Shown here one piece after another: positions 1 through 64,000 of a stretch of 64,000 bases of DNA; the stretch's first letter is position 1; every line of letters starts with the position of its first letter. The notes beneath the pieces are model-generated. The model searched no databases, was not told where the DNA came from, and was given only the letters and a program-made list of their open reading frames with translations. The DNA is from an uncultured Verrucomicrobiae bacterium (GTDB taxonomy: Bacteria > Verrucomicrobiota > Verrucomicrobiia > Chthoniobacterales > JAFAMB01), in contig CAVXLD010000012.1 of assembly GCA_963762565.1 (NCBI GenBank), positions 128,001 to 192,000 of the forward strand. The letters are read 5' to 3'. Both the position numbers and the translations under genes were made by a program.

Positions 1-237
1 GATCTACATGATGGCCGGTATTGCATCACCCTGTATGACCCGAAACGGGTGTTCGGGTTCGTTTATTGCACGAAAGAAGGCCTGCAAAAGATGGGCTTCG
101 AGGATGGTACTGCGACGAAAAACCAATTGATCTACCTGTTCATGAAGAAGGACAAACTAACCGGCACCGTCTTCTACACCGCGGTTGGTACCCGGTTTGA
201 AGTGGGAAGTGACGGAAGCGGCACCTACTCATGGTGA
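1..237 (+). CDS. hypothetical protein, 5'-truncated by the window edge
   Basis: Frame 1 is open from base 1 (DLHDGRYCITLYDPKRVFGFVYC...) to TGA at 235-237; co-oriented with the downstream cluster. Confidence 0.6.
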   Translation, partial: DLHDGRYCITLYDPKRVFGFVYCTKEGLQKMGFEDGTATKNQLIYLFMKKDKLTGTVFYTAVGTRFEVGSDGSGTYSW

Positions 238-285
238 AGTCGCGTCACTTTAACAGGAGGAAACCGAGGGAACAGAGATAGCACG

Positions 286-1053
286 ATGAAATACTCGTCG
301 AACTACGTTTCGCCTCTCATCTTTCCCTCATTAAGGGCACCAAAGCTTTGCCTTTTAGCTGGCTTACTGCTGTTAGCTGGAGACCTTTATAACGCTCGCG
401 GGTTTGACGACACGACGGCAAGAGTCCCTTTTCATGGACCAGACGTACACCCGGGTTACCCTGACGCTTTCCAGCTCCATTATGTCCTGCCTAAAGACAC
501 GATCTCGCCCAACGGTAAATTCGGTCTGATCTTCCCGGGGCGAGCGTTAGGCGAGACTGAGAATGACTCGGTAAACGATTTTGTGGTTTCATTAGAACCA
601 TCCGAAATCCTAACTCGTCTCGACACCGCCTATCCGGAATTCGAAGGTAAGAGTAATGGTGGATATGAAATCGAGTGGTCACCAGATAGTTCCGTCGCAC
701 TCCTAACTTTGGAAGCCAGATGGGGACCAGGAGAATTCTTCCTCATCGAATTTCAGGAGGAAAAGGTAGGTCGAATCACGAATCTCGATAAGAAGATTCA
801 GCAGCTACTGGAACCTGACTTCCGGAAGGCGAAGGTGGATCCCTTTAATGATTCTACAAAGTTCATTTATGAGTATCCAGAGTCCCAGGCGCCATTTTGT
901 AAGCTGGAGAAGTCAAACCTAGTCCGCATCGACGCATTCGTAACCAACGATCCTCAGGGATACAATCCCTGGAGAGCCCGTCTTCGCGCGGTGTGGGATA
1001 TCCGAAACGCAAAATTCACTGAACAACACGTGAGCCGCTTAACTAACCGATAA
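286..1053 (+). CDS. secreted hypothetical protein (SPNGK/WSPDS propeller-like module)
   Basis: 255-aa ORF with a hydrophobic signal-like segment; motifs DTISPNGKFGL and WSPDSS recur in neighbours. Confidence 0.7.
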   Translation: MKYSSNYVSPLIFPSLRAPKLCLLAGLLLLAGDLYNARGFDDTTARVPFHGPDVHPGYPDAFQLHYVLPKDTISPNGKFGLIFPGRALGETENDSVNDFVVSLEPSEILTRLDTAYPEFEGKSNGGYEIEWSPDSSVALLTLEARWGPGEFFLIEFQEEKVGRITNLDKKIQQLLEPDFRKAKVDPFNDSTKFIYEYPESQAPFCKLEKSNLVRIDAFVTNDPQGYNPWRARLRAVWDIRNAKFTEQHVSRLTNR

Positions 1054-1067
1054 GAAAGAAGCCCACG

Positions 1068-2138
1068 ATGAAGAGCTGTTTTGTTGCTGCCGCTTTGATC
1101 TCAATCCTCGCGCATGAGTCCGCCGCCGTTGCCAAGGAAGCGGGACATGATTTCCTATTGGTTACTGCGCCGAGCGGTGATTTTCAGCTAATTCGCAAGA
1201 GCAACGGCGCTATTTGGCTGGTAGCGACTAAACAGCCGACCAACCACGTCGTTTTGCCCTCGGTGCAGGTCGAAAGGAGTAAATCAGCTTCTAAAGGTGC
1301 CGAGCAGGTGTCCTCAGACGAAATAGAACCACAACCGAAATGCTTTTTCTCGCCGGATGAGCGGTGGATCTTCGTGGAAATAGATATCGACGAGAATAAT
1401 ACCACCGGCGTTCTTTACCGACGAACTGACAACTCATCTGAAGACGGGGGAATCCCTCATTACCAACCGGCGATGCCCAAAGGGTTCGATCCCGCTGCCT
1501 GGGCTTTCGTTTGTCAGAATAAGAAATTACAAGAGAGCGATATCGGTATTCCGGACAAAAATGGGATTTGGACGAAGTCCCTCTACTTTGGCGCGTGGAG
1601 CGCCGATTCAGCCCGCTTGCTGATAGGATTAGGCGGAACCGTCGGGCAACCGAAAGAACCCGAAGGTGGCGGTGGACCTAGTCAATGGGCGTCCAATGCC
1701 GCAATGTTGTGCTATTTCAATACTGGGACTGGCGGGTTTGAGTTAACAGATCGGTTACGTAAAGCAAACTCGGTGAAGAATAATGATAGTTCCGAGCAGA
1801 CCGATACCCATGCGGCCGAGCCAGACGCGGTGCTTTCCGCGGAATCCGTCGGTCAGGAATCACCGGAACCATCAGTGGCCGATCGGTTCAACAAAGCAGA
1901 CGCCCAATTAAACGACATCTACAAGAAGTTGTTAAACTCACTTTCCCCTACTGATAAAACTCAGCTGCAAAACGAGGAAAGAGCCTGGTTAACAGAACGC
2001 GACATTTTCGCCACCATCCACAGTTCTCAAAGCTGGAGCCCATTCCCGAACGCCAGCCGGATTGAAGGGATGGCGATCGCGACTGAGAAGCGAGTGGCCG
2101 AATTGCAGAAACGTTTATCCCCCAAGGCGAACTCCTGA
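1068..2138 (+). CDS. secreted protein with C-terminal LprI-like (DUF1311) domain
   Basis: Signal peptide; C-terminal ADAQLNDIYKKLLNSLS...LQNEERAWLTERD matches the LprI/DUF1311 pattern. Confidence 0.75.
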   Translation: MKSCFVAAALISILAHESAAVAKEAGHDFLLVTAPSGDFQLIRKSNGAIWLVATKQPTNHVVLPSVQVERSKSASKGAEQVSSDEIEPQPKCFFSPDERWIFVEIDIDENNTTGVLYRRTDNSSEDGGIPHYQPAMPKGFDPAAWAFVCQNKKLQESDIGIPDKNGIWTKSLYFGAWSADSARLLIGLGGTVGQPKEPEGGGGPSQWASNAAMLCYFNTGTGGFELTDRLRKANSVKNNDSSEQTDTHAAEPDAVLSAESVGQESPEPSVADRFNKADAQLNDIYKKLLNSLSPTDKTQLQNEERAWLTERDIFATIHSSQSWSPFPNASRIEGMAIATEKRVAELQKRLSPKANS

Positions 2139-2162
2139 GATGCACACCCAGGTTCAATCATC

Positions 2163-3560
2163 ATGATCTTCCCCATAAAACAATTAATCGCCCTCGTCGC
2201 TGCCGCCCTCTTAGTTGGCCAGGCTGCCGACGCTGAAAATTGGGAACCTGCGGGTATCGTATTTGATCGACAAGGAAATTTGTTCGTCGCGGATCATGCT
2301 TCCGGGCAGATCCTTAAATTCGCACCCGACGGAACCAGGACCGTTTTTGCTGCCGAAATCAATAGCCCTTACGGTGTCGCCTTTGATAGCAATGGAAATC
2401 TTTTGGTCTCCCACCCCGGGGAAATTTTGAAGATTGCTCTGGATGGCACGAAGAGCATTTTCACCAACGTCGTTTCTCCGGCGAATCTGACTGTCGATGG
2501 AGCTGGGAATGTGTTCGTACCGGATCTACGGACCAACTGTATCTTCAAGGTCGCTCCAGATGGCAAGAGAAGCTTCGCCGCGGTCGCCCTGACGAACCCA
2601 GCCGGCCCCATCTTTGATCGATCGGGGAACCTCTACGCTGCGGACGACAGTGGCATTTATAAGGTTGATGCTTTTACCAGAAAGACCTCCTTCGCGACTG
2701 GTGTGAGCGCCCTCGCCATCGTCTTTGACCGCGCCGGCAATCTTTTGGTCTCAGACAAAGACAGTGGCAATATTCTCAAATTCACTCCCAGCGGAGTCAG
2801 AAGCACCTTCGCCAACGGGGTGGTTCCTATCTGCTTCGCATTTGACACAGCGGGCAATCTTTCAGTGTCGGACCGGAACAGCGCCTCCATTCTCAAATTC
2901 GCGGCGGATGGGACCAAAACCGTTTTCGTTTCAGGCGGTAACCGCAACGAAAATGCTGGCGCAGAGCCTGTGAGCAACGAAGAAGCGTTCAGAAAAAGCC
3001 TCGAGTACACGCGTGCGGTCGTAGAGAACCAGCACATGATCTGTTTGGTCGACATCGACCCCTTAAACGGGGGCCAGAAGACGAGCTTCCGTTATGATCA
3101 TATCCGGAAGTCGAGCGGGTTCAGATGAAAAACGGCGAGACTTTCGCTCGAAAAAAGGACAAGCCATGGTTGAAATCTGATAACTGGGCCGAGACCGGGT
3201 CCAAAGTGAGTTCGCATAAATCCGATGAACTTGATTCACTGATTGAATACCCATGGGTAGCGCTCAACGATGACCGGATCAGTACCAATAAAACCAAGGT
3301 GCAGTCGTCGTTCGCTTGATTAAACGAGAGCCCATGGAAGACACAGAACGCCTTTATTATGAAGAGGGGCGGGAGAAACAGACTGGGTTTCGATTATCCG
3401 GAATTCTGTTTTCCGGAGGTCCGGAAAGGACCCGGATGAAAAAGGGCTTTTCGAGGGCTAGGCCGGGGTGATGCGCAGGGGTTACGACCGTTTCCATGTG
3501 AATATCAATTATAGCTATCTGTTCCGGATTAAATCCAGGAAGCGAAACCTACGCCCGGAA
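2163..3560 (+). pseudogene. secreted NHL-repeat protein with a frameshifted C-terminal domain (ORFs 2163-3128 and 3125-3319 plus downstream fragments)
   Basis: Repeated FD..GNL[FY]V[AS]D...I.KF.PDG NHL blades. Protein-like reading continues after a 1-nt shift near 3100 (RYDH-YPEVERVQMKNG), further shifts near 3295 and 3390, and an in-frame TAG near 3459. The 3' end is approximate. Confidence 0.6.
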
Positions 3561-3579
3561 AATAGTGGCTTGCGTTCAG

Positions 3580-4496
3580 ATGATATCTCGAGAGTCTATT
3601 CTCTTATTCCTGTTAGTCGCACCGCTAGCGGAGGTCTGCACGGTAAATCCGGCCCAAGCGGCGGATGAAAAGGTCTTTATCTTTTGGGATACGGTTTCGC
3701 CAAATGGGAAATATGCCCTGGCTTGGACAAAGGCAGGATCCGTAAACCCGGACGACATGCCTTACCCGGATGACCCCAAGGGAGGCGTGAAAGACTGGTT
3801 GTTGGAAGTGGCCTCGCGCAAGCCGACGGTTCTATTGCCAGATGCCGCCTATTGAGGCTGCCGGACTATAGCCCAAATCATTACAGCTTGGAGACGGTAT
3901 GGTCGGATGATAGTTCTCGTTTGCTGGTGCTACTTGACTCCCGTTATAGCACCGAGCAGGCGTTGCTGGTCGACCCAAGAGAAGGTCGCGTGCACGATTT
4001 TGTGAAATCGATGCAGCGTGGATTCTACCAGGTCCTGCGGCATAACGGCGGGGCCGCTCACGGGGAAAACGTCGACAGCTACTACATGACGTTCTCTTAT
4101 CCTTGGTTTACTGGACGAGACACGATCGAAGTGATTGGCGATGCGACCATTCACCTTAAAAGCGCTGACTTCGATGATTTCGAATACCATCTGACCTTCG
4201 GTATCGGGTCAGGCTCGTTCTCCTTACAAAAGGCGGCTGCACTCACCGATGTCGCGGGAGATTCGAGCGATCGTCAACTGAATCGAGTTTATCGAACTCT
4301 GATCGGACTACTCTCGCCATCGGAACGGGAAGCACTAATCCAGGAGGAACGGACCTGGATTGCTAAACGAGATGCTACGAATGGATCAGAGGCTAAAGAA
4401 GACCTGGTAAAAGCGAGGATCGAAGAGCTGACGAAACGGCAGGACGATCGGGTCAGTACCTTGGACGGCGAGGACCAAAAATCTAAGAATGAGTAA
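3580..4496 (+). pseudogene. secreted protein with C-terminal LprI-like domain, split by a 1-nt frameshift (ORFs 3565-3855 and 3852-4496)
   Basis: Signal peptide and DTVSPNGKYAL in the first part; TAT TG(G) AGG CTG junction at about 3853; WSDDSSR and SDRQLNRVYRTL...EERTWIAKRD in the second part. Confidence 0.65.
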
Positions 4497-5148
4497 GAAC
4501 TCAGCTGTGGCTAACCTTGCAATCAACCGCCGTTCGATTCGGAATCTGATACCTTCTACCCTTGGCGTCGTGTGCTGTCTGGCTATGGCTTTTGCCGCGG
4601 GCGAACCGAAGAAACAATTAACCATCGACCAAGACGGTTCTGCCTCAAATGCAGAGGCCGGCAACAAGGCCGTACCAGTCAGCCTGTTGGACGGAAAACT
4701 CAAGATCGATGTTCCCTCCGATTTCTCGCGTGAGCCGAATAACCCGGCAGACCCGAAAACAGTGGCCAAGTTTAGCCGCAAAGACGGCGCCTGGGGCGAA
4801 GTTTTGCGCGGCACCCACGGTCTGACTCCGGAAGGACTTAACCAGTATCTAGCTAAGCGCGTTTCGGAATACTCCAAAGGCTTCGATTGGTTGCCCAAGG
4901 GATATCACCTGCAATGGTTACGCAGGGAAATCGTTACCATGGATGGCCGTAAATGGGCCGATTGGCGCTACGTCCCGATCGCCAACGGATCCACCGATTA
5001 TCAAAACAATCCCGTTTACACCCGGTTTCTTACTACGTCCTATCAAGGCCAGCTTCTGGAGATCACTTTCACCACCAACCTGACAACTGATCCCGGCTTA
5101 AAGGAAGAGATCGATCGTATCATGGAATCGGTGCACCTCGAGGAATGA
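4489..5148 (+). CDS. secreted hypothetical protein
   Basis: 219-aa ORF overlapping the upstream stop; signal-like segment LGVVCCLAMAFA. Confidence 0.65.
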   Translation: MSKNSAVANLAINRRSIRNLIPSTLGVVCCLAMAFAAGEPKKQLTIDQDGSASNAEAGNKAVPVSLLDGKLKIDVPSDFSREPNNPADPKTVAKFSRKDGAWGEVLRGTHGLTPEGLNQYLAKRVSEYSKGFDWLPKGYHLQWLRREIVTMDGRKWADWRYVPIANGSTDYQNNPVYTRFLTTSYQGQLLEITFTTNLTTDPGLKEEIDRIMESVHLEE

Positions 5149-5198
5149 TTTAACGTTCAAAATCGCTCGCCCATTAAGGGAACAATCCAGAGAACTTC

Positions 5199-5648
5199 AT
5201 GTTATCACTTCGCCGTTCGCTACTGGCTATATCGGTCCAGTTAATCGTGGTTACCTTAGTTGCTTCAGGACCTACTAAAGCAGATCCAGCAAAAGCACCT
5301 GAACAAGCATTTGCTGCCGTCTACGCTACGTTTGTCGATGCAGCGCGGACTAACGATAAGAATAAAATCGCAGACCTAGTTGAGTTTCCGGTTAGTGCCT
5401 GGGCTGTAATTACTAAGGGCAACGTGCAAGAGATTAGTATCACGAATAAGGCGGATTTCTTGGCCAAATACGACTCAATTTTTACTCCCTCGATGCGGTC
5501 GCACGCGGTTAAGACGAAGCCGCAGAAAATCGACAACGGACACTACGCTCTCATCTGGCACGACACAGACCTGGAATACAGTTTTGAATTCGAAAGCAAA
5601 CCGACGAGCGGGTTCCGATTGACGATGTGTCTTATCGGACCGCGGTGA
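5199..5648 (+). CDS. secreted hypothetical protein
   Basis: 149-aa ORF with an N-terminal signal peptide. Confidence 0.65.
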   Translation: MLSLRRSLLAISVQLIVVTLVASGPTKADPAKAPEQAFAAVYATFVDAARTNDKNKIADLVEFPVSAWAVITKGNVQEISITNKADFLAKYDSIFTPSMRSHAVKTKPQKIDNGHYALIWHDTDLEYSFEFESKPTSGFRLTMCLIGPR

Positions 5649-5671
5649 TGACAGTAATTGAGTTGAACCCC

Positions 5672-6019
5672 ATGAGATCCCTGATTCTTACTATCATAAT
5701 AACCTTCGGCTTCACTGGCTTGGGCGCAGTGATCCCAAAGGGAGCTACCGTACAGGTGAAAGCAGATTCGATTTGGTTCCAAGACGCTGCTGCGTTGGCC
5801 CGTTGGCAGGCACTGAAGAAGAGCGGCAACCAAAAGGCTTTAGCCGGCTATGAGGATAAGATGCTATCTGACCGGGATGCCTGGCAGTTTACCAACCAGC
5901 TTGCGGTCAAGGTCCTCAGTTATGAGGAAGGGAAACATCAGGTTAATGTCGAGATGACGACGCCAGGCCGGATGCTGGGTACGAAATGGTGGTTAGATAC
6001 AAGCACTCTGGTCCAATAG
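5672..6019 (+). CDS. secreted hypothetical protein
   Basis: ORF 5627-6019; the ATG at 5672 gives a clean signal peptide (MRSLILTIIITFGF...). Confidence 0.6.
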   Translation: MRSLILTIIITFGFTGLGAVIPKGATVQVKADSIWFQDAAALARWQALKKSGNQKALAGYEDKMLSDRDAWQFTNQLAVKVLSYEEGKHQVNVEMTTPGRMLGTKWWLDTSTLVQ

Positions 6020-6252
6020 TCGTCAGCCGACTAACATCGACTGCGATCTGCTAACTGGTTGCTTCAGACCTTGGCGTAACGCGGAGCCGGTTTTATATTC
6101 GACAAGTGAGCAGGCGGTTAGAGAGCATGATATCTTGAAGCTTTGAGGGTTCCTTTTCACAGGATCCTCTCTTTGACATTTTTATTGACCTTGAGCAACT
6201 CGTTCGCTCAAAATGCCCTTGAGGCATAAAGGACAGCCGGTCGAAGAACCTC

Positions 6253-7632
6253 ATGCGATCTTGCCGACATCGCTATACCGGGGAGCACCCGCCACGGTGG
6301 TTTCGTTGTTCGCTGCTCTTGGCAAGTTGCACAGGATTTTTCGCTTGTACTGAACTCCAGGCAGACCTCGCTTTTAGTCCAAAGGGAGATCTCTTTGTGC
6401 TCGGCGACCAGGAAATCTTCAAGTACACAGCTGACGGGACGAAGAACACATTCGCTACTCTGTCTAAAAAGCCTATTTCTTTGGCGTTTGATAGCGCGGG
6501 TAACCTCTTCGTCGGAGATTTCGGCGGTTCCATTTTCAGATTCAGTCCTGATCGAAGGAAGACCACATTCGTTACCGGACTCAAGGACGCAGGTAAACTG
6601 GCTTGTGACGCCGCGGGTAATCTTTTTGTGGGGGACGAAGTTGAGTCGTCAATTCTGAAATTTGCGCCCGACGCAAGGAAAAGTACGGTCGTAAGCAACG
6701 TCCACGCGGAGAAAATGGTCCTCGATCCATCGGGTAATTCATTTGTGCCAACTCGCGTCGGCAACGCGATCCTGAAAATTACCTCCAACGGGGTCAAAAC
6801 CACGTTCGCTACGGGGATTGAGTACGCGGACGCTCTGACCGTTGACCCTGCAGGCAATCTCTTTGTGTATGCCTGGCCAGGAACGATTTTAAAAATTACA
6901 GCCGACGGAAGCAAGCACGCTTTTGTTACTGATCTTGAAATCTCGATACCTTTTTCGACCTGTAACAGCCGGGGAGACCTCTTCGTCGGATTGCCTGACA
7001 ACGACACAATACTAGAATTCACGCCGGATGGGAAAAAGCGCGAACTCGACGCAGGACCACACCCAACGGATATGGTTTTCGACAAGAAAGGGAACCTTTT
7101 TGTAAAAGTGTCCTCTGCGATTTATAAATTCGACTCAGCCGGTAATAAAAGCACTTTTGCCTCTGATTGGCTGTCACCTGACAAGCGCTGGGAATACCAG
7201 CGTTCTGATAATGGAGAGAGAGGAACCATTGTGAAGGCCGGCACCAACCAAGTTGTACAGGATCTATCCGACGTTCCTGCTCCGGCAGTAAGCGACGCTG
7301 AGATGGTTTGGGCGCCGGACTCGAAACGTTTTGCGGTCAACTATCGAGACGGCCGTAGTTTTGTGACTGAGCTTTATCAACTTAATGGCAGCGGATGGGT
7401 GGCGCTCCGTTCACCTGTGGAAGCGACCTTGCCGATTGTTGAGAAAGGCTCGTCTAAAGACACACAGGAGCCAGGTCTCGATTCCTGGTCGGTGGAGAAG
7501 TGGATCGATTCTGAGACTGCCCTCATGAGTGCGCAGCTGCGCACTAGCAATTCCCGCTTTATCTTTACCTTGAAATTCGATGCAGCCGGAAATTGGAAAA
7601 TTGTTCATCAGACCAAAGAAAAGGCGGAATAG
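6253..7632 (+). CDS. secreted NHL-repeat protein with C-terminal SPD/WAPDS module
   Basis: About seven FD..GNLFV NHL blades followed by WLSPDKRW...WAPDSKRF; paralogous N-terminus to the 2163 gene. Confidence 0.75.
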   Translation: MRSCRHRYTGEHPPRWFRCSLLLASCTGFFACTELQADLAFSPKGDLFVLGDQEIFKYTADGTKNTFATLSKKPISLAFDSAGNLFVGDFGGSIFRFSPDRRKTTFVTGLKDAGKLACDAAGNLFVGDEVESSILKFAPDARKSTVVSNVHAEKMVLDPSGNSFVPTRVGNAILKITSNGVKTTFATGIEYADALTVDPAGNLFVYAWPGTILKITADGSKHAFVTDLEISIPFSTCNSRGDLFVGLPDNDTILEFTPDGKKRELDAGPHPTDMVFDKKGNLFVKVSSAIYKFDSAGNKSTFASDWLSPDKRWEYQRSDNGERGTIVKAGTNQVVQDLSDVPAPAVSDAEMVWAPDSKRFAVNYRDGRSFVTELYQLNGSGWVALRSPVEATLPIVEKGSSKDTQEPGLDSWSVEKWIDSETALMSAQLRTSNSRFIFTLKFDAAGNWKIVHQTKEKAE

Positions 7633-7765
7633 AACCCATTTTTACTGACCAAATCCGGCTGTTGAACGACCAGACGAGTTATGCGCACAGTCCAGTCTCC
7701 ACGCGCTTTCTGACTCCTTCCTGTAAGGGTCAATGCAGAAGCTGGACTATCCGGCGCACGAAGGC

Positions 7766-8848
7766 CTACGATAAAACTACCTCGTGCCCCTTGAGGCTTG
7801 ATTCGTAAATCGCGTCGAGAATTTCCATCAGTTTCACTGCCTGAACGGCACTATTGATCGGCGGTTCGATGCCTTCTATGGCCCTCAGGAAATTCTGCAT
7901 TTGCGGCACAAACTCGTGCGGTACCGGGTCAAACGGTAGTTCAACGGTCTCTAGTTTGCCGTCGCGGTCCTCAAAAAGAGTGAGAGCAGGGATCTTCTCG
8001 GTCGGATGCAGCTGTAGAACGTCCACAATGCGGATAGTGCCTTTTGGTCCGTAGAGCACAGTCGAGAAAAGTTCTCGGGTGCCCCACTTTCCCAGCGGAA
8101 TATCATCTGGAAGATTCGCCGCCCAGGAGACCTCGAAGAGCAAAGTACTGCCGTTCTCGAAACGAATCATACCGTCGGCGCTGTCCTCCACATCGAAGAC
8201 CGGAGCTTTCACTAGTTGAGGAAACTTTTGATAGGTCTGGGCAGAAACCGTTCGCGGTTTTGGTGTGCCCATCAGGTACCAGGCCGCATCGATGGCGTGT
8301 ACTCCCAGGTCAATGACCACGCCGCCCCCGGCACGGGAACGGTCGGTAAACCAGCCATCGATTCCGCCGGGAGTGCCTCGCGACCGAACCCACATGGTCT
8401 TGGCAAAATAAATCTCGCCCAAGCGCCGTTCAGCGACCGCTTTGCGTGCGGCCTGTACAGATCCAGAAAAGCGCATCTGGCGTCCAAAGAAATAAATTAA
8501 TCCCCGGCTGTCCGCTTCGTGCCGCAGTTGGCGCATCTGCTCGGCGTTCAATGTGGGAGGCTTTTCGCATAGAACATGTTTGCCTGCCTGCAGCCCTTTG
8601 AGCGCAGCGGGAAAATGAAGCGAGTTCGGAAGACTAATTACCACCGCCTGGAGCTCCGGATCCGCCAGCATCTGATCGTAATCAGCAAAAACGCGTGTGG
8701 GAGCATATTTGGCTGCGAAAGCTTCCCGTCGGGCCGCGTTCAAGTCACAAGCGGCATAAAGTTGTCCGAGATCACTTCCTCGAACTCCTTCGGCATGTCG
8801 CTGCCCGGGCCAACCCAACCCTACGAGACCGACATTGATTTTTTCCAT
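7766..8848 (-). CDS. Gfo/Idh/MocA family oxidoreductase
   Basis: VGLVGLG Rossmann motif, HVLCEKP, GGGVVIDLGVH; start placed at MEKINV. Confidence 0.9.
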   Translation of the reverse strand: MEKINVGLVGLGWPGQRHAEGVRGSDLGQLYAACDLNAARREAFAAKYAPTRVFADYDQMLADPELQAVVISLPNSLHFPAALKGLQAGKHVLCEKPPTLNAEQMRQLRHEADSRGLIYFFGRQMRFSGSVQAARKAVAERRLGEIYFAKTMWVRSRGTPGGIDGWFTDRSRAGGGVVIDLGVHAIDAAWYLMGTPKPRTVSAQTYQKFPQLVKAPVFDVEDSADGMIRFENGSTLLFEVSWAANLPDDIPLGKWGTRELFSTVLYGPKGTIRIVDVLQLHPTEKIPALTLFEDRDGKLETVELPFDPVPHEFVPQMQNFLRAIEGIEPPINSAVQAVKLMEILDAIYESSLKGHEVVLS

Positions 8849-9012
8849 GGAGCAGTTTCCCGGCACAGGGAACGTCGTCAATATACGCAAAGCCGTGGAG
8901 CGCTATCTGGGCGCCTTGTGCTTTTCTGCCCGCGGCTTTATTTTCGTGGTTCGATCAATCCGCACAAAATGTATACCAGCGTTCCCGGAAAGCTCCTGAA
9001 CTCCTGCAACTC

Positions 9013-9044
9013 CCCGACTTCGCAAGGCCTACGTCGCGGCCAGC
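9013..9044 (+). repeat. family D REP-like hairpin inside a CTCCTGAA short-repeat tract
   Basis: CCCGACTTCGCAAGGCCTACGTCGCGGCCAGC resembles the copies at 27830, 35596 and 36942. Confidence 0.45.
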
Positions 9045-9068
9045 TTTGAACTCCTGAACTCCTTTCCC

Positions 9069-10133
9069 ATGACTTCTCCTATCTCAATCCAAGAACTCAA
9101 AACGCGTGTATTGACCGGCTCAGTGGTGGCCACGGTTTTTGGACAGGTGGAGAGCATCACAGAAAAACAGACCCGGGATCAAAAACCGTATTTCGAGCTC
9201 GTGGTGCGGGACCTGGTGGGTTCACTCACGATTCGGGTATGGAACGACCACCCGGCCTTCAGTTTCTGTGGGGAAACCGTTGCCGGCGCTGCGGTTTGTG
9301 TCGAAGGCGAGTTCTGGAGTGGGAACTCGTACGGGATCGAGGTGCGAAATTGGCAGATACGAGATCTCACTGCGGAAGAAAAATCGGTGCTGTTTGAAGG
9401 ACCAGAAGAATTGCGGCAGCAGCAGGAGAGAGATTACGCAGAGATACTCAGTACGGTCGAATCGATCAACGATCCGCGGCTCCGCCGCCTGGGAGAATTG
9501 TTTTTGACCGAGTTCGGCGAGCGATTTCGCAGAGCGGCCGGCGCCCGAACCGTACATCACGCTCGGCGAGGCGGCCTGGTTCAACATGTGGCTCAAATGT
9601 TGCGCACGGCAGACGCTATCACGGCCACTTACCCTGCGCTCAATCGTGATCTCCTCATCGCGGGAACTCTTTTCCATGACGCGGGCAAAATGTGGGAGAA
9701 CAATTTTCCTAAAGAAAGTCTGCAGATGCCGCACGATTTGTACGGCGAACTTCTCGGTCACATCAGCATCGGCGCCGAGTTCGTGAACCGCTTGTGGCAG
9801 AAGTTGCGGCAGGAGAAAGAATTTGAATCTTGGAAGGATCTGACGCCCGAAAGCGATCTGGTGCGGGTACATCTGCTGCACCTGGTCATCGCGCACCACG
9901 GCGAACTAGAGTTCGGATCACCGGTCGAGCCAAAGACGCCCGAAGCTTGGGCCTTGCATATGATCGACAATCTGGATGCGAAACTCGAAATAATCTTTTC
10001 CGCCTACCGGACAGCACCGCGTTTGACTCCCCAGATCCTGGACAGGGTCAGGCCGCTACACTCGAACCCGGTGGTCCCTCTGCCGAAATTTGGCGGGCCG
10101 AAGCCGTCAGGGGGAGAAGACGAGAGGAGCTAG
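9069..10133 (+). CDS. YhaM/Cbf1-like OB-fold HD-domain 3'-5' exonuclease
   Basis: N-terminal OB fold; HHA..GGLVQH, HDAGK, HHGELEFGSP and IDNLDAK motifs. Confidence 0.85.
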   Translation: MTSPISIQELKTRVLTGSVVATVFGQVESITEKQTRDQKPYFELVVRDLVGSLTIRVWNDHPAFSFCGETVAGAAVCVEGEFWSGNSYGIEVRNWQIRDLTAEEKSVLFEGPEELRQQQERDYAEILSTVESINDPRLRRLGELFLTEFGERFRRAAGARTVHHARRGGLVQHVAQMLRTADAITATYPALNRDLLIAGTLFHDAGKMWENNFPKESLQMPHDLYGELLGHISIGAEFVNRLWQKLRQEKEFESWKDLTPESDLVRVHLLHLVIAHHGELEFGSPVEPKTPEAWALHMIDNLDAKLEIIFSAYRTAPRLTPQILDRVRPLHSNPVVPLPKFGGPKPSGGEDERS

Positions 10134-10208
10134 CAGGGCTAGCTCGTAATCGTTCTCGTCGTCGTCCTCGAAAAGGTCTTGCCCAGCGCTTCGAATTGGC
10201 CCGCAGCG

Positions 10209-10415
10209 TGGAGGGGAGCCGCTTTGTAGCTTGGCCAAGCTCTATCGGTTGCTAGCAGGCGGCTCCCGGAAACGGTCCCTGATGCGTTTGTTCTATCAAC
10301 TCTGCAAGCCCATTTCCGAAAGGCCGAGCGGTAATGGAATACACTGGGTTCTTCCCGGGAGCCGCTTGCTGCCACCTCATAGAGCTTGGCCATCCTATAA
10401 AGCGGCTCCCCTCCA
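10209..10415. repeat. family C REPIN-like inverted repeat with 30-nt loop inserts
   Basis: TGGAGGGGAGCCGCTTT[30]CAGGCGGCTCCC ... GGGAGCCGCTTG[30]AAAGCGGCTCCCCTCCA; second member at 55004. Confidence 0.8.
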
Positions 10416-10482
10416 GCGCCCCAGAGCAATTCCAGACGCTAGAACAAAAAACCGATTTCGACGACGGGAACGATTATGACAC

Positions 10483-10520
10483 AAGAAAAGAACGGCCAAA
10501 CGTGTCTCATTTGGCCGTTC
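10483..10520 (-). terminator. intrinsic terminator
   Basis: Minus strand: GAACGGCCAAA-9nt-TTTGGCCGTTC followed by TTTTCTT. Confidence 0.7.
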
Positions 10521-10539
10521 GCACATTTTGCGAGCACTT

Positions 10540-10675
10540 GGTCAGGATGAACGGCCGGCCCGGTTTCCCGGCGCTCCATCTTGCGACGGGTCACTAGAAA
10601 TCCGACCTTGACGTTGCCCTTCGTGAAACGCCCATCCCTCTTTCAAGAGCGGTAGCAAAACGAGTCTCTCGACTA
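10540..10675 (-). ncRNA. candidate structured RNA of unknown family
   Basis: Minus strand has several GNRA-capped hairpins (AGUC-GAGA-GACU, CCGUC-GCAA-GAUGG, CCGG-GAAA-CCGG) and a closing helix GGGAUGGGCG/CGUUCAUCCU, just before a terminator. Confidence 0.4.
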
Positions 10676-10703
10676 GGACAGCAGTAAAACGGTCAGAGCC
10701 GCT

Positions 10704-13700
10704 TTAAGCAAGCGCGGGTTCCAGTTTTCTTTCCGTCTCGGGCTCAATCTCGCCACGCCGTTGGCGGTCTTTGGTATGGTCTTTAGCCAGTACCAGGTAG
10801 AACGACGGCACTACGAATAGTGTGAAGCAAGTTCCGATGATCATGCCAGTGACAAGCACCCAACCGATACTATTTCGAGCCGCCGCACCGGGTCCGGTGA
10901 CCAGAATCAGCGGAAAGTGACCTGCCACTGTCGCTACCGAGGTCATAAGGACCGGCCGCAAGCGGGTGCCTGCGGCTTCCAGAATCGCGCTAAACTTATC
11001 TAATCCTTGTTCCTGTAACCGGTTTGCCCACTCTACGATCAAGATTCCGTTCTTAGAAACTAGCCCAGTCAGCGTGATCAGGCCGACTTGGCTATAAATG
11101 TTGATCGACGTGTTACCAAGAAAACAGAAAGTAAGCGCTCCAACCAAAGCTAGAGGTACTGATCCGATTAGAATAATAAACGGGTCCCGGAAGCTTTCGA
11201 ACTGCGCTGCTAACACGAGATAAATGACGACCAGGGACAAGATCATCGTTGGAACAAACGCATTTCCTTCCACTCGAAGTTGGCGCGACGACCCTTTGTA
11301 ATCGATCGAATAGCCGCGAGGTAGAATCTTGGCGGCTTCGTCTTCCAAGAACTTGAGACCTTCATCCGCCGTAGCCGGCGGCCGGATAACCCCGCTGATG
11401 GTCACGGAGTTCAGCTGCTGCATGTGGTTCAAGGTCTCGGGTTGGACCTCTCGTTTTAAACTGGCAAACGTTCCAAGTTGGACTGGCGTATTGTTTGGCC
11501 CGCTCACGTAGAGCTTAGTTAGGTCCTCCGGAGTCAGTCGCTGAGTCCGCTGTACCTCCGGAATTACTTGATAGCTTCGCCCCTGAATATCGAAATAGTT
11601 TATGTAGCCTGCGCTTAAAAGCGTAGTCAGATCACCGCCAACCTGTTGCAGGTTTAGGCCCATCGCAGCAACCTTGTCGCGATCAAATACGATCCGGGTC
11701 TGGGGCTGATCGTATTTCATGTCGGAATCAGCAAAATAGAATTTCCCGCTTTTGTTGGCTGCAACCAATAGCTGGTTCGACAGCTCAAACATCTCCAACG
11801 GTTCCGCTACAGAATTGATAACAAACTCGACGTCATAGTTATCGCCTCCGGGCAGAGGTGATGGGGTGAGCGCAATAACTCGCACCCCAGCGACGGTGGC
11901 TAGCTTTTTACTCACATCTCCCAGGACTTGTTGCATGGTGCGTTTACGCTCGCTCCATGGTTTGGCCACCATTCCGGAGAAACCGGGACCGGGGACCGGA
12001 GTGACCTGAAAAGTCTGCGCCGTCTCAGGCTCACTCTTATAGATGTCGTTCATCTCCTTTGCGAAAAGCATCGTCTGCTCGAGCGTTGCTTCCGGCGCCG
12101 ACTGTACGATACCGAAGATAACACCCTGATCTTCATTGGGTGCTAGTTCATGCTTCGACATGTTCCAGAAAAAGTATAGAAGCACCCACAGAACCATCGA
12201 AGAACACAGGACAACCCATCTCACGCGCAAAGTAGTAAAAAGAAGTCTCTGATAGCCTTTGCGGAGCGAATCAAACCGTTTACTAATCCATCCTGCCAAG
12301 CCCCTCTCACTCGCACCTGGCTTCAGCAGCTTCGATGACATCATTGGTGAGAGGGTTAACGCGACCACACCGGACACCACGACTGCTCCTGCGAGAGTGA
12401 ATGCGAACTCGCGGAAGAGTGCACCGGTTAGTCCACCCTGAATCCCGATAGGCGCGTACACTGCAGCCAAGGTGAGGGTCATCGCGATAATCGGCCCGAA
12501 GAGCTCGCGTGCCCCTTTTATAGCAGCTTCGTATGGCGAGAGCCCTTCGTGGATATGCCGTTCCACGTTCTCGACAACGACAATCGCGTCGTCGACCACC
12601 AAACCCACTGCCAGGACAATCGCCAGCAAGGTCAGCAGGTTCAGCGTGAAACCGAAAATCAGCATCAGGAACATGGCCCCGATCAACGAAAGAGGAATGG
12701 CGACGATAGGGATCAGTACCGCTCGGAGCGAGCCCATGAACAGACAGATCACAACCATCACTATCAGGATCGTCTCAACCAGGGTCTCCGTTACATCGTG
12801 GATGGCGCTGGCGATGTAGTCGGTCGAATCGTACGGGATATCCAGCTTCATGCCGACCGGGAGCTCTTTTTGGATCTCCGGAAGCGCTGCGCGTACGGTC
12901 TTGATAACGTCAAGGGCGTTCGCGGTCGGGAGCACGTAGATGCCCATGAAGGTGGCGGTATTTCCCGAGAAGCGAACGTCCGTGTCGTAGTTCGAGGCGC
13001 CCAGTTCCACCTTCGCGATGTCTTTTAGACGCACGATGGCGCCGTTGTTCTGCTTAACGGCAAGCTCTTGGAATTCCTGCGGACTTTGCAGGTTTGTGTT
13101 CGATACCAGGTTGACTGCGGTCATGGCGCCCTTGGTTTGACCTGGGGCCGCCAGATAGTTATTCGACTGGAGAACGTTCTGCACGTCAGTGGGCGACACG
13201 TTCAAGGCGGCCATTTTTTCAGTGTCGAGCCAAACCCGCATTGCAAAGACACGCCCACCCAGAATTTCGGCCTGCTGAACCCCTGAAATTGCGGCCAGCT
13301 TTGGTTGAACAACCCGAGTCAGGTAATCGGTGATCTGATTGCGGTCGAGATCCGTTGAGTAAAAGCTGAGATACATCGAGGCAAATCGAGTATCGACCGA
13401 GGTGATCGCGATAACCGGTATCTGCGACGCGGGCGGCAGCTGATTCCGAACCTGGTTAACCTTGGTTTGCACCTGGGTCATGGCCGCATTCGGGTCGTAG
13501 TTCAGCTTTAAATGAACGGAAATCGTGCTCGTGCCTTGGACACTCTGCGACTCCATATAATCGATCCCATCAGCACTGGCGATCGACTGTTCGAGAGGCG
13601 TGGTAATAAAGCCGCGGACCAATTCAGCGTCCGCACCGTAGTACGTAGTCGTGACCGTTATGACCGATATATCCGTCTTCGGATACTGGCGCACGTTGAT

Positions 13701-13793
13701 ACTGCGCATCGCCTGATAACCGGCGAGCAGGATCAGCAGGTTGATGACGGTCGCTACAACCGGTCGTTTGATGAAGAGGTCCGTAAATTTCAT
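10704..13793 (-). CDS. RND efflux transporter permease (AcrB/AcrD/AcrF family)
   Basis: 1029 aa; MKFTDLFIKRPV, GLVVDDAIVVVEN, KNGILIVE and RLRPVLMT motifs. Confidence 0.95.
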   Translation of the reverse strand: MKFTDLFIKRPVVATVINLLILLAGYQAMRSINVRQYPKTDISVITVTTTYYGADAELVRGFITTPLEQSIASADGIDYMESQSVQGTSTISVHLKLNYDPNAAMTQVQTKVNQVRNQLPPASQIPVIAITSVDTRFASMYLSFYSTDLDRNQITDYLTRVVQPKLAAISGVQQAEILGGRVFAMRVWLDTEKMAALNVSPTDVQNVLQSNNYLAAPGQTKGAMTAVNLVSNTNLQSPQEFQELAVKQNNGAIVRLKDIAKVELGASNYDTDVRFSGNTATFMGIYVLPTANALDVIKTVRAALPEIQKELPVGMKLDIPYDSTDYIASAIHDVTETLVETILIVMVVICLFMGSLRAVLIPIVAIPLSLIGAMFLMLIFGFTLNLLTLLAIVLAVGLVVDDAIVVVENVERHIHEGLSPYEAAIKGARELFGPIIAMTLTLAAVYAPIGIQGGLTGALFREFAFTLAGAVVVSGVVALTLSPMMSSKLLKPGASERGLAGWISKRFDSLRKGYQRLLFTTLRVRWVVLCSSMVLWVLLYFFWNMSKHELAPNEDQGVIFGIVQSAPEATLEQTMLFAKEMNDIYKSEPETAQTFQVTPVPGPGFSGMVAKPWSERKRTMQQVLGDVSKKLATVAGVRVIALTPSPLPGGDNYDVEFVINSVAEPLEMFELSNQLLVAANKSGKFYFADSDMKYDQPQTRIVFDRDKVAAMGLNLQQVGGDLTTLLSAGYINYFDIQGRSYQVIPEVQRTQRLTPEDLTKLYVSGPNNTPVQLGTFASLKREVQPETLNHMQQLNSVTISGVIRPPATADEGLKFLEDEAAKILPRGYSIDYKGSSRQLRVEGNAFVPTMILSLVVIYLVLAAQFESFRDPFIILIGSVPLALVGALTFCFLGNTSINIYSQVGLITLTGLVSKNGILIVEWANRLQEQGLDKFSAILEAAGTRLRPVLMTSVATVAGHFPLILVTGPGAAARNSIGWVLVTGMIIGTCFTLFVVPSFYLVLAKDHTKDRQRRGEIEPETERKLEPALA

Positions 13794-13810
13794 CCTACCG
13801 CTCCTGGTTA

Positions 13811-15028
13811 TCAGCTATTCGCCGGTGTTGGTGATGCCTCACTATCGGGCTGTACCTTATTATTGATCAGGACAGGTGCCCCGCTTCTTAGACGGAATAC
13901 TCCTGAGGTCACAACCTCGTCACCCGGCTTCACCCCTGAGGTAACCGAAACCAGGTCGCCGCGTGCTGACCCGAGTTTGACGAATTGCTCCTTTACACTC
14001 TTGATCGGTTTGCCATTTTCGTCTTTATCGTCGGTCACAAGAAAGACCGAATCACCGTACGGCGCGTAATGCACCGAGGAAACCGGCAACGCGATAACCT
14101 TTTCGCGTTCGGGCATGATCACGCTAACTTTTCCAAACATGCCGGGTCGCAATTTCTGCTCACCGTTTGGTAGGGTGGCCTGCACCTGTACGTTTCGGGT
14201 CGCTTGATCTACCAGCGCGTTAATGGCTGTGATCTTACCCGTAAAAGCGCTGTCGCCGTACGCATCCAACCGTAAGTTGACATCCTGACCGCAGGCTAAC
14301 TTGCTGACGTCTTGCTGGGGCAACGTGAAGTTCACATAAATCGGGTCAAAGGATTGCAATGTGACGACGGCATCACCCGTGTTCAGATATTGGCCAAGAT
14401 TCACTTGGCGGATACCGACCATACCATCAAAAGGCGCGCGCAACGTCTTTCGCGCGATCAGCGCTTTATATTGGTCAACCGTTGCCTGCATTTGCCCATG
14501 AGTCGCTTCGGCCGTGTCATAGTCTTGCTGTGAGATGGTCCGCTTAGCGAGCAGATCCCGATCGCGGGCCAAAGTCAGCTGCGCAAGGGTCAGTTGGGCC
14601 TGCGCTTGTTCGAGTTGGGCTTGTTCTTGGTCGGTATTGAGATGGACCAATAAGTCGCCGGCTTTCACCAGCGTGCCGGAGGTGAAGGCAATCTTATCCA
14701 CTATCCCGGCTAGGTCCGTGCTGACGGTGACACCGTTTATCGCGGTTACGTTGCCAATCGTATCCAGGGTGGGTTGCCACTCCGACTGTGAGGCAATCGT
14801 TGTAGTTACTGCAGTCGGGGGTTGTTTGAACATGCCTGCTTTGGCCATGGCCATGAAACCCATGATCTGGGTGACCTTGAAATAACCGAGCACTCCAATG
14901 ATCGCGACCAAAAGCACAATCGCAATCAGAATGGCTCGGATGTAGGGTGGTCGCCGTTTCTTTGGCGCCGAAACAGTCTTTGACGGGGCACTCTTCGTTG
15001 AAGGCGCGGACGAAGTCGCGGGGGTCAT
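13811..15028 (-). CDS. RND efflux periplasmic adaptor (MFP)
   Basis: N-terminal TM helix, lipoyl/coiled-coil segments, LRAPFDG and LRPGMF. Confidence 0.93.
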   Translation of the reverse strand: MTPATSSAPSTKSAPSKTVSAPKKRRPPYIRAILIAIVLLVAIIGVLGYFKVTQIMGFMAMAKAGMFKQPPTAVTTTIASQSEWQPTLDTIGNVTAINGVTVSTDLAGIVDKIAFTSGTLVKAGDLLVHLNTDQEQAQLEQAQAQLTLAQLTLARDRDLLAKRTISQQDYDTAEATHGQMQATVDQYKALIARKTLRAPFDGMVGIRQVNLGQYLNTGDAVVTLQSFDPIYVNFTLPQQDVSKLACGQDVNLRLDAYGDSAFTGKITAINALVDQATRNVQVQATLPNGEQKLRPGMFGKVSVIMPEREKVIALPVSSVHYAPYGDSVFLVTDDKDENGKPIKSVKEQFVKLGSARGDLVSVTSGVKPGDEVVTSGVFRLRSGAPVLINNKVQPDSEASPTPANS

Positions 15029-15049
15029 CGGGGATCTCCTTATCGTTAT

Positions 15050-15598
15050 TTAAGCGGCAGTATTTGCCAGAGCCGGTAAACGCTCCGCCAACTCGGCGAG
15101 GCGTAGTTGGATTTTTTGTAGGATATTAACGAGCTGCAGACGCTCTTCCTGGCTTAAAGGTGCGATGATGCTGGTGAACCACTCGCAATAGGGCGATCGA
15201 ACCCGATCGAGCAGTTGTTCACCGCCTTTTGTCAAGTAAAGGCGGGTTAACCGTCTATCTTGCGGATCGGGTTTGCGCTCAACCAGGCCATCCTTCTCCA
15301 AACCGTCCAGCAAACCTGAGATGGTCGCCCGCGTCACTCCGGTCTTACCGGCAAGATCAGCCGGCGTAATTTCGCCGGGTCCGTGTTTATCTAAAAGCAT
15401 CAACAGCACGAACCGGCCGTGGCGCGTACCAAGTGCCGCTAGGATGGCTTCATCGAGAGCCAGTAATTCGTCTCCGGTGCGCAAGAGCTGCAGAAAAACG
15501 TAACAGGCGGACGCATCGAGCTCGGGGAACCGTTTGCTGTCCTCGAGGAAAACCTCGTATTTTGGCAGCGATTTCAACAGAGTAGCGGGCTCCCTCAT
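15050..15598 (-). CDS. MarR family transcriptional regulator
   Basis: DLA..TGVTRATISGLLDGLEKDGLVER.PDPQDRR winged HTH; start taken at MREPAT, downstream of the promoter. Confidence 0.9.
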   Translation of the reverse strand: MREPATLLKSLPKYEVFLEDSKRFPELDASACYVFLQLLRTGDELLALDEAILAALGTRHGRFVLLMLLDKHGPGEITPADLAGKTGVTRATISGLLDGLEKDGLVERKPDPQDRRLTRLYLTKGGEQLLDRVRSPYCEWFTSIIAPLSQEERLQLVNILQKIQLRLAELAERLPALANTAA

Positions 15599-15600
15599 AA

Positions 15601-15640
15601 AGTTAGCGTACCTAATTATTAGGTTCCTAACTATTGTCAA
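15601..15640 (-). promoter_or_regulatory. sigma70-like promoter overlapped by a palindromic MarR operator
   Basis: Minus strand TTGACA-16nt-TAATTA with the inverted repeat AGTTAGGAACCTAATA/ATTAGGTACGCTAACT immediately upstream of the ATG. Confidence 0.6.
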
Positions 15641-15777
15641 GGGCGGCTTTTTGCAAGCACTTGCTTTCAAATTACAACAGGGCGGTCGGCGCCCTGGAGC
15701 GCTGCCTCGCTTGCGAGGCCGTTGTTGGCCAGGGCAGAGAACGTTCACGGTCCGTAACGGCGCACACCCGCCTCAAT

Positions 15778-16258
15778 GGGGCTTTCGCATGCTCAGGCTC
15801 TCAAACACAAGGGAGGGATCACGTCCTCGCGATCCTCTCGTGAGCCAAACCCAGCGTGTTCGGATGTCGGGGACGGAAATACGCCCGGAGACCTGGTGCG
15901 TTTTCTCACGGCGCGCGAGGACGCGCGCCCTCCCGCGACAGGGGCTTTCGCACGCTCAAGGTCTCAAACACAAGGGAGGGATCGCTTCCTCGCGATCCGT
16001 GCGTCACCGAAGCCCGCCGTGTTCGGATGTCGGGGACGGAAATACGCCCGGAGACCTGGTGCGTTTCTCACGGCGCGCGAGGACGCGCGCCCTCCCGTAA
16101 TGGGCCTTTTCGCATGCCCAAGGTCTCAAACACAAGGGAGGGATCGCGTCCTCGCGATCCGTTCGTCACCGCAGCCCGCCGCGTTGGGATGCCGGGGATG
16201 GAAATACGCCTGCAGACCTGGTGCTTTTCTCACGGCGCGCGAGGACGCGCGCCCTCCC
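15778..16258 (+). repeat. three tandem ~162-bp units, each carrying a family A REPIN-like element
   Basis: GGGAGGGATCGCGTCCTCGCGATCC...GGCGCGCGAGGACGCGCGCCCTCCC begins at 15811, 15974 and 16136; interiors similar. Confidence 0.9.
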
Positions 16259-16277
16259 TTGGCTCTCGCCTCGCGTA

Positions 16278-18155
16278 TCACACCACATTCTCGGACCGGT
16301 TGAGGCCGAACTGTTTTTCTAGAAAGATAGTAACGAGAGCGATATCTGCCGGTGTAATCCCACTGATGCGTCCGGCTTGACCCAAGGTAGCAGGGCGGAT
16401 CTTCAAAAGCTTTTGGCGCGCTTCCGCCCTCAGCCCAGCGATCTGGCCATAGTCCAGCTCGGCTGGAAGAAATCGCGACTCTGCCCGATGCGCCTTCGCG
16501 ATGGCGCCTTCTTGTCTTCGGATATAGCCCTCATATTTAGCGTCGGTCTCCACCTGCTCCCAAATCTGGCGGCCGTACCTGGCGATCAAATCGACAGGGA
16601 TATCGTAACAGTCGAATTCAGGACGCCTGAGCAGTTGATCCAGGCGTTGGCCATCCAAGCGAACTGAGGCTGCCTCCCGTTTTGCAGCATCGATCTGCTC
16701 TTGCTTGGCTTCGACTTGTTTCCTTCGCTCGTCCGAGATCAGACCGGCATCATAACCTTTCCGGGTCAGTCTGAGGTCGGCGTTATCCTGGCGAAGCAAC
16801 AAACGGTATTCAGCCCGGCTGGTGAACATCCGGTAAGGTTCCTGAGTTCCTTTTGTCACTAGATCATCGATCAAGACACCGATGTAGGCCTCTTCCCGTC
16901 CAAGGATAAATTCCTTTTTCCCTTGGAGCCGCAACGCCGCGTTGGTACCGGCAATTAGCCCCTGGGCGGCCGCTTCCTCATATCCCGACGTCCCGTTAAT
17001 TTGACCGGCGAAAAAGAGCCCAGGTATCGACTTGGTTTCCAAAGTGACGCGGAGCTGAGTTGGAGGACAAAAATCGTATTCCACCGCGTAACCGGGTCGG
17101 ATGATTTCCGCATTCTCTAATCCAGGAATGGTCCGGATGAAGGCATACTGCACCTCAAACGGAAGGCTGGTGGAGACACCGTTCACATAATATTCATGGG
17201 TTTGCCGGCCTTCGGGTTCGAGAAACAACTGATGGCGTTCCTTCTCGGCAAAACGGACTACTTTGTCTTCGATCGAGGGACAGTAGCGAGGACCGACTCC
17301 CTCGATTTTCCCGGAATACATCGGCGACTTATCAAGATTGCCCCGAATAATGTCATGGGTTTTGTTGGTTGTGGCGGTGATCCAGCACGGAATTTGTTCC
17401 ACGTGGAACATGCCATCTACGCCTCGATTCAACGTAAACGGCGGGCCGCCTCGGACCTCGCCCTCTGTGTAAGAGAATCGAGGCGGCGGTTCATCGCCAT
17501 CTTGGCGCTCGCATTGACTGAAGTCGATCGACCGTCCATTGAGCCGGCACGGCGTCCCGGTTTTGAACCGGCCCACTTCAAACCCGAGCGCCCTTAAATC
17601 ATCACTTAATGTCGAGGGAGCGTCACCCATGCGTCCACCCGCTACATTCTGTAATCCGACGTGTAACAACCCTCGCATAAATGTCCCGGTCGTCACCACC
17701 ACGCTCTTTGCTTTCAAGCGAAGGCCAAGATTGGTCTCTACACCGCACGCTCCGTCTCCATCCACCAAAATCTTCGCCACGTTGCCTTGCAAAAGTGCCA
17801 GCCGGGGAGTCGACTCCAGGACCTCTTTCATCCGGAATTGATAAGCTTTCTTGTCCGATTGCGCCCGGGGCGCCCTTACACTTGGGCCCTTGTTCGCATT
17901 CAACATCCTGAACTGGATACCGGTCGCGTCTGTATTTTCGCCCATCAAACCACCCAGAGCGTCGATCTCTCGAACCATGTGACCTTTGGCTAGTCCGCCC
18001 ACGGCCGGGTTACACGACATCTGCCCGATCGTATCCAGGTTCTGTGTTAATAGGAGGGTGTCGCAACCCAAGCGAGAAGCAGCAGCCGCGGCTTCAATAC
18101 CCGCGTGTCCACCACCGATGACCACGACATCAAATTCCTGAGGATACAACCACAT
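16278..18155 (-). CDS. mnmG: tRNA uridine-5-carboxymethylaminomethyl(34) synthesis enzyme MnmG (GidA)
   Basis: GGGHAGIEAA, MSCNPAVGG, GPRYCPSIEDK, GQINGTSGYEEAAAQG and PYRMFTSRAEYRL. Confidence 0.97.
   Translation of the reverse strand: MWLYPQEFDVVVIGGGHAGIEAAAAASRLGCDTLLLTQNLDTIGQMSCNPAVGGLAKGHMVREIDALGGLMGENTDATGIQFRMLNANKGPSVRAPRAQSDKKAYQFRMKEVLESTPRLALLQGNVAKILVDGDGACGVETNLGLRLKAKSVVVTTGTFMRGLLHVGLQNVAGGRMGDAPSTLSDDLRALGFEVGRFKTGTPCRLNGRSIDFSQCERQDGDEPPPRFSYTEGEVRGGPPFTLNRGVDGMFHVEQIPCWITATTNKTHDIIRGNLDKSPMYSGKIEGVGPRYCPSIEDKVVRFAEKERHQLFLEPEGRQTHEYYVNGVSTSLPFEVQYAFIRTIPGLENAEIIRPGYAVEYDFCPPTQLRVTLETKSIPGLFFAGQINGTSGYEEAAAQGLIAGTNAALRLQGKKEFILGREEAYIGVLIDDLVTKGTQEPYRMFTSRAEYRLLLRQDNADLRLTRKGYDAGLISDERRKQVEAKQEQIDAAKREAASVRLDGQRLDQLLRRPEFDCYDIPVDLIARYGRQIWEQVETDAKYEGYIRRQEGAIAKAHRAESRFLPAELDYGQIAGLRAEARQKLLKIRPATLGQAGRISGITPADIALVTIFLEKQFGLNRSENVV
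17395..17410. promoter_or_regulatory. parS centromere-like site (inside mnmG)
   Basis: Perfect palindrome TGTTCCACGTGGAACA matching the parS consensus TGTTNCACGTGNAACA. Confidence 0.8.
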
Positions 18156-18197
18156 GAGGTCGCTATCTTGCGCCTTTTTTCAGGGAGGCGCAAATGA

Positions 18198-18303
18198 GGG
18201 AGGGATCGGTCCACGCGATCCGGTCCTATTCTCGCCATCGGGGATGGAAACACGCCTAAGGGTCCGGAACGCCTTCGCGGCGCGCGGGGACGCGCGCCCT
18301 CCC
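18198..18303 (+). repeat. family A REPIN-like element
   Basis: GGGAGGGATCGGTCCACGCGATCC...GGCGCGCGGGGACGCGCGCCCTCCC. Confidence 0.8.
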
Positions 18304-18318
18304 GTGGCTCCTCACCTA

Positions 18319-18334
18319 TGTTCCACGTGGAACA
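18319..18334. promoter_or_regulatory. parS centromere-like site
   Basis: Second identical TGTTCCACGTGGAACA, upstream of mnmG. Confidence 0.8.
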
Positions 18335-18484
18335 TTCACCCCATCGTATCCCGTCTGCAGACCTAATCGCACCCCCGAAGCAGCCTTCTACACCATTTTT
18401 CGCGCCACTTCTCTCGTTCTTCCTCACCTTTCACGTGACAACCGACCGACTTTCCGGCAAAGTCTCCTCACGTGCTCGCCCACC

Positions 18485-18793
18485 ATGGCTAAGTCCCTCG
18501 ATGTCTCCCCTGCTAAGTCCTTCGCCGAAGAAGTCGAGATTCTCCGGAAGTCCTTCCGTGCTTGCCTCGATGTTTACGCGACTCGGGTGGAAGCTGAACT
18601 CGGGCATATCAAAGAGGCGGCTCTCGCTAAAACCGGGTCCGCGCACCTCTCCCAAAACACCATCCGCGACCTCCGCGACATGATTACCCTTTGTCGCACG
18701 CTCGATATCAAACCCGAAAAAGGCCGCCGCAAAGATCTGAAGAAAATCGACAGCCTTGTCGATGAGCTCAATTTAATGGTCGAGAATTGGTGA
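18485..18793 (+). CDS. hypothetical protein (small, helical, charged)
   Basis: 102-aa ORF with protein-like composition, divergent from mnmG. Confidence 0.6.
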   Translation: MAKSLDVSPAKSFAEEVEILRKSFRACLDVYATRVEAELGHIKEAALAKTGSAHLSQNTIRDLRDMITLCRTLDIKPEKGRRKDLKKIDSLVDELNLMVENW

Positions 18794-18909
18794 GGGCCCG
18801 TTTCCGCCCCGGGATGGCGTGCGTCCGCCGACCCCGACGTATTTCCCGCCCGCATTGACACACGCACACGGCCCTGCGAACAACGGATCGCGGGGACGCG
18901 CTCCCTCCC
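18792..18909 (-). repeat. family A element, reverse orientation, with a variant second arm
   Basis: Reverse complement reads GGGAGGGAGCGCGTCCCCGCGATCCGTTGTTCGC...GGAAATACG... Confidence 0.65.
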
Positions 18910-19417
18910 AACATCAGGGGCATGCGTTCAATTCTCGAAACACATCAACCCGCGCCACGGGCTCAAATCCGGCGCGATTTGATTTCGAGATGTGGCGGAC
19001 GCCCGCCTCGCCGAGATTTTCGCCCTACCGACCCTCGGCTGGCCTCCCACGCCCCTCCTAGCTCCTAGATTCTAGCTCCTAGCTCCTTCCCCTAACACCT
19101 TTCCTAACCGTTACACCTCGCTTTGCGGTTTGATTTTTTGATTCACGTTGATTTCGTTACTTGGTTGTCTATCTATTTCGCCGTTATGCTGCCCGCCCTG
19201 ATCTTAACTTTAGTCGCTCCGCTTTACCGGCTGCTTTTTCTGCGGGCGGGCGCACCCTTTGATTGGGCCAATCTCTCACCCCCAGCCTTTTCCTTCGCAA
19301 TAGCCTTATCAGCGACCTGCTCTTTACTTCTTTCTTTCTGCTTACTCCAGCCTTTCTCCGGCTACACCACGCGTCGTCGGATCTCCCCGGACATCCTACC
19401 CATCCCACTCTTTAAGT

Positions 19418-20491
19418 ATGCACACAGTATTGCAGTCTCCCGGCGAATCCCGATCGACGATCAATGATCGCCTTACCAAGGCGGATAAGATCCGCCTCTT
19501 ACGCGACATGTACCGGATCAGGCGTTTCGAACAGACCTCGCTCAAGTACTACAACCTCGGACGTATGGGCGGTTTCCTGCATCTTTACTCCGGTCAGGAA
19601 GCGGTTGCTGTCGGAACGATCTCACTCCTGGGTGAGAACGATCACGTCATCACGGCATATCGTGACCATGGTCATGCTTTGGCCGTTGGTATGTCCATGA
19701 ACGAATGCATGGCGGAACTCTTCGGCAAAGCAACCGGCTGCTCAAAGGGCAAGGGCGGTTCCATGCATTTCTTCGCCCCCGACAAACGCTACTGGGGCGG
19801 CCACGGCATCGTGGGCGGCCAAACTCCTCTCGGCGCAGGAATCGCCTACGCCCTAAAGTATAAGCACATTCCTGGCTGTTGCCTTTGCTACCTTGGCGAC
19901 GGGGCCATCAACCAAGGCGCCTTTCACGAAGCCCTCAACCTGGCCGCCTTGTTTCAACTGCCCGTCGTTTACATCATCGAGAACAACGGCTACTCGATGG
20001 GGACCAGCCAACAGCGCTCCTCCGCCTACAAGACCTCTTTGGCCGAGCGCGCCGAAGCATACAACATGGCTTGGGAAGTCTTCCTCGGTGAAGATATCTA
20101 TGAGGTCCGTAACCGTACGAATATCGCCGTTGAGCGGGCTCGTAAGACTCAGCAACCGACATTGCTCGAGATCCAGACTTACCGCTATTACGGTCACTCG
20201 GTCGCGGATGCGAACGCGAAGAAATATAGAAGCTCCGAGGAAATCGACGACTATAAAAATAACCACGATCCCCTCCAAATATTTGCCAAGACCTTGCTTC
20301 ACGAAGAAGTCCTGACCGAAAGCGACATCCAGGAGATCGACAAAGCCGCAAAAGAAGAGGCGAATGCAGCCGTCGCTTTTGCCGAGGAAAGCCCTCTGCC
20401 ACAGGAAAGCGACATCCTCACCGATGTGTACTGGGAAGTCGATAACCAGACCGACGCAGCCAAAAACGGCTCCTACTTCTTCAACACCTGA
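19418..20491 (+). CDS. pdhA: pyruvate dehydrogenase E1 alpha subunit
   Basis: GFLHLYSGQEA, GKGGSMH, GDGA..QG TPP motif and YRYYGHS. Confidence 0.95.
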   Translation: MHTVLQSPGESRSTINDRLTKADKIRLLRDMYRIRRFEQTSLKYYNLGRMGGFLHLYSGQEAVAVGTISLLGENDHVITAYRDHGHALAVGMSMNECMAELFGKATGCSKGKGGSMHFFAPDKRYWGGHGIVGGQTPLGAGIAYALKYKHIPGCCLCYLGDGAINQGAFHEALNLAALFQLPVVYIIENNGYSMGTSQQRSSAYKTSLAERAEAYNMAWEVFLGEDIYEVRNRTNIAVERARKTQQPTLLEIQTYRYYGHSVADANAKKYRSSEEIDDYKNNHDPLQIFAKTLLHEEVLTESDIQEIDKAAKEEANAAVAFAEESPLPQESDILTDVYWEVDNQTDAAKNGSYFFNT

Positions 20492-20498
20492 TCACTCC

Positions 20499-21473
20499 AT
20501 GCCACTGATTACTTATAGAGAAGCTCTCCGCGCCGCCCTCGACGAAGAGATTCTTCGCGATGAAAACGTTGTGGTGATCGGCGAAGAAGTCGCCCAATAC
20601 AACGGGGCGTATAAAGTCACCGAAGGCCTCTGGGCTGCGCATGGCGACCGGCGCCTCGTAGATACCCCAATCAGCGAAGCCGGCTTCGTGGGAATGGGTA
20701 TCGGCGCCTCCATGCTCGGGCTTCGGCCAGTCATCGAGCTCATGTTTTGGAGTTTCGCTTATGTCGCCTTTGACCAGATCCTAAACAATGCGGGCTGCGT
20801 GCGCTACATGTCCGGCGGTCTGGTAAACGTTCCCATCGTTATCCGTGGCCCGGCCAATGGTGGCACCAACGTCGGTGCTACCCACTCCCACACGCCTGAA
20901 AACCTTCTTGCGAACACCCCCGGTTTGAAGGTCGTAGCTCCGGCCACAGCGTACGATGCCAAAGGTCTTCTCAAAACTTCGATCAGGGACAATGACCCGG
21001 TGATGTTCATGGAGAACACCCTGCTGTACGGTGAAAAGTGGGAAGTGCCTGATAATGAGTATCTTATACCGCTGGGCCTTGGCGATATCAAACGTCCGGG
21101 CACCGATATTTCCCTGATCGCTCACGGCCGCGCAGTTCTTACCTGTCTCAAGGCGGCAGAACTCTTGGCGGCAGAACACGATATCGAGGCTGAGGTCGTT
21201 GATCTTCGTTCGATCCGGCCGCTCGATGAAGAAACCGTTCTCAATTCTGTTCGGAAGACACATCGCGCTGTGGTTGTTGAAGAGGGTAAACCGTTCTGCG
21301 GCATCGGCGCTCAACTGGCATCCATGATTCAAGAAAAGGCTTTTGATGATCTGGATGCTCCTATTGGCCGCGTGACCGCCATCGATGCACCGGCGATCTA
21401 CAGCCCTCCCCTTGAGAAGCGCCAGCTCCCGGATCCTCAGCGCGTCATCGAAAAAGTACTTAGTCTCTCCTAA
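20499..21473 (+). CDS. pdhB: pyruvate dehydrogenase E1 beta subunit
   Basis: ITYREAL, GEEVAQYNGAYKVT, DTPISE and EVVDLRSIRPLD; start at ATG 20499. Confidence 0.95.
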   Translation: MPLITYREALRAALDEEILRDENVVVIGEEVAQYNGAYKVTEGLWAAHGDRRLVDTPISEAGFVGMGIGASMLGLRPVIELMFWSFAYVAFDQILNNAGCVRYMSGGLVNVPIVIRGPANGGTNVGATHSHTPENLLANTPGLKVVAPATAYDAKGLLKTSIRDNDPVMFMENTLLYGEKWEVPDNEYLIPLGLGDIKRPGTDISLIAHGRAVLTCLKAAELLAAEHDIEAEVVDLRSIRPLDEETVLNSVRKTHRAVVVEEGKPFCGIGAQLASMIQEKAFDDLDAPIGRVTAIDAPAIYSPPLEKRQLPDPQRVIEKVLSLS

Positions 21474-21485
21474 CCATTCCTCGCC

Positions 21486-22772
21486 ATGCCTATTACTATC
21501 GAAATGCCCAAACTCAGTGACACGATGACGGAGGGCACCCTGCTTCGCTGGGTAAAGAAAGTCGGCGATACCGTCGCGGTCGGCGACGTCTTGGCAGAAG
21601 TCGAAACCGACAAGGCAACGATGGAGATGGAAGCGTTTGACGACGGCACGCTATCCGAGGTTTACGTCAATGAGGGCCAGACCGTCCAAGTTGGCCAGAA
21701 GCTAGCCATTTTGCTTGGCGCCGGCGAATCCAAACCGGCCGGATCTAAGTCCAGCGCTCCCGTTGCCCAGCAACCCGACGCTCAGAAGAAAGCCGATTCG
21801 CAAAAGAAACCTTCTCAGGCCAAACAACCCGAACCAGCTCCTTTACCTCAAACCGTACAGCCGGCTGATACCGAATCCGGAGTCCGGGTTAAGGCATCTC
21901 CATTAGCTCGCAAAGTTGCAGCCGAGCTGGGAGTTGAGCTCGAGACGTTACCTGGTTCCGGCCCGGGAGGACGCATTGTTCGTGACGACGTGGTTTCTGC
22001 CCACCAAAAAGGTGCTCAAGTAACCGACCAGCCCCCCAAACCAGTCGCGCCTGCCGTATCGACACCGGCCCTATCGCAGCAGGATGTCCAGATCCCATTA
22101 GGTGGCATGCGCCGAACCATTGCCGCCCGGTTGTTGGAGGCTAAGACGACGATCCCGCATTTCTACCTACAAGCGGAGGTCGATGCCGAACCCCTGGTCC
22201 AACTGCGCCAACAACTAAACGCCGCGAACGAGGCAGCCGGGCTCCCAAAGTTCACGGTCAACGATTTTATCCTCAAAGCAACCGCGGTGGCCGCTACTCA
22301 CGTACCCAAAGCCAATGCTTCGTTTTCCGGTGACTCCATTGTTCAGTACGGCTCGGTTCACCTCGCGTGCGCCGTTGCTATTGATGACGGCCTGGTGACC
22401 CCAGTGATTCGCGATGCTGGCTCGAAGACCCTCAGCCAGATCAGTGCCGAGATTAAAGACCTCGCCGCCAAAGCACGTTCAAAAAAGCTTAAGCCCGAAC
22501 AATACCAGGGAGGAACCTTGACGGTTTCTAACCTCGGCAGCTACGGGGTCGATCTATTCTTTGCTATCATCAACCCGCCGCAATCTCTCATCGTTTCCGT
22601 CGGCGCCATCTTGAAGAAGCCCGTCATAAACGCTGCCGGGGCCATCGTTCCCGGGCAGCGCCTTGTTTTAGCCCTCAGTTGCGACCATCGGGTCGTTGAC
22701 GGCGCCATCGGAGCACACTTCCTGGCTGAGCTAAAGCGGCTGATCGAAACGCCAGCTCTCATGCTGGTTTAG
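21486..22772 (+). CDS. pdhC: pyruvate dehydrogenase E2, dihydrolipoamide acetyltransferase
   Basis: Lipoyl domain ETDKATME, ASPLARK subunit-binding domain, catalytic DHRVVDG. Confidence 0.95.
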   Translation: MPITIEMPKLSDTMTEGTLLRWVKKVGDTVAVGDVLAEVETDKATMEMEAFDDGTLSEVYVNEGQTVQVGQKLAILLGAGESKPAGSKSSAPVAQQPDAQKKADSQKKPSQAKQPEPAPLPQTVQPADTESGVRVKASPLARKVAAELGVELETLPGSGPGGRIVRDDVVSAHQKGAQVTDQPPKPVAPAVSTPALSQQDVQIPLGGMRRTIAARLLEAKTTIPHFYLQAEVDAEPLVQLRQQLNAANEAAGLPKFTVNDFILKATAVAATHVPKANASFSGDSIVQYGSVHLACAVAIDDGLVTPVIRDAGSKTLSQISAEIKDLAAKARSKKLKPEQYQGGTLTVSNLGSYGVDLFFAIINPPQSLIVSVGAILKKPVINAAGAIVPGQRLVLALSCDHRVVDGAIGAHFLAELKRLIETPALMLV

Positions 22773-22789
22773 GATGTCTGTTTTCGTCT

Positions 22790-24166
22790 ATGAAATATGA
22801 TCTAATTGTCGTCGGGGGCGGACCCGCCGGTTATGTCGGTGCTATTCGAGCTGCCCAACTTGGCAAGCGCGTAGCCTGCGTCGAGAAAGAGCGCGCCGGC
22901 GGCACTTGTTTGAACTGGGGTTGTATACCCACCAAATCTCTGCTCCGAAACGCTGAGCTTTATCACCTTTTGCGCCATCGCGCTTCTGACCTTGGCTTTC
23001 GCTTCGATAACTTAGCCTATGATTGGACTAAGATCGTCGCCCGTAGCCGCGCCGTTTCCGACAAGCTAGCCAGCGGAGTCGAATTCCTGTTCCGAAAACA
23101 TAAGATCGACAATATCAAGGCGACAGCATCGATTCCCGAAGCTGGACGGGTCGCTTGCAAAGCCGCCGACGGCAAAGAACAGATCCTGGAAGCCGACTCC
23201 ATCTTAGTCGCTACTGGAGCCACCTCGCGGCCTATGCCGGGTCTGCCAGTCAACGGTAAGACCGTACTCGATAGTCACTACGCCATGATTGTCGATCCAC
23301 AGCCAAAGCGACTCATCATCATCGGCGCCGGCGCAATTGGGGTTGAATTTGCCTATTTCTTCAACGCATTCGGTACAGAGGTAACCCTTGTCGAGATGTT
23401 ACCAAATGTCTTACCGGTCGAAGATACCGAGATCAGCGTTGCCCTTGAAAGAGCGCTGACTAAACAAGAGATTAAAATCCTGACGAACTCAAAGGTAACA
23501 GAAACTGCGACCACAAAAGACGGCGTACGAGTCACGGTCGAATCCAAACAGAAGCAAACTTTTGAAGCGGATTGCGCCCTTGTGGCAATTGGCGTTTCAC
23601 CGCTACTCCCTTCTGGCGTCTCTCTAAAACTCGATCCAAAAGGTTTTATTCAGATAGATAACCGTTACCAAACCAACGTACCAGGGGTATACGCGGCCGG
23701 CGATATCATAGGACCACCGTGGCTGGCCCATGTCGCTATGTGGGAGGCTATTCAAGCTGTAAACGGCATCTTTTCAGCAGCAACCCCAAAACGGCTAAAG
23801 ACTTTCCCAGGTTGTACTTATTGCCAGCCTCAGGTCGCCAGCGTCGGGCTCACCGAGCGCGCAGCCAAAGACAAGGGGATCAAATTCAAGGTCGGTAAGT
23901 TCCCGTTTCTAGCCAACGGCAAGGCTCTGGCTGCTGCCGAGCCCGACGGCTTCGTTAAGCTGTTATTTGGAGAACCGCACGGCGAGATCATTGGCGCGCA
24001 TATCATCGGAGCCGAAGCTACTGAGCTGATTGCTGAGCTCGGCCTCGCGATTAATCTCGAAGCGACGCACGAAGAATTGGAAGAGACCATTCATGCTCAT
24101 CCGACCCTAAGCGAAGCCGTGCATGAGGCCGTCGGAAACGCCTTCGGCCACGCCATCCATATTTGA
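22790..24166 (+). CDS. lpdA: dihydrolipoyl dehydrogenase (E3)
   Basis: GGGPAGY, GGTCLNWGCIPTK and HAHPTLSE. Confidence 0.96.
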   Translation: MKYDLIVVGGGPAGYVGAIRAAQLGKRVACVEKERAGGTCLNWGCIPTKSLLRNAELYHLLRHRASDLGFRFDNLAYDWTKIVARSRAVSDKLASGVEFLFRKHKIDNIKATASIPEAGRVACKAADGKEQILEADSILVATGATSRPMPGLPVNGKTVLDSHYAMIVDPQPKRLIIIGAGAIGVEFAYFFNAFGTEVTLVEMLPNVLPVEDTEISVALERALTKQEIKILTNSKVTETATTKDGVRVTVESKQKQTFEADCALVAIGVSPLLPSGVSLKLDPKGFIQIDNRYQTNVPGVYAAGDIIGPPWLAHVAMWEAIQAVNGIFSAATPKRLKTFPGCTYCQPQVASVGLTERAAKDKGIKFKVGKFPFLANGKALAAAEPDGFVKLLFGEPHGEIIGAHIIGAEATELIAELGLAINLEATHEELEETIHAHPTLSEAVHEAVGNAFGHAIHI

Positions 24167-24177
24167 GGCAGCCAATT

Positions 24178-24457
24178 GGTGGGGCGAGGCTCCAGAGTTA
24201 CTGTGGCGACGTTACAAGGACTGCAACGTCGAAACCACCGCTTTGTGTGCCAGGCCAGGACGCTGCCGAGCCGTGTCCACTGTGTGCCACTACAGACGGT
24301 GAGGAATTCCATTACCACCTCCGGACCGCATTTAGCGTTGGAAATTGGATCACCGTAGACCGGCGGCTCGGCAGCCATTCGACCTTGCGAATCGAAGGCC
24401 TCCACCGCCCGATAACCCTGCGCACCTTTCCAGTACCTACGGGAGCCTCGCCCCATC
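24178..24457. repeat. family B REPIN-like element with ~70-nt inserts in both arms
   Basis: GGTGGGGCGAGGCTCC[70]TGCCGAGCC ... GGCTCGGCA[68]GGAGCCTCGCCCCATC. Confidence 0.8.
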
Positions 24458-24460
24458 AAT

Positions 24461-24731
24461 AAACGGCCTGCTCTGCTCTACCCGCCCCACTTACTCACAA
24501 CGTTAATCTGAAGTTCTTAATTTCTATCAACCAAACTTAATAATATTCTACTGGTTAATAACTAGCCATACGCGTCCTAATTCACTGTCATCCAAGGTGT
24601 TACCACTCAGATTACTTGCTAATAACTTCAGACGCTGTCGTTCACTGCCTCCAGTAACTTCGTGATGGGGCAAGTTCCCCGACTTATTCACAATGTGTCC
24701 GCCATTCTCCACGGAATCATTAACACTGGTT
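24461..24731. other. candidate replication origin (AT-rich region with DnaA-box-like 9-mers)
   Basis: Between convergent genes; TTATTCACA at 24684, TTACTCACA at 24491, TTCTCCACG at 24705; AT-rich tract about 24505-24565; parS and mnmG 6-7 kb away. Confidence 0.35.
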
Positions 24732-25343
24732 TTAGTCTATCAGCTGGAAGTCCGGGGGAGCCGTGAAAAGTGAAGAGTCTTGCGGTCCAAGATCGAGATT
24801 CTCCCACTCAGTCGTGGCGTCGGCCGTTTGCGACAGCACCGGCAGATGAGTAAATTGACTGATCCAAATGAAGCCTGTAGAGGTGCTCTCAGCCTCTTGG
24901 CTTCCTTTAGTTTTTGCTGGAGCTGACGAAAAGCGATACTTGTCGCAGACCTGCCCTTTAACTGTTTCGGTACCAACTTTGTCCGGAGAGATTAGCATCC
25001 CCTTCGCCAACTCGTAGGCATCAAGAGATTTCAGCAAGTTAGGATCGAGTGGGCGTACCCGGTAAGCCTTGCGAGAGACGATGATGGTGTACATCAGGTT
25101 TAAATCCCCACGGAGAATGAGCACTAACCGACCATTAGCGGTATCCTGCTCGGTTCGACGTCTATCCCCGTCGACGTACATGCGCATGGTGAACGTCTTT
25201 CCCTCTTTCTGAGTGGTGACCACATCAACGCTGTATCGGGTTGGCGTTCCCGCAAACGGGTTGTCCGTTGCCTGAGCCCTTGCAACAAAGTCAGTTCCAA
25301 AAGACAGGATAGCGAACACACTTACTAACGATAAAAATCTCAT
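24732..25343 (-). CDS. secreted hypothetical protein (DUF4412-like)
   Basis: Signal peptide; KVGTETVKGQVCDKY, FIWIS and LFTAPPDF pattern. Confidence 0.7.
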   Translation of the reverse strand: MRFLSLVSVFAILSFGTDFVARAQATDNPFAGTPTRYSVDVVTTQKEGKTFTMRMYVDGDRRRTEQDTANGRLVLILRGDLNLMYTIIVSRKAYRVRPLDPNLLKSLDAYELAKGMLISPDKVGTETVKGQVCDKYRFSSAPAKTKGSQEAESTSTGFIWISQFTHLPVLSQTADATTEWENLDLGPQDSSLFTAPPDFQLID

Positions 25344-25412
25344 TGGGAGGGCTTCTCTGAGGCGTATCTAGCTGAACGAGGAATAAATTGCGACCGCTAA
25401 CGTTGGCAAGCT

Positions 25413-26096
25413 TCAAGCAGGCGCACGTGGTCCAGTCAAACTTGCTTTCTCTGCGACCACTCCATACGAAAGATCTGAGAAACGTGCGGTGCAGACCTTA
25501 AAACCGAGACGTTCCAGGTCGTCGACTGCGATATCGAGTGACCAAAAGAACTCTTCCGTGATGCCTTGGGCTGTGGCTGGGTCTCCCTTTGTCAAATACT
25601 CCTGAATCTTATTCTCCTTCTCGGAACTCGTCTGCATCATTAGATCGCCGAAAACAGCTCGTCCACCCGGCAACAGACGATGGAACACCAGCTCAAACAA
25701 CCGCCGCTTCTCCTGATCAGTCAAATGATGAACCACGTAGGTGCTGATTACCGCGTCGAATTGGCCCAGCCCTTGGGTGAATACTTCAAGGATATCTGCC
25801 TTGATAAACTGTCGATGAGTAATATGGCCTAACTTGAGTCTGGCGATCGCCTCCATTTTCTCGGAAACGTCAACCGAAACGAGCTGGCCACAACTTGGTA
25901 TCAACTGAGAGAGATTACCGGTACCGGAACCCAGTTCCAGCACGCGAGAAGTCGGCGTAATCTGTGCCTGCTGAACTACCCAGCTGAGGACTTCTCGATA
26001 CCCCGCCCTGATGGGATCGGATTCATTCAGGACGTCCTGGTCATAGTCCGCAGCCTCGCTGTCATGATTAAAAATATCGGCATTCGCACTTCGCAT
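25413..26096 (-). CDS. class I SAM-dependent methyltransferase
   Basis: VLELGSGTG motif I, VDVSEKM, FDAVISTYVVHH and LLPGG. Confidence 0.9.
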   Translation of the reverse strand: MRSANADIFNHDSEAADYDQDVLNESDPIRAGYREVLSWVVQQAQITPTSRVLELGSGTGNLSQLIPSCGQLVSVDVSEKMEAIARLKLGHITHRQFIKADILEVFTQGLGQFDAVISTYVVHHLTDQEKRRLFELVFHRLLPGGRAVFGDLMMQTSSEKENKIQEYLTKGDPATAQGITEEFFWSLDIAVDDLERLGFKVCTARFSDLSYGVVAEKASLTGPRAPA

Positions 26097-26134
26097 TTTA
26101 GTTACGAGTTACGGGTGGCTAGTTGCCAGGCCCT

Positions 26135-26346
26135 GGTGGGGCGAGGCTCCCGAATAATTCCAGCCATTCGCGCGCAGCGATTTGTAATGCTCCGCCATAT
26201 CGTATTGTTGGGTCTTAAGTCGTGCCGAGCCGTCGTCTATCGTGGGCCACGGCTCGGCGCGTCGATCGGCCTTGCTCATTCATCTCTTAGCATGCCACCC
26301 TGTGCCATTGGTTAATCGCTGGGTTTTCAGGAGCCTCGCCCCACCA
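26135..26346. repeat. family B REPIN-like element with ~70-nt inserts in both arms
   Basis: GGTGGGGCGAGGCTCC[72]TGCCGAGCC..GGCTCGGC[70]AGGAGCCTCGCCCCACC. Confidence 0.8.
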
Positions 26347-26383
26347 ATATACGGCAACCCGTAACCCGCAACTCATAACCCTC

Positions 26384-27643
26384 CTACAGATCGACCGTAG
26401 AGCCAAAACTTGGGTCGAAAAGTCGCTTGTAGGTTCGAGTCGCGAATAGGTCTGTCATCCCGGCAACGTAGTCGCAAAGCACTCTAGCGCGTCCCAGCTT
26501 ATCGGGCGCGTTTCGCACAAGATGATCGTATGACTCGGGTAGCAACCGCAGGCTCGGGCTCTTCGCTTCAAGATAGGCTTCTGCGAACGCTCCGAAAATT
26601 GCATCTAGGATCATGCGAGCCTTGCGTTCGAGCTGGTGAAGCTGTGAATGGCGAAAGACCAGGTCCCGGCAAAGGCGTTTATAGATGCCGACCTCAGCCC
26701 GAACCTCCGGCTCAACTACCAAACTGAAACGGTAGCGTTGGCTAACATCACAAAGGGCACCCGTTCTTGACACCAATGATGTTGCCCGGATAAATGCCCC
26801 TATCTTCCGGCTGAACCGCGCTTCCACCTTACGCTCTTTGATTGCGGAAAGGACGGTTTCGATAGGTTTTTCCTCATCAGGTTTCAAACTCTGGTTTGCC
26901 GCCCAATCCTCGACTCGTTCGAACCTCAGAAACCCGGCGTTGATACTATCGACGATGTCGCTTAACCCGTAAGCCGTATCGTCCGCCCAGTCCATAATCT
27001 GACATTCCAAAGAACGAAGCGTCGTATAGTCCAGCCCGGCGTCTGAGATGGCCGCCCCTACAGTAAATTGACGCAAGGACTCTTGGTCGTCGTAAAGGAA
27101 ATGATTATCGGCGGTCGGATCATCCCGAAAAAGTCGCTTATATTTTTGGACGCCATCGATTAAAGCCCGAGTCGGATTCATGCCGCGTCGATCCCTGGTT
27201 CCCGAATAGATGGTCTTAGCGATTAAGCGCAGACTCTGCGCATTGCCTTCGAAACCGCCAAAATCGCGCATCAAATGATGTAAAGCGCGTTCACCGGCAT
27301 GACCAAAAGGCGAGTGTCCGAGATCGTGGGCCAGACAGACCGCTTCCACCAGGTCGGGATCGATACAAAAATCTGCACTCAGAGATGCGGCGGTTTGATT
27401 CAGGAAGAAACAAATTGATCTGCCTATTTGTGCCACCTCTAGTGAGTGGGTCAGTCTGGTCCGGTAAAAATCGAATTCGCCGCTAACGAAGACTTGGGTC
27501 TTCGATTGGAGCCGGCGAAATGCCGAGCTGTAAATAATCCGATCCCGATCGATCTGGAACGGAGACCGGTACGGATCCTCCTCACGTGGTTCCAGCGATT
27601 CGTAGTCGAATTCGTTGTAGAACTGATTTCGCGGGCTCCGCAT
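26384..27643 (-). CDS. dgt: deoxyguanosinetriphosphate triphosphohydrolase (HD family dNTPase)
   Basis: RDRIIYSSAFRRLQSKTQV, RTRLTHSLEV, HDLGHSPFGHAGE, FEGNAQ and DYVAGMTD. Confidence 0.92.
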   Translation of the reverse strand: MRSPRNQFYNEFDYESLEPREEDPYRSPFQIDRDRIIYSSAFRRLQSKTQVFVSGEFDFYRTRLTHSLEVAQIGRSICFFLNQTAASLSADFCIDPDLVEAVCLAHDLGHSPFGHAGERALHHLMRDFGGFEGNAQSLRLIAKTIYSGTRDRRGMNPTRALIDGVQKYKRLFRDDPTADNHFLYDDQESLRQFTVGAAISDAGLDYTTLRSLECQIMDWADDTAYGLSDIVDSINAGFLRFERVEDWAANQSLKPDEEKPIETVLSAIKERKVEARFSRKIGAFIRATSLVSRTGALCDVSQRYRFSLVVEPEVRAEVGIYKRLCRDLVFRHSQLHQLERKARMILDAIFGAFAEAYLEAKSPSLRLLPESYDHLVRNAPDKLGRARVLCDYVAGMTDLFATRTYKRLFDPSFGSTVDL

Positions 27644-27721
27644 GACCAGAGCTAGTGTGCCTGATTGAGCCAGGCGGCGTCAACCGGTAGAGGAGATGGG
27701 GGACCTGATCTTACAAATTCG

Positions 27722-27902
27722 GGGAGGGCGCATGTCGCCGCGCGCTGCGAGGCTGGGGCACGACCAGGGGCGTATTTTCGCGCGCGATTAGAACACGTAC
27801 CCGCCTTCGGTAACCACGGATCGCGGGGATCCGACGTCGCCGAAGCCGGGAGAAAAGGAACCAGGAAGAGAACGCTATGTCGGACAGGCAGCGATCCCTC
27901 CC
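27722..27902 (-). repeat. family A element (reverse) carrying a nested family D element at 27830-27890
   Basis: GGATCGCGGGGA[TCCGACGTCGCC-N32-GCTATGTCGGACAGGCA]GCGATCCCTCCC. Confidence 0.8.
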
Positions 27903-27915
27903 GGGCCTCCGCTCA

Positions 27916-29322
27916 CTACGTTCCTGGTGTCGCCGAAGGACTGGGTGAAGCCGAGGGAACCGCTTCAGGACTCGCTTTCGTCTCAGGTGTCGCCGAGCTC
28001 TCCGGACTCGTCTTCGTCTCGGGCGTCGCTGAGCTCTCCGGACTCGCTTTCACCTCAGGTGTCGCCGAGCTCTCCGGATTTGGAGACGGAACTACTGAAG
28101 GCGGTGCAGCCGCTGGAGTTGGGGTTGCAGCGAACGGATGCTGAACCACCGGTTTTGGAAAAACACCAGTATTAGCAGCGGGTCTCGCTGCCGGATTGGG
28201 TGAAGCCGTCGTCAACAAATCCTTACGCGGCTTCAAGAACGTCTCCACACTGGAGTTATCCACTTCGAAGATCCAGTTTTGCAGTTTCTGTTCTGCTGCT
28301 AGCCGAGTCTTAAGTGCTTCCTGATTTTTATTAAATTCGTCGTCCTTCTTTTTCTTGTCATCGGGAGACTCGTTGGGCTCAGCAGTGCGCTTCGAAGGCA
28401 GATCCGCCGAAACTTTAAACCGGAAGAAATGGCTTTGGTCCGGACCTGTGCCACCGAGCTCCAGCGCGTACTTGAAGCCATCAAAAGTCGAAAGGTTAAC
28501 AGTGACAGGCTTGTTAAGACCGGTCTCGGAGTCGGGCGTGTTTGCCGGTTTAACATCTTGGAAGTTAGGCGAGAAACTCCCGAGTGCCGCTAACGCCTGA
28601 GGGTTGAGTGTTTCACCAGGCTTTGGATCTACTAGGCCCCAGGGGGCCTTCGCGTCCTTTTTGCCAATCTCCCAGCCATCCCCGTCAGACGACGAACCAC
28701 GGGCGATGTCTTTGACGTCGTCCGCCTTAATGAAATCCTTGTCCAACCAGTTCTGCGGCGAGGCGTCTACGGTATAAAAGTCGTCGTTAGTGAGATAAAC
28801 CTTATCCTTCTGCGAAGGATCATAGACGAAGCGGCCGTTTCCACCGGAGTTCTCTTGGTCGTCATCCCCGCTGCTTTCACCGCCTCCGAAAAGCTTACCA
28901 AAGATCAAGGTTTTAATGGACTTACCACTGCCATCGATCAGGTCGAGCTCAATACCCGAATGGTCGCCTTGCCCTGGAGCTATAATATTCAGCCGGCCGA
29001 ACTGAGACGGGCCAATGTCTGACTGGCGAACCACTTTGAATTGCCAAAGCGCCGTCATTACTTCGCGGATTTTGCCAAAGTCTGCCGGAAACCCGTTCCG
29101 TTCCGCCACCGTCCAGGCATCGTTCGCCTTTTGCACCGTCGTTGTTTGCTTGGAAGATTTTACGACCAGCTTTTCAACCGAATTAACCGGCAAGTTCGCG
29201 AATGGCTCTAAATCAGTGGCCTGGCCCTTCCATCCCGAAGACCGGACAAGTTGAAAGATAGTTCCGGCAATGGCGAGGACCAGTGCCGCGCCCAGCAATA
29301 AGTAGAGTTGTTGTCGTTTCAT
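27916..29322 (-). CDS. DUF4340-domain protein with a Pro/Ser/Thr-rich repeat tail
   Basis: N-terminal TM, W.VAER.GFPAD motif, last gene of the GldA/F/G-type operon; start at MKRQQL. Confidence 0.75.
   Translation of the reverse strand: MKRQQLYLLLGAALVLAIAGTIFQLVRSSGWKGQATDLEPFANLPVNSVEKLVVKSSKQTTTVQKANDAWTVAERNGFPADFGKIREVMTALWQFKVVRQSDIGPSQFGRLNIIAPGQGDHSGIELDLIDGSGKSIKTLIFGKLFGGGESSGDDDQENSGGNGRFVYDPSQKDKVYLTNDDFYTVDASPQNWLDKDFIKADDVKDIARGSSSDGDGWEIGKKDAKAPWGLVDPKPGETLNPQALAALGSFSPNFQDVKPANTPDSETGLNKPVTVNLSTFDGFKYALELGGTGPDQSHFFRFKVSADLPSKRTAEPNESPDDKKKKDDEFNKNQEALKTRLAAEQKLQNWIFEVDNSSVETFLKPRKDLLTTASPNPAARPAANTGVFPKPVVQHPFAATPTPAAAPPSVVPSPNPESSATPEVKASPESSATPETKTSPESSATPETKASPEAVPSASPSPSATPGT
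27965..28078 (-). repeat. 36-bp coding tandem repeat (SPESSATPE[TV]K[AT], three copies)
   Basis: Period-36 repeat visible in both DNA and protein. Confidence 0.85.
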
Positions 29323-31244
29323 CGAGCGGCTCGACTTCGTTTCTTGAGGAACGCTAGGCCGAGACCGACACAGGTCACGACCACTGGCATCAGTGCGATG
29401 TTTAGCCACTTCAGCCAGTTCTGGAGAGAATCGATTTCTTGCCGGAGTTCTTTTCGAACTTCCTTCAACTGTTTGTCAATCTGAGCCTCGTTTGCTTGAA
29501 ACTTTTTAATCTCACCTTGCTGTTCGGGCGAAAGGACGGTTTTCTCGTCCGTCTGCTTAGCGCTTTGTAGTTCGGAAACCTTTTGCCGGGCTTGCTGAAG
29601 GCTAGTTTCCAGCTCGTCGATCTTGCTTTGATATTTGTCTTGGGCGGCCGCCTCCATCTTATTGACGACATCGAACGGCCGGTTCGCGGATGACCGGCTA
29701 CGAATCGACATCAGATTCGAATCCCCGGCGAGCAGCTCTACACTGCTTTCGATTAGATTGAGATTGCCGTTGCTCGGAGTAAACACGACCTGATTCATCA
29801 TCTGTTGTTCGCGCCCGGCGATCTGGTCATAGGCAAAGTCCGAGTCGCCGATCAATATGGCAACACCTTCGTTGGTCGCGTCTTTGAGATAGGTTGGAGT
29901 CGGTGTGGCTGAGGGCGCAGGCGAAGCCGCGGGTGTCGGAGTAGGGGCAGCGGCCGCAGCCGGCTTTCCATCAGGAAATGCGGTCTTGAATTTGCCGGAT
30001 AACCGGACGGCCAACGGCAAAACCTTATTGCCAGGTTTATAGAACTTCCTGATCCCATCCGCTCCCATCATGATCATAGTGGCGTCGACTAACCCAGCTT
30101 GGGGTGTCGACGAGACCAAAACTTCCTCCTTTAGACCACTTGCCGGGGTACCGGTGAACGCCCCCGCGAACGGCAACAACAGATCGTTGGTGCCCGCTCC
30201 CAAAGGATCAGACTTGTTAATGTTGTCCCCGCTAATCGAAAGGACCGTCAGATCGGTGTCCTGTGCACCGTTCTGCCGCTGTATCCGCGTTGCCAGGTTT
30301 GGGTCAGCTACGATTTTGTTTGCGGTGAACTCCAGACCCCAGGCCTTCAGGAGTTTGTCTAGATTGGCCGAAAAGGTTTCGCCACGCATCATTGCCTGTT
30401 GGCCGCTCAACTGTGAATCAACAAAAGAAAACGGATCCAGTAGCGCCACCAGTTTACCGCCCCGAAGCATAAATTGATCGATCGCGAATTGAGCGGATTC
30501 AGTTATACCCTTTGGGTACGCTAACAACAGGACGGAGATATCGTCATCGATTTTATCCGCCGTTACCGGTACCTCGCCTAACGTGTAATTCTGTTTCAGC
30601 TCCTGAACGAAAACCCAGGGGTCGCTGCCGCGCTGTCGTTGCATCATCATCATCGGCGTCGTTTTGCCGAGCACTGGTAAAGCACTCATAACACCGACGA
30701 CCGCCTTTTTCGGGTTTACGACGCTCGAAATTGCCCGCGAGATATCATATTCGAGCAAAGTTTCCCGCTGCGGGCTTAGGAAAGAAATCGCGGTTTTAGC
30801 ATCAAGGCAGCTAACGGCTAAGCCGAGATAGATGCGGTCGCCGGTCAAATTGGCAGCGGTAGTCTGGCCCTGAACACCGTCTAAGCGAGCGGAGTCTTCC
30901 GCGTCAGAGTCCGGCTTCGGATCAAGCTTTACCACCTCGATTTTGCCGTGACCTGCCTGTTGGTACTCGGAAAGCAAGTCTTCGACTTCTTGCGCGTAAG
31001 TGCGCAAGGGTACCGGCATGGAGGAATTATCTTTGCTGTAGTAGAACCGGATTTCGACCGGCGTATCCAGCTTATCCAGGATCTTTTTCGTGCCCGGCGA
31101 GAGCGTGTAAATCTTATTCTCAGTCAGGTCACTCCTGACCTTGAGGAAATTACCGAGCACGTTCACTGCGATCAAGATCACTAAGACAGCGACCACCGCG
31201 GCGACAGGAAACAGCCAAGTCTCGATTTTCTTCATAGCTATCAA
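29319..31244 (-). CDS. GldG-family ABC-type transport auxiliary protein
   Basis: DLTENKIYTLS..TKKIL, EYDISRAI, AIDQFMLRGG and GDSDF; TM helices at both ends. Confidence 0.85.
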   Translation of the reverse strand: MIAMKKIETWLFPVAAVVAVLVILIAVNVLGNFLKVRSDLTENKIYTLSPGTKKILDKLDTPVEIRFYYSKDNSSMPVPLRTYAQEVEDLLSEYQQAGHGKIEVVKLDPKPDSDAEDSARLDGVQGQTTAANLTGDRIYLGLAVSCLDAKTAISFLSPQRETLLEYDISRAISSVVNPKKAVVGVMSALPVLGKTTPMMMMQRQRGSDPWVFVQELKQNYTLGEVPVTADKIDDDISVLLLAYPKGITESAQFAIDQFMLRGGKLVALLDPFSFVDSQLSGQQAMMRGETFSANLDKLLKAWGLEFTANKIVADPNLATRIQRQNGAQDTDLTVLSISGDNINKSDPLGAGTNDLLLPFAGAFTGTPASGLKEEVLVSSTPQAGLVDATMIMMGADGIRKFYKPGNKVLPLAVRLSGKFKTAFPDGKPAAAAAPTPTPAASPAPSATPTPTYLKDATNEGVAILIGDSDFAYDQIAGREQQMMNQVVFTPSNGNLNLIESSVELLAGDSNLMSIRSRSSANRPFDVVNKMEAAAQDKYQSKIDELETSLQQARQKVSELQSAKQTDEKTVLSPEQQGEIKKFQANEAQIDKQLKEVRKELRQEIDSLQNWLKWLNIALMPVVVTCVGLGLAFLKKRSRAAR

Positions 31245-31972
31245 GCGCGATGTGCGCGGAGAACGACACTATTGGCGAACAAGCAGAATACCACCACGCT
31301 CACAAAAAAGAGCAGGTCACGACTATCAACTACACCGCGTTGCAGACTGTCAAAGTGAGTCATCACACCGATTGACGCTAAACCGTCTACCAGCCAAGCC
31401 GGAGCCCAGTTTGAAACTGCGTCCGTCACGGGCGGCCATCCGCAAAGGATTAGAAAGAGACAGATCACAACAGCGAGGATAAAGCTGACAACTTGGTTTC
31501 GGGTAAAAGACGAAGTCAGCTCCGCGATGGAGAGAAATGCGCCAGCCATTAACAGACTTCCCAAGTAACCGCAAAAGATCCGGCCGTAATCCGGATGTCC
31601 CAGATAGCCAACGGTTACGACGATGGGAAAAGTCAAAAGCAAGGCGATCGCCAAGAAGATCCAGCTAGCGAGGAACTTTCCTAAGATAGCCTGCCAGGGT
31701 GTGACCGGCATCGTCAGGAGAAGCTCCATCGTTCCCAATCGCAGTTCCTCCGACCAAAGGCGCATGCCGACAGCCGGCACCAGAAAAAGATAAAGCCAGG
31801 GGTGCCAGAGAAAAAACGGAAGTAGATCAGCAACTCCGCGATCAAAAAACTGTCCTACCATGAAGGTAAAGAACCCAGCGAGTAACAGAAAGATTACGAT
31901 GAATACGTACGCTACTGGAGAGGAGAAATAGGCACCAAGCTCTCGCTTGGCGATAGTCCAAATGGTCTTCAT
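31241..31972 (-). CDS. ABC-2 type permease (GldF-like)
   Basis: AKRELGAYFSSPVAY, MRLWSEE..LGTMELLLT.PV and GKFLA. Confidence 0.9.
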   Translation of the reverse strand: MKTIWTIAKRELGAYFSSPVAYVFIVIFLLLAGFFTFMVGQFFDRGVADLLPFFLWHPWLYLFLVPAVGMRLWSEELRLGTMELLLTMPVTPWQAILGKFLASWIFLAIALLLTFPIVVTVGYLGHPDYGRIFCGYLGSLLMAGAFLSIAELTSSFTRNQVVSFILAVVICLFLILCGWPPVTDAVSNWAPAWLVDGLASIGVMTHFDSLQRGVVDSRDLLFFVSVVVFCLFANSVVLRAHRA

Positions 31973-32913
31973 GCCGCAGATTTTGTGTCGGGGAGGGTAA
32001 TGGAGCGGAACACGTCATCGAGTCGACCTTCTTCCACGTCCAGATGTTCAATTTTCCAAGCATTGCGGGTTCCAGCTTCAAGCAACTCCGGCAACACGTT
32101 TCCCCGCGGAACGACCTGGACGGTCACGTGTTCCGGCTTTTCCGCAACGATCCAGAATTTTTCAACAGCTTTTAAGCTCTCGATTTGTGCTACCAGATTA
32201 TCTTTCGAAACATTTCCTACCGTGACAATCACGTTACCGGCGGAAGGCGACTTTGCCTTCAATTCATCCGGCGTTCCATTCGCGACGATTTTCCCTTGAT
32301 CGATGATGATTGCACGGGTGCATGCCGCCTCGACCTCTTCGAGAATATGGGTCGAAAAAATGATCGCTTTCTCTGAACCCATGCGCTTGATCAGCGTGCG
32401 CACCTCGTATTTCTGATTAGGATCCAACCCATCGGTTGGCTCATCGAGGATCAGAACCTCGGGATCATGGATCAGAGCTTGCGCGAGACACGTTCGGTGC
32501 CGGAATCCCTTGGAAAGTGTGTCGACGCTCTGATGCAGTACTTGCTCGAGGAAACAGAGCTGAACGACTCGATCGATCGCGTTTTTCTTTGCCGTCCCGA
32601 ATAAGCCCCGCATTTCTGCGCAAAAACTCAGAAAACCGAAAACCGACATGTCCGAGTAGATTGGGGCGTTCTCCGGCAGGTAACCGATACGGCGGCGCGC
32701 CTCCAGGGGTTGATCGGCGACGTTGAAGCCAGCGACGGTGACGGTTCCGGCGGTGGGCGGTAAATAGCCGGTGATCATCCGCATACTGGTGGACTTCCCA
32801 GCGCCGTTTGGGCCGAGAAATCCGAGGACTTCACCTTTACTGACGGAGAAAGTCACGCCGTCGACCGCACACTTCGCGCCAAACATTTTGGTCAAGTGCT
32901 CGACGTTGATCAT
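31969..32913 (-). CDS. ABC transporter ATP-binding protein (GldA-like)
   Basis: GPNGAGKST Walker A, LSKG, ILDEPTDGLDP and STHIL. Confidence 0.92.
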   Translation of the reverse strand: MINVEHLTKMFGAKCAVDGVTFSVSKGEVLGFLGPNGAGKSTSMRMITGYLPPTAGTVTVAGFNVADQPLEARRRIGYLPENAPIYSDMSVFGFLSFCAEMRGLFGTAKKNAIDRVVQLCFLEQVLHQSVDTLSKGFRHRTCLAQALIHDPEVLILDEPTDGLDPNQKYEVRTLIKRMGSEKAIIFSTHILEEVEAACTRAIIIDQGKIVANGTPDELKAKSPSAGNVIVTVGNVSKDNLVAQIESLKAVEKFWIVAEKPEHVTVQVVPRGNVLPELLEAGTRNAWKIEHLDVEEGRLDDVFRSITLPDTKSAA

Positions 32914-33199
32914 GGGTGAGAGCTCATCGTGAAATGAATGTAGGGGTGGGGCGGCTTAGAAAGAGCGCGACGTATCGAATTTGTCAAGCACGGCCACTTT
33001 TTTCGGTGGAGCGATGCCCTCCCGGTATCGACGACTGTCCCCTCTTACCGAAGACGATGCGGACCAAGACGCGGCCACGAAGAAAATCGACTCAACCTAA
33101 CCCTATGCGCTAAGTCGCCTTCTCAGCGTTGGGATGGCGATTGCGCGTTGAGGCGAAGCCGTGGAGCGCGTTTGGCGTTTGGCGGTTCGGGCGGTGCCC

Positions 33200-33322
33200 G
33201 GGAGGGATCGCGTCCTCGCGATCCGTGGTTATCGAAGCCGAGGAAATGCTGTAGTCGCGGAACAAGAATAGACCTTTAGGTGATGGCACGTCCTCGCGGC
33301 GCGCGGGGACGCGCGCCCTCCC
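33200..33322 (+). repeat. family A REPIN-like element
   Basis: Canonical arms, 73-nt interior, flanked by inverted heptamer-like tracts. Confidence 0.85.
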
Positions 33323-33432
33323 TGAACCGCACAGCGATCGCCCGAACCGCCGAACGCCGAACGCCAGCAGCGCTCCACGTTTGCCTGCCAACGACATTGC
33401 GTTCACACTTGCCTTTCGTTAACGTTACAGCA

Positions 33433-35469
33433 GTGTCGACCTCCGTTCCTACCCCCAAGCCGGAAGTTTTATGGCGACCGAATGCCAACGTTGCCGAGAG
33501 GAGTAATCTTAATCGTTATCTCCAGTGGTTATCGAAAACACACGACGTCCGGTGTCAAAGCTACGGAGAAGTTTACGACTGGTCAGTCACCAAAATCGAC
33601 GATTTCTGGCGATCCATCGCCCAGTTTTTCGACGTCCAGTTTCATACCCACTCCGATCAGGCAGTTATTTGGCATCAGACGGATGATGCTCGCTGGTTCC
33701 CGGGCGCGACCTTGAATTACGCCGAACAGGTTTTACGAGCGATCCGGCAACGACCGGAGGAAGTAGCGATTCTTTCTGCGGTCGAAGGACAAGACCAATC
33801 GACGCGCCGTCGGATTAAAGGAAACGAGTTGCTCACGCAAGTAGCGGCGGTGGCTACTGCTTTGCGCGCGGCCGGAGTTGAAAAAGGGGATCGAGTAGCC
33901 GGCTATTTGCCGAATTACCCCGAAACCGTGATCGCGTTTCTAGCCAGTGCGTCCATCGGCGCCATCTGGTCCAGTTGTCCTCCGGAGCTCTCAAGCAAAG
34001 GGGTCTTAGAGCGCCTGCAACAGATCTCGCCGAAAGTGCTCTTTGGGGTGAACGGTTACTATTACGCGGGTAAATATCAGGACCGAAGTGAACCATTGCG
34101 CGACGTCGCCAATGGGCTCTCTTCGCTAAAGGTCGTCGTGATAGTTGGCACTAACCCTGTCCTAAGCGGCCTCTTGAACCCGGTGCCGGTCACATCGTGG
34201 GACAGCTTTATTCGTGATGTCGATCCGCGCTCATTTTCCGTACTGCCCGTCGAATTCGAGTATCCGCTTTGGATTCTCTTTTCATCCGGTACAACCGGGA
34301 TCCCAAAGCCAATCGTACAAAGCCACGGGGGAATCTTATTAGAACACCTCAAAGCCTTGGCCTTGCAGCTGGACCTGCAGCCAGGAGACCGGTTTTTCTG
34401 GTACACCACCGCAGGCTGGATGATGTGGAATTTCCTGGTGACAGGATTGGCTCTTGGCACTTGTATCGTCCTGTACGATGGAAGCCCAAAATACCCAGAT
34501 TGGATGGTTCTTTGGCGTTTTGCGGAGGAAGAGCGGATTACTTATTTCGGCACCAGCGCGCCGTTCTTACTCGCATGCGAGAAAACAGGGTTAAGTCCGC
34601 GTACCAATTTCTCTTTCAGTCATTTGCGGGCGATCGGGTCGACCGGCGCACCGTTACCCCCCGAAGGATTCGACTGGGTTTATGAGCATGTGAAACCGGA
34701 CGTGTGGTTGGGTTCCGCTAGCGGCGGCACCGATGTTTGTACCGCCTTCGTTCTATCGAATCCGTTGGATCCCGTCATACGCGGAAAACTCCAATGTCGC
34801 GGCCTCGGTGCTCGCATCGAAGCGTGGAACGAGAATGGTGAAGCAGTTTGGAATGAGATGGGCGAATTAGTCTTGACCGCCCCTTTTCCATCCATGCCGG
34901 TTTTTTTCTGGAATGATCCGGATGGTAGCCGGCTTCGAGGAAGCTATTTCGATTATTTTCCGGGGATTTGGCGGCATGGCGACTGGATCGAAATCGACCC
35001 GGATGATGGTCAATGTGTTATTTATGGCAGGTCCGATTCTACCCTGAACCGTGGCGGTGTGCGCATGGGAACCAGCGAGTTTTATCGGGTAGTTGAAGCG
35101 TTCCCTGAGATCCAAGAAGGTCTGGTGATCGATACGACGGGGCTCAAGCTTGGTTCGGAGGAAATGAGTGGAACGCTGATTTTGTTCGTGGTTTTGGCTC
35201 CTGGCGTAGAGTTCACGCCCGCACTAAAAGCGTCGATCTGCGATCGGATCCGGACTCAGCTTTCGCCTCGTTATACCCCGGACGATGTCTGTGTGGTCGG
35301 CGAGATTCCCCATACCTTGAATGGGAAGAAACTGGAGGTGCCGGTTAAGCGAATATTTCAAGGTGTCCCCCTCGCTAAAGCGGTGAGCCGGGAGGCGTTG
35401 AGTAATCCGCATGTGCTCGATGAATACGTTGAGCTGGCGGAGAGGATGGAGCCGAAGACTTCTGCGTAA
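33433..35469 (+). CDS. acetoacetate--CoA ligase
   Basis: WFPGATLNYAE, FSSGTTGIPK, GWMMWN, SGGTD, GRSDSTLNRGGVRMGT and GKKLEVPVK; in-frame GTG at 33433 chosen because the upstream extension runs through a repeat. Confidence 0.9.
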   Translation: MSTSVPTPKPEVLWRPNANVAERSNLNRYLQWLSKTHDVRCQSYGEVYDWSVTKIDDFWRSIAQFFDVQFHTHSDQAVIWHQTDDARWFPGATLNYAEQVLRAIRQRPEEVAILSAVEGQDQSTRRRIKGNELLTQVAAVATALRAAGVEKGDRVAGYLPNYPETVIAFLASASIGAIWSSCPPELSSKGVLERLQQISPKVLFGVNGYYYAGKYQDRSEPLRDVANGLSSLKVVVIVGTNPVLSGLLNPVPVTSWDSFIRDVDPRSFSVLPVEFEYPLWILFSSGTTGIPKPIVQSHGGILLEHLKALALQLDLQPGDRFFWYTTAGWMMWNFLVTGLALGTCIVLYDGSPKYPDWMVLWRFAEEERITYFGTSAPFLLACEKTGLSPRTNFSFSHLRAIGSTGAPLPPEGFDWVYEHVKPDVWLGSASGGTDVCTAFVLSNPLDPVIRGKLQCRGLGARIEAWNENGEAVWNEMGELVLTAPFPSMPVFFWNDPDGSRLRGSYFDYFPGIWRHGDWIEIDPDDGQCVIYGRSDSTLNRGGVRMGTSEFYRVVEAFPEIQEGLVIDTTGLKLGSEEMSGTLILFVVLAPGVEFTPALKASICDRIRTQLSPRYTPDDVCVVGEIPHTLNGKKLEVPVKRIFQGVPLAKAVSREALSNPHVLDEYVELAERMEPKTSA

Positions 35470-35489
35470 GCCTTCGCCGACCCATCGTG

Positions 35490-35668
35490 GGGAGGGATCG
35501 CGTCCTCGCGATCCGTTGTTCGCGGAGCTGCGCGTTTTCGTCTTCGCGTGATCAATATGTCTGGAGCTGGTGAACGTCTTCGCGGCGCGCGAGGATCCGA
35601 CGTCGCCCCGGTGGATGAGAAATCGATAGAATGCATCAGGCTATGTCGGACAGGCAGCGCGCCCTCCC
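35490..35668 (+). repeat. family A element carrying a nested family D element at 35596-35656
   Basis: GGCGCGCGAGGA[TCCGACGTCGCC-N32-GCTATGTCGGACAGGCA]GCGCGCCCTCCC. Confidence 0.85.
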
Positions 35669-35741
35669 GGGCCAGGCGCCGATCTCCCACAGCTTACCGC
35701 GCTTGCCTGCTCTGCCGCTACACGGTACACGTTAATCTTTC

Positions 35742-36869
35742 ATGCCTAAGAATCACGTTTCACGGTTGATCTTCGCTTCGAGTGAGCTGTCAGCGGATAT
35801 GCTTTACGCCACCGGTTTTTCAGTTCCGGATCCGTTCCTTTACCTGGAACAGAACGGCAAGAAGACGATTTTACTCTCCGATCTCGAGATCGGCCGTGGG
35901 CGTAAAGAAGCGGCGGTGGATGAAATCGCTTCTCTATCCGGGATTCAGGATCCACTTGAAAAACGTTTGAAGAAAAGGCCGACGATCGAAGAAACCGTCA
36001 CTCAATTTCTGCGGAAAAGACGAGTCAAACGGGCTGAGGTGCCTGCCGATTTTCCCTTAGGCCTTGCCGTCGCCCTTCGGGAAGCTGGCATTCAAGTGAC
36101 ACCAGTCGATGGATTATTTCATAGTGCTCGAGAGTTTAAGGCCGCTGCCGAGGTGAAGAAGCTAGAACGCGCAATAGAGCTTACTGAAACCGGTTTGGCG
36201 CGGGCGTATGAAGTCTTACGAGCTTCAGAAATCAAGCCGGGCCGAAAACTGGTCTGGGGCGGCAAGCTGCTGACGTCAGAAATTTTGCGAGCAGAAATCG
36301 ACTGCGCGATCCTTCGTGCCGGAGGCACACCGACGAACTCAATTGTCGCTGGCGGCGATCAAGCCTGCGATCCACATCATGTCGGTAGCGGGCCGTTGAA
36401 AGCGAATTCTTTGATCATACTCGACATATTTCCACGCGATAAGGCGAGTGGTTTCTATGGCGATCTAACTCGGACAGTCGTCCGCGGCAGGGCTAGCATC
36501 GCTCAAAGAAAGCTCTGGGAAACAGTATTAGAAGCAGAAGAATTGGCTCTGCGGACTATCGCTCCGGGGAAATCCGGGAAAGAAGTGCAAGATAACGTAA
36601 AAACACTCTTCAAGGACCGAGGTTATCCTACCGAGGAAAAGAATGGACAATGGACCGGATTCTTTCACGGCCTCGGCCACGGCTTGGGTCTCGAAATCCA
36701 CGAACCGCTGCGCATTGGTTCAATAGAATTCAAGGTTGGCCATGTGCTGACCGTCGAGCCTGGTCTCTACTACCCGGGCGTCGGTGGGGCCAGACATGAA
36801 GACGACGGAATTGTGACCGAAACCGGCTTCAAGGTCCTGTCGAAGTTCCCGAAGGTGTTGGAGTTGTAG
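35742..36869 (+). CDS. Xaa-Pro aminopeptidase (M24 family)
   Basis: LDIFP..GFYGDLTRT, HGLGHGLGLEIHE, TVEPGLY and RHEDD. Confidence 0.92.
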   Translation: MPKNHVSRLIFASSELSADMLYATGFSVPDPFLYLEQNGKKTILLSDLEIGRGRKEAAVDEIASLSGIQDPLEKRLKKRPTIEETVTQFLRKRRVKRAEVPADFPLGLAVALREAGIQVTPVDGLFHSAREFKAAAEVKKLERAIELTETGLARAYEVLRASEIKPGRKLVWGGKLLTSEILRAEIDCAILRAGGTPTNSIVAGGDQACDPHHVGSGPLKANSLIILDIFPRDKASGFYGDLTRTVVRGRASIAQRKLWETVLEAEELALRTIAPGKSGKEVQDNVKTLFKDRGYPTEEKNGQWTGFFHGLGHGLGLEIHEPLRIGSIEFKVGHVLTVEPGLYYPGVGGARHEDDGIVTETGFKVLSKFPKVLEL

Positions 36870-36941
36870 GGTTAGCGGTTTGCAGTTGGCTGTTTGCGGT
36901 TTCTCCACGCTGGGACATATAAGTCCTATACGTCCCATAGA

Positions 36942-36976
36942 GCCTGTCGCGCCGTAGGCTTCGCGAAGGCGGATCC
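36942..36976 (-). repeat. family D REP-like hairpin, short-loop form
   Basis: Reverse complement GGATCCGCCTTCGCGAAGCCTACGGCGCGACAGGC, adjoining a GTCCCATA-type repeat tract. Confidence 0.6.
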
Positions 36977-37045
36977 TATTCGTGGTTGGTGAACGCCCTT
37001 CGAAGTGCCAGGCGCCATCAGCCACCTCTGAACCGCGAAACCGAA

Positions 37046-37609
37046 TCAGCCCTTCAGCGAGAAGCCTAGGATCAGGGCGCCCCAGGCTACACCGAGGGCG
37101 GTAGCGACCCGCCAGCGCAAGATTGATTTCGTGACCCAGGTGATCTGGTCTCGCAACAGATACGGTTTTCCGACCCAGAACATGCCCAGCGTGAGCCAGA
37201 CGTAGGCCAGCACTACGATTAATAACCTCCAGAGTTCCGGACGCAGAAAGGCGGAAGAGATCATCGGTTCCGCGATCAGCATGGCGAAAATACCAAGCGC
37301 TCTGGCTGCCAGTAATTCGTCGACAAAAAAAATGGTCAGAAAGAATAAGACCGGAATCGCGAATTCGACGTAAGGCCTGAGCCAGGAAAACTCTTCCAGG
37401 TCCATCGACGAGATCAGCCAGAAACACCAAACCGCATCAATCGCTAAGAGAATGATTCCGCCCGTTCTGGACCGGGGAAGCTTCAGCAAGAACTTCTGAG
37501 AATCAGTCGGACGCAATAGCGCATAAAGATGGGCCAAGAGAACAATCGATCCGATCGTCAGGCCGACCAGATTAAGACTCAGGTAGTAAATTCGAGGAGG
37601 GTAGTCCAT
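37046..37609 (-). CDS. integral membrane hypothetical protein
   Basis: 187 aa with about six hydrophobic helices; starts 7 nt after the miaB stop. Confidence 0.75.
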   Translation of the reverse strand: MDYPPRIYYLSLNLVGLTIGSIVLLAHLYALLRPTDSQKFLLKLPRSRTGGIILLAIDAVWCFWLISSMDLEEFSWLRPYVEFAIPVLFFLTIFFVDELLAARALGIFAMLIAEPMISSAFLRPELWRLLIVVLAYVWLTLGMFWVGKPYLLRDQITWVTKSILRWRVATALGVAWGALILGFSLKG

Positions 37610-37616
37610 TTAATGT

Positions 37617-38996
37617 TCAGGAGAAAATAGCTGGGTCACCATAAAGCGTGTAGCCGGTGGAGCGGTTGATCCGAACCGGGAACATTTGCCCCCGATGTCG
37701 CTCCGACCCTTCAAAAACGACAATCTTATTCCCGCGAGTTCGCCCCATGAGCCGGCTCGGGTTAGTCTTGCTAGGCCCTTCGCATAGAATTTCTACTTCG
37801 CGTCCGACAAAAGCTTCGCCGCGCCGCCGCGCCCAGGAGTTGACCAGGTTCAATAGGTCGTGGTTACGCTCTTCTTTAACGGTGTCCGGGACCTGATCAA
37901 CCATCTCGGCGGCCGGAGTGTCTTTCCTGGTCGAATACTTAAATACAAAAGCATTATCGAATCCCACCTGGTCGACTAATTCTCTGGTCTTCGAATAGTC
38001 CCCTTCCGTTTCTCCAGGGAAGCCGACGATGATGTCGGTTGTAATCGCCATATCCGGACAGCGATCACGAATCGAGTCGACTAAAGCCAGATATTTTTCG
38101 GCGGAATAAGTGCGATGCATCCGCTTGAGGATAGGGTTTGAACCGGACTGAAGCGGCAGATGGATGTGTTCCACGAGCTTCGGCAGCCGGGTAAAGGCTT
38201 CGATCAAATCACTCTTGAACCCGATCGGGTGCGGTGATGTAAACCGGATCCGTTCCACACCGGCAATGTCATGCACGGCTTCCAAGAGTTGAACGAACGG
38301 TGACTTACCGTCCTGCCTGGGAAACTCGTGTCGCCCGTACAGGTTAACGATTTGTCCCAGCAAGGTGACTTCTCTGATTCCCCGGCTGACCAACCAGCGA
38401 ACTTCTTCCACAATTTCGGGGATTGGACGGCTGCGTTCCGGCCCTCGGGTATATGGCACGATGCAGAAAGTGCAATGCATGTTACAGCCTTGCATGATGG
38501 ACACGAAGCTCGTCACCTGTGCGGAGCCGACGGAATGATCCCGAATCGAGTTCTGGGAATCAGCCTCTTCATCAACGTCGACAATCGAGAAGCGTAGATC
38601 ATCGGTTCGACTGAGCGCGAGATCCTGGCGTCGTGCTGCTTGTTGAGAAAGTGCTTGGTCAACGTAGTCGGCGACTCGGTGAAACTTTTGTGTACCGATG
38701 ACTAAATTAAGGTGGGGTACGCTTCGCAGAAGCGACTCGCCGCGGCTCTGCGCCATGCAACCGAGAAACCCATAAACGACCGGACGCTGCTGGGATAGCG
38801 CCCCCAACATGCCCATTTTCCCGAGAGCCTTTTGTTCGGCCAAATCGCGCACGCTGCACGTATTCAGCAAAACCACATCGGCTTCTTCTTCGTGCGAAGT
38901 CAAAACGTGCCCGCGGGCGACCAGCATCTGCGCGACCTGCTCTGAGTCGCGCTCATTCATCTGGCATCCGTACGTTTTGATGTAAATCCTGGCCAT
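37617..38996 (-). CDS. miaB: tRNA-2-methylthio-N6-dimethylallyladenosine synthase
   Basis: TYGCQMNERDSE, NTCSVR, radical SAM GCNMHCTFC and TRAM domain GRTRGNK. Confidence 0.96.
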   Translation of the reverse strand: MARIYIKTYGCQMNERDSEQVAQMLVARGHVLTSHEEEADVVLLNTCSVRDLAEQKALGKMGMLGALSQQRPVVYGFLGCMAQSRGESLLRSVPHLNLVIGTQKFHRVADYVDQALSQQAARRQDLALSRTDDLRFSIVDVDEEADSQNSIRDHSVGSAQVTSFVSIMQGCNMHCTFCIVPYTRGPERSRPIPEIVEEVRWLVSRGIREVTLLGQIVNLYGRHEFPRQDGKSPFVQLLEAVHDIAGVERIRFTSPHPIGFKSDLIEAFTRLPKLVEHIHLPLQSGSNPILKRMHRTYSAEKYLALVDSIRDRCPDMAITTDIIVGFPGETEGDYSKTRELVDQVGFDNAFVFKYSTRKDTPAAEMVDQVPDTVKEERNHDLLNLVNSWARRRGEAFVGREVEILCEGPSKTNPSRLMGRTRGNKIVVFEGSERHRGQMFPVRINRSTGYTLYGDPAIFS

Positions 38997-39055
38997 TAGC
39001 GATCGGGAAGGCGGGTAAGCTACCGTGAATTTGGCATTACGCGACAAAAAATAGA

Positions 39056-39172
39056 GGGAGGGATCGGGTCCCCGCGATCAGTGTTTGCGGAGCCGAGTAC
39101 AGACCAGATCGAGCGTTTGGCTGAGTCTACGATGCACACCTGTTCGCGGCGCGCGGGGACGCGCGCCCTCCC
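39056..39172 (+). repeat. family A REPIN-like element
   Basis: Both arms present, 67-nt interior. Confidence 0.8.
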
Positions 39173-39280
39173 GGCTCAGGGGCCACTTGGTCCGCTTCCC
39201 ACGAGAACGAAGCTAGCTCTTCTTTTCAACCAAATCGCACTGAGGGGCTTGAAACAAATCTAGGACTGGGAGAAAGCCTT

Positions 39281-41122
39281 ATGGGAGTTCGGATCGGACT
39301 CTTTGAAAAGGTGACTTCTATGAAAAGCTTCTTCGCATCGTTCCTCGGTACGATCGCCGGTATCTGCTTGCTCGTGGGGATCAGCGTGTTGCTCCTGATT
39401 TTCCTGCTGGTAGGCATTGCCTCCTCGAACAAGACCGAGGTGATCCCGAACCGTAGTTTGCTTGTCTTGGATCTTTCCTGCGCGATCTCCGACGCTCCGC
39501 CTCAATTTGATGCCGCCGATCTCATTGATTCGATGACCTCGGGAGAAGAAAAGCGGGTTACCCTACGCGACACGTTGCGAGCGATAGCTTCCGCAGCAAA
39601 CGATAGCCGGATCTCCGGAATACTGATCAGCGGCGATTCGTTCCCTGTTGATTTTTCTTCCGGCTATGCGGCGCTACGCGAAGTGCGTGAAGCTTTAAAG
39701 GCTTTCAAGGCGTCCAGGAAGCCGATCTATGCCTACCTGGTTGCGCCGAGTACTCGCACATTTTACGTCGCTTCAGTCGCCGACAAGATCTACCTGGATC
39801 CGGAAGATCCGATGTTATTCCATGGGTTATCATCGGGTCACTTGTACTTTGCCGATGCGTTCCAGAAATACGGGATCGAAGTGCAGGTCTCGAGAGTCGG
39901 CAAATACAAGTCGGCAGTAGAGCCTTATATCCTGGACAAGATGAGTCCTGAGAGTAGGGAACAAACGCAGGCCTTGCTCGGCGACCTTTGGCAGGAGATC
40001 ACCAGCGAGATCGAGGACGCCCGCCATTTGGAGCCTGGCTCCCTCCAGAAAGTGCTTTCGGAGTCTGGCCTCATTGACGGAAAAACGGCGCTGAATCAAA
40101 AATTGGTGACCGGGCTAAAGTCGCGCACGGACTTAATCGACGACCTCAAGAACGAGTACGGAGCCGATACCGACGACCACACGTTTCGCCAGGTTTCAAT
40201 TCCGAAATACATCAGCTCACTCGACCGAAACCGGGGATCGACCGAACCCCGGGGGGCGAAGGTTGCAGTTGTTTATGCCGAGGGAACCATCATTGATGGA
40301 GAAGGAAGCGGATCCAATCTTGGCGGCGATAAATTGGCGAGAGCGATCCGTAAGTTCAGACTGGATCCGGATGTCAAAGCCATTGTGCTCAGAATAAATA
40401 GTCCAGGAGGCAGCGCTTCGGCCTCGGAAGTGATTTGGCAAGAGCTGGCAGCGGCGCACAAGGTCAAGCCGGTAATTGTTTCGATGGGAACAGTGGCTGC
40501 TTCCGGCGGTTATTACATAGCGACGACGTCGGACCGTATCTTTGCCGAACCCTCAACGATTACCGGTAGTATTGGGGTGTTCGGTCTGTTCCCGAACGTT
40601 CAAAAGCTGTTCAGTAATCTCGGCATCACTTGGGATTCGGTGGAGACAACCCCGTATTCGGATCTTATATCGCCGTTCAAAGAAAAGACTCCTGAGGAGA
40701 TGGGAGTAATCCAGAAATATATCGACCAATTCTATCAGCAATTCCTAGAGCACGTATCGCGGGCCCGGAATATTCCGGTCGATCAAGTAAACGAGATTGC
40801 TCAAGGACGGGTGTGGTCTGGTGACGAAGCATTAAAGCTTCATTTGGTTGATCAGATCGGCGGTCTCCAGACCGCGATCGAATACGCTGCTGAACTCGCC
40901 CACCAAGGGCCGCATCCGAAGATCACGCAGTATCCGAGGAAGGAAACCGTCGGCCAAGCGATTCAGAAAGCTTTCAACGGAGTTGAACGTCCGCCCGTCT
41001 CGAAGATGGACTCGGTCAATCGGCAAATGCAGCTTTTGGAGAAGAATCTGCGCCAGTTCGCCTGTTTCAACGACCCGATGGGCATCTATTCGTTGCTGCC
41101 GATGGGCATCGAATTTAACTGA
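39281..41122 (+). CDS. sppA: signal peptide peptidase SppA (67K type, S49)
   Basis: GKYKSAVEP, LRINSPGGS, SMGTVAASGGY, ITGSIGV and AQGRVWSG; true start may be ATG 39320. Confidence 0.93.
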   Translation: MGVRIGLFEKVTSMKSFFASFLGTIAGICLLVGISVLLLIFLLVGIASSNKTEVIPNRSLLVLDLSCAISDAPPQFDAADLIDSMTSGEEKRVTLRDTLRAIASAANDSRISGILISGDSFPVDFSSGYAALREVREALKAFKASRKPIYAYLVAPSTRTFYVASVADKIYLDPEDPMLFHGLSSGHLYFADAFQKYGIEVQVSRVGKYKSAVEPYILDKMSPESREQTQALLGDLWQEITSEIEDARHLEPGSLQKVLSESGLIDGKTALNQKLVTGLKSRTDLIDDLKNEYGADTDDHTFRQVSIPKYISSLDRNRGSTEPRGAKVAVVYAEGTIIDGEGSGSNLGGDKLARAIRKFRLDPDVKAIVLRINSPGGSASASEVIWQELAAAHKVKPVIVSMGTVAASGGYYIATTSDRIFAEPSTITGSIGVFGLFPNVQKLFSNLGITWDSVETTPYSDLISPFKEKTPEEMGVIQKYIDQFYQQFLEHVSRARNIPVDQVNEIAQGRVWSGDEALKLHLVDQIGGLQTAIEYAAELAHQGPHPKITQYPRKETVGQAIQKAFNGVERPPVSKMDSVNRQMQLLEKNLRQFACFNDPMGIYSLLPMGIEFN

Positions 41123-41293
41123 AGCAGGGAATCACCTTTCAGGCAGGCAGCTCGAGGAGTTAGGTCGCCCAACGAAAGTTAATCGGTGCGCCAAAAATCT
41201 TTAATAAAAGATTTTGGCCCCGATTGCCGTCGGAATCCGCATTTTGTCTACGGATGCCCGAATTCCGCAAACGCTGGATGAGCGTTAGCCTAC

Positions 41294-43402
41294 TTGGGCG
41301 TCAGGATGGTCAACTACAACCTAACTATGTTAGCTGCATTACTTCCTGAGAGCAGCGCTCTTATCGAGCGTTTCTTTCGTCGTTTTCCTAAATTGCGTCA
41401 AGCAGGAGATATTACCCTTGGCGTTTTTGCCTGGTTCGTTGTGGCAACCGGCAGTGCGTCCGGTCAGTCAGCTGTCACCGTCGATCTTTCGCCCATGGTG
41501 GCCGAATCAACGTTGCTCTCCCCAGTCGATTCTGCAAAACAAATTAGTGTAGTGCTGGCACTGCCGTTGGCAGATAGTCAGGGGGCAGCGGACTTTGCCC
41601 AGCATGTATCGACTCCCGGAGATCCTCTCTATAGGCATTACCTAACTCCGGAGCAGTTCGCAGCCAGATACGGGGCTAATCCGGCGGATTATGCCGCAGT
41701 CGAAGAATGGGCGAAGGGTAATGGTTTAGAGATCGTGCAAGAATCTAGTGCGCGAACAGCCCTTACTGTGCGCGGCACTGCCGCCCAATTTGAAGCACTG
41801 TTTAAAACGCGGCTCGATCTTTATCAATCAATCGGCGGCGAGCAATTCTATTCTGCAAGTGTCAAGCCAAGCATACCGGACGTACTTGGTTCTAAGATCG
41901 ATGGAGTAATAGGACTAACCAACAGCGCCCCGCATTCGCGAGGCGCCAGAGTCCACCGGACGTTTGGCGACCATCCGAATACCTCGCCCGTAGGTCCCGA
42001 TACGGCTGGCGGAACGGGCCCGGGCGGAGCGTTTAGTTCAGCGGATTTGCGCACCGCCTATTGCATCCCGGCCTTCGGCGACGCGGAGCCGCAAACTGTG
42101 GCTTTGTTTGAAGAGTTCGGTGCCTACGAAAGCGATGTTAGATCCGATGTCCAGGTCTACTTGAAACAGATGGGATTGTCATTTCCGGCCCTACAATTCG
42201 TGAATGTCGAACATTTGAACAGGGGCTTTGAAAATCTTGCTGTGGAATTAACGACGGTTACCGACATTGAAATGGTCGTTGGAATAAATCCCGCGGTCAA
42301 AGAAGTACTCGTTTACGAAGGAGGGTACAATTTGGAGAACGGGCTTATCGATGGTCTGCAACGCGTGGCCGCGGACAATACAGCCAAAATATTGAACATC
42401 TCATATTGGGCAGATGAAGTGCAGCAGGGTGCTGCCCAGATCGCAGCAGAAAATACCGCCTTGACCCAATTAGCCGCTCAAGGCATCACGGTGCTTGCCG
42501 CCGCCGGGGATGACGGGGCCTATGGCGTGATCGGCCTACAGTCCGCTTTAAATGCACCAGACCCGGGGTCTCAACCCTTAGTTACTTGTGTTGGCGGCAC
42601 GACTTTATACACCGGGCCAGGAGAAGACTATGCAGCGGAAACCGTCTGGAACGACCTGGGACTGGGCGAGGGTGCAACCGGTGGTGGCATCAGCTCCCAT
42701 TGGCGGATTCCCTCGTATCAGAAATCAGCTAACCCCACGGTAAACGGCGGATCTGCCAAGATGCGCAACGTGCCGGACGTCGCGGCAATAGGCGATCCGG
42801 CAACTGGGGTAGCGATTTATTCTAAGATTAATGGCGGCTGGCTCCAAGAGGGCGGGACCGAAATTGCCACACCGTTGTGGGCCGGTTATATCAGCATTCT
42901 GAATGCAGGTCTTGAGTATCTGGTTGGCAGTAAGATCGGCCAATTTAACCCGCTCTTATACAGTACCAGGCCCAGTTTGCGAGACATACTGGACGGCGAC
43001 AACGGCGATCCACAGATCTACCAAATACCCGGTTACGACGCCGGATTGGGTTATGATAATTGCTCTGGCTTGGGCACGCCAGACGGGGGCGCTATAGCAT
43101 GGGATTTACTAACCAGAGAAGAAGGAGGGACGTCTCCCGACGATTTTACCACTTCCAATCAGGTGAGAGGGACTTCGGCGAGGATTTCCTGGACCGCCGC
43201 TAGCGGCGCGACCGGTTATGTTGTCTATCTATACTACGTTCTTCTAAATGGTTATACCTCAGTCGACGATGCCTTCGTCGCAAAAAGTGATCGCACGTTA
43301 GAACTGAAAAACCTACCGCGCGAGGTGATCTACAATTATGTCGTGACCGCAGTCAATTCAGGCGGATTCACATCCGAACTAGGGCAGTTCATAGTGCCCT
43401 AA
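41294..43402 (+). CDS. S53 (sedolisin/kumamolisin) family protein with pro-domain and FN3-like tail; catalytic residues substituted
   Basis: Pro-domain YRHYLTPEQFAARYG, AAGDDG, VGGT and RNVPDVAA; TTVTD replaces ExxxD and GGTE replaces GGTS; start codon uncertain. Confidence 0.85.
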   Translation: MGVRMVNYNLTMLAALLPESSALIERFFRRFPKLRQAGDITLGVFAWFVVATGSASGQSAVTVDLSPMVAESTLLSPVDSAKQISVVLALPLADSQGAADFAQHVSTPGDPLYRHYLTPEQFAARYGANPADYAAVEEWAKGNGLEIVQESSARTALTVRGTAAQFEALFKTRLDLYQSIGGEQFYSASVKPSIPDVLGSKIDGVIGLTNSAPHSRGARVHRTFGDHPNTSPVGPDTAGGTGPGGAFSSADLRTAYCIPAFGDAEPQTVALFEEFGAYESDVRSDVQVYLKQMGLSFPALQFVNVEHLNRGFENLAVELTTVTDIEMVVGINPAVKEVLVYEGGYNLENGLIDGLQRVAADNTAKILNISYWADEVQQGAAQIAAENTALTQLAAQGITVLAAAGDDGAYGVIGLQSALNAPDPGSQPLVTCVGGTTLYTGPGEDYAAETVWNDLGLGEGATGGGISSHWRIPSYQKSANPTVNGGSAKMRNVPDVAAIGDPATGVAIYSKINGGWLQEGGTEIATPLWAGYISILNAGLEYLVGSKIGQFNPLLYSTRPSLRDILDGDNGDPQIYQIPGYDAGLGYDNCSGLGTPDGGAIAWDLLTREEGGTSPDDFTTSNQVRGTSARISWTAASGATGYVVYLYYVLLNGYTSVDDAFVAKSDRTLELKNLPREVIYNYVVTAVNSGGFTSELGQFIVP

Positions 43403-43452
43403 CGATCAGTTCTCAGAAACTGATCTAACTTGAACTCACAATCTAAATTGTT

Positions 43453-45525
43453 ATGCAACTCGGACACAAAACTAAAACACAATTTCTTTCTCCCGGCGTC
43501 ATTTTGCGCGCCGTAGCGATTTTACTGGTGCTGACACCTTGTGTGGTCGCCGGTCAGTCGGACGCGACCATTCCGCTTTCCTCCATGATCGCTCAAGCAA
43601 CGCGTATATCCGCCCTTGATCCCAACAAAGAGATCAGCGTTGTTCTCTCTTTGCCACTCGCAGACGCTGAGGGAGCGGCTAGGTTCGTTCAGCGTGTCTC
43701 TGACCCAAAGGACCCGCTATACCGTCATTACCTTACCCCGGAAAGTTTCGCTGCCCGATTCGGCGCCAACGCCACGAATTATGCGGCTCTGAAAGATTGG
43801 GCGGTGGCGAATGGGCTGAGGATTTCGCAGGAATCCAGTGCACGAACGGCATTAACAGTGCGTGGCAGTGTCGGCCAATTCCAGACCCTATTTGAGACGA
43901 AGCTAGACATTTATCAGACTGCGGATGGAAAACAGTTTTATTCTGCCAGGTTGGCACCTACTATCCCAAGCGCTATCGCGTCCCAGGTTGACGGAGTGAT
44001 GGGGTTAACCAACAGCATCCAATATGCGCCGTTGGCCAAGATAGGTAAGATATTCGGTGAAAGCCCAATCACACCTGGCGTTCGTACCGACACCGCCGGC
44101 GGCACCGGTCCCGGGGGAGCTTACGCGGCTTCGGATTTGCGAACAGCCTATGGTATTCCCTCCTTTGGTGGAGTTGCGCCTCAGACAGTGGCGGTGTTTG
44201 AACAAGGCGGTTTTTTCAAAAGCGATGTCGCTGAGTACATAAGAACGATGAACCTGCCGACGCCGGACGTAAAATTTGTAAGCGTCAACGGTTACAACGG
44301 CGAGGTGAATGATGCGGGGGTAGAATTAGAGGCCGTGCTCGATATTGACATGGTCATTGGGATAAATCCCGCCGTAAGTAGCGTGCTCGTTTATGAAGAT
44401 GGGAACGACAGTTTCCAGGTGGCGATCATCGACGCGCTGCAACAAGTCGCCTCGGATAATAAGGCCCAAACGCTCAGTATATCTTACGGGCTCGATGAAG
44501 TGCAACAAGGCAACGCTCAGCTTAAAGCAGAAAACTCGGCGCTGACCCAGCTCGCTGCCCAAGGCATCACCGTTCTGGTTAGTTCTGGCGATGACGGCGC
44601 CTACGGCCGGACTGGAACTAGCCACTACCCCGCGCATTTGGAGGCGCCGGACCCAGGGTCGCAGCCACTGGTCACCTGCGTCGGCGGGACCAGCTTGTTC
44701 ACCGCGGCCGGTCAGGTGTACGACGGTGAAACGGTGTGGAACGAGCTGGGCGCCGGTTGGGGTGCAACGGGAGGAGGCGTTAGTTCTTACTGGTCGATAC
44801 CTGCCTACCAGGCACCGATTTACGTTAGCAACAACGGTGGATCTACCACGAAACGCAATGTTCCGGACGTTGCGGCAGTCGCCGATCCATTGGCTGGTGT
44901 CGCCGTCTATTCCCGGATAAATGGCGGTTGGCTCCAGATCGGCGGGACCAGCGTTTCCGCGCCCCTGTGGGCAGGTTACATCAGCATTATCAACGCTGGG
45001 GCGGAGTTTCTTCTCGGAGAGCAAATCGGGCAGTTCAACCCGCTCTTGTACAGCATCGAGTGGAACAGCGTAAACGAAGTGCCAAGCTATTATTTGTACG
45101 GTATCTTCGATGGCACCAACGGAAATGCGCAGCTTTACGGCACGCCCGGTTACAACGCCGGGAATTTTAATATCACTTATTGCAATTGTTGTGGAAACGG
45201 CACTCCCTGGGGCGGGATCTTCGCCTGGGTGGCGTTGCAAAGTTTAGCTACCGGAGGCGCAGAGCCGGGAACCTTTTTTATAGATCCCATCAGTGCACAA
45301 AGTACTTCCGCTACGCTGAGCTGGACCCCGTCTCGTGGAGCCACCGGTTATGTTGTGGCGACATATTATTCCGGACCTTACTTCACATACTCGACAGCTT
45401 ATGTGACAAAGGAGCAAAAGCTAAAATTGACAGGCTTGGTACCGGCGACGATCTATGATGTCTTCGTAACTGCGGTCTATCGGTACGGCTACTCGACGGT
45501 CCTGGCCGCCTTTATAACGAAATAG
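43453..45525 (+). CDS. S53 family serine-carboxyl protease with pro-domain and FN3-like tail
   Basis: Intact EAVLD, SSGDDG and GGTSVSAP; signal peptide. Confidence 0.92.
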   Translation: MQLGHKTKTQFLSPGVILRAVAILLVLTPCVVAGQSDATIPLSSMIAQATRISALDPNKEISVVLSLPLADAEGAARFVQRVSDPKDPLYRHYLTPESFAARFGANATNYAALKDWAVANGLRISQESSARTALTVRGSVGQFQTLFETKLDIYQTADGKQFYSARLAPTIPSAIASQVDGVMGLTNSIQYAPLAKIGKIFGESPITPGVRTDTAGGTGPGGAYAASDLRTAYGIPSFGGVAPQTVAVFEQGGFFKSDVAEYIRTMNLPTPDVKFVSVNGYNGEVNDAGVELEAVLDIDMVIGINPAVSSVLVYEDGNDSFQVAIIDALQQVASDNKAQTLSISYGLDEVQQGNAQLKAENSALTQLAAQGITVLVSSGDDGAYGRTGTSHYPAHLEAPDPGSQPLVTCVGGTSLFTAAGQVYDGETVWNELGAGWGATGGGVSSYWSIPAYQAPIYVSNNGGSTTKRNVPDVAAVADPLAGVAVYSRINGGWLQIGGTSVSAPLWAGYISIINAGAEFLLGEQIGQFNPLLYSIEWNSVNEVPSYYLYGIFDGTNGNAQLYGTPGYNAGNFNITYCNCCGNGTPWGGIFAWVALQSLATGGAEPGTFFIDPISAQSTSATLSWTPSRGATGYVVATYYSGPYFTYSTAYVTKEQKLKLTGLVPATIYDVFVTAVYRYGYSTVLAAFITK

Positions 45526-45781
45526 CCTCCTGCTCGCGGCACGAGTCTTGGCGGTTGGTTTGTGCTGGAAATGGATGACGCTGGAGCCGTGAATCTTACG
45601 AGGTACGGAGAGATGTTCGGCGTCATCCGTCAGGCCAGAGTGGTCATATCATCTTTTTGCAAAGTGGTATTATTTGACCCTAATCCCATGCTCTGAGGTC
45701 TTGACGATGCTCTGGCCAGTTTGGTAAAGGCTCATTGGCCGGTTTTGCCGGCCATTTGGTCTTACTAACTGGATCAAGCAT

Positions 45782-46438
45782 ATGGAGGATCGTCTGCCGA
45801 CGTCGTGCCGTAGGTTATTTCACGACGGAACGGTTCCATCCAACCCCGGGCAGGTCGAGATAACCCAACTGTTAGGGAGATGGAGAGAAGGGGATGCGTC
45901 GGCTCTGGAAAGCTTAACGGAACGGGTTTACGACCAACTTCGGGATCTGGCAAACCTAGCGTTGGGCAAGGATTGGGCAGCGAAATCGTTGCAACCGACG
46001 GAACTCGTTCATGAGGCATACCTCAAGCTGATGGGCGCCCAGAATGTCGACTGGAACAATCGCTCACATTTCTTCGCGGTCGCCGGGCGGGTGATGCGCC
46101 GGGTTCTCGTGGATCGTGCGCGCAACCGGAATGCTCGGAAACGGGGCGGCGACGCCACAAAGATCTCGATCGAGTCTGGCGCTGCCGATTTTGCTGAGGC
46201 AAACCGCCGGACGGTCGATCTGATCGAGCTGGATTTGGCCTTGAAGGAATTGGAGAACCAAGGCGAAGATTTGAGCCGGCTTGTTGAGCTCCGGTTTTTC
46301 GCAGGGATGACCATTGAAGAGACCGCTGAGGTGCTCGGCGTATCGCCGCGCACCGTCAAACGGGATTGGCAATTTGCGAAAGCGTGGCTCAAGCGGCGGC
46401 TGGAGCCGCAGACAGAGAAAGGGTGCAGGCATGCTTAA
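45782..46438 (+). CDS. ECF sigma-70 factor (kinase-associated type)
   Basis: ITQLL..WREGD, LQPTELVHEAYLKL, RSHFFAVA..MRRVLVD.AR and TVKRDWQFAKAWL. Confidence 0.92.
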   Translation: MEDRLPTSCRRLFHDGTVPSNPGQVEITQLLGRWREGDASALESLTERVYDQLRDLANLALGKDWAAKSLQPTELVHEAYLKLMGAQNVDWNNRSHFFAVAGRVMRRVLVDRARNRNARKRGGDATKISIESGAADFAEANRRTVDLIELDLALKELENQGEDLSRLVELRFFAGMTIEETAEVLGVSPRTVKRDWQFAKAWLKRRLEPQTEKGCRHA

Positions 46439-49334
46439 CAACTTGTCAGGCAATTATCCCCCCAATGAAGTCGCCTACGGTTCGAGGACGCTCAGAAATC
46501 TGTTCGCGGAAGCTATTGAAGTCAGCCCGGTGGACCGGGTTGGCTGGTTGGAACAGAGCTGCGCTCAGAATCCTGAGTTAGCGGAGGAGCTCCTTTCATT
46601 GCTGAGGTATGCCGATGCAGAAGATCCTTTTTTGGAGGTATCGGTTTCTCAATTTGGTCAGGCCGCATTTGAGCGACATCAGGAACTGGAGAATGAGAGG
46701 CCCCAGAGAGAGACTCTTGAGTCTGGGAGTTTAGTCGGGTCCTGGCGCGTTCTGCGTGAGATTTCCGGTGGCGGGATGGGCAGTGTCTATCTGGCGGAGC
46801 GGTACTTCGATGACGATGAATCGTCCAAACAGCGTGCCGCTATCAAAGTGATGCGGCATCGAGTTGATCCGGAGTTGTTTGCTCACCGGTTCCGGCGGGA
46901 GCGCCGGATTCTCGCCCAACTTAATCATCCTTTTATAGCTCGGTTTTTAGAAGGGGGCGCCTTAGAGAATGGATCGCCTTACCTGGTACTCGAATACGTG
47001 GAAGGCGAACCAATTAAAGAGTATTGCCGGAATCAGCGCCTTAGTCTGACAGATATTCTGAAACTCTTTTGCCGGGTCTGCTCGGCGGTAGCTTACGCAC
47101 ACATGAATCTGGTTGTGCATCGTGATCTTAAGCCCTCGAATATTCTCGTTACTCGCGACGGTACACCGCGGTTAATCGATTTCGGGATTGCGAAAGTTCT
47201 GGCGACCAACCAGGACGCGAGTTTGAGAGATGCCACCATTGGGATAGGACCCTGTACACCGCGATATTGCAGTCCGGAACAGGTCCGCGGTGAGGAGATA
47301 ACAACGGCGGCGGACATTTTCTCGCTCGGAATTATTCTTTATGAGCTCATCACCCGGTTTCATCCATTTGATCCGGCGACCAATGACGAAACCACCGCCG
47401 GATTTGAACTGCTAAAAAGAATCTGCGAGCACGAAGCGCGGAGGTTATCCGCCCACCCAGGAAAGAGCAGCGGGATCAAAATTCCTAAATCACAGCGGAA
47501 TGATCTTGAAGCCGTCATTTTGAAGGCGCTGCAAAAACAACCATGCGATCGGTACAAGAGTGTTGAGCATCTGGTCGAGGATATTGAGAATTTCTTGGAC
47601 TCCCGTCCACTCGCCGCCCGGCCGCAGAGTTGGTGGTACCGAACCCGCAGTTTGGTCCGGCGCCATCCTACCGCAACAGTCGCAACTTCGATAACGATCC
47701 TTGCCGGAATAGCTGCGTTGGGAATGATCCTGGCTTCGGATCGCGCGGCTCGGACAGAACGGGATTACGCCCTTCAACAACGAGAACTGGCGGCCACTTC
47801 GGCGCGGAGCATGATCACTGAGCTGGCCTCTAGGCTCCAAGCAATGGCCGCTCCAGTGCAACACCGACTCGAATTGTTAAAGCGCGCGATGCAAGTGTTC
47901 GATCAGATCGATTCTACGGGCCGTCCTGGATTCGATCCCGGACGAAGCGCAGTGCAACGTCGCGCCGAGCTCAGTACGGAGATTACGCTGGCCCGCGCTC
48001 TAGAGGAAATGGGAGATTTCCAGGCCGCTCTTCTACGCACCCAAAAAGCAGAGTCCCGAGCTACAAACCTCATGCAAGGTCAACGCCTGATTCCCGACAA
48101 TCAGCTCGCGATGGCAGGTGTATTTTTGGAGAAGAGCCGGCTACTTTCAAAGGTAGGAGATAAGTCTAGTGCAGAGAAAGCGCTTGATGAGGCTTGTCGA
48201 ATACTGCGAGTAATGGAGGAGGCCGGGGCTACGCCGGCTGATCTACAAGAACGTCTCGCAATTCTAGAGTGCGATTCACGCGTCTTGAAGGGCAAAATGG
48301 AGGATCGCGCGGTTCAACCAGGGCAGGCTATAAAAACGCTATGTGAAGCAGTCGCATTTGGAGAAAGAGCCTTCGCAACACGACCCTGTGACTTTGATGC
48401 CGTCATCTCTTATACGAACAGTTTGCAAGCGTTGGGCAGCTCCTATTTCGAGATCGGTAAATTAGATCTCTTTTTGTCGACGATCCGGAGGGCGCTGAAT
48501 GTTTTGAAGGAAGCGGCAGCGCGGGCGCCTGCTGATATTGCTCTTCAGCGGCGTTCAGACCTGGCCATTGCTCACTGGAGTTTCCTGGTGACCTATGCGA
48601 GTGACTCGGTCGAAAAAGTCAGCGTTCCGGGCGAGTCGCTAGCGATCCTCAGAAGGCTATGTGCTGCCGATCCAGACAACTTCGACCTCTTGCAAGATTT
48701 GCTTCAAGAGCTCAGTAACTATGGTACCTATTTCTTCGACAAGGGACTGTACGAACAATCGGGCAAGCTGCTCAGAGAAGCTGTAGACCTAGCCGAAAAA
48801 TTAACCCCGCAAAAAAGGGGAAGTGTTTTTGCCAGGACTTGCCTCGTCCAGGCCGCGTATAATCTATTTCAATGTTACACGAAGATTCGAGACTCTCGGG
48901 CGGCAGAAAGGTTAAGCAGCGAAGTGTTTGTCCCGTTGGCGCAGGAGCTCGAGAAGCAGACCGCTAGTCCGGAAAACCGATGGGCCGAGGCGGCTTGTTA
49001 CGATGTGCAAGGACAGATTGCCGGCTACAACCGGGACACTGGGCAAGAGAGCGCGTTTTTCCGTCGAGGTATAGAGCTTCTGGAAGAGAATCTCCGTGTC
49101 CGTGACTTGGCAGGCGAACGCGCATTCTATGCGAGCTTGCTTTCGAAATACGGAGAGGCGTTGGGCGAAGCTGGAGAAGTAGAATCGGCGCACGAGTATA
49201 TCCGGCGCGGGCTTGGCATCATGTGTGCACTTCGCGACAGCAAATCCATTATGCTGACTGGCGATCTTTTGAGGGACATTTCTGAGGCCGAAGAAAATTT
49301 GCAGCGATATAGGGGCGTTGTGGGGCAAGAATGA
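46431..49334 (+). CDS. Hanks-type Ser/Thr protein kinase with TM helix and TPR-like C-terminus
   Basis: GGMGSVY, AIK, HRDLKPSN, DFGIAK and YCSPE; start overlaps the ECF stop. Confidence 0.92.
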   Translation: MLNNLSGNYPPNEVAYGSRTLRNLFAEAIEVSPVDRVGWLEQSCAQNPELAEELLSLLRYADAEDPFLEVSVSQFGQAAFERHQELENERPQRETLESGSLVGSWRVLREISGGGMGSVYLAERYFDDDESSKQRAAIKVMRHRVDPELFAHRFRRERRILAQLNHPFIARFLEGGALENGSPYLVLEYVEGEPIKEYCRNQRLSLTDILKLFCRVCSAVAYAHMNLVVHRDLKPSNILVTRDGTPRLIDFGIAKVLATNQDASLRDATIGIGPCTPRYCSPEQVRGEEITTAADIFSLGIILYELITRFHPFDPATNDETTAGFELLKRICEHEARRLSAHPGKSSGIKIPKSQRNDLEAVILKALQKQPCDRYKSVEHLVEDIENFLDSRPLAARPQSWWYRTRSLVRRHPTATVATSITILAGIAALGMILASDRAARTERDYALQQRELAATSARSMITELASRLQAMAAPVQHRLELLKRAMQVFDQIDSTGRPGFDPGRSAVQRRAELSTEITLARALEEMGDFQAALLRTQKAESRATNLMQGQRLIPDNQLAMAGVFLEKSRLLSKVGDKSSAEKALDEACRILRVMEEAGATPADLQERLAILECDSRVLKGKMEDRAVQPGQAIKTLCEAVAFGERAFATRPCDFDAVISYTNSLQALGSSYFEIGKLDLFLSTIRRALNVLKEAAARAPADIALQRRSDLAIAHWSFLVTYASDSVEKVSVPGESLAILRRLCAADPDNFDLLQDLLQELSNYGTYFFDKGLYEQSGKLLREAVDLAEKLTPQKRGSVFARTCLVQAAYNLFQCYTKIRDSRAAERLSSEVFVPLAQELEKQTASPENRWAEAACYDVQGQIAGYNRDTGQESAFFRRGIELLEENLRVRDLAGERAFYASLLSKYGEALGEAGEVESAHEYIRRGLGIMCALRDSKSIMLTGDLLRDISEAEENLQRYRGVVGQE

Positions 49335-49409
49335 GAACTCAGCGGCTCCAGCGGGCCCAACCGTCACTCCGATTCCATAATCGCTGCGCGGCGAATCCAG
49401 CGCACTAGT

Positions 49410-50630
49410 CTATGCTTTCGCTGGCGGTGTACTCTCGATCAGTTCCAGATACGTCGACTCCAGTTTCCGGATTTGGGTTTCCGAGTCGAATTCCCGGGAT
49501 ACGGTCTCGCCAGCGCGCAGGCTAAGATCTATCACGAGTTGCCGGTTTTCGGCCAATTGGTTCATCCAATGATAAACCCCCTCATGATCCCGTTCATCCA
49601 CCAGAATACCATTATGCAGATGCTCGATTGCCTCAGGGATTCCACCGTGACGAGTGGCAATGCTGCATAGGCCTGTTGCCATAGCTTCCAACAGGCTATT
49701 CGGGATCCCTTCGTTGTCGCCGCCGGAGGTAGTCTCACTTGGATGAATGAAGAGATGGCTCTCATAATAGCGCTTTAGGAGCTCCTCCTTGGTGAGAAAG
49801 CCGGTAAATTCAACCCGGCTGCGGATATCGAGCTGTTGCGCCAATTGCTCCAGCGGTTCACGCAACGGGCCGTCGCCGGCGATCACCAACCGTGATTGAG
49901 GCCAGCGTTGCGAAAATCTGGCGTAGGCTTTCAGCGTCACTTCGACTCCCTTCTTCTCGATTAGCCGGCAAGCCTGTAGAAGCTGGAAACCGCCGCTGTC
50001 TGGATAACTTCTGGCTCGGTAACCGAATTCTGAACTTGGTATACCCGTTCTCTGAATTCGGATTTTATCCCGGCTACATCCAGCTGCGATCAGTGATTGT
50101 TGAATTGACTCCGACCTCGCCAACAGTAGATCAGCTGCTTCGAAAACTTGCTGCAACCGGCGCTGACCGGAAGACGTATTGAAGCCGACGGCAACATCCG
50201 CTCCGTGGAAGGAAACAACTATTGGGATCGCTCGTTTCCGAAACAACGGCAGCCAAAAAACTCCGTTATTGCCGAAGTAAATGTGCAGGAGACTGATGTT
50301 GTAGGCACGGATTAACTTCGAGAATGCCGTGCACTCACCGGGCAATGCCAACTGGGGACTACGCAGGATCTGTTTTTGCCAGATCCGTCGAGCCCAGCGG
50401 AGTTTTGAGCGGCGCACCAAATGGACGTTCGAGTACGGAAATTGGTCTGAGTTTTCGCGTTTAAACGCGAACGCGTGAATTTCTGCCCGTTTGGGCCCGA
50501 CCACTTGGCGGTAGACGTGCCACATCTCCGGTTTCAAGAAGGTCGGGCAAAAGATGCCGATGTTCGGGACGTCCAATTGCTCGCGTGTTGCTAAAGGTAA
50601 GGTACCTGTGCCCTGCCCCATAAATACCAT
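49410..50630 (-). CDS. glycosyltransferase family 4 (WcaL-like)
   Basis: SFHGAD, RLIEKKG and EGIPNSLLEAMATG..IATRHGGIPE. Confidence 0.9.
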   Translation of the reverse strand: MVFMGQGTGTLPLATREQLDVPNIGIFCPTFLKPEMWHVYRQVVGPKRAEIHAFAFKRENSDQFPYSNVHLVRRSKLRWARRIWQKQILRSPQLALPGECTAFSKLIRAYNISLLHIYFGNNGVFWLPLFRKRAIPIVVSFHGADVAVGFNTSSGQRRLQQVFEAADLLLARSESIQQSLIAAGCSRDKIRIQRTGIPSSEFGYRARSYPDSGGFQLLQACRLIEKKGVEVTLKAYARFSQRWPQSRLVIAGDGPLREPLEQLAQQLDIRSRVEFTGFLTKEELLKRYYESHLFIHPSETTSGGDNEGIPNSLLEAMATGLCSIATRHGGIPEAIEHLHNGILVDERDHEGVYHWMNQLAENRQLVIDLSLRAGETVSREFDSETQIRKLESTYLELIESTPPAKA

Positions 50631-50728
50631 GGCTTTCGTCCGGCCGCTGCCGGATCAGATGGTTGTTTTTCAAGGCGGTGCGAGCCGCACTGGCACCAAC
50701 GAAGGGCCTGCACCTTGAAATCTGGACA

Positions 50729-50753
50729 TAAAAAGGCCGGCTAAGCCGGCCTT
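50729..50753 (-). terminator. intrinsic terminator
   Basis: Minus strand AAGGCCGGC-TTA-GCCGGCC-TTTTTA, downstream of the 50782-51099 gene. Confidence 0.65.
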
Positions 50754-50781
50754 CCTGATTTTCCAACGTAACGAATCTTGC

Positions 50782-51099
50782 TTAGAACGTAAACGAAAAC
50801 AACTTCCACACGTTCGGTCGTTCTCTCTTGTTATTGAGAGCGTCGATGGGATTGGACAAGATAACCTGTTGGCCGCTTCCATAGCTCGCGGGAGCACCCG
50901 GGTTTAGCAGTTGATACTTTCTTGGGGCTGTAAACCACTTGTGTACCATGCTTGAGTCTGAGCCCTCCTCAACCGCTGGCCTCGGCGGAATCGGTTGAGG
51001 CCTGACTTTCGGCGTCGTTGTAAACTCCTGGGTCTGAGCGAACACCCCGCCAGCGGAAAAACAAAAAAGAATCAACCCTAGCAGGAATCCTTTTTTCAT
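50782..51099 (-). CDS. small secreted hypothetical protein
   Basis: Signal peptide MKKGFLLGLILF...VFA; followed by a terminator. Confidence 0.65.
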   Translation of the reverse strand: MKKGFLLGLILFCFSAGGVFAQTQEFTTTPKVRPQPIPPRPAVEEGSDSSMVHKWFTAPRKYQLLNPGAPASYGSGQQVILSNPIDALNNKRERPNVWKLFSFTF

Positions 51100-51282
51100 A
51101 TGCGCCTCTGTTTCTTATTTCTCACGAAAAATGCCGCGATTTGCTCCACAACGTAACCCTTCTTTGGCGATTTACTAGCACCATCACGTAATACTTAGGT
51201 GTTATTGGCTACTCGCTTCGTTTGGCGCCGCAAGCCGATCGATTGCGTTCTGCAATGCATGAGGTGGTCCAGGTATCCCAGC

Positions 51283-51981
51283 TCACCGTTGCTTTGCCCA
51301 ATCCGGCATCTTGTAACCTCGGTGGATCAGGTCGAAGACGGTGAACGACTGTACCTTAGGGGTTTCACGGATCTTTCGATTGGGACCGAAAAAGAAGTCA
51401 TAAGTTTCTTTTTGGGCGGGGTCATCTCGATCCAACGGGCCTGCACTCTGTTGAACCAAGGTCCCATTGTCCACGTAGTAGTACTCCAGGTCGCTCAATA
51501 GATTGGATTGATCACGATCCTTATTGTCCAGCTCGAGACTATACCCCTGAACAAGCCCTTGCCGTTGGAGCTCCGGTATTTCACCGACGTAGATGTTGTC
51601 AAAATCGATCAAAACGTCTGAGTCCGGCGGCGTCATCCGGCGATAGCCGTCTCCGTCCTTTTGATAACCCGCCCAGAGCCATGTGTTCGGCCCCGATTTT
51701 CGATACCAGGTTCCTACGAAAATATCCGGGGTGCCGTCTCCGCCGATATCCACCGAGACTGTTTTGACAATCCACAATCCGCCTGTGTTCTGGATCCTGT
51801 CAGGTACGTTCATCGTGAGGTAATCGGCAATTGGGTCTTTTATGTCTTGCCCGTTCGCGAACGTGCACACCCAGATGCTTAGGCAGGCTGATAGAACACG
51901 AGTGAGAGAAATGAATTGGTGATGAGGCATCCGTTCCATAAGAAGGTAAAAAAAGCGAAATAGGGTTGTACGGTCACTCAC
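51283..51981 (-). CDS. secreted hypothetical protein
   Basis: Signal-like segment and a DIGGDGTPD Ca-binding-like loop; start may be later. Confidence 0.65.
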   Translation of the reverse strand: MSDRTTLFRFFYLLMERMPHHQFISLTRVLSACLSIWVCTFANGQDIKDPIADYLTMNVPDRIQNTGGLWIVKTVSVDIGGDGTPDIFVGTWYRKSGPNTWLWAGYQKDGDGYRRMTPPDSDVLIDFDNIYVGEIPELQRQGLVQGYSLELDNKDRDQSNLLSDLEYYYVDNGTLVQQSAGPLDRDDPAQKETYDFFFGPNRKIRETPKVQSFTVFDLIHRGYKMPDWAKQR

Positions 51982-52088
51982 ATAAGTCCCATAGGTCTTA
52001 TACGTCCCATCCGTTCAACCGTCCCGCGCGCCCCCAGTAGGAAACCTGGTCCACCTCCCGTTTGCCGCCCCTCCTGGCTCCTGGGTCT

Positions 52089-52889
52089 TCAGGGTCTGAC
52101 CACCCGTACCCGGTATCCGCCGGACTTCTCGTCTGCCTCTAATTTAAGCAGCCCCCGCTTTTGGCCCTCTAACAGCAGATCATTGAACGAACGGAAGCCA
52201 AAGGCGCGTTCGTTGAATCCGGGGCTTCTGCGTTTGATTGCCTGCTTGATCATCGAGCCCCATATATCGTCCTCTTCTTCGCGTTCCTCGGTAATGGCTT
52301 CTAACGTCTGGACAACTAGCTCGATCGCTTTCGCAACAGTCAAACCTTTGCTTTCGGCTGATTTAGCGTCCGAAACAGTGGCCGTGCTCCGCCCTGTTGC
52401 CTTCGAAGGGGCAACGCGAACCAAATCGTCGTAGTAAATGAATTGGTCGCAATTGTTGATAAAAAGATCCGAGGACGATTTTTTAACGCCCACGCCGATG
52501 ACGGTCTTGGCATTTTCCCGGAGCTTGCTGACCAACGGTGAAAAGTCGGAGTCGCCGCTGATAATGACGAAGGTGTCGACGTGACCCTTGGTGTAACAAA
52601 GATCGAGTGCATCAACCACCATTCTGATGTCGGCTGAGTTTTTGCCTGACTGCCGTAGATGCGGGATCTCGATGAGTTCGAAAGCGGTTTCGTGTAAGCC
52701 GCGCTTAAAGTCCTTGTAGCGATCAAAGTCGCAGTAAGCTTTTTTCACGACGATATGTCCCTTAAGCAGAAGACGTTCGACCACCTTCTTGATGTCAAAG
52801 GCGGGGTAATGCGCTTCTTGCGCACCCAGGGCGATATTTTCTAAGTCCAGGAACACCGCCATCGTCGCATTCGAATCATCGGTGTTCAT
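52089..52889 (-). CDS. NYN (LabA/DUF88 PIN-like) domain protein with C-terminal OST-HTH/LOTUS domain
   Basis: FLDLEN, KNSADIRMVVDA, SGDSDF and C-terminal PGFNERAFGFRSF. Confidence 0.88.
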   Translation of the reverse strand: MNTDDSNATMAVFLDLENIALGAQEAHYPAFDIKKVVERLLLKGHIVVKKAYCDFDRYKDFKRGLHETAFELIEIPHLRQSGKNSADIRMVVDALDLCYTKGHVDTFVIISGDSDFSPLVSKLRENAKTVIGVGVKKSSSDLFINNCDQFIYYDDLVRVAPSKATGRSTATVSDAKSAESKGLTVAKAIELVVQTLEAITEEREEEDDIWGSMIKQAIKRRSPGFNERAFGFRSFNDLLLEGQKRGLLKLEADEKSGGYRVRVVRP

Positions 52890-53061
52890 TTATCTATGAA
52901 AGCGATGGAGGGCGGAGAAATCAACCATTGGTTTTTGCGGGAACAGCCAGCGATCCTTCCCGTGGCGCGGTCTATCTACGTGCTCGGATATAGAACCATC
53001 GGCTACCCCTGCTTCCCTGAATCCCGCTTTTCAGAGGCGAAATTCTCGCTTAAAGGACTGA

Positions 53062-54978
53062 ATGCTCTATTCGAAACTTGCGACCGCCTCGCGTCGCGTA
53101 GAAGCTTTGCTTGTCGTTAGCCTTTTTTGCCTGACTTGCCCAACTTTCGCGGATCAGGCCAAAAAGGAAGTGCACAGCCAAGCTGATCTCCCCCGGGTTT
53201 CTTATCCATTTAAAGGGGCAATCAGTACCTTGCTGCAAGCGGATGACTCGACCTTCGATTCCACGACGAGCCAGGCAATAGCTGAAATCGATTCGCTTTT
53301 AGCCGAATACGATATCCAGGACAACGCAACCCTGATTGAAATACTAACCGCCAAGCTTTCTGTGCAAGAATTGAAAAGAGACGCGGCCGGAGGCCTGGAG
53401 ACTATCGCTAAGCTTCGCGAGCTGCAGTCAAAGCCTGATCTCAAGCTGACCGTAGGATTATTTGATGAGGCGATTCTTAAAGCGCAGCAAAGCGTTTCGA
53501 GCACCCAAGGTGATGAGTACCAAAAGAAAGTAAAGTCGAATTATCAGGAAGCAGTAAATGCGCTCCCTTGGGATACGGTCCAGGACGTCATGAAATCTGC
53601 CCGTAGCATGTCCGGATTGATTTCCGAACCATTGATTTTGGGTCGAGCTGAACGTGATATCCAGCCACAGATCGACCAATCCGGGGCGATTCCGCGGGAC
53701 GCGATGTATCAAGTATTGGAATACCGGGCAGACCTGCGAACAAAACTGCCGCTAAAATCTGTACGGGTAAGTGTGTTGAAGAGTTATGTAGCGGCACACG
53801 ACACAGAAAAACCCGATATTTGGGCAGCTCGTGACGTCACCCTGGCTAGCAGTGATCGTCCGCAAAAGGTGTTAGTTGGAGTATGGGATACCGGCGTCGA
53901 TCCCACCGTCTATCCAGGAAAAACTTATACCTATGCTAACCCTGGTCCTTATCCTGCCCAGGGCCTTGCCTTCACCGATGACGGCTATCCTTCTAATTCT
54001 GCGCTTTATCCGCTGACGCCTGAGAGAAAGAAACAATATCCGGAGGCGTCAGACAGCCTGGAAGCGCGAGCCGATCTGCAGGCCGGTATTGAAACTCCGG
54101 TTACCGATACATTCAAAGAGCGGTTAGCGAAGATGTCGTCGGACGATGTGAAATCGTTGTTTGAGCAACAATCCTTCTTTGGAGGCTTTGCTCATGGTAC
54201 CCATGTCGCTGGCATCGCCTTAAGGGGGAACCCGGCAGCCAAACTGGTTGTATTCCGGTTCAATGACAATCTAAGTGATGAATTGCATTTTCCACCGTCA
54301 ACGGACTATGCGCGCCGGATGGCAGCAAATTTCAAATTGATCGGCGAATTTTGTGCTCAGCATAAGGTGCGGGTGGTGAACTTAAGTTGGGGCGATCAGC
54401 CGTCCGAATTCGAGGAGTGGCTTTCCCGGACGAAAGCGAATCAGACCCCTGAGGAGCGTAAACAAGAGGCCCTGGCCCTGTTCGCCATCTGGAAACAAGC
54501 GATTATCGATGCTATGCAGGCAGCTCCGGGTACCCTGTTTGTCACTGCGGCGGGGAATTCTGATAGCGATGCCGGATTCCTGGAGGATGTGCCGGCGTCT
54601 TTGGAGCTTCCCAATCTGATCACAGTCGGGGCGACCAACCAAGCTGGCGACGCCACGAGCTTTACTAGTTACGGGAAGACCGTGGTGGTTTACGCGAGCG
54701 GTTATCATGTGGAGAGCTTTATCCCTGGTGGCAAGAAAGTGAGACTGTCAGGGACCTCGATGGCCGCACCCCAGGTAACCAACCTCGCCGGCAAACTGTT
54801 TGCGGTTGACCCGGCGCTCACTCCGGAGAAGGCGAAAGAGTTGATTCTCGCCGGCGCCACCCTGAGCGACGATGGTAAACGGAAATTGATCGACGAAAAG
54901 CGAACGTTAGAACTGGTCAAAGAGAAGAGGACGACAGCCAAGACGGGTGAGGAAACAAAGGGAACTGGAGGAAGTTAG
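53062..54978 (+). CDS. secreted subtilisin-like S8 serine protease
   Basis: Triad motifs WDTGVD, HGTHVAG and GTSMAAP; AAGN oxyanion motif; signal peptide. Confidence 0.92.
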   Translation: MLYSKLATASRRVEALLVVSLFCLTCPTFADQAKKEVHSQADLPRVSYPFKGAISTLLQADDSTFDSTTSQAIAEIDSLLAEYDIQDNATLIEILTAKLSVQELKRDAAGGLETIAKLRELQSKPDLKLTVGLFDEAILKAQQSVSSTQGDEYQKKVKSNYQEAVNALPWDTVQDVMKSARSMSGLISEPLILGRAERDIQPQIDQSGAIPRDAMYQVLEYRADLRTKLPLKSVRVSVLKSYVAAHDTEKPDIWAARDVTLASSDRPQKVLVGVWDTGVDPTVYPGKTYTYANPGPYPAQGLAFTDDGYPSNSALYPLTPERKKQYPEASDSLEARADLQAGIETPVTDTFKERLAKMSSDDVKSLFEQQSFFGGFAHGTHVAGIALRGNPAAKLVVFRFNDNLSDELHFPPSTDYARRMAANFKLIGEFCAQHKVRVVNLSWGDQPSEFEEWLSRTKANQTPEERKQEALALFAIWKQAIIDAMQAAPGTLFVTAAGNSDSDAGFLEDVPASLELPNLITVGATNQAGDATSFTSYGKTVVVYASGYHVESFIPGGKKVRLSGTSMAAPQVTNLAGKLFAVDPALTPEKAKELILAGATLSDDGKRKLIDEKRTLELVKEKRTTAKTGEETKGTGGS

Positions 54979-55003
54979 GTGAACGGTAGGTAGCCCGGGC
55001 GAA

Positions 55004-55284
55004 CTGGAGGGGAGCCGCTTTCGCCCGTTCCGACTCGAGCGCGCAGATTTAGCGGACAGCGAGTACCCAGACGGAAACCGTTTTTTACAGGCGGCTCCCG
55101 GGAACGGCTGCTGGCGAGAATTCACCCGCGGCGTTGCTCGATTTAAGACGACGTTCGCCGTTGCCATATCAGGAGATGTTTCCGGGAGCCGCCTGCTCAT
55201 TACATTTAGATGCGGTGTCTCCAGATTTGGTTCCTCCGTTCTTGCGGCGAGGCCTGGCACCACACAAAAGCGGCTCCCCTCCAG
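55004..55284. repeat. family C REPIN-like element with ~70-nt inserts in both arms
   Basis: CTGGAGGGGAGCCGCTTT[66]CAGGCGGCTCCCGGGAAC ... TTTCCGGGAGCCGCCTG[71]AAAGCGGCTCCCCTCCAG. Confidence 0.8.
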
Positions 55285-55387
55285 GCCAAAATCTAGCGGC
55301 CCCGAAATACTCCGGGGTAAACGGTAAACGCTTCGCGCCTTTGCAGAGCCCCTTGCTATTTGTCATCTGTTATCTGTCATTCTTCCG

Positions 55388-55993
55388 ATGAGCGGAACAG
55401 AGAATGAAGAACGGGCTTTCCAGGAGGCAATCCGCCGTTTCGAAGAGGCCAACAATGCTGACCCGAACACCGTCATCATTGATGAGAGACCGGTTCCGTA
55501 CGAACTCTTCTACGCTCAACGCCTGACAGAATGGGTCGAACGGCTATCGCCAGGTGCGTCTCCGGCCCTGCTTTTAGCTGCACGTTGCCAACACATCTGT
55601 CGCTGGATGATTCCACGCAGCTCTTACCCAATGACCCGAGCCGGCTATCTGAAGTGGAGAACCGACTTGAAACAGTTCCATGCCCAGAAGTCAGGGCAGA
55701 TTCTGACCGAAAGCGGCTGTTCCCCGGATTTAATTGCCCGGGTGCAAGAACTCAATTTAAAAAAGAACTTAGGTCAAGATCCCGAGTTACAGGTTCTCGA
55801 AGACGCTCTTTGTTTGGTTACCCTTCAATATCAACTAACCGATCTCGTCAGGAAAACTGACCCGGAGAAGATGGTTAGCATTTTGCAAAAGACCTGGAAA
55901 AAGATGTCCGCTCAAGCCCGCGATGAGGCGCTCCGATTGCCATACTCAGAGGATCAGCGCAGCCTTTTGTCAAAAGCGTTGTCCGCGGTTTAG
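55388..55993 (+). CDS. DUF4202 domain protein
   Basis: AN..DP, P.EL.YA.RL..W, LAARCQH..RW.IPR..YP..R.GY..WR and KTWKKMS. Confidence 0.85.
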   Translation: MSGTENEERAFQEAIRRFEEANNADPNTVIIDERPVPYELFYAQRLTEWVERLSPGASPALLLAARCQHICRWMIPRSSYPMTRAGYLKWRTDLKQFHAQKSGQILTESGCSPDLIARVQELNLKKNLGQDPELQVLEDALCLVTLQYQLTDLVRKTDPEKMVSILQKTWKKMSAQARDEALRLPYSEDQRSLLSKALSAV

Positions 55994-56004
55994 GCTTCGT
56001 TAGC

Positions 56005-57103
56005 CCTCAAGGGAGGCAGGAAGGTGGAGGCGTGAAGGACGGAAAGAAGGAACAACAACTCTCGAGAGTGCCACAAGGGGCTCAACAGGGGTCGAATTCA
56101 GGCTTGCTGGGGCTGGTGGAACCGGAAGTCTGGACTGAACGCATGTTGGCAACCCTGGAAACGGGGATTGAAGGAGGCAAATGGTCCGACTAATTTATTA
56201 CAGCCTTGGCGTCACAGACCTCCCAGGGCAAGATCAATCAAAAGTGTGCCGATGGCAGAATCACTCGGAAAAGATCTCAGAGGGTTATTCGAATCGCCAA
56301 ACACCAGGAGATCCGATCCTGAAGCTGCAGCGGAGCTAAGGGTCTTTCAGTACTCGCCTTTGGCCGTCAAACGGTATGCATTCTCAAGGGCTGCCAAGAG
56401 AAACCCGATAGGATTTACGGTGACGGTCAGAGATCGGATCCGTACCTTGGTTAGCATGATCCAAGTCACTGAACCGCTCTTCGAACGGGAGTTCGCACAG
56501 CAGAGCTACGGCTGCCGTTCTGGGAAAGGGTGTAAAGAGGCACTACGCCGAGTAGAAGAGCTTTCTAAGTAGCGGCAGAACTGGGTATAGATGCCGTTCT
56601 GAAAAGCTACTTTGGGACCATACCGCATGAGGGGCTGATGGAACGAGTCGGAGAGAAAATCGCCGACTCCAGAGTACTGAAGCTGATCAAGGCTATGCTA
56701 CAGGCCGGAGTGATGGACAGCCTGAAAGGATGGCAAGCGACAGAACAAGGCAGCCCGCAAGGAGCAGTAATCAGTCCGCTCTTATCAAACATCTACCTTA
56801 ACGGACTGGACTGGAAAATGGAACGAAACGGCTATGAGATGGTGAGGTACGCGGACGACTTCGTCGTGCTGTGTAGGAGCCAAGAACAAGCCCAGGAGGC
56901 CCTAAAACAGATCAGACAGTGGGTAGAGGTAAACGGACTGAATCTGTACCCGAGCAAAACTTGGTTAGTAGATGCTTGCCAAAGAGGAGGGTTGGAGATC
57001 TTGGGTTAAAACTTTGAAAAGGGAAAGAAATGGCCACGCAAAAAGAGCCTAGATAAACTCAAAGACACCATAAGGAGCAAAACCTGTCGCACCAGCGGCA
57101 GGA
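56005..57103 (+). pseudogene. decayed group II intron remnant (reverse transcriptase/maturase pseudogene)
   Basis: VWTERMLATLE.GIEGGKW, EPLFEREF...SYG, KSYF.TIPH, GSPQGAVISPLLSNIYL, RYADD and PRKKSL, spread over several frames with stops and deletions. Confidence 0.88.
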
Positions 57104-57378
57104 CCAATTGGGGCAGCGTGGGTTTTTTTGGACCGCTGACCGTACATCCGGACTTTTGGGATCGCGGCGTTGCCAAACGGCTGCTCGAACCAGCGATGGA
57201 ACTCTTCACCAAATGGGTTACGACCCATGAAGGTCTATATACCTTCGCCGCCAGTCCTAAGCATGTCGCTCTGTATCAAAAATTTGGATTCTTTCCGCGT
57301 TTTCTCACCGCGGTTATGTCGAAGCCAGTCGACTCGGGCCCTTACTTGAGATCCTCCGCAACTTTCCTTGGCGATTGA
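57104..57378 (+). pseudogene. internal fragment of a GNAT-family acetyltransferase
   Basis: NWGSVGFFGPLTVHPDFWDRGVAKRLL...LYQKFGF; no N-terminus, abuts the RT remnant. Confidence 0.7.
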
Positions 57379-58379
57379 TTGTTCTCGATCAGATAAAGTC
57401 CGGTTTCCTCTGATCCTTTCGGCGAACCTCGGTAAAAGACCTTTTTCCCAGATGCGCTGATACAGAGCAGCGATTCTGACCGGTTCTCGGCGTAAAATTG
57501 AGCTGAAGCGAGTTCGGCTTTGTACAAGTCCAGTCGTTTATCCAGTTCAAAATAGGAATCATCCGCCGCGTTTTGATCGGACGATACCATACCCACCTTG
57601 GGATCCGGAGCGGCGACACTCAGAATTGTGCCGAACCCGCTTCCGCCCAACCTTAAACTTTGCAGATAAATCCGGTCAGGCCCGGCTGCCGTCACTTGCA
57701 CGCCTTGGCCGCTGGGTGTGGCGTCATCGGTCTCAAGAGTGGCGAGGGGAGCGATCCGGATCGCATTCAAATAATACATATGTACCGTTCCCTTCCCGCG
57801 AAGTTCTTCTGGCTCGAGAACGATGCTGCCGCACCACAGATCACCTCGATACCCGAAAAAGAGTTGCCCCCTCGGGGAGAAGCTCATCCCTTCCAAGGAG
57901 TCTACTCTGCGGACAAAGACCGCAATTGGGCGTTTCTCATCTTTGGGGAGGAACCATAGGTTGGTGTTTTCCCCTGACGTAGTAAAAAAAACGATGGAGC
58001 CATTCGTGGGATTGTACGCGAAATCCTCTGGTTTCCATTTCTCGGGAGTTCCGTCGGCCGAGAGCTTTTTCTGAAAAGAGAAAACTAAGACCGCTTTGTT
58101 GGCGGTTGCGTCATATGCGAGCAGGTCGTCGCCCTGAAGAACCAAAATGTTTCCGGTGTTCGACCGGCCAAGGCCGGTAATCTGACCCTGATGAATCTCC
58201 TTGGGCAGAGTAGGCTTGTTTGATTTGCCCGAGGCGAGATCGAGCTGCAGCAGCTGCTTATCATCATTTATCAGATAGACCGAGGCTTCCTCTTGGGAAA
58301 AGACGGCCGATGCTGCTATGGCCGGCCTGGACGGGAGGAAGACGCCGATTAGCAACAAAATTTTGCTAAGAGTCTCCAC
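57342..58379 (-). CDS. secreted hypothetical protein (beta-propeller-like)
   Basis: 345-aa ORF, GTG start, signal-like N-terminus, beta-strand-rich. Confidence 0.65.
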   Translation of the reverse strand: METLSKILLLIGVFLPSRPAIAASAVFSQEEASVYLINDDKQLLQLDLASGKSNKPTLPKEIHQGQITGLGRSNTGNILVLQGDDLLAYDATANKAVLVFSFQKKLSADGTPEKWKPEDFAYNPTNGSIVFFTTSGENTNLWFLPKDEKRPIAVFVRRVDSLEGMSFSPRGQLFFGYRGDLWCGSIVLEPEELRGKGTVHMYYLNAIRIAPLATLETDDATPSGQGVQVTAAGPDRIYLQSLRLGGSGFGTILSVAAPDPKVGMVSSDQNAADDSYFELDKRLDLYKAELASAQFYAENRSESLLCISASGKKVFYRGSPKGSEETGLYLIENNQSPRKVAEDLK

Positions 58380-58432
58380 AAATTAGACTTCTCGCGTCCC
58401 AGGGCCCTCACGCCCGCCTTAATCGAAAACGC

Positions 58433-59560
58433 TTAACGGATAACCTTTTGGGTTTCGGGGTCGAACAAAGTCACTTTGTCGGCGGCAAGCTGCACCGTCA
58501 GTTTCTGACCTAAATGGTAGAGATGTTCGCCTTGGATTCGAGCAATCAGATAGCCGGTACCTGACTTCAGATACACGATCGACTCAGAACCCATCGGTTC
58601 CGCGATATCCACCGTTGAAGTTAATGGGATGCTCGGACCTGCCTTTGCCGATTCGCTGATGTTCTCAGGCCGGATCCCGAACACGATGTTTTTATCAACG
58701 TAATTGCTCGCCAGGGATTGGATCGCGCCGGTTAGAGGCGCCACTAAACCATCTTTCTCCGCGTTCTCGACGAAATAAATGCCGTCCGCCCGCTTCTGGA
58801 CCTTACCCTGGAGCAAGTTCATGGGCGGGCTACCGATGAAGCTGGCGACAAACATATTTTCCGGCTTCATGTAAAGCGTGAGCGGATCGGCCACCTGCAT
58901 AATGATGCCGTCTCGCATCACGCAGATCCGATCGCCCATCGTCATCGCTTCGATTTGGTCGTGAGTAACATAGATCATTGTGGTACCCAACTCGGCGTGC
59001 AATCGGGTGATCTCCGAGCGCATCTGCACGCGCATCTTGGCGTCCAAATTTGAAAGCGGTTCGTCAAAAAGAAACACACTGGGATCCCGGACAATCGCTC
59101 GCCCCAGAGCCACCCGTTGGCGTTGACCGCCTGAAAGGGCTTGAGGTTTCCGGTCCATCATATGGTCCAGTTGTAGCGCCTTGGCGGTTCTATTCACCAC
59201 CGTTTTGATCTCGTCTTTTGGCTTCTTCACGACTTCCAGCGCGTACGCCATGTTCTTAAAGAGGTTAAAATGGGGGTACAACGCGTAACTCTGGAAAACC
59301 ATGGCGATTCCCCGGTCTTTAGGTTCGAGGTGGTTCACCACTTTTCCGCCGATAGAAATGGTGCCGCTGGTGACTCTCTCCAGGCCGGCAATCATTCGCA
59401 GGGTAGTCGATTTTCCGCATCCGGAAGGGCCGACTAACACCATGAACTCGCCGTTCTTGATGTCTAAATCGATACCCTTGACGGCGGTGAAGGTCGGGCG
59501 TCCCCGATCATCAGTATAAGTTTTGACCAGATCTTTAATCTCTACGGAGGCTTCGCTCAT
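58433..59560 (-). CDS. sugar ABC transporter ATP-binding protein (MalK/MsmX/UgpC family)
   Basis: [46 protein letters not shown] and FIGSPPMN. Confidence 0.95.
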
Positions 59561-59781
59561 GAGGTGATTTCTGGGGGGGTATAATTTTCTGCCAGGCCGA
59601 CGCTAGACGATACGGCGCCGAGTCACGGAAGCGAGCTTCGGCCATTTTCATTTGGGGGGAAATTGCAGGCGAACCAAGGTGAGAGTACCTCGAATTTAGC
59701 CAGGGCTCACGCAAATTGTTTAGCAAGCCGGAATCAACTTCTTCTCGGGTCTTGACTTGAGCGACGAAGTTGCTTGGCCTT

Positions 59782-59898
59782 GGAGGGATCGCGTCCTCGC
59801 GATCCGCGGTCGGAGCTGACCGCGTTGGTTAACCGGGAAACAATTGCGCCGATGGGTAATGGCACATCTTCGCGGCGCGCGAGGACGCGCGCCCTCCC
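59782..59898 (+). repeat. family A REPIN-like element
   Basis: Canonical arms, 68-nt interior. Confidence 0.85.
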
Positions 59899-59909
59899 GG
59901 GTTTCCTCT

Positions 59910-60473
59910 CTACCAAGAAAACATCCCCCGGCCAGCGACTGGCTCGGTTTTAAGAGTGGCGGGAGCGGTTTGAATCTTTTGACGCAACGCCAACAGCTCC
60001 TGGCGCGCCCTTTCGTATTGAGCTTTAAAGGCGTCTTTGGAGGTGTACGCGTTGGGCTGTTCGAGGTCCCAGGCCAGCGCACGGTCAATCGCGCTGACCA
60101 GAGCCTTGGAATCCCGGTCCACATGGGCGTAAATCGATTGGCCGACGCTATTTGTGAGCAGCCATAAATGGTATGTCTCGTCAGAGGTCTGGCCGTCTTT
60201 GCCGGTCGCTAATATCCAGGCTCGGTAACGAATCAAACCAACGTAATACCAGAAGGCGGCCTCATCCTTCTGGCCCTCACGATAGAGTTCAGTCGCTAGA
60301 GAAAAATAAGTGGCGGGCGGTTTATCGACGATCCCATCGGCTAGCTGTTGAATGGTTTGTGCGGCCTCCGGTTCCCGTGCCAGAGCGACTTGGCATAAGA
60401 CCACGGTGGCGGTTGCAAGAATAACAAGTTCTCGGTGCATAAAGGCGTCTGGGCGAAATTGAGGCTCCGCCAT
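59910..60473 (-). CDS. secreted hypothetical protein (helical)
   Basis: Signal-like segment and helical body (EAAFWYYVGLIRYR); directly follows the oxidoreductase. Confidence 0.65.
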   Translation of the reverse strand: MAEPQFRPDAFMHRELVILATATVVLCQVALAREPEAAQTIQQLADGIVDKPPATYFSLATELYREGQKDEAAFWYYVGLIRYRAWILATGKDGQTSDETYHLWLLTNSVGQSIYAHVDRDSKALVSAIDRALAWDLEQPNAYTSKDAFKAQYERARQELLALRQKIQTAPATLKTEPVAGRGMFSW

Positions 60474-60476
60474 TGC

Positions 60477-61574
60477 TTAGGAAGACTCTTTAATGGGGTG
60501 TATTATTCCGTCGGGCATCCGGTAGGCTTCGTAAATTTGCAACAACTCAAGCGCATCTTCGAGGGTTCCGTAAGCTGGGTCTTTCCCGTCCAACAATCGA
60601 GTGGTGAACTGAATCACCTCGGGAGCATAGCCTAGCAGAAAAAGGCCCTTGTTGTATAGCTGGCCCAGCGAGAACTCCGGTTCCCAGTAGAGTGGCGCAG
60701 AATCGTCCGTTATTGCGTCGAAATAATTACCGGCCCGGCCGTACGCGATTTTGCTTTTGGAACGCCGGTAATGAATCAAGCGAACGTTGTTTTCGACGAC
60801 CAGGTTTTCGCCGGCTCCAATAATCTCTAGTCGTTCCAGGAATGATGTAGACGATTGGCCGCTGCTCAGATGCAGGTTGCCGGCTGCACCGCTGGTGAAT
60901 CGGATCGAGACGGTTGCGGATCCGACTGCATTATTGCGGTTCACAAAAATCCATTCGATCGGCCCGCCAAGTAGACGCAGCACCGAGTGCGGATGAACGA
61001 TGTGATCCAGGAAACCAATCATTTTCTTTGGGTCACCTCGATCTTCTAACGGAGGTAGCGATTGCGGATAACGAGCCGTGATCGAAGTGATCGGACCGAA
61101 GTCCGGACGCCTGATAATCTCTTTTGCTTTCACGTTGGCCGGGAAAAACATCTTCTTAAGACCAACGCCGACCTGGCGCTTCGTTTCCGAACTCACTCGG
61201 ATCATTTCCCGGATCTCAGCCGAAGAGCTTGCAGGCGGTTTTTCAATCCAGACGTGTATGCCCGCCCGGAGACAATCGATGGCCAATTTCGGGTATCGCG
61301 GCCGTCCGTTTTCATCAACGTTGGTGACGATGAAGACGACATCCAATTCTTCCTTCCCCAACATCTGCATGTAATCCGTGTAATGGCGCTCCGCGCCGAA
61401 GACTTTCGCACAGGCGGCTGCCCGGACAGGATCGAGATCGCACACGGCGAGCAGGTTCACCGGAGCGTATTGAAAAGTCGGATAAATGTTTCGATAAGCG
61501 TGTCCGCCGCAGCCGATAAAACCGGTACGCAAGTGCTTTGGGTACTCGTAGTTATAAGTGACGGGCATAATCAC
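60477..61574 (-). CDS. Gfo/Idh/MocA family oxidoreductase
   Basis: GFIGCGG, AVCD and HVWIEKP. Confidence 0.88.
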   Translation of the reverse strand: MIMPVTYNYEYPKHLRTGFIGCGGHAYRNIYPTFQYAPVNLLAVCDLDPVRAAACAKVFGAERHYTDYMQMLGKEELDVVFIVTNVDENGRPRYPKLAIDCLRAGIHVWIEKPPASSSAEIREMIRVSSETKRQVGVGLKKMFFPANVKAKEIIRRPDFGPITSITARYPQSLPPLEDRGDPKKMIGFLDHIVHPHSVLRLLGGPIEWIFVNRNNAVGSATVSIRFTSGAAGNLHLSSGQSSTSFLERLEIIGAGENLVVENNVRLIHYRRSKSKIAYGRAGNYFDAITDDSAPLYWEPEFSLGQLYNKGLFLLGYAPEVIQFTTRLLDGKDPAYGTLEDALELLQIYEAYRMPDGIIHPIKESS

Positions 61575-61583
61575 GATCGGAAG

Positions 61584-61949
61584 CTATTCAGTCACGGTTT
61601 GACGGTCCGCTGATGAGAAAGCGATAAAAAGAACCGCGTCGGATTGGCCGATGTTGGTCGCGCAATGCCGGATGTTAGGCGGGATAACAACGGTATCGCC
61701 TTCACCCAACTCCGTTTCTTGATCTCCGGTGATAGTGTGTTTGATCCTGCCTTGAATCATCACCAGCGTTTCCGAGCAATTAGGGTGGTAGTGACGGCCG
61801 TTCGTGTGGCCTGGCTTCAGAATGCACCGGCCAACTGTCATATGGTCACTGTTGCCGATAGCCCGATTCGCGAACCAGGTGAGATTGCCCCAGTCAAATT
61901 CTTGCCGATGCGTTTTTCCGTATGGGAGGACTTGAATGTCGGTAGGCAT
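61584..61949 (-). CDS. cupin domain protein
   Basis: H.HPNCSE and GDTVVIPPNIRH cupin motifs. Confidence 0.88.
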   Translation of the reverse strand: MPTDIQVLPYGKTHRQEFDWGNLTWFANRAIGNSDHMTVGRCILKPGHTNGRHYHPNCSETLVMIQGRIKHTITGDQETELGEGDTVVIPPNIRHCATNIGQSDAVLFIAFSSADRQTVTE

Positions 61950-62220
61950 AGGAACGGATTTCTTAGACAGAAGGTAACGAAGGCAACGAAGATGAGAAAC
62001 CCTAAGATGATGGCTTATGCAGCGAGCTGTACTTCAGACGGTCCACTGCCACTAGCCAAATCAGTATCATCCGTAGCCTGGACGTGGTCACCGAAGCCGA
62101 AGTCGCACGGTTCAGTGAGCAAACACAGAATTTTACTTCCGAGCCTTATTAGAGATCGGTCCCGGTTCCCTATCATTCCCGTCGCCAACGCAGGCCTCAT
62201 CGTGCTATACTCCGGCCGTC

Positions 62221-63126
62221 GTGACCCGCGGGCTCCAGATCAGCTTTTCGATTTGTCTGTATTGCTTCTCTGCCTTGAACAGTTTCGCGCAGTCGCAATA
62301 TGAGAGCAGCACTGACTTTGCTAAATACGCCATAAAGCTGCGTGAAAGCGGTTTGCTCGTTATGCAGGGCAAGCAAAAGCCTCAAGTGGACCCTAAAACG
62401 CCTTCCAATGGAGGTCTTCGGGTCGAGAGTGCACCTCTCAGTAACCGGGTAAGCGGGGTTCAGGCCGACCCCGGGCGTTATCCTTGGCGGCTGAGCATCA
62501 TGACCACCATTTTCTGGATCGGTGAACGTCCAACAACCAATAATCCGGTACCGAACGACGCGAGCTCGTGGGACCCAAATTGGTCCTTTGATTACGGTGG
62601 CTACGATGATCCCGATCTCAACGTGCGTAAGAAATTTGTGCCGGTAGGTTTCTTCCCGCGACAGAACCCATTTTATGTCGCTCTGCCGTACAATGATGTA
62701 CAGGGCGGCCATACTAAACCTGAGGCGAAGGACGCAATTCCGTGGTTTAAAGAGACCTTTGTTCGCGACGGCCAATCGGTTCTCAAAGGTCATTGGCTAG
62801 CGATCCGGCACAATAACCGAATTTGTTACGCCCAATGGGAAGACTGCGGTCCCTTCTGCACCGATCACTGGCAATATGTATTTGGCAACGAACGGCCGAG
62901 ACCGAATCTGAACCAGAGTGCGGGCCTTGATGTTTCTCCGGCAGTAAGGGACTACCTTGGGCTGAGCAATCTAGACTCCTGCGACTGGAAATTCGTCGAT
63001 TTCCGTGAGGTGCCGCCGGGGCCGTGGGCAATGTACGGGGATAACAACAGTTTCGTTATTTTACGGCGCCAGAGCAACCAGCGGTTTGCGCCTAAGACGT
63101 TGTTGTCGGCCTCGCTGAGGAATTAA
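62221..63126 (+). CDS. secreted hypothetical protein with possible RlpA-like DPBB domain
   Basis: Signal peptide; YVALP...AQWEDCGP...GLDVSPAVRDYLG resembles the DPBB D.GP/DLS pattern. Confidence 0.7.
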   Translation: MTRGLQISFSICLYCFSALNSFAQSQYESSTDFAKYAIKLRESGLLVMQGKQKPQVDPKTPSNGGLRVESAPLSNRVSGVQADPGRYPWRLSIMTTIFWIGERPTTNNPVPNDASSWDPNWSFDYGGYDDPDLNVRKKFVPVGFFPRQNPFYVALPYNDVQGGHTKPEAKDAIPWFKETFVRDGQSVLKGHWLAIRHNNRICYAQWEDCGPFCTDHWQYVFGNERPRPNLNQSAGLDVSPAVRDYLGLSNLDSCDWKFVDFREVPPGPWAMYGDNNSFVILRRQSNQRFAPKTLLSASLRN

Positions 63127-63187
63127 GGCAGGCCGGCAAGCCGTGGAGCGTGCCTTTGCGCACGCGGCCCTGGTACACAGATCTAAC

Positions 63188-64000
63188 GTGCATCACGAAA
63201 TCGCCCTTATCTCGACCGTAGCCGTTGGATTGGTCTATGCTCTGATTGGCGGTTATATCGCCAGCCGTCTACGCCTTCCACCATTAGTTGGCTATCTTCT
63301 CGCAGGTATCGCGGTAGGGCCGTTTACACCTGGATTTGTAGCGGATGCCAAACTCGCCCCGCAACTGGCCGAGATCGGTGTCATCCTCCTGATGTTCGGT
63401 GTCGGGCTGCATTTTTCTGTGGGTGACCTGCTCGCCGTCCGGCGAGTCGCCGTTCCGGGCGCGCTGGTGCAGGTCATTGCCACTGTCGCTCTGACCTATG
63501 GCATAACCCGGATGTGGGGCTGGGGCCTCGGATCCGGCCTGGTTCTCGGACTCGCTCTTTCTGTGGCCAGCACGGTGGTACTACTCCGGGCTCTGGAATC
63601 GCAGGGACTTTTAAATTCGATCAGCGGGAAGATTTCGGTCGGCTGGCTCGTAGTCGAGGACCTGTTTACTGTACTTGTCCTGGTGCTATTGCCGGCGTTG
63701 GCCGCCTTACTGACAGGACAACCGGCTGACCCAGTTAGTCATTCTGAATCAGATCTGCTGGTAACGCTCGGGATTGCGCTAGCTAAACTGGCCGGATTCG
63801 TGCTTTTCATGCTCTTGATCGGCGCCCGCTTATTGCGCTGGCTGCTCAACCGGGTCGCTGCAACCGGTTCCAGAGAATTGTTCACTTTAGCTGTGGTGGC
63901 CGCTGCTATCGGTATCGGTTTCGGCGCTTCCGAGGGGTTCGGCCTTTCTTTTGCCCTGGGCGCCTTTTTCGCCGGTGTCATCGTCGGCGAGTGCGGTCAT
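63188..64000 (+). CDS. ybaL: CPA2 family cation:proton antiporter, 3'-truncated by the window edge
   Basis: Absent from the ORF track (no stop). Translation from GTG 63188: MHHEIALISTVAVGL...LPPLVGYLLAGIAVGPFTPGFVAD...LAEIGVILLMFGVGLHFS. Confidence 0.88.
   Translation, partial: MHHEIALISTVAVGLVYALIGGYIASRLRLPPLVGYLLAGIAVGPFTPGFVADAKLAPQLAEIGVILLMFGVGLHFSVGDLLAVRRVAVPGALVQVIATVALTYGITRMWGWGLGSGLVLGLALSVASTVVLLRALESQGLLNSISGKISVGWLVVEDLFTVLVLVLLPALAALLTGQPADPVSHSESDLLVTLGIALAKLAGFVLFMLLIGARLLRWLLNRVAATGSRELFTLAVVAAAIGIGFGASEGFGLSFALGAFFAGVIVGECGH

Follow-up and report, generated by a model that had tools for sequence, protein, structure and literature searches.

Sedolisins use their catalytic serine to remove their own pro-domain, and the key positions of kumamolisin are taken here to be Glu78, Asp82, Asp164 and Ser278. 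Among the subtilisin-like proteins of family S8, CspA and CspC of Clostridioides difficile are described in PMC7200643 as pseudoproteases which work with the active CspB. Full-text literature searches, together with a term search of PMC6278154, returned no paper describing maintained inactive sedolisins. The locus reported here lies in a 64,000-nucleotide window, the whole stretch of DNA that was analysed, on contig CAVXLD010000012.1 of an uncultured Verrucomicrobiae bacterium from soil.

The first gene of the locus (designated geneA; positions 41294..43402, forward strand) is predicted to encode a pro-kumamolisin/S53/FN3 protein of 702 amino acids, counted from a TTG codon, with a degenerate catalytic set. 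Its start is uncertain between TTG 41294, ATG 41306 and ATG 41327 on the same strand, and database gene calls begin at M5 or M12 (698 and 691 amino acids respectively). The N-terminus is a hydrophobic segment and the protein appears to be secreted. A pro-domain at residues 72-210 (41507..41923) matches Pfam Pro-kuma_activ (PF09286; E 6.1e-31, compared to E 5.5e-30 for the neighbouring gene) and was modelled with pLDDT >90; it is followed by an S53 catalytic-type domain at residues ~246-605 (42029..43108), which aligned to residues 5-355 of mature kumamolisin, and by a C-terminal fibronectin type III domain at residues 614-693 (43133..43372; Pfam fn3), seen as beta-strands in the model, all on the forward strand. 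The second gene (geneB; 43453..45525, 690 amino acids) is located 50 nt downstream on the same strand and is a canonical paralogue in which E293 and S500 are present, and a degenerate and a canonical copy stand side by side, as a preliminary description of tandem S53 paralogues had noted. The two proteins share 54% identity over 681 columns (BLASTP), and both also match Peptidase_S8 weakly and fn3 C-terminally in Pfam; an NCBIfam search gave nothing useful. The geneA sequence was identical in contigs from four metagenome runs of one study (all DNA runs), which argues against an assembly slip; reads of four runs of one study showed zero variant letters across 41294-45525, and members of the geneA cluster were near-identical, with differences mainly in the ends of the gene calls.

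The geneA protein was aligned to kumamolisin chains using phmmer (1t1e, E 2.2e-46; 1gt9, E 1.6e-39), whereby TTVTD falls on E-V-E-L-D (Glu78 to Asp82), AAGDDG on AAGDSG (Asp164) and GGTE on GGTS (Ser278). Thr320 (codon ACG, 42251..42253, forward strand) occupies the Glu78 position and Glu523 (codon GAA, 42860..42862, forward strand) that of Ser278, leaving both the general-base Glu and the catalytic Ser absent, while Asp324 (42263..42265, forward strand) and Asp406 (42509..42511, forward strand) retain Asp82 and the oxyanion Asp164. A codon check of geneB on the same strand gave GAG at 44329 for E293 and AGC at 44950 for S500. The tetrad is thus T/D/D/E in geneA compared to E/D/D/S in geneB, the latter being shared by 106 of the 120 top-scoring database matches. 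Both motif regions are gap-free between geneA and geneB in the BLASTP pairwise alignment, the nearest gap being a 4-residue geneA insert ~40 residues upstream of TTVTD. The preliminary description had reported the same two motifs with the same ACG, GAA and AGC codons, aligned without gaps, in a protein keeping the second Asp, GDDG, the pro-domain and a full frame, and each of these points was borne out. By alignment, geneA is a clear homologue of an active enzyme without the essential catalytic residues; with Ser and Glu replaced, it is presumably not a functional Ser-Glu-Asp peptidase.

The AlphaFold model of geneA (pLDDT 88.7, pTM 0.89) had pro-kumamolisin 1t1e as its best Foldseek match (E 8.6e-40, TM 0.84). 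This intact pro-kumamolisin carries Ala at the Ser position in the alignment, as expected if self-processing depends on the Ser. A complex between mature geneA and mature geneB was weakly supported by prediction, with a score of 0.43 (runs 0.57, 0.43 and 0.01; best of three controls 0.00), with contact agreement of at least 97% and partner pLDDT of at least 89, although the two paralogues may be placed together through their likeness. Among solved complexes, 116 of 157 attained the mark used for this score, as did 2 of 215 mismatches; scores of 0.60 or less comprised only 18 of the 157 solved complexes and both mismatches.

The only geneA orthologue found was the metagenomic protein P0006 (57% identical), which has derived indels and the C-terminus in common with geneA and keeps a full frame, as does geneA (~700 codons each). 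Its tetrad is V/D/D/E; it has Ser->Glu as in geneA, but Val at the Glu78 position, and the equivalents of Asp82, Asp164 and Glu32 are retained in both. The geneA/P0006 clade received an SH-aLRT support of 99, and geneB with its canonical orthologue P0007 formed a sister-type clade (support 97), both inside a 6-row clade (support 95). P0006 and P0007 come from one 5958-nt contig, the length of which suggests that they are adjacent. In a geneA region search and an A2 profile search only geneA itself and P0006 exceeded 1400 bits; the best true single-domain match after them reached 878 bits, P0003 (1183 bits) being a 990-residue protein with two QDNG catalytic domains. A search of 1.84 billion representatives (50% representatives) returned 20515 matches at E <= 0.001, and among the best 150 of these there was no Ser->Glu change (139 were EDDS and 4 were fragments without the Ser-position column). 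The pattern GGWLQxGGTE gave two matches in 185,579 species genomes, a collection which may leave out the window's own genome, and both were chance frames outside S53. Metagenome contigs screened with pro-domain patterns yielded 13 loci with no GGTE, and the P0006 contig was not recovered. No close geneA orthologue was found in the 43 family genomes searched, where the best non-self match (60%) was a canonical enzyme in a different context. The geneA orthologue set comprises two sequences, equal to one evolutionary event, and the co-occurrence of GGTE with Thr or Ser at the Glu78 position, put forward earlier as a check, was not seen, since the sole GGTE homologue found has Val there.

Loss of catalytic residues extends beyond this pair. 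Eleven paralogues of the subfamily were identified in this genome (8 EDDS, 1 TDDE, 1 QDNG and 1 EDNG). Of the three that are degenerate, two are beside an active copy, the EDNG copy coming after a canonical one. On a 62-row tree of the Verrucomicrobia subfamily there were 4 state changes, and on this tree catalytic residues were lost independently at least four times. ADDA proteins and canonical copies were also reported from contigs of equal size (P0029/P0098, 23118 nt; P0076/P0071, 11186 nt). The other degenerate Verrucomicrobia S53-FN3 members (QDNG, QDDG, ADDA, EDNG and a GGS deletion) resemble geneA in their architecture, full frames and lost catalytic residues; unlike geneA, they have Ser replaced by Gly or Ala, often with Asp164 neutralised, and Glu at the Ser position is confined among these types to the geneA/P0006 lineage.

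Both genes lie in a lineage-specific block of ~8.2 kb (41123..49409), between sppA and a reverse-strand gene at 49410..50630; three genomes of the same genus lack the block at this place. The block also contains an ECF sigma factor (45782..46438, forward strand; Pfam Sigma70_ECF, E 5.7e-53) and a Ser/Thr protein kinase with a TPR-like tail (46314..49334, forward strand; Pkinase, E 9.9e-44). The kinase reading frame as listed overlaps the sigma factor gene, and the true kinase start is therefore probably later. No direct or inverted repeats were found flanking the block when marks of a mobile element were sought, and scans for promoters and terminators gave no more than shuffled sequence would. 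A recurrent link between S53 genes and ECF/kinase genes in this genome was considered and dropped, as there was no other ECF match and only one other kinase had an S53 gene at 2 kb or less.

That geneA is a relaxed duplicate without a function of its own, heading for loss, was weighed against the rates of change along its lineage. The tree path was 1.03 for geneA-P0006 compared to 0.65 for geneB-P0007, which makes evolution of the geneA lineage ~1.6x faster than that of its active sister. Identity was lower within the geneA pair than within the geneB pair in the pro-domain (54% and 62%), the catalytic domain (64% and 75%) and FN3 (49% and 52%). Of 188 columns that were >=95% conserved among 104 canonical members, 23 are changed in geneA compared to 2 in geneB, with changes concentrated around the active-site motifs. 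The Glu78 position is still drifting (Thr in geneA, Val in P0006), three Thr have accumulated in the geneA helix which holds it, and no close orthologue was found in the 43 family genomes. Some relaxation on the geneA lineage is thus real. Against decay, ~700-codon frames are intact in two lineages only 57% identical, 165 of the 188 columns are kept in geneA and 162 in P0006 (86-88%), and linkage to a canonical copy is retained in both. The dN/dS comparison proposed earlier gave an omega of 0.13-0.18 between geneA and geneB (dN 0.38-0.39, dS 2.2-2.9), well under 1, though rough because dS is saturated. Six identical substitutions near the motifs (D346N, F347L, A350G, S368N, S403A and S523E) became fixed a single time and have since been retained in both orthologues. 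The Ser codon is AGY in 8 of 8 canonical subfamily paralogues, and since AGY to GAA takes three steps through non-Ser codons, inactivation preceded the fixation of Glu, which both lineages have kept. The sequence comparisons support maintenance of geneA, and simple decay is considered unlikely.

The preliminary description had raised an exchange of hydroxyl and acid positions, with Thr320 as nucleophile and Glu523 as base, but Thr and Glu sit at the two exchanged positions in geneA alone: Val, which cannot be a nucleophile, is at the Glu78 position in its only orthologue, and no further GGTE member was found by profile, in the best 150 of the 20515 representative matches, in the 185,579 genomes or at the 13 metagenome loci. 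The swapped site was accordingly rejected as extremely improbable, and the 'reciprocal' pattern is better read, from the aligned residues, as loss of Glu78 with gain of a carboxylate at 278. That carboxylate could in principle serve a Ser-independent carboxyl peptidase, in which Glu523 with Asp324 and/or Asp406 would activate water on the sedolisin scaffold; if true, clan SB would thereby gain a new catalytic type. Both orthologues share Glu at 278 and the Asp82, Asp164 and Glu32 equivalents, acids which other degenerate lineages (QDNG, EDNG, ADDA) neutralise instead, and sedolisins act at acidic pH, under which pairs of carboxylates can be catalytic. No precedent for such an enzyme is known, however, the Glu78 position is unconstrained, bulky residues replace nearby cleft-lining glycines and one residue conserved between two 57%-identical sequences is weak evidence, so that this reading is judged very unlikely. 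A less radical variant would be that pairs of dead and active sedolisins are obligate two-subunit proteases recurring in soil Verrucomicrobia. A dead copy might alternatively soak up inhibitors, or its pro-domain might temper the geneB enzyme; the kept and confidently folded pro-domain, the apparent secretion with a hydrophobic N-terminal segment and the linkage to an active copy would suit such a decoy or donor, but remodelling of the segments around the active-site motifs argues that the active enzyme is not closely imitated, and we regard the idea as improbable. The segments changed in both geneA and P0006 include ISYG, where Gly372 has become Trp or Tyr, and several of them presumably line the substrate cleft; their changes could block peptide binding, weakening the 'peptide binder' version of the earlier proposal.

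It is therefore likely, in our assessment, that geneA is a maintained pseudo-sedolisin, non-catalytic, kept by selection and travelling with the active geneB, and the maintained pseudoprotease named as one option in the preliminary description is favoured by the Ser->Glu orthologue, the full frames, the low omega and the columns kept. An active pro-kumamolisin/S53/FN3 protease would have been duplicated to give geneA, which then lost the nucleophilic Ser and the Glu acting as general base, after which selection would have retained the copy as a folded non-catalytic protein beside geneB. Lacking the catalytic Ser, the geneA product presumably cannot process itself, and would either stay in a form like the pro-form or undergo cleavage in trans, for which the geneB enzyme is the most plausible candidate. 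By analogy with the Csp proteins, it may then work by binding a substrate, an inhibitor or the geneB enzyme, rather than by cleaving. The Glu at 278 probably makes up for the buried negative charge lost at 78, as a structural compensation. A less radical variant would be that pairs of dead and active sedolisins are obligate two-subunit proteases recurring in soil Verrucomicrobia.

The losses across the subfamily, taken together with the two of three degenerate copies found beside an active one, suggest that secreted acid proteases have repeatedly benefited from a partner that does not cut. Source records label proteins of this subfamily 'subtilase family serine protease' or 'S8 family serine peptidase', and dead copies carry serine protease labels and make protease genes seem more numerous in soil metagenomes than they are. 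The geneA/geneB pair offers a tractable case for studying a dead protease working with a live one. The pseudo-sedolisin is another case of pseudoenzymes, which are already common, and reveals no new catalytic mechanism.

Compared to kumamolisin and other sedolisins (MEROPS S53; PDB 1t1e, 1gt9 and 1sio), geneA has the same pro-domain, subtilisin-like fold, Asp82 and Asp164 equivalents and aligned Ca-site aspartates, and differs in having Glu for the Ser nucleophile, Thr for the Glu general base and an extra C-terminal FN3 domain. CspA and CspC, as described in PMC7200643, differ in family (S8 rather than S53); they act inside the cell as spore proteins, and their regulatory role is proven, whereas that of geneA is only inferred; like geneA, they are catalytically dead subtilisin-fold paralogues, and their pseudo-active sites keep their shape.

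The first of two tandem S53 paralogues in the window (geneA, 41294..43402, + strand) is an ORF of 702 amino acids from a TTG start, for which database gene calls of the identical sequence give M5 (698 aa) or M12 (691 aa) as alternative starts. The second (geneB, 43453..45525, + strand, 690 aa) follows on the same strand after a gap of 50 nt. The encoded proteins share 54% identity over 681 columns. Both have an export-typical N-terminal hydrophobic segment (identified by eye in the translations), a Pro-kuma_activ domain (Pfam; E 6e-31 in geneA, 5.5e-30 in geneB), a weak match to Peptidase_S8 and, at the C-terminus, an fn3 domain. A twin-arginine-like motif, FFRRFPKL (41363-41385), precedes the hydrophobic segment of geneA, and RRRLGS does so in several paralogues and relatives, while geneB has no such motif; these motifs hint at possible Tat export of a pre-folded pro-enzyme. 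Kumamolisin chains were the top sequence matches among solved structures (1t1e, E 2.2e-46; 1gt9, E 1.6e-39). An AlphaFold model of geneA (80-row alignment; pLDDT 88.7, pTM 0.89) best matched intact pro-kumamolisin 1t1e (E 8.6e-40, TM 0.84 on target), with pro-TPP1 and mature kumamolisins as the next matches.

When geneA was aligned to the structures, TTVTD fell on kumamolisin E-V-E-L-D, AAGDDG on AAGDSG and GGTE on GGTS. At the aligned positions, which we take to be kumamolisin Glu78, Asp82, Asp164 and Ser278 (written below as four letters, EDDS when canonical), geneA has T320, D324, D406 and E523, compared to E293, D, D and S500 in geneB. The Thr and Glu reported for geneA in the preliminary description were confirmed, as alignment and codon check agree (ACG at 42251 and GAA at 42860, compared to GAG at 44329 and AGC at 44950 in geneB). 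Four metagenome runs of a single study have contigs covering the region, none with a variant letter, which rules out an assembly error as the source of the reading. Homology and fold place geneA in the S53 lineage, but two defining catalytic features are missing and it should therefore not be classed among the sedolisin peptidases.

A word-indexed search with the geneA catalytic region listed 120 matches (with source names such as 'subtilase family serine protease', 'kumamolisin' and 'S8 family serine peptidase [Verrucomicrobia bacterium]'), which were aligned and read at the four catalytic columns. EDDS was found in 106 of the 120 listed matches, QDDS in four (one residue deleted in GGTS), QDNG in three and ADDA in two, while QDDG, QDSS, EDES, TDDE (P0004, the window's own protein) and VDDE (protein P0006) occurred once each. 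The GGTS deletion was also present in three further EDDS rows. A clade comprising P0025-P0027, P0030, P0036, P0038, P0049 and P0058 has GGS in place of GGTS through this one-residue deletion, with Glu78 kept in some rows and Gln in others.

P0006 is 57% identical to geneA, shares the Ser to Glu change and has Val in place of Glu78. geneA and P0006 have in common an insert of four residues, a deletion of three and a C-terminal GQFIVP, none of which is present in geneB or the canonical protein P0007. P0006 and P0007 each derive from a single 5958-nt contig; on a contig of this size, two genes of ~2.1 kb each would be no more than about 1.7 kb apart. In a maximum likelihood tree (IQ-TREE quick, LG+G4) of 62 rows, hand-chosen to include all degenerate types, geneA grouped with P0006 (SH-aLRT 99) and geneB with P0007 (SH-aLRT 97), and both pairs formed a six-row clade with P0028 and P0088 (support 95); the two host organisms therefore diverged after the duplication and the Ser to Glu change.

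With a profile of geneA and P0006, only those two scored above 1400 bits and no further GGTE member was found; next came P0003 at 1183 bits, then 878 bits. P0003 (990 aa, metagenome) has two QDNG-type catalytic domains in succession within a single reading frame, through either genuine internal duplication or the collapse of a tandem pair during assembly. A HMMER search of 1.84 billion representatives gave 20515 matches at E <= 0.001. Ser to Glu occurred in none of the best 150, which comprised 139 EDDS rows, six full-length degenerate rows (QDDG, LGDT, QDDN, ENDG, EDDG and EDER), four fragments not spanning the Ser-position column and one fragment that spans it and reads Ser. An exact-pattern scan for GGWLQxGGTE in 185,579 species genomes returned two matches, both in unrelated frames, and there was no GGTE in 13 metagenome loci fetched by pro-domain patterns. 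Among 43 same-family genomes, the top non-self match to geneA (60%) was a canonical enzyme encoded at another genomic position. As no further member emerged across these searches, the GGTE lineage is rare, with two sequences of one origin.

Decay was weighed against constraint using 188 columns with at least 95% conservation in 104 canonical full-length members. Changes were found at 23 of these columns in geneA, 26 in P0006, two in geneB and nine in P0007. Those in geneA and P0006 were not scattered but clustered in a few segments beside the catalytic motifs: FEQGG after the Glu32 equivalent became FEEFG or LEQAP, ISYG became ISYW or ISFY, and the Glu78 helix and residues 343-350 were altered. 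Six changes identical in both orthologues (D346N, F347L, A350G, S368N, S403A and S523E) were fixed a single time and have been retained since. The tree path was 1.03 substitutions per site for geneA/P0006 and 0.65 for geneB/P0007, the former lineage being ~1.6x faster; identities within the two pairs were 54 and 62% in the pro-domain, 64 and 75% in the catalytic domain and 49 and 52% in FN3, respectively. Between geneA and geneB, dN was 0.38-0.39 and dS 2.2-2.9, giving an omega of 0.13-0.18 which is rough, as dS is saturated, and which is far from 1 even if the geneA branch takes two thirds of dN. The pattern is consistent with relaxed but real purifying selection on a protein with a remodelled active-site region, and not with a dying gene. 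The maintained pseudoprotease proposed in the preliminary description is supported by this omega, by an orthologue with the same Ser to Glu change and by full frames of about 700 codons in both geneA and P0006.

The other proposal, an enzyme in which hydroxyl and acid positions had swapped, is not supported: the sole GGTE homologue found, P0006, has Val where geneA has Thr, so that a hydroxyl is not conserved at the Glu78 position; the geneA helix has gained two further Thr. The Ser codon is AGY in all eight canonical subfamily paralogues of the window's genome, and AGY to GAA takes three steps, every path passing through residues without a hydroxyl, which argues that activity was lost first and that Glu came later and was kept in both lineages. 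The carboxylate at position 278 may restore charge beside Asp82 after loss of the buried Glu78, as structural compensation. That Glu523 instead takes part in water-based acid catalysis is very improbable, the point in its favour being that the Glu32, Asp82 and Asp164 equivalents are kept in geneA and P0006 and neutralised in other degenerate lineages.

The geneA product is a folded, putatively exported, pro-domain-bearing sedolisin homologue that has neither nucleophile nor general base, is maintained by selection and is encoded next to its active sister geneB. Sedolisins use their catalytic Ser to cut off their own pro-domain; intact pro-kumamolisin 1t1e, aligned to geneA, has Ala at this position. 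The geneA product would be unable to mature by itself, would either be cut by the geneB enzyme or stay pro-form-like, and would presumably act by binding. Complex prediction for mature geneA with mature geneB scored 0.43 (runs 0.57, 0.43 and 0.01), compared to 0.00 for the best of three controls, with contact agreement of at least 97% and partner pLDDT of at least 89. Of 157 solved complexes, 116 reached the mark, as did two of 215 mismatches, but only 18 of the 157 complexes did so at 0.60 or under, a range that contains both mismatches. The prediction thus lends weak support to a geneA-geneB heteromer, which is a possible arrangement.

Upstream of geneA lie miaB-like (radical SAM/TRAM) and sppA (Peptidase_S49) genes, and downstream of geneB an ECF sigma factor and a Ser/Thr kinase with a TPR-like tail, a known pairing. 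As listed, the kinase ORF begins at a TTG and shares 125 nt (46314-46438) with the sigma factor gene, so its real start is probably further downstream. The 8.2-kb block from geneA to the kinase (41123-49409) is absent at this place in three same-genus genomes, where sppA is followed directly by the orthologue of the window gene at 49410..50630 (- strand); in the other two same-genus genomes the contig ends first. No flanking repeats or composition shift were found at the block, which is either a lineage-specific insertion or was lost in relatives; in both cases the two protease genes move as a unit. Contigs from four soil metagenome runs reached a summed depth of 290-830, with many loose ends, over a GC-rich palindrome between miaB and sppA (39129-39176; GGCGCGCGGGGACGCGCGCC core), compared to about 5-20 around it. 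This palindrome is a short element common to very many contigs, perhaps REP-like, and matched no Rfam family or tRNA.

The window's genome (6.1 Mb, 15 contigs, 93.7% complete) has 11 full-length subfamily members and two distant S53 genes. EDDS was retained in eight of the 11; the three degenerate members are geneA and, outside the window, a QDNG copy (contig C1:386785-388968, - strand) and an EDNG copy (contig C7:103576-105798, + strand) directly after a canonical one (C7:101424-103670). The 62-row tree requires at least four changes between canonical and degenerate states. Its QDNG branches are very short, so this type is also conserved; P0031 and P0034 are close, slowly evolving metagenome relatives of it. 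The reported contig sizes of the two ADDA proteins (23118 and 11186 nt) equal those of canonical proteins, which hints at further such pairs. What makes the case interesting is mainly that, within one soil lineage, catalytic loss recurs and the degenerate copies are paired with active ones.

MEROPS lists 'non-peptidase homologues' in many families. A full-text literature search, judged from titles and the starts of abstracts, returned no paper on inactive sedolisins, and a term search of a fungal sedolisin analysis, which aimed to avoid pseudogenes, turned up no discussion of inactive members (PMC6278154). The closest working analogue of geneA/geneB is the CspA/CspC pseudoproteases with the CspB protease of Clostridioides difficile, which are subtilisin-like (S8); in that system the active protease is reported to be regulated by its dead paralogues, and activity was not regained when the triad was restored (PMC7200643).
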